From positions 1-17,886 of the forward strand of contig JAOZPR010000003.1 of NCBI GenBank assembly GCA_029932645.1: 17,886 nt of DNA. Direction: 5' to 3'. Below the pieces are notes generated by a model. That model was not told the origin of the DNA and made no database searches. It saw only the letters and a list, made by a program, of their open reading frames with translations. Made by a program: the position numbers and the translations under genes. The DNA is from Candidatus Aenigmatarchaeota archaeon. Its GTDB lineage: Archaea; Aenigmatarchaeota; Aenigmatarchaeia; GW2011-AR5; JAGGXF01. Positions 1-17,886 of this stretch are shown piece after piece; position 1 is the stretch's first letter, and each line of letters starts with the position of its first letter.

Positions 1-152
1 CAAACTTCTCGGACATTAATATAAGTATTATTGCTTCTTTTTAAAACTTTGGGTAAGGACAGGGTTTGACTGGACTTCGATATTCATGATGATTAAAATC
101 TAAATCTTATAAGCTATGCCCTATAAATATAAACAATCGTGAGGTGATTATG

Positions 153-506
153 ATGGCTGAAAAGAGAAAACTCAAGTTTGGTATTAATCATGGGGGTCCG
201 GCGTTCTTTAGCGATGCTGCGACAATACGGTTTAATGAGGCCAAGTTTGCGCTTGATTTTAAACAAACATCTCCGCGGACAGATGAGCTGCCTGACGGAC
301 CGCACGACAGCATAGTAATACATCATAACGTGATAGTTGTTGATCCGCTGATGGCAAAAAACCTTGTTGATGTGATGGACAACCTTGTAAAAAAATATGA
401 GAAGCAGTTCGGGAAGATAAAAACATTCGGGAAGAAAAAAGGTATAAAAAAGAGACAAGCTGGTAAAAAGAAGTATTCTGTGGGCACATCAAGTTATATT
501 GGGTAA
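153..506 (+). CDS. DUF3467-like small conserved protein with basic C-terminal tail
   Basis: GAGGTG RBS at 141-146 ahead of ATGs at 150/153. The pattern F-x-LDF-x-Q...IVVDPLMAKNL...L...VKKYEKQFGKI and the terminal SYIG resemble DUF3467 proteins (recognised by eye). Confidence 0.6.
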   Translation: MAEKRKLKFGINHGGPAFFSDAATIRFNEAKFALDFKQTSPRTDELPDGPHDSIVIHHNVIVVDPLMAKNLVDVMDNLVKKYEKQFGKIKTFGKKKGIKKRQAGKKKYSVGTSSYIG

Positions 507-527
507 ACTACAAATAAAAACAAATAA

Positions 528-684
528 TAGCTCCGCCAGGAATTTCGCAACCCATCCTTGTAATATCGAAGCCTAAGTTTCTTTTGGGTGAACTTAAGCC
601 TTTTCTTTACAAAGAAAAGGGTTAGTTCGAACCTGGGTCACGAGGTCCAGGGCCTCGCATCCTTGGCCACTAGACTACGGAGCT
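528..684 (-). tRNA. tRNA-Gln(CUG) with 84-nt BHB intron at position 59/60 (exons 684-626 and 541-528; CCA not encoded)
   Basis: Minus strand reads AGCTCCG-TA-GTCT AGTGGCCAA GGAT-G-CGAGG CCCTGGA CCTCG-TGAC-CCAGG TTCGAA [intron] T CCTGG-CGGAGCT-A. It has the A1-U72 pair typical of archaeal tRNA-Gln, anticodon CTG at 650-648, and a perfect bulge-helix-bulge at the junctions. Confidence 0.95.
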
Positions 685-742
685 ATTGAAATGGGATAAA
701 AACTTAATTGCTGAAAGGTTTTAAAACTGAAGGGGTTTTGAA

Positions 743-976
743 TTAGCGGGATTGTATAGCCTTTGATCCTTCTTGTGTTATGACAAGACAAGACGAACCC
801 ACAGGATTTATCTGGTTTATGTATCCCATATTCAAGAGGTTTCTAACCGCAGAGTTAATTTCTGGTTTTGTTATTCTGCTTCCATCTGTCTGTAAAAATC
901 TTATAAGCTCTTGCTTGGTTATTAGTTTTGACTTGGAAAGCTTTTCCAGAATCTTTGTCTCTATATCAGATTCCAA
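743..976 (-). CDS. Small winged-helix protein, directly downstream of the DJ-1 gene
   Basis: 77 aa with a TTG start abutting the DJ-1 stop codon. ILEKL...ITKQEL...EINSAVRNLLNMGYI...LVITQEG is a wHTH pattern. Confidence 0.65.
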   Translation of the reverse strand: MESDIETKILEKLSKSKLITKQELIRFLQTDGSRITKPEINSAVRNLLNMGYINQINPVGSSCLVITQEGSKAIQSR

Positions 977-1507
977 TCACATCACCAATCTTTCCCTTAT
1001 TATATTTGCCTGGTTCTTGCCCTTAAGATTTTCTACTATTTTTAGAGCGAAGAGTATGGCAGCCCCTGCTGCCTGGCCTGTTATTATGTTGCCATCTTGC
1101 ACAACTTTTGCTGACCTTGGCTTTGGTATTTCTTTCTCCATGCCAGGATAAATCGTCGCTTCCTTGTCGTCCAAAATTCCAGTAGCAGCCAATACAGCCG
1201 GGCTTGCGCATATGGCGCAGACAAGCTTGCCTTTCTCATTAAAACTTTTGATTATGTTTTTTAGTGCAGCGCTTCTTAAAAAAACTTTGTAGGCGTTGCC
1301 GCCTGGCAGGATTATAGCAGAGTATTCGTCTGGGTTTACGTCATAAAGTTTCTTGTCTGCTATTGTTTTTATATTGTGTGCCCCTTCAAGAACAGTTGAT
1401 GTCAGACCTACGGTGGTAGTGGGTATTTCAGCCCTTCTGAGCACGTCTATAATGCTACATGCTTCTATCTCTTCAAACCCATCTGCGAGAACAACCATGA
1501 CTTTCAT
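977..1507 (-). CDS. DJ-1/PfpI (ThiJ/YajL) family glyoxalase/deglycase
   Basis: LADGFEEIEA, DVLRRA, IILPGG, the catalytic Cys in AICASP, and VVQDGNIIT. Confidence 0.93.
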   Translation of the reverse strand: MKVMVVLADGFEEIEACSIIDVLRRAEIPTTTVGLTSTVLEGAHNIKTIADKKLYDVNPDEYSAIILPGGNAYKVFLRSAALKNIIKSFNEKGKLVCAICASPAVLAATGILDDKEATIYPGMEKEIPKPRSAKVVQDGNIITGQAAGAAILFALKIVENLKGKNQANIIRERLVM

Positions 1508-1651
1508 TAACAGTCCCTCTGTTTGATTTTTTTAAATCCTCGTGCTTGTTTTCTAAACCCTCATAATAATGGTATTAATTTAAATAAACAACTATTAAAA
1601 ATTAAGTTATAATTGATAATAATTCAGAATTATTTCGCAGAGGTGAAAAAT

Positions 1652-2059
1652 ATGGGAACTATCGGAATGAGATTTTTGTCTATAAGCGGAAAGGTAAAGA
1701 AACAGGTAAAAAATAAAATAAGTGTCGGTTCTTCTCCTGTTATAGAAGATGTTGAAGAAAGAAAAACAGGACTTCCTGGGCTTGACAAAATTTTGGCAAT
1801 AAAATTCGCCTTCAAAACAAAATACGACCCGGATGTTGCCGAAATAGAATTGAAAGGAGAGCTCATGTACCAGACAAAAGAGTATGAAAAAGTATTGAAA
1901 GAGTGGAAAAAGAACAAGAAGCTGCCAAAAGAGATGATGGTCGACGTACTGAATACTATATTCAGAAGATGCCTGTCAAAGGTTATAGTGATATCAGAAG
2001 AATTGCAACTTCCGCCGCCAGTCAGATTTCCGCGGGTGACGACAAAAGAAAAATCTTAA
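1652..2059 (+). CDS. Conserved archaeal hypothetical protein, possibly SecB-like fold
   Basis: GAGGTG RBS before ATG 1652. Four beta-strands, then a helix, then the C-terminal LQLPPPVRFP motif reminiscent of SecB-like proteins (inference). Confidence 0.6.
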   Translation: MGTIGMRFLSISGKVKKQVKNKISVGSSPVIEDVEERKTGLPGLDKILAIKFAFKTKYDPDVAEIELKGELMYQTKEYEKVLKEWKKNKKLPKEMMVDVLNTIFRRCLSKVIVISEELQLPPPVRFPRVTTKEKS

Positions 2060-2111
2060 ATAGAAAGTTTAATAATTAGCATATAGATAATCGGTCTATG
2101 GGTGAGGTGGT

Positions 2112-2882
2112 TTGGTGAAAAATCTGAAAATTCAAGACTCTGTTGAAAAGTCTTTTCGATTTTCTTTTCAACTAAAAAAGTTTTTGCCATATTTTGTCTT
2201 TCAGCTAGTTGTTTTTGCCTTTATGGCAATTCCAATATGGAACATGATTAAAGCAGCGACAATGGGAAATTTGAATGCTTTATCGGTTGCCGCGGCCTTT
2301 GCCTCAAACTTTGGAACCATGATGCTTGGAGTGCTTGTAGCCATTGTTCTTGGCGTGCTTGTTCAGGGCACCTATATTCATAACTACCGGTTCAAAAAGT
2401 CGCTGAAGAAGAGCTTTAATTTTGCCAAGAAAAAATTCTGGAGCCTGCTTGGTGTTATGCTTGCTATCGCTGTTCTGACAACCATTGCATCTTTAATTCC
2501 AGTGCTTGGGTGGTTGCTTTCATTAATCGTGACTTTGGCGCTTATCTTCGGTTTTCAGGCAGTTGTTCTTAATAACATGGGCTTCAGCAAGGCCATTAAA
2601 AAATCATGGAACATATTCAGAAAGAACTGGCTTGGTGTTTTGGTCGCAGTTATAGTAATGTCTGTGATATCCATAGTGATTGCTTTCCTATTTGCGATAC
2701 CGATGCTGTTTGTACTTTTCTCAGCAATTGCGTCCTTTTCATCGGGGACTGCTACAGCATTTTCAGAATATGCGGTGCTGTTGTTGTTAACAGGTCTCGT
2801 GTTTTTGCTGGGTTCAGCGATTTCCAAGGTGTTCCAGATAGCGTTCCTGACAGAAATGTATATGAAACTAAAAGGCCGGTAG
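2112..2882 (+). CDS. Multi-pass membrane protein (about 6 TM, internal two-fold repeat, DUF975/GDPD-membrane-domain-like)
   Basis: Hydrophobic segments separated by SLKKSFNFAKKKFW and KAIKKSWNIFRKNW amphipathic repeats; GAGGTG RBS upstream. Confidence 0.8.
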   Translation: MVKNLKIQDSVEKSFRFSFQLKKFLPYFVFQLVVFAFMAIPIWNMIKAATMGNLNALSVAAAFASNFGTMMLGVLVAIVLGVLVQGTYIHNYRFKKSLKKSFNFAKKKFWSLLGVMLAIAVLTTIASLIPVLGWLLSLIVTLALIFGFQAVVLNNMGFSKAIKKSWNIFRKNWLGVLVAVIVMSVISIVIAFLFAIPMLFVLFSAIASFSSGTATAFSEYAVLLLLTGLVFLLGSAISKVFQIAFLTEMYMKLKGR

Positions 2883-2997
2883 GCCTTTTCTCTTTTTTAT
2901 TGTTGGGCTGGCGCCAAAAATCTTTATATAGTTACTACACTATAATAATAATACCTGATTCTGGGTAGTCTGTCGTATACGCGTTAGAGGGGAGAAT

Positions 2998-3378
2998 ATG
3001 AATTCAACAGAAACGCCAAAAGTGCCAACTATAGAAATGATAAATAAAAGGATTGAAAAATGTTTGAAAGAGTACAACAGCTTTCGTATCCACTCTATAT
3101 ACAGAAACCCATCATTATACGCACTTGGTTTCTTTAAGCTCAATGAAAAAATTAATCTGGTTGTGTATCCGGAACATGAAGTAAAAAAAGAAGAAATGAA
3201 AAAAGTTTTAGAAGAACTTGGTTGTAAGGCGCTTGATGAAAGAATGAACCAGTTTTTTATAGAAGTATCGGAAACGGAAATTGATAAAAGTGAGTATGAT
3301 GCTTTAGCAGCGCTTGTCGAAAATATAGAGAAATATTCTAAAATACCCAAAGAGCCGCACTACCCAAAAAATGCCTAA
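2998..3378 (+). CDS. Hypothetical protein (126 aa)
   Basis: GGGGAG RBS, charged soluble composition, fills the gap between neighbours; no family recognised. Confidence 0.7.
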   Translation: MNSTETPKVPTIEMINKRIEKCLKEYNSFRIHSIYRNPSLYALGFFKLNEKINLVVYPEHEVKKEEMKKVLEELGCKALDERMNQFFIEVSETEIDKSEYDALAALVENIEKYSKIPKEPHYPKNA

Positions 3379-3417
3379 ATCATAAACTAATAAAACCTTT
3401 CTTGATGAAATATAGTT

Positions 3418-3978
3418 ATGAAACATCATTTGTTCTTCGTGACCGGGAATGCGGGGAAGGTCAGGTCGTTGAACAATATTCTCAAAGAGCTGAAAAGCAA
3501 TGTCGTGGTGGAACAGCTGAAATATAATTATCCTGAAATAAAGGACGATGAAAAGATAGAAACCGTTGCATTGCTCGGTGCGAGCTATTGTTATAAAAAA
3601 TTCGGGAAAGGTGTCATTGTCACGGATGTTGGTCTGTTTATAGACGCGTTGAACGGGTTTCCGGGAATTAACACAAGCTTTGTGCTGAAAAAGATAGGAA
3701 CTATCGGCCTGATAAAACTGATGAAAGGTGTTAAAAACAGGTCTGTTGACTTCAGGCTTGCGCTTGGATATGCTGGCAAGAAGGGTTCAAAGGTTTTTTC
3801 AGCTTCTGTTTCCGGCAAGGTCGCACAGAGACCTGCTGGCCGTGGCGGTTTTGGGTTTGACCCGATATTTATTCTGGATGGACAAAAGAAGACCTTTGCA
3901 CAGGACCCTAGTCTGCGTGACAGGTACGGACCATTCAGGATGTGTGTAAAGAAGTTCATTCGGTGGTATGATAAATAG
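3418..3978 (+). CDS. Ham1/ITPase family non-canonical purine NTP pyrophosphatase, divergent
   Basis: FVTGNAGK, D-x-GLFIDALNGFPG and GFGFDPIF are present; the C-terminal SHR signature is absent. Confidence 0.88.
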   Translation: MKHHLFFVTGNAGKVRSLNNILKELKSNVVVEQLKYNYPEIKDDEKIETVALLGASYCYKKFGKGVIVTDVGLFIDALNGFPGINTSFVLKKIGTIGLIKLMKGVKNRSVDFRLALGYAGKKGSKVFSASVSGKVAQRPAGRGGFGFDPIFILDGQKKTFAQDPSLRDRYGPFRMCVKKFIRWYDK

Positions 3979-4047
3979 AATATAGTTATATGCTCCTTCT
4001 ATGAAAAAATAAATAATAAATATAAATCAGGGTAAGTAGTTATTGAT

Positions 4048-4371
4048 ATGGAAACAAAGCAAATCATAATAACCAGTGTTATAGTTATCTTCCTTCTTTA
4101 TTTAGTGTTCAACTTCCGTTCTGTGACCGCGAATCTTGTTGCTGGCGGACTGACCAAAGATTTTGTTTGTTCTAGGCATGGCGTGGAAACAGACATACTG
4201 AGATATCCGCACACTGAAGAAGATTATAATATAATAAGGTTGTGCTGCGAACAGCTCGGCGGTTTTTGGTACGACAGCACTGACAGGATTATGAAATGCA
4301 GCTCTATGTTCATGTGTTCTGGCCGTTATAACCCGAAGAAGCCGTGGCCGCATTGTGTTCTATTGTCTTAA
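4048..4371 (+). CDS. Small exported or membrane-anchored Cys-rich protein
   Basis: N-terminal hydrophobic helix (IIITSVIVIFLLYLVF) followed by a ~80-aa domain with 6 Cys. Confidence 0.65.
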   Translation: METKQIIITSVIVIFLLYLVFNFRSVTANLVAGGLTKDFVCSRHGVETDILRYPHTEEDYNIIRLCCEQLGGFWYDSTDRIMKCSSMFMCSGRYNPKKPWPHCVLLS

Positions 4372-4406
4372 AAATAGGTATTAATAAATATATTTAGAAA
4401 TATATA

Positions 4407-4985
4407 TTAATTGTTCTCTGTTTCTAGCTCTGTTGGGGCTTTGTTTTCCTCTGGTTTGGGCTCTTCGGTGGTTGCTGGCTCTTCTGCTGATTGTTCTCCG
4501 CTGTCTGTCATGATGTTTTGCCTGTCCTGACCTGCTCGTGCCAGCTCCAACTGCAAAACATCGTCAAAATCCTTGCTTATTCTTCTTGTCCTTCTTATGA
4601 AGGCGCCGAAGGAAGACTCAACCTTGTCTATGAGCCGGTTAACAGTAGTGGCAGAGAGCATGTAACCTTTGACAAAGTCTGTTCCGACTGGTATTTTCAC
4701 AAATTCTATTATCCCCAGTGTGCGCCATTTCCTTATCTCTTCATATGCCTGAGACTCAGAAACGCCCAGATACTCAGCTACCTGACCAATGGAAATGGGT
4801 ATGTTTTCCCGTTTCATCTTTAGCATTTCTTCCAGCAGTTTTGCATGATTCGCCTTGCTTTCTTTCCTTTTGACACCAAGTCGCCTGACAATAACCTCAG
4901 AAAAATCTCTGATTGTGAGCCTTTTTTTATAATCTGGCGGGTGAATATTCTTAAAAACCATGTCAGACATTCTTTTTTTTGTCAT
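4407..4985 (-). CDS. Winged-helix DNA-binding protein with C-terminal helix and acidic disordered tail
   Basis: ISIGQVAEYLGVSESQAYEEIRKWRTLGIIEF HTH plus wing. An AGGAGG RBS precedes ATG 4985, overlapping the end of the dCMP deaminase gene. Confidence 0.78.
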   Translation of the reverse strand: MTKKRMSDMVFKNIHPPDYKKRLTIRDFSEVIVRRLGVKRKESKANHAKLLEEMLKMKRENIPISIGQVAEYLGVSESQAYEEIRKWRTLGIIEFVKIPVGTDFVKGYMLSATTVNRLIDKVESSFGAFIRRTRRISKDFDDVLQLELARAGQDRQNIMTDSGEQSAEEPATTEEPKPEENKAPTELETENN

Positions 4986-5490
4986 TTTTATGTGCCTCCT
5001 TATCATTCTCTCCTAGTTCGTCTTCGAAATGGATAACTTGTATCCCGGCCTCTTTCAAGAGGGCAAGTGCCTTCGAATCAAGGCCGTCGTCATGAAAGTA
5101 TTTCGAGCTGTACACAAATCGCTTGATCCCGGCTGTTACTATCATCTTCGCGCAGGTATAACACGGGTTTATAGTAGAATACATGGTCGCCCCCTTACAC
5201 GAAACACCATGAACAGCACACTGTATTATAGCATTCTGCTCTGCGTGTAGTGTTCGTATACAATGATCTTTAACAATATCTTTTCCGTCTACCCTTTTAA
5301 CAGTGGGAACAATAAAACAGCCTACATCGTCGCAGTGTGGCATACCGGGTGGTGAGCCATTATAGCCCGTGGCTATTATTCGCTTGTCCTTCACGATTAT
5401 TGCGCCCAGTCTTTTTCTGGGGCATGTGGCACGCGTGGCCACTTGTCTAGCTATGTTCATAAAATATTCATCCCAACTAACCCTTTTCAT
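4963..5490 (-). CDS. dCMP deaminase (ComEB-like Zn-dependent deaminase)
   Basis: WDEYFM, RATC, ATGYNG, HAEQNAI and PCYTC motifs. Confidence 0.95.
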   Translation of the reverse strand: MKRVSWDEYFMNIARQVATRATCPRKRLGAIIVKDKRIIATGYNGSPPGMPHCDDVGCFIVPTVKRVDGKDIVKDHCIRTLHAEQNAIIQCAVHGVSCKGATMYSTINPCYTCAKMIVTAGIKRFVYSSKYFHDDGLDSKALALLKEAGIQVIHFEDELGENDKEAHKNDKKKNV

Positions 5491-5574
5491 TGAACAACAC
5501 CACCCATTTGATTGCTTTTCATATGCTCTGATATATTAAGATACATAAGGAACTTCCGATATTTATATTTAATG

Positions 5575-5973
5575 TTAGACATAAGGCTCGTCATATTCTG
5601 AAGACTGCGCTGGTTCTGTTTCTTTCTTGAACCTGACCTTTGCTTCTGGGAATGTCATTGGCCTGACTGCGTCGTGGTATGGTTTGCCATCCTTATGATA
5701 TTCTTTAATATGCGCATTAACCCTGTCCTCTATAATATCTTCAACGCGCACACCAACGCTGTTGCAAAGCGAGACAAACCTCAATAAAAGCTCAGCCAGG
5801 TGCCCCTTGATTCTGCTTTTACTGTTCTCCTCAAAAGCGCGTTCTAGCTTTGCACATTCCTCCTTGGCCATTGTAAAAGATTCCTTGGGTTCTCTGGTCC
5901 TGTATATCTTATGCGTTTCTGCCTGGAGAAGCCTGAGACCAGCCTTTATCTTTTCATTTATTATATATGCCAT
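5575..5973 (-). CDS. MazG-like all-alpha NTP pyrophosphohydrolase fold, degenerate metal-binding motifs
   Basis: LQ...IY...EECAKL...IKGHLAELL...SLCNSVGVRVED aligns by eye to MazG-like EExxE...ExxD...xAN..giDle. ATG 5973 is the more likely start than the one in the ORF track. Confidence 0.5.
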   Translation of the reverse strand: MAYIINEKIKAGLRLLQAETHKIYRTREPKESFTMAKEECAKLERAFEENSKSRIKGHLAELLLRFVSLCNSVGVRVEDIIEDRVNAHIKEYHKDGKPYHDAVRPMTFPEAKVRFKKETEPAQSSEYDEPYV

Positions 5974-6212
5974 ATGATTACCTGATTGTTCGCAAACCTG
6001 GCCGAGAGAGAATTTCATCTTTAATGCGGAGTAAAATAAAAAATACGCTGTTTTTGTACTTTTTGCCGAATTGGCTTGGTTATGCTACAACTACTTAGGC
6101 TTGAACCTTTTTATTATTTACTGATACGACCAAAAACTCCTAATGCGAGCGGGAGTAAGTGATTTTTCTCGTTTTCTGCTGAAGGCGGCCTAAAATGAGT
6201 TTCAGAATTTAG

Positions 6213-6704
6213 TCAGAATTTATATTTTTCTAATTCTTTTTCTAATTTCTTAAGCCTCTCCTTTTTTGCTTCGTCAAGTTGTTTCTTCATTTCTTTAGGT
6301 AGTGGGGGGTTGAATTTCTTTACCTTTTCAATATTCTCTAGTATCTCCTTTGGTGTCATGTGATGTTCTTCGGGTTCATCATAAGGCCTGCTGGTCTTTA
6401 ATCTAGAGTAACAATAGTAACAAACAAGACAAGATAAGAAAACCCCCACGCCAACCACTGATGCGTAACCAGCAGCTTTTTCATTTATCTGATATTTATG
6501 TGATAGTTTAGGCAATTCTGAAGGGAAAGAAGAAAAAGCATTTTTTAAATTTCCCAATTTGTAACCCAAGTCTTCCCCTATATAATGAACTAGCTCTCTA
6601 ACATCTCCACCTTTCCATGCATATGTAGTCACACCGCCAAGAAAGCCTGTAACAAGCGTAAGAGCGCCAGCCATTACAGCATTTCTTTTTCCCATCTCAA
6701 ACAC
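6213..6704 (-). CDS. Hypothetical membrane protein with 2 TM helices and charged C-terminal coil
   Basis: Two hydrophobic stretches (AVMAGALTLVTGFLGGV; YASVVGVGVFLSCLVCYYCY) and a K/E-rich tail. Confidence 0.7.
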   Translation of the reverse strand: MFEMGKRNAVMAGALTLVTGFLGGVTTYAWKGGDVRELVHYIGEDLGYKLGNLKNAFSSFPSELPKLSHKYQINEKAAGYASVVGVGVFLSCLVCYYCYSRLKTSRPYDEPEEHHMTPKEILENIEKVKKFNPPLPKEMKKQLDEAKKERLKKLEKELEKYKF

Positions 6705-6857
6705 CCCAAGTCATAATTGGTTTTACCATGTATTGCAACTATAATCCGGGAGACTTCTATTTGAACAGCCCGTGCTTCCTCTTCTATTGCCGCAAAACAA
6801 TTTAGCTAGAAAACCTTAAATTTGTCACTCTTGGGTAGAAAGTAGGTGTTTTTTGGG

Positions 6858-7136
6858 CTATTTGCTGAACTTTCTCAGCAGGGCTTCTGTGACGTCGGCG
6901 AGCTCCTTTCCGCGGTCTGTGAGGCTGATGAACTTGACCCTGCCCGTCTTCTCGAACTCAACAAGCCCGAGTTGCTTGAACGTGTTGAGAAGCTTAACTA
7001 TGTGCGAATATGTGCAGTCTGTTTCCTTTGCGAGCACAGACACATACTTCGGACCTTTTCCAGTCTTGAGGCTCATCAAAAGCCTGACTGGCTTTTTTCT
7101 GAGGAATAAATTTTCCAGTTCTGTTTTGTTTGTCAT
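6858..7136 (-). CDS. Archaeal MarR-like winged-helix DNA-binding protein
   Basis: YVSVLAKETDCTYSHIVKLLNTFKQLGLVEFEKTGRVKFISLTDRG is a classic wHTH. Start is ATG 7136 or GTG 7142. Confidence 0.85.
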   Translation of the reverse strand: MTNKTELENLFLRKKPVRLLMSLKTGKGPKYVSVLAKETDCTYSHIVKLLNTFKQLGLVEFEKTGRVKFISLTDRGKELADVTEALLRKFSK

Positions 7137-7142
7137 GACCAC

Positions 7143-7162
7143 ACTTCACAAAACTTCACAAA
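7143..7162. promoter_or_regulatory. Tandem ACTTCACAAA x2 immediately upstream of the wHTH gene
   Basis: Exact 10-bp tandem repeat. The TTCAC core and 10-bp spacing match the arrays at 13681-14408. Confidence 0.45.
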
Positions 7163-7298
7163 CTATAAGTAAAATTATTCGGTAACTTATATTGCTCACA
7201 AATGAAAATAAACGACCCCACTATTTTCCTCTTTGTAAGAACCCCTTTAAATAATTTTTTTGTTTTATTTTTGTTTTGTTTTTTCTTTTGTATGTTAC

Positions 7299-8330
7299 TT
7301 ATCTTCTCGCCCGTTCAATAATAACAGCGACTATTATAACAATGAAACCGAGTGTTATCGAAAATATAAGACCGCCCATGCCTATCTCTGGGCTAAGAAG
7401 CATCTCGGTGGCAGACCTTGCCACTATTGTTATTGAAAACAGGAGTGCCAGTATTGTGAATAGCCTGGCCACACGCCTCTTCTCATTATAATGCAGTATG
7501 ACCTTACCCACCCACATGAGAAAACCTGCTACGAAAAAGTAATATATTGAGCCATAGACAAAACTTAGCAACACATCGAACCATATGCCGGACTCGAGAG
7601 GACGGGCGTTTAGATAACCGTATACAGAACCTATAACTATGAAAATTAACGAGATGATGTAGAGAAAGAAGCTTATCTTTCCCTTACGCAGCGCGGTTTT
7701 GAACTCGTTCAGAATCGTACCTAAAAAGCCTTCTATCTGGAACCCTTTGACAAGCAGAAACAGGCCAATAGCGCCCAAAACAAAGCGCCATCCGGCAGAA
7801 CCTAGGAAGGCAAACAAAAGCAGTGCGATAGCTGGTATGCCTAAAATGGTTCGTGACATGGCCGGGTCTTTTAAGACCTGTCTTATGAAATTTGTTATCA
7901 CATAATATGTGCTCTCAAGCTGCTGGCTCTGTTTTACAATGATCCGCTTGACAGAAATTACGTCAAGCCTGTTTTGTATTAATGGTATCACAAACTCGTC
8001 TTCTGCACCATCTGTTACCAGAACCGCTTTTTTGGCTGGAATTTTTTTTAGGGCTTTGTTGAGCTGTGATGCTATGATCTGGTCAGAATCTATGCCAACA
8101 TGCTTGTCGCCCGTGAGCGTAATAACCTCGCTGTTCTTGATGTCCTTGCTTATCTTAACAGCAGCAAAAACAGTGTTGGCATCGGAATCTTCTGGGTCTG
8201 TCAAGAGAAGCTTGTTGGCCGCTTCTAGGTTGTTCTTTATGCCTATTATTGGCCCAGCTATGTTTACCTTTTCCCCAATATCATTATCCCTGTCTACAGA
8301 TATTACCAAAATCTTTTCTGCCACATCCAC
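7299..8330 (-). CDS. DUF373 (COG2237) archaeal membrane protein
   Basis: LVISVDRDNDIGEK, DPEDSDAN, VTDGAEDE, VKQSQQLESTYY motifs, then a multi-TM C-terminus; GAGGT RBS and GTG start. Confidence 0.92.
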   Translation of the reverse strand: MDVAEKILVISVDRDNDIGEKVNIAGPIIGIKNNLEAANKLLLTDPEDSDANTVFAAVKISKDIKNSEVITLTGDKHVGIDSDQIIASQLNKALKKIPAKKAVLVTDGAEDEFVIPLIQNRLDVISVKRIIVKQSQQLESTYYVITNFIRQVLKDPAMSRTILGIPAIALLLFAFLGSAGWRFVLGAIGLFLLVKGFQIEGFLGTILNEFKTALRKGKISFFLYIISLIFIVIGSVYGYLNARPLESGIWFDVLLSFVYGSIYYFFVAGFLMWVGKVILHYNEKRRVARLFTILALLFSITIVARSATEMLLSPEIGMGGLIFSITLGFIVIIVAVIIERARR

Positions 8331-8396
8331 ACCTCATTAATACTAATACTTAATTAGTATCGCTAAGATTTAATAGTTTCTGTAAATAATATGTTT

Positions 8397-8609
8397 ATGA
8401 CCGAACTTACAATAGCCCCTATCAAGCGCCTGATAGAGAAAGCCGGAGCAAAGCGCGTGTCAAAAGATGCAGCCGAAGAGCTGGCAAAAATATTGGAGAG
8501 CAAGGCAAGAGAAATAAGCAAGAAGGCCGCTGACCTGGCAAAATATTCTGGCAGAAGGACTGTTATGAAAAAAGACATAAAACTGGCAAAAAAGGAACTT
8601 ATAAGATAG
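8397..8609 (+). CDS. Archaeal histone (HMf family)
   Basis: ELTIAPIKRL..KAGAKRVS...LA..SGRRTV..DIKLA aligns to HMfB with R10, G16, R19, R52, T54 and D59 conserved. Start is 8391 or 8397. Confidence 0.95.
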   Translation: MTELTIAPIKRLIEKAGAKRVSKDAAEELAKILESKAREISKKAADLAKYSGRRTVMKKDIKLAKKELIR

Positions 8610-8729
8610 TAATAAAATAGTAGTGCCTGCTGTGTCTGCTGCTTATGTGTGCTGGTCCTCTGTTGTTCGGTTGTTCGCCGCATTACCATTCTTTTAATAA
8701 ATTTCCGCCTTAGTTATAGCAGTGGTCAT

Positions 8730-9692
8730 ATGATAGACGAAATTATAAAGAAAATCTCTGAAAAATCCGGCACAGATGAAAAAAAAGTTAGATTGTTAAT
8801 CGAGGAAAAGGTTGAAGAGTTGTCTGGCTTGATATCAAAGGAAGGTGCTGCACACATCGTCGCAAAAGAACTTGGTGTTGATATCATAGAAAAACCAGAA
8901 AGAAAGGACTACAGGCTAAATATAGGCAGTATTGTTCCTGGTATGCGTTCTGTGGATGTTGTTGGTAAGGTTAGTTATATTTCTCCTGTGAGGGAGTTCA
9001 AAACAAACAATGCAACGGGCTGTGTAGCAAGTATATATCTTGTTGATGAGACCGGATCTATAAGGTTAAGCCTATGGAACGACGAGACAGCAGCTTTAGA
9101 TAAGGTGGATACTGGTGATACGATTCGTGTGCAGGGATATGTGAAAGACAATCGTGGTGTGCCTGAGCTTAGACTAGGAAGATATGGAAAAATCATGAAG
9201 ACAGATGAAAAAATAAATGTTGATATAGGAAGCGGACGAACATATGAAAGAAAAAATATATCTGAGCTGACTATTGGAATGCGTGCAGAAGTCCGGGCTA
9301 CTCTTGTTCAGATTTTTGAGACCAAACCTGTGTTCAAGGTCTGTCCTGTGTGTGGAAAAAGCGTCAAGAAAGAGGGCGATGAGTGGGTCTGTAAAGAGCA
9401 CGGCAAACAAGAGCCAAAACCTGTGCTTTTGTTCTCTGGCGTCATGGATGATGGAACAGGCAACATACGTGTGGTTGGATTCAGAGAAAACGCTGAAAAG
9501 ATCTTTGGCATGAAGGCGAGCGAGGCCGAAAACAAGGATATAAAAGAGCTCATAAAGAATATCCCGGTAGGCAGGGAATACCTGTTTTGTGGTCGTGTAA
9601 AAAAGAATGATTTGTTTGATAGGCTTGAGTTCATGACAGATCAGATAAAAGATGTTGTTGTTTTGGACGAGATTAATAAACTGATGGGATGA
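8730..9692 (+). CDS. rpa: Replication protein A (N-terminal helical DUF2240-like domain, OB folds, CPxC...CxxH Zn ribbon)
   Basis: SGLISKEGAAHIVAKELGV, DETGSIRLSLWN, CPVCGK...CKEHG and MDDGTGNIRV motifs. ATG 8730 is the probable start. Confidence 0.9.
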   Translation: MIDEIIKKISEKSGTDEKKVRLLIEEKVEELSGLISKEGAAHIVAKELGVDIIEKPERKDYRLNIGSIVPGMRSVDVVGKVSYISPVREFKTNNATGCVASIYLVDETGSIRLSLWNDETAALDKVDTGDTIRVQGYVKDNRGVPELRLGRYGKIMKTDEKINVDIGSGRTYERKNISELTIGMRAEVRATLVQIFETKPVFKVCPVCGKSVKKEGDEWVCKEHGKQEPKPVLLFSGVMDDGTGNIRVVGFRENAEKIFGMKASEAENKDIKELIKNIPVGREYLFCGRVKKNDLFDRLEFMTDQIKDVVVLDEINKLMG

Positions 9693-9783
9693 AATATAGA
9701 AAGGTGCGTGCAAAGGCGAAGACGTGTAAAAGCATAAAACATATTTTGATAAAATTGATAAGATATAATGGTGGGTGATGAAT

Positions 9784-10719
9784 ATGGCTGACAATCTTGA
9801 GGATCTGCCTGGTGTTGGGCCAAAGGCAGCTGAAAAACTGATAGAGGCTGGTTATACTGAGTTCATGGCAATAGCTGCAGCTTCGAGCGGCGAGATATCT
9901 GCTGCTGCTGACATAGGTGGGCAGACTGCTGAAAACATCATACAGGCTGCTCGGGAAAAATTGAAGATGGGTTTTAAGACAGCAGAAGAAATTGCTGAAA
10001 AGCGCAAGGAGATTGGTAAAATAACAACGTGCTCGAAAAGCTTGGACGAGCTCCTTGGTGGTGGTATTGAGACGCAGGCAATAACAGAGGTTCATGGCTC
10101 GTTTGGTTCAAGCAAAACACAAATGGCGCACCAGCTGGCTGTTGCTGTCCAGTTGCCAAAGGCAAAAGGCGGTATGGGTGGGTCATGTGTATACGTAGAT
10201 ACTGAAGGAACATTCAGACCAGAAAGAATAATGCAAATGGCAGAAGCGCTCGAAATGGACCCAAAAAAGACCTTAAAAAATATTTACATAGCAAGGGCAT
10301 ATAACTCAGACCATCAGGTGGTCTTGGCTGAAAAGGCAAAAGATATTATAAAAGAAAAAAATGTCAAGCTTCTGATTGTGGACTCACTCACAGCACAATT
10401 CCGATCTGACTACACTGGTCGTGGCGAACTGGCACCAAGGCAACAAAAACTGAACAGACATTTACATGCGTTGCAAAGAACTGCGGATGTTTATAATATC
10501 GCTGTTTTTGTAACAAACCAGGTCATGTCAAGACCTGACATTCTCTTTGGTGACCCGACACAGCCAATAGGCGGACATGTTTTGGCACATGCTGCGACAT
10601 TCCGACTGTACCTGAGAAAAAGTAAGGGGACAAAAAGAATTGCCAGGCTTATCGACAGTCCGTGCTTGCCTGAAGGCGAGGCCGTTTTCAACCTAACGAC
10701 AGAAGGTGTGCGGGACTGA
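9784..10719 (+). CDS. radA: DNA repair and recombination protein RadA
   Basis: N-terminal HhH ([10 protein letters not shown]), polymerisation motif [33 protein letters not shown] and IGGHVLAH; no intein. Confidence 0.97.
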
Positions 10720-10850
10720 GTGTGCCAACAGGGTTGTAAAATTAAAAAAATATTCTGGGCATAATTGAAATATGCTTCTGATGAGATTTAGAAGGGCCTT
10801 TAAAACGAATAAGAAAGATAGAAATGAATAAGAAAGCGACAAAACGCATC

Positions 10851-11108
10851 TTAAATTATATCCTTCTCAGATATTATTACAAAATCACCGACGCTCTTGA
10901 CTGTTGAGAACGGAACCAGCATCCTGCCGTGGTCATCTCTCTCCAGATTAAGATCATTTGCATGCGGTGTTTCCTGAGCAAGAGCGATATTTAAGAGTTC
11001 CCCGCTCTCAGCAACAAATTTAATATCACCAACTACGCCGAACTTTCTTCCGGTCTCTTCAGAAACAACTATCTTACCAATTATCTCTCTTCCTCGGGCT
11101 TTAACCAT
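10851..11108 (-). CDS. PRC-barrel domain protein (CdpB-like, possible FtsZ/SepF-associated division protein)
   Basis: IIGKIVVSEETGRKFGVVGDI...SGEL...VPFSTVKSVGDFVII is a stand-alone PRC barrel; GAGGTG RBS. Confidence 0.85.
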   Translation of the reverse strand: MVKARGREIIGKIVVSEETGRKFGVVGDIKFVAESGELLNIALAQETPHANDLNLERDDHGRMLVPFSTVKSVGDFVIISEKDII

Positions 11109-11201
11109 TTTCCCACCTCTTAATTATTAACCATAAACAGAATCTTTTACATAATTTACTTAGTATAAAAATTTAAAAAGCTTTTAATTCCATCAAACGC
11201 G

Positions 11202-11687
11202 TCATGAATCAGATAAAAGACTTCTAAAAACCCTATTTGCGGTCTCGTACAGCTCTTTCATACCTCCGGAATTGTCTATTTTCATGTCTGCCTGATTTAC
11301 TAGCTTGAAAATATCATATGTCTTTTTTTCATCAAGGAGTATGTTCCTTTTTTCTGCTAGGCTGGGCTTCTTTGCAAGCAAGCGCTCTAACCTAATTTTA
11401 TCATCGCATGTAATAGCAAGTACTCGGACGGAAAAATTCTTTTTCAGCTCTTTTATCTGTGATATCTTTTTGATATCATCTATAACCACCGTGTCTGCAT
11501 CTACAGACCTGATGCGCTCTATAATTTTTTTTGTTTGGGCTTGTTCGTTTTGTTCTTTCTGGTGGCCCTCTGTAATATCTTTTATATCTTCTACAAAAAC
11601 CGTAACAACGCCTTTCTCTTTCAGAAAATTTGCCAGCGTCGTTTTTCCAACTCCCTGCTGTCCAACTAGAGCTAATGTTTTTTTCAT
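11202..11687 (-). CDS. P-loop nucleotide-kinase-like protein, shortened paralogue of the neighbouring UPF0200 kinase
   Basis: GQQGVGKT Walker A, VVIDDI, RLERL and ADMKIDNSG motifs. Confidence 0.8.
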   Translation of the reverse strand: MKKTLALVGQQGVGKTTLANFLKEKGVVTVFVEDIKDITEGHQKEQNEQAQTKKIIERIRSVDADTVVIDDIKKISQIKELKKNFSVRVLAITCDDKIRLERLLAKKPSLAEKRNILLDEKKTYDIFKLVNQADMKIDNSGGMKELYETANRVFRSLLSDS

Positions 11688-11703
11688 TTCATTGCCTCAA
11701 CAC

Positions 11704-11729
11704 AATTATACATAATAATTATACATAAT
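11704..11729. repeat. 13-bp tandem duplication AATTATACATAAT x2, each copy with the inverted repeat ATTAT-AC-ATAAT
   Basis: Read directly between the two kinase genes. Confidence 0.7.
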
Positions 11730-11747
11730 ATTAAAGATTAAGGAGTA

Positions 11748-12467
11748 TTAGAGAGCGAGTTTAGAGAAAACCCTGCCCATCTTCTTCCTGAGATCCTTTT
11801 TAGTTCCCTCATTATCTATTATATAATCTGCCTTTTTTATAACGTCACCAAGGCCCCAACTAATCTCTCTCTTGTCACGCCAATCAAACTCTTTTCTTGT
11901 TTTCATATCCCACGGGAGCCCTCTTTTTTTAAGCCGCTCAAAACGTGTCTTTGGTGCGGCTAGAATAGAAATTAACACAAATCTTTGTCCAAACTGTTTT
12001 TTGAAAAGCGCGACCTCTTGTGGACCTCTTATACCATCTATCAAGACCGTGCTCGACTTCTTGAATTTTTCTTTTATCAGTGGAACGCATTTTTTTGCAA
12101 CTATATCATACCCGTGTTTTTTTCTTAGCTTATCTGCATAGTCGCGTAAATTTTTGTTGTTCGGCTCGATTTTTTTCTTTCTCATCTCATCTTCTACAAC
12201 ATGCCGCATCACAATAACAGGCACGGATTTTTTTTCTATTATTTTTCTGACCTCTGTTTTTCCGGCGCCCGGCATACCTGTTATGGCTATGATTCTTTTG
12301 GGTTCTTTCTTTTTTTTAATTTTTTTATTTTTTCTGTGTTTTGCCTTCTTGCGCCTTTTCTTTTGGCCTTTGATGTCCTTTGTTTTACCTTTTGTTTTTT
12401 TTAGTTTTTTTATGTGAGGGTTTAACCCCATTTTCAAGCCCCCGGCCATAGTCATGCTCATAGTCAC
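11748..12467 (-). CDS. UPF0200/COG0237 (dephospho-CoA-kinase-like) P-loop kinase with Lys-rich N-terminal extension
   Basis: ITGMPGAGKT, IDGIR..E, RFERL..RG, RD.RE..WG and ADYIIDNEG motifs. Start uncertain (12467-12431); it overlaps or abuts the AAA+ stop codon. Confidence 0.88.
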   Translation of the reverse strand: MTMSMTMAGGLKMGLNPHIKKLKKTKGKTKDIKGQKKRRKKAKHRKNKKIKKKKEPKRIIAITGMPGAGKTEVRKIIEKKSVPVIVMRHVVEDEMRKKKIEPNNKNLRDYADKLRKKHGYDIVAKKCVPLIKEKFKKSSTVLIDGIRGPQEVALFKKQFGQRFVLISILAAPKTRFERLKKRGLPWDMKTRKEFDWRDKREISWGLGDVIKKADYIIDNEGTKKDLRKKMGRVFSKLAL

Positions 12468-13648
12468 GCCTTCACAAGAATTGTTTTGGCCTGTGTGCTG
12501 AGTCTGTAAACAAACGAGCGGCCACGACTCTGTCTTTCCACAATTCCGTCCTTCTTGAGTCGCTGAAGAATATTGTTAACAGACCGGAGCGCGTGCTCCC
12601 TGCTTTTGTATTTTGCCATGTCTAAAAGATTAACAATCTCCCCAGGCTTCATGTCCTTTTTGATGAGCATATTTATTATTTCTTTTTGTCTGTAAGGTAG
12701 GTTGTCTAAAAGACTGAACGAGCGCTTTTTTTCTTGTTTTTCCTTTTCAATACTTTCTAGAAACTCTGGCGTTATCAGATGAGCACCAGTCTCGGTGGCC
12801 AGGTTAACTAGCCTGTCGCAAACTCTAAGAACCTCTCTTGGAAAACCACCCGTCTTTTCATATATTTTTTCCAGCAAATCTTCTGTAAATGGGGTAGGGT
12901 AAGAACCACCAACACTCTCTATTCTTTTTTTAATCAACTCTTTTGTGTCCGCTTTCGAAAGCGAAACGAGTTCTACTCTGGTTATGATTCTCTTTTCAAA
13001 TGACTGCAACTTCATATTAAGTATCTCGTCAAATATCGGCAGCCCAGAAAGGATAATTATAATATTATCTACTTGATCGCTAAAAACGCGTAGCCACTCT
13101 AAAACCTCTATGTCTGCTTCGTGCGCCTCGTCACACAAAACAACAAGGTATTTTTTCCCGAGCTTTTTGTTCACAAAATCCGGGATTTGGTGTGGCATTT
13201 TTATGTGAGGGTTTAGCCGCAAAAAAAAGAACAGCTTCTCTATAAACGATGGCTTGAACTTTTCTTTAAAGAGCATTGCCAACTCTTCTGGTGTTTCAGG
13301 CGGTTTGCTTATAAACAATGTCAGAAAATCGTCGGAAATTTTTTTCTCAATCCATTTTAAGAACGTTGTCTTCCCAGAACCAGTAGGACCTATTATAAGT
13401 GCTAGTCTGTGTTTTTCTTCTATGTGCCTCAAAATTTTTTTGCACTGTTCGTCATAACCAACGAAAAGATTCGGATTGATGGTCAAGGTAAACGGGTTTG
13501 AACACCATCCCTGCTCCTTAAACCAGAGTGTAGATCCCACTTCTTCGGACTTTTCATCTTTTTCGTTTTTTTGTTCTTCTTTCCCGGGCGATTCTATAAT
13601 ATCTTTTGTTGTATTCGGGCTGTTCAGATTCTCTGTTTTTTCATCCAT
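12464..13648 (-). CDS. ExeA-like (AAA_22) AAA+ ATPase with C-terminal winged-helix domain
   Basis: GW..NPF N-terminal motif, Walker A GPTGSGKT, Walker B VVLCDEAH, Arg-finger region FEKRI, sensor-II TGGFPRE, and C-terminal wHTH (SVNNILQRLKKDGIVERQSRGRSFVYRL). Confidence 0.88.
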   Translation of the reverse strand: MDEKTENLNSPNTTKDIIESPGKEEQKNEKDEKSEEVGSTLWFKEQGWCSNPFTLTINPNLFVGYDEQCKKILRHIEEKHRLALIIGPTGSGKTTFLKWIEKKISDDFLTLFISKPPETPEELAMLFKEKFKPSFIEKLFFFLRLNPHIKMPHQIPDFVNKKLGKKYLVVLCDEAHEADIEVLEWLRVFSDQVDNIIIILSGLPIFDEILNMKLQSFEKRIITRVELVSLSKADTKELIKKRIESVGGSYPTPFTEDLLEKIYEKTGGFPREVLRVCDRLVNLATETGAHLITPEFLESIEKEKQEKKRSFSLLDNLPYRQKEIINMLIKKDMKPGEIVNLLDMAKYKSREHALRSVNNILQRLKKDGIVERQSRGRSFVYRLSTQAKTILVKA

Positions 13649-13650
13649 TC

Positions 13651-13670
13651 ATAACACCAAATAACACCAA
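13651..13670. repeat. ATAACACCAA x2 tandem repeat at the AAA+ translation start (contains GGTG on the minus strand)
   Basis: Exact 10-bp tandem duplication. Confidence 0.6.
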
Positions 13671-13680
13671 TGATAGCAAT

Positions 13681-13780
13681 GTTCACACCGTGTTCACATC
13701 TGTTCACGTGATGTTCACATAAGTTCACGCGACCTTCATGTGATGTTCACGCATGTTCACATGAGTTCACATGAGTTCAC
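13681..13780 (+). repeat. GTTCAC array 1 (10 units, 10-11 bp period)
   Basis: Units start at 13681, 13692, 13702, 13713, 13723, 13734 (CTTCAT), 13745, 13755, 13765 and 13775. Confidence 0.95.
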
Positions 13781-13825
13781 GTGTGTATTCGCATGAAATT
13801 TGTATTATTAACATGGTATGTATAG

Positions 13826-13840
13826 TATATAAATTTTTGG
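13826..13840 (-). promoter_or_regulatory. Putative BRE/TATA promoter of the AAA+ operon
   Basis: Minus strand reads CCAAAAA-TTTATATA, pointing through array 1 toward the AAA+ start. Confidence 0.5.
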
Positions 13841-13869
13841 GTTATAGGCCAGATAGCTGCATGCTACTC

Positions 13870-13901
13870 ATATATCATTATATATCAGTCATATATCAGT
13901 C
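13870..13901 (+). repeat. ATATATCA(GTC) x3, 10-11 bp period
   Basis: Units at 13870, 13880 and 13891; the last two are an exact 11-bp tandem. Confidence 0.8.
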
Positions 13902-13939
13902 GTGTTTATGCCCCCATAGCTAGGACGGCACAGGTATTT

Positions 13940-14102
13940 GTTCATACGTGTTCACGTGATGTTCACATAATGTTCACGCGACCTTCACGCGTGTTCACGC
14001 GCACCTAGAACAAGTTCACGTCAATTTCACATAATGTTCACGCGAGTTCACGGCGGGTTTAAATATTTCACATGGCCCATATGAAATGAATATGAAGTTC
14101 AC
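13940..14102 (+). repeat. GTTCAC array 2 (12 units, phase kept across gaps)
   Basis: Units at 13940, 13950, 13961, 13972, 13983, 13993, 14014, 14025, 14036, 14046, 14066 and 14097. Confidence 0.93.
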
Positions 14103-14118
14103 GTGAAGTTCAGCCTAA

Positions 14119-14210
14119 AATGTGAACAAATGTGAACAAAATGTGAAGTTAATGTGAAATAAGCTTCGAAATGTGAAGAAAATGTGAACAAATGTGAAGT
14201 TAATGTGAAC
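14119..14210 (-). repeat. Inverted array 3 (8 units of AATGTGAA, i.e. TTCACATT on the minus strand)
   Basis: GTGAA at 14122, 14132, 14143, 14154, 14173, 14184, 14194 and 14205. Confidence 0.93.
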
Positions 14211-14371
14211 ATTAATTCCTAGTAAATTCTTAGGAAGTAGCAAAAGAAAAAACAAATAATTATGGGTAGATTCTTATTACATGTCCATACTTTGTGAGAG
14301 ATAAGAGCAATAATCAAGGTAAAAAAAGTCTGAAAATAATAAAAAAATTTCAACAGGCTCCCAAAAGCTGT

Positions 14372-14408
14372 GTTCACGTGATGTTCACGCGTGTTCACAT
14401 CTGTTCAC
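14372..14408 (+). repeat. GTTCAC array 4 (4 units)
   Basis: Units at 14372, 14383, 14393 and 14403. Confidence 0.93.
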
Positions 14409-14564
14409 AAAACCGAAAAAACACACAAATTCTATCATTTTTTAATGAGAAAATATCACGCTAGGTGTGAGCCCAAAAAATGCTGCTATCAGCACGTTTT
14501 TACATGTTTTTGTATATTTTAGCAATTTTTTAACAAGGGCTGGCAATCCTCACAAAGCTTTGTT

Positions 14565-14888
14565 TTACAGTGTTCTAAACTTATTTACAAGTCTCAAATA
14601 TCTTAAGGTGTCAGATAAACTCTCTCCTCTAGAAAGTTTGTCTATAATAAATGGTTTGAGTTTGATGACCCTGAGAATGGGCTTTTCTCGGCCAAGTTTC
14701 GTGTCCTCGACCAGCGGCGCGAGAACCGTATCAATGTAGTGACTAACCGTAGAAGGGTGTATTTTTGCGCGCTTAGCTATCTCCCGCAGCCAGAGCCCTT
14801 CCGGGTTCTCATATAATATCTTAATAATAAGCATGGCCTTTTTCGGATCAGGCCCACCTGGTCTCCCGGGTTTGTCTGCTTTTGGCAT
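14565..14888 (-). CDS. Small HTH DNA-binding protein with Pro/Gly/Lys-rich N-terminal arm
   Basis: ENPEGLWLREIAKRAKIHPSTVSHYI is an HTH; GAGG RBS upstream. Confidence 0.82.
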   Translation of the reverse strand: MPKADKPGRPGGPDPKKAMLIIKILYENPEGLWLREIAKRAKIHPSTVSHYIDTVLAPLVEDTKLGREKPILRVIKLKPFIIDKLSRGESLSDTLRYLRLVNKFRTL

Positions 14889-14946
14889 TCCTCTAACCTC
14901 TTTTAGTCTGTCTCTGTTAATCCTTATATCTCACATAATAATTAAT

Positions 14947-14980
14947 TTTTTAGACAACTGTCTATAAATACTTTTTCCCA
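14947..14980 (-). promoter_or_regulatory. BRE/TATA (GAAAAAG-TATTTATA) with overlapping palindromic operator TAGACA-AC-TGTCTA
   Basis: Perfect 6-2-6 inverted repeat at 14951-14964, directly downstream of the TATA box of the HTH gene. Confidence 0.55.
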
Positions 14981-15135
14981 TAGAAAAATGGCTCTAAATG
15001 GCCGAAAAGCCACGAAATTCATACTTTTGGGTATTCCAAATAAATATTAAACCCTCACGAAAAACAGGTGAATTAATCGCTATTTAGGTCTTTCGGGCCC
15101 CTGGCTTTTAATGTTTTTTTCACTATAAGTTATAC

Positions 15136-15678
15136 ATGCGCTGTTTTATTGCTGTGGAACTTGCCCCAGAACTCAAAAATAAGGTGGCTGGTATCCAACA
15201 AAGGCTTGGGGATCTGGGTAAGATAAAGTTTATCGAACCAGAAAATCTTCATTTCACGCTCAAATTTCTCGGTGAAATAGATGATGAGCAGGCTGCCACG
15301 GTTGTAAATAAGCTTAGTAATATAGCCGCGAACAACGATGCGTTTAGCATTGATATCTGTGGTATTGGTGCATTTCCGTCTTTTAACTACATCCGTGTGT
15401 TGTGGCTCGGAATCGGTCAGGGTGCTGAGAAGATGGCAAACTTACAAAAACAAATCAACCAGATTAAGATTGGCAAGCGCTCTGATATACCCCATCTTAC
15501 CATAGGCCGGGTAAAATTTGTTAAAGACAAGCAAGCCCTTCTAAGCAGGCTTGAAGAGCTGAAAAACGCCGAAATTGGAAAAATGTCTGTCCATATTATT
15601 AAACTCAAGAAAAGCACGCTTACACCCCACGGACCAATCTACGAGGATATTAAAGAGTTTCGTCTTCAGACGCTTTAG
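15136..15678 (+). CDS. thpR: RNA 2',3'-cyclic phosphodiesterase (2H phosphoesterase, LigT/ThpR)
   Basis: MRCFIAV, NLHFTLKFLG, GAFP...RVLWLG, PHLTIGRVK and STLTPHGPIY; both HxT motifs intact. Confidence 0.95.
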   Translation: MRCFIAVELAPELKNKVAGIQQRLGDLGKIKFIEPENLHFTLKFLGEIDDEQAATVVNKLSNIAANNDAFSIDICGIGAFPSFNYIRVLWLGIGQGAEKMANLQKQINQIKIGKRSDIPHLTIGRVKFVKDKQALLSRLEELKNAEIGKMSVHIIKLKKSTLTPHGPIYEDIKEFRLQTL

Positions 15679-15718
15679 AACACTTTAAATATAAATAATT
15701 CGCCACGAAAAGTGATTA

Positions 15719-16087
15719 ATGTTTTCGGACAGGACGCTTGTCAGATTATGTTGGGTTGTTGGTGGTGTTGGAATTGTTGGCCTCTTTGTTGTTACACAAC
15801 TGATTGGGCCTGTTAACACTAGCATAAAAAACATAAATGAAGCTTCTCTTGGAAAGACGGTATCGGCCTATGGTAAAGTCGACTCCTTTTTCACCAAAGA
15901 CGGTCACGTATTTCTGACGTTAACAGACGAGGGGGCAAAAATAAAAGTCGTTGTATTTGAGAATCAAGCCAAAAAGATGCCGTTTGCTTATAATATAAGA
16001 AATGGTGATATAATAAAAGTTGTGGGAAAAGTCGATAAATATAAAGGAGAACTAGAGATAATAGGAGAAAGGGTTGAACAAATATGA
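15719..16087 (+). CDS. Membrane-anchored OB-fold protein
   Basis: N-terminal TM, then GHVFLTLTD..AKIKVVVF...GDIIKVVGKVDKYKGELEI OB fold. Confidence 0.8.
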   Translation: MFSDRTLVRLCWVVGGVGIVGLFVVTQLIGPVNTSIKNINEASLGKTVSAYGKVDSFFTKDGHVFLTLTDEGAKIKVVVFENQAKKMPFAYNIRNGDIIKVVGKVDKYKGELEIIGERVEQI

Positions 16088-16707
16088 AAAGGATGAAAAG
16101 GAGACGCCAAGAAAAAATAAAATTCATCGTTTTTGACTATGGTGGTGTTATTGCGCCAGAAGCGCTCTCACACCGGTTTTCTGAAAAGCTAAGTAAAAAG
16201 ACTGGAGTTGATGAAAAAATTATTCTTACTATATTTAAGAAGAATCTTAAGAGGTTCGAGCTTGGTAAGGTCTCGTGTGAAAATTTTTGGCGAAATTTTT
16301 CAAAAACAACGGGTATTGAACAGGTTGTTGCTAGAAACGTTCTATTCTCTATTGTTAGGCCAAAAAAACAGATGTTAAAACTTGTTTGGAAACTAAAAAA
16401 GGAGTATAAAACCGTGCTTCTATCAAACAATATAAGGGACGTATCTAGACGACTAGTTAAAAAACATCAAATGAAAAGATACTTTAATATGTTGTTTTTC
16501 TCGTGTTATATCGGCAAGATAAAACCGGAAAAGCACATATACAAATATATGCTTAAAAAACTAAACGCCTCTCCTAATGAGGTTGTTTTCATAGACGATA
16601 AGAAGAAAAACATTATTGGTGCACGGGCTGTTGGTATAAACGGGATTGTATTTAAAAACGCGGTGCAACTGAAAAGAGATTTAAAAAGGCATGGAGTAAA
16701 AATATAA
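16084..16707 (+). CDS. HAD-superfamily (IA, YihX-like) phosphatase
   Basis: FDYGGV, LLSN, KP...IY and FIDD...N...A..VG motifs; ATGA overlap with the upstream gene. Confidence 0.9.
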   Translation: MKRMKRRRQEKIKFIVFDYGGVIAPEALSHRFSEKLSKKTGVDEKIILTIFKKNLKRFELGKVSCENFWRNFSKTTGIEQVVARNVLFSIVRPKKQMLKLVWKLKKEYKTVLLSNNIRDVSRRLVKKHQMKRYFNMLFFSCYIGKIKPEKHIYKYMLKKLNASPNEVVFIDDKKKNIIGARAVGINGIVFKNAVQLKRDLKRHGVKI

Positions 16708-16744
16708 GAAGATATAAGAAGCGGCGATTCTGGAGGAATTTAAA

Positions 16745-17886
16745 ATGCTGAAAAAATCCTTGAAGGAAAAACTTGCAAAACATATCATAAATTCTATGAA
16801 CATGAAACAGGGCGAAACGCTCATGATAAAAGGCGGTTTGCATGAGCAGGAACTTGTGGAAGAGCTGACCCTGCTCGCGCTAGAGCAGGGAGTAGACGTC
16901 TTTTTTTCAACACGCTCTGATAAGTTCTATCGTGCTGTATATGACCGCGTACCCGCAAAATTTCTTTCAAGCCCGTCAAAACTAAGCCTAAAGCTTGTTG
17001 ATGTGCTGAATAATTATATTGTTCTTGAATATCCAAAGGACCCGAAAATAGACGAGAACATACCGCATAAAAAAATGTCTGCCGCAATTGCTGGAAGTCA
17101 GGCCATAAGCAAGAAAATGGATAGAAAAGGCGTGAAGTGGTGTTATGTTGGATATCCCAGCAAAGAGCTGGCTAAAAGCCTCGGTGTTGGTCTTGCGTTA
17201 TTAAAAAGATTTATCTTTGACGGAATTCTCGTTGATAAAGAATTGTTAATAAAAGAATCCAAATTTTTGGTAGAAACCCTGAGAAATGCAACACATGTGC
17301 ATATAACAGATGAGTTTGGCACAGACCTGAAACTCAAAATTGGAAATAGACGCATAAATGTTGATGACGGCTTTATCGGTGACGACGATATAAGAAACAA
17401 GGATGTTGGGGGTAACCTTCCTGCTGGTGAGGTTTTTATCGCGCCTATTGAAACCTATGGAGAAGGTGTTTTGGTATCGCCAAAAAGAACAGACAAATTC
17501 ACAGGAAAGATGATTGAGAACATCCGGCTCGTTTTTAATAAGGGCAAACTGAATATGAAAAAAACAACTGCTGAGAAAAACGAAAAGCTCCTGAAAAAAA
17601 CAATAAAAAAGTCCATTGAAATCGACAGACGCCATTATAAAAGAATACGGACGACAAACGTTGCAGAACTTGGTATAGGTCTCAATCCGATAATAAACAA
17701 AATCATCGGATATCTACTGACGGACGAAAAGATTGGCGGCACAATACACGTAGCATTAGGAAAGAACAACATGTATGGTGGCACGAGCGATTCTTCGCTG
17801 CACTGGGATTTCGTGACGCACCGCGGCGTCACGCTAAACGCCATCTATCCGAGCGGCAGAGAAAAGCTGTTGATAGACAAAGGAAA
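16745..17886 (+). CDS. M29 family (AmpS/PepS-like) metallo-aminopeptidase, 3' end beyond the window
   Basis: Not in the ORF track. Hand translation from ATG 16745 (GGAGG RBS) gives MLKKSLKEKLAKHII...GTDL...NLPAGEVFIAP...AELGIGLN...DEKIGGTIHVALG...SLHWD, with no stop seen. Confidence 0.92.
   Translation, partial: MLKKSLKEKLAKHIINSMNMKQGETLMIKGGLHEQELVEELTLLALEQGVDVFFSTRSDKFYRAVYDRVPAKFLSSPSKLSLKLVDVLNNYIVLEYPKDPKIDENIPHKKMSAAIAGSQAISKKMDRKGVKWCYVGYPSKELAKSLGVGLALLKRFIFDGILVDKELLIKESKFLVETLRNATHVHITDEFGTDLKLKIGNRRINVDDGFIGDDDIRNKDVGGNLPAGEVFIAPIETYGEGVLVSPKRTDKFTGKMIENIRLVFNKGKLNMKKTTAEKNEKLLKKTIKKSIEIDRRHYKRIRTTNVAELGIGLNPIINKIIGYLLTDEKIGGTIHVALGKNNMYGGTSDSSLHWDFVTHRGVTLNAIYPSGREKLLIDKG

Follow-up and report, generated by a model that had tools for sequence, protein, structure and literature searches.

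TubR, the adaptor of the tubC/TubR/TubZ system, is a winged-helix protein, and in the type II parC/ParR/ParM system of plasmid R1 eleven-bp iterons are placed around the promoter. At E. coli oriC, oppositely oriented and helically phased DnaA arrays guide an AAA+ oligomer, and datA-type titration loci and autoregulation belong to the same system. The tubC/TubR layout consists of split repeats with two iteron types round the operon promoter, together with a small adaptor (accessible text of PMC6009700). Sulfolobus SegAB has a role in chromosome segregation with a site-specific DNA binder, and how one-origin archaea segregate their chromosomes and link initiation to division is described as largely open (accessible text of PMC7617429). 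In this study, we report that a lattice of helically phased sites, accompanied by its own ATPase and adaptor, is a real, phylum-wide cis element of Aenigmatarchaeota that lies outside every family tested; its mechanism is one that we infer. On the features compared, the module falls outside the Orc1/oriC family and partition types I-III. Neither the module nor the 10-mer TTCACGTGAA was found among the papers listed on Aenigmatarchaeota/DPANN origins, Orc1, segregation and centromeres, in literature that included few subscription papers and no supplements, and the module is not described in the accessible text of 10.64898/2026.05.13.725050, PMC6009700, PMC7617429, PMC12680538, PMC3914693 or 10.1101/2023.03.28.534520.

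The window analysed is the whole stretch of 17,886 nucleotides from contig JAOZPR010000003.1 of a Candidatus Aenigmatarchaeota archaeon (genome G000). Within about 730 bp (13681-14408), 35 units with the core TTCA(C/T) stand one per helical turn in four arrays (10 + 12 + 9 inverted + 4), laid out as follows.

13681..13780, forward strand: array 1, 10 TTCA(C/T) units, period 10.48 bp, placed after the putative TATA box of the ATPase gene and before its start codon
13826..13833, reverse strand: putative archaeal TATA box of the ATPase gene, TTTATATA, assigned by sequence
13940..14102, forward strand: array 2, 12 units separated by 1, 2 or 3 helical turns, period 10.52 bp
14098..14107, no strand: perfect palindrome TTCACGTGAA where arrays 2 and 3 meet
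14103..14210, reverse strand: array 3, 9 inverted units, period 10.23 bp
14211..14371, no strand: 161-bp gap between diverging arrays, 72% A+T
14372..14408, forward strand: array 4, 4 units, period 10.31 bp

A first-pass annotation of the sequence had listed the spacings of all four arrays, and these were reproduced exactly on recount. Its figure of about 35 hexamers holds for units with the core TTCA(C/T); the exact GTTCAC/GTGAAC hexamer occurs 25 times within 13681-14408 and 27 times in the whole window, against 7.2 expected, a count reached in 0 of 200 shuffles. The periodicity check proposed for the word positions gave best-fit periods of 10.2-10.5 bp. Whole turns separate successive units in 29 of 31 gaps (null mean 5.7, maximum 14, in 20,000 random placements), and the two exceptions are 19-bp gaps, both in array 3. 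Preservation of phase over skipped units, as claimed, was thus confirmed within each array, whereas a common phase across arrays 1, 2 and 4 is unclear. In pooled loci, words of like orientation lie 11, 21-22, 31-33, 41-42, 52 and 62-63 bp apart, forming one lattice whose order extends to 6 turns, and the mean spacing stays near 10.5 bp because local 11-bp runs are offset by 19-20-bp steps. Words of unlike orientation lie 5, 15-16 and 25-26 bp and 6, 17 and 28 bp apart, the commonest forward-reverse offset being 5 (73 cases in 30 loci). The offsets 5, 15-16 and 25-26 place the inverted sites half a helical turn from the forward ones, so that both faces of the helix are probably used, contrary to the single face first proposed. 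The linkers, described earlier as freely varying, are also constrained: position +5 of the unit is a purine in 35/35 cases and +6 a pyrimidine in 33/35, and hence the unit is best written as a degenerate TTCACRYGAA (TTCACGTGAA) palindrome. A separate 11-bp tandem repeat, TCATATATCAG (3.2 copies, window 13868-13901), is located in the gap upstream of the putative ATPase TATA box.

The possibility that the arrays are a neutral minisatellite or an assembly artefact was considered, and is now very remote. TRF calls parts of the lattice as tandem repeats, and at 13755 a whole 10-bp unit is missing from one strain, so that slippage does occur, although the first-pass preference for binding over slippage is upheld as far as selection is concerned. 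The 35 units, however, comprise 28 different 12-mers, the word is common to ATPase loci across the class, and a phased triplet is present in 150/251 genomes against 9/251 for a reversed control; the minisatellite and artefact reading was accordingly rejected on conservation. Selection for protein binding at the helical repeat, as originally suggested, agrees with the retention of word and period across the phylum while linkers diverge, and with strain differences that miss the cores: all 7 single-base differences inside the arrays fall outside the cores, which make up 190 of the 408 bp of the arrays (P ~0.02 for 6 events). With respect to assembly, one contig of run X2, which may be the source sample, spans the whole stretch, one contig of run X6 spans 13591-14308, two overlapping contigs of run X1 cover the stretch, and the layout recurs in other species. 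The absence of repeat-spacer structure and the 10-11 bp period bear out the statement that the locus is not a CRISPR.

Genome-wide uniqueness was examined over the 719-kb genome (89% complete) in 1,417 windows of one kb, where the background of TTCAC/GTGAA is about 1.7 per kb. The locus contains 17 phased 5-mer pairs and every other window at most 2; with no other strong cluster in the genome, the arrays are not one of many scattered minisatellites. A single strong cluster per genome was likewise found in the single-contig genome G162 and in the examined parts of G031 and G196. Rfam gave no family match in the arrays, and one sub-threshold SAM-II score outside them. A loose cluster of 7 TTCAC/GTGAA words was seen 20 kb from the main array (G000 C26:34237-34405; L034:1237-1405), in the space where polB and a membrane-protein gene converge; it is not in promoter position.

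Three genes near the arrays are relevant to their interpretation. Two of them, for an ATPase and a winged-helix protein, flank the lattice, and the first-pass annotation had not connected them with it.

12464..13648, reverse strand: 394-aa AAA+ ATPase with ExeA-like motifs (AAA_22), a winged helix at the C terminus and an Orc1/Cdc6-like predicted fold; candidate TTCAC binder
14565..14888, reverse strand: 107-aa winged-helix protein with an N-terminal GRxxG motif and two C-terminal helices; candidate CTCACA binder
10851..11108, reverse strand: PRC-barrel gene, a same-strand neighbour downstream of the ATPase gene with two kinase-like genes between

Archaeal Orc1/Cdc6 proteins have an AAA+ part followed by a winged helix, and the modelled ATPase appears to share both this order and a similar size. 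The AlphaFold model (pLDDT 83) finds its best full-length match in Orc1/Cdc6 (Z 19.5-20.2), the top Foldseek match being 2qby (E 8.9e-13), and against 2qby_B the model gives Z 19.5 with an rmsd of 12.7 over 326 residues. The AAA+ module superposes best on MuB and TnsC, which form filaments (Z 17.3; 235-241 residues aligned at an rmsd of 3.5-3.6). At the sequence level the ATPase is not an Orc1: it has no Cdc6_C match, it scores 19.7 bits for TIGR02928 against a cut-off of 181, and its likeness to the orc1 product of its own genome is negligible (hhalign 2.7%). The best NCBIfam score, 75.5 bits for the ExeA-like TIGR03015, is below the cut-off of 324.5, and a PDB sequence search returned P-loop matches only. 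Walker A/B, R220 and R271 are invariant in 24 ATPase sequences; arginine finger and sensor II are standard AAA+ motif names, and R220 may be the former and R271 the latter. The family is compact, 1.84 billion representatives yielding 124 clusters at E <= 1e-30, and the search for related loci gave one archaeal orthologue plus weak bacterial AAA matches.

Although the TnsC, MuB and ExeA-like ATPases provide the closest superposition for the AAA+ module, the present gene differs from them in being single-copy, syntenic and fused to a winged helix. No transposase was found among the 26 window proteins and no secretion gene in the window, and in contrast to Tn7, Mu or IS21-type transposons the distribution is non-mobile, with neighbours common across the class. 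The labels ExeA, TadA and secretion ATPase given to this protein would be wrong under segregation and operator readings alike. No phased array was detected at distant ATPase paralogues (33% and 24%) or at the second Cdc6-like gene of G162 (G000 C5:22585-23061; G162 C1:432602-433309 and 139851-140867).

The ATPase is present in 50/60 relatives of the order and in 177/251 Aenigmatarchaeota genomes. Arrays were present in 29/29 of the relatives' loci of the order, at least 10 TTCAC/GTGAA words occur in the kb upstream of the ATPase in 44/51 loci across the class, and the TTCAC word is unchanged across the class. The predicted recognition helix of the ATPase, RS(V/I)NN(I/L)L, is nearly invariant as well, also where no small gene is adjacent; since word and helix are both near-invariant in this way, the ATPase is the likelier TTCAC binder, and we hold with good though incomplete confidence that it binds the lattice.

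The small winged-helix gene adjoins the arrays in 27/29 loci of the order, the other 2 stopping at a contig edge. When its product was compared for kinship with TubR, only winged-helix matches of a generic kind came up (best Z 10.9), and Foldseek returned nothing at E <= 0.001. Its score for an IS21 HTH is weak (E 0.059), and its nearest clusters are unnamed Aenigmatarchaeota proteins. A second motif, CTCACA, and a third, palindromic motif were identified around it.

14293..14298, reverse strand: CTCACA, second motif, in the 161-bp gap
14466..14471, reverse strand: CTCACA, second motif
14549..14554, forward strand: second motif, in opposite orientation
14930..14935, forward strand: second motif, inverted, upstream of the small gene
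15054..15059, forward strand: CTCACG, second motif, inverted, about 100 bp before the promoter of the small gene
14951..14964, no strand: palindrome TAGACAACTGTCTA, third motif, just downstream of the putative TATA box of the small gene

At least two copies of CTCACA are present in 34/40 loci with the small gene and in 2/40 without it, two loci of uncertain status having been excluded. The copies are on the sense strand and keep fixed lattice offsets (+19/20, +29/30, +40/41, -33, -43/44) that differ from those of TTCAC. In 11,041 bp upstream of 36 small genes, 28 inverted copies were counted against 0 in the other orientation, most genes having one copy, and a strict pattern of the third motif matched in 12/36 loci, against 0.04 expected per 140 bp. 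Either the inverted CTCACA or the third palindrome could be the operator of the small protein.

Families f11, f14, f16, f17, f22, f23 and f33 have no small gene beside the array. In this branch the sites are fewer and their phasing is weak, with 0-7 phased pairs where the other branch has 5-28; many of the sites are at the promoter. In f14 (G070:C11, G129:C11, G124:C19, G066:C8), phased TTCAC triplets take the place of one dense array and occur at 2-3 positions spread over roughly 25 kb that includes the ATPase and orc1 genes. In a quick tree of the ATPase, loci with and without the small gene form two large groups (3 changes), and the co-occurrence of small gene, CTCACA, dense lattice and lack of ParA therefore amounts to approximately one independent contrast.

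The layout resembles that of tubC/TubR/TubZ. In both, split blocks of short direct repeats lie upstream of an NTPase operon and over its promoter (here a putative one), and both have two iteron types and an adjacent small DNA-binding protein. The differences are that the tubC motor is a tubulin-like GTPase, whereas here an AAA+ protein carries its own winged helix, and that the present locus is chromosomal and class-wide, has the order adaptor-array-NTPase, and is without an adjacent adaptor in about half of the class. Type II systems employ an actin-like ATPase and a ribbon-helix-helix adaptor; the folds here are AAA+ and winged helix. With SegAB and ParABS the locus would share a candidate segregation role and a site-specific DNA binder, but its ATPase is not of the ParA type with deviant Walker A: no AAA_31 match was obtained for it, the five AAA_31 matches of G000 are all away from the locus, and true ParA is separate and in other families. 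By analogy with E. coli oriC and datA, the lattice has phased, opposed arrays and presumably autoregulation; it differs from the DnaA system in a winged helix instead of domain IV, a site that is not the origin and a bound protein that would not be the initiator.

The reading that we prefer, tentatively and at somewhat under even probability, is that of a centromere-like, self-repressing platform tied to oriC. The lattice consists of once-per-chromosome, helically phased sites about 15 kb from an ordinary origin. The Orc1-shaped ATPase would coat it through the winged helix and oligomerise along it in an ATP-dependent manner, while the small winged-helix protein would bind the phased CTCACA sites; the complex of both proteins with the lattice would repress its own operon and would act as a centromere-like handle, organising or separating the origin region once it has been copied. 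Each chromosome is thus likely to carry a single large protein-DNA assembly, which probably organises or separates the origin region rather than starting replication. The array may be a scaffold for a filament or for DNA wrapping, as the first-pass annotation had proposed. Consistent with the preferred reading are the single strong cluster per genome and its density upstream of the ATPase in 44/51 loci, the superposition of the AAA+ part on MuB and TnsC, the CTCACA sites at fixed offsets that track the small gene (34/40 vs 2/40), and the tubC/TubR-like layout. Against it, the associated characters make up essentially one split, and the branch without the small gene has promoter-centred, weakly phased sites like those of an operator. 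We know of no initiator-type AAA+ protein that serves as a partition motor, and segregation as the purpose is the least supported part of the preferred reading.

The promoter-centred sites could instead suggest a plain autoregulatory operator, the real job of the ATPase being elsewhere and needing no specific site, in keeping with which no other strong cluster exists in the genome. This is improbable: the 35 sites occupy 730 bp, the majority lying upstream of the putative TATA box by 100-600 bp, the lattice is ordered to 6 turns in pooled loci, and a second phased motif is present.

The relation of the lattice to the origin was then considered. In G000 canonical orc1 is 15 kb from the lattice. 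Upstream of orc1 in 30 loci, inverted TTCCAYAGGAAAT...GGGG boxes were recognised by eye, which we take to be ORB-like, and no TTCAC arrays were seen by eye in the same 30 loci. The array repeats are not ORBs with a G-string; their word is TTCAC, and the ORB-like boxes are at orc1 instead. In 59 genomes among the matches listed with both genes on one contig, a sample in which short contigs favour short gaps, orc1 and the ATPase gene are 0.3-58 kb apart (median 16), and in 54/59 the ATPase gene points away from orc1, so that the lattice would be copied first. A palindrome, TATAACA-N-TGTTATA, recurs between the inverted ORB-like boxes upstream of orc1 in many relatives (L221-L250). Following orc1 in G000 (C26:30019-34155; L033) are DP1 and a PolB ending in a zinc-finger tail of the DP2 type, an arrangement already described for Aenigmatarchaeota (accessible text of PMC12680538).

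In 3/3 long contigs the switch in four-fold-site A/T skew maps to orc1/oriC rather than to the array. In G031 the switch is at 357-358 kb, with oriC at 357.6 and the array at 375.8 (F 72-80, 0/200 permutations; array disfavoured by 19-36 units); in G196 it is at 626, with oriC at 629.2 and the array at 656.2 (F 43, 0/200; 28 units); and in G162 a weak switch is at 689, with oriC at 690.0 and the array at 665.7 (F 14.6, 2/200; 4.8 units). Among four synonymous-site measures in G031 only four-fold A/T pointed to the region and was picked afterwards; the test was then repeated in G196 and G162 with windows centred on the region. G/C skew favoured neither orc1 nor the array, and whole-contig cumulative skews were ambiguous. 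The main-origin reading, favoured at first, was dropped because of the ORB-like boxes and the skew switch at orc1.

A second, dormant or auxiliary origin, or an oriC co-activator site, at which the ATPase would be a divergent initiator and the inter-array gap would unwind, is an equally improbable reading as the plain operator. As in Orc1/ORB origins, inverted sites surround an A+T-rich gap; Orc1/Cdc6 is the best full-length fold match; orc1 is only 0.3-1.8 kb from the ATPase gene in f13; and the ATPase and lattice are absent together with canonical Orc1. ORB origins, however, have a few long ORBs where the lattice has a 5-bp core once per turn, and a separate ORB-type oriC with orc1 and the skew switch (weak in G162) is available 15 kb away. 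The gap is less A+T-rich than the region upstream of orc1 (best 100 bp 76% A+T, top 1.2% of genome windows, against 84%), its length varies among loci, and the ATPase has negligible sequence likeness to Orc1. For the centromere-like platform, on the other hand, proximity to oriC was weakened as evidence by a synteny control. Among traceable genes, 30/31 contig genes in G031, 18/18 in G196 (240 kb examined) and 17/28 in G162 are within 40 kb of oriC; nearness therefore says little, because the block as a whole (rpa, radA, dnaG, polB, PRC barrel) lies close to the origin in all three genomes.

Alternatively, the lattice could be a replication-sensing switch, both high-capacity sink and operator for the ATPase, that links initiation to division; we regard this as unlikely, though less so than the two readings just weighed. 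The lattice would double soon after oriC fires, titrate the repressor and switch the ATPase/PRC-barrel operon. Array 1 is suitably placed between the putative TATA box and the ATPase start codon, the orientation away from orc1 in 54/59 genomes among the matches listed would have the lattice copied first, and the joint absence with Orc1 is also in agreement. In 44/51 loci a PRC-barrel gene lies downstream of the ATPase gene in the same orientation, often within 45-140 bp, and PRC-barrel CdpB proteins act in FtsZ-based division in haloarchaea, although a division role is not general to PRC barrels (accessible text of 10.1101/2023.03.28.534520). In many loci, however, other genes separate the PRC gene from the ATPase, and here it has an A+T-rich upstream gap of its own. 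A wider regulon was also not seen: TTCAC was not enriched at mcm (0.50 words per 230 bp, 16 promoters) or ftsZ (0.52, 29 promoters) of the own order, against a background of 0.42 from 432 ORFs, 13 of 30 mcm loci having been unparsed and 1 mcm and 1 ftsZ locus too short. Exact phasing over 700 bp and a second motif likewise exceed the needs of a sink. By eye, ORB-like words were noticed just upstream of some mcm genes (L284, L287, L291, L293), which suggests control of mcm by Orc1, and a TACTATTACTACTATT-type repeated motif 40-100 bp upstream of ftsZ in 11/30 loci (L309, L310, L312, L315, L316, L318, L320, L321, L324, L329, L330).

The distribution of ParA bears on the preferred centromere-like reading. 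Strong matches (E < 1e-39) were found in 14/251 genomes and in no family with the small gene beside the array, which speaks for that reading; most genomes without the small gene, however, likewise have no strong ParA. In f17 and f22 genomes with ParA have arrays that do not clearly differ from those of genomes lacking it, and replacement of the module by ParA was rejected, the pattern existing at family level only and ParA not tracking array strength within these families. G000 has ScpA, and SMC could therefore serve segregation. Downstream of ParA in f17 and f22 (L338, L339, L344, L345) come a winged-helix-like gene of 69 aa and another gene of 60-66 aa, the three possibly being a small partition operon.

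The ATPase and lattice were also not found where canonical Orc1 was not found, in families f18 and f20 (64 genomes, e.g. G098, G081, G133, G240, G079; L378). The ATPase gave 1 weak match in 50 f18 genomes and 0/14 in f20; canonical orc1 at 1e-60 gave 0/50 and 0/14, and Cdc6_C 10 weak matches in 50 and 0/14. Dense arrays were not found in either family, single matches occurring in 10/50 and 1/14. RpoB identity is not unusually diverged in these families (54-58%, against 57-74% in others). One f18 genome has a 348-aa Cdc6-like gene, 31% identical to orc1, with 25 bp upstream only. An RpoB tree, drawn from 21 rows of this single gene in incomplete genomes and without an outgroup, places f18 and f20 together with f14. 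As f14 retains both genes, at least two losses are needed, on at least two branches. The f18 and f20 families may replicate without ORB origins.

This joint absence is in line with the preferred reading. Taken further, that reading would make the locus a phylum-wide chromosomal partition or origin-organising system of a new kind, in which an Orc1-shaped AAA+ ATPase and a small winged-helix adaptor build a two-motif, two-faced nucleoprotein lattice near oriC and which would have been discarded together with Orc1-dependent origins; we consider this possible, a little less so than the centromere-like platform itself. What has been defined is a module of two small proteins, one 730-bp site and three motifs that is kept across most of a reduced-genome DPANN phylum. 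It is missing where canonical Orc1 is missing, it bears on initiation, segregation and division in one-origin archaea and, under the further-reaching reading, it would be a DPANN 'centromere' driven by an initiator-type ATPase.
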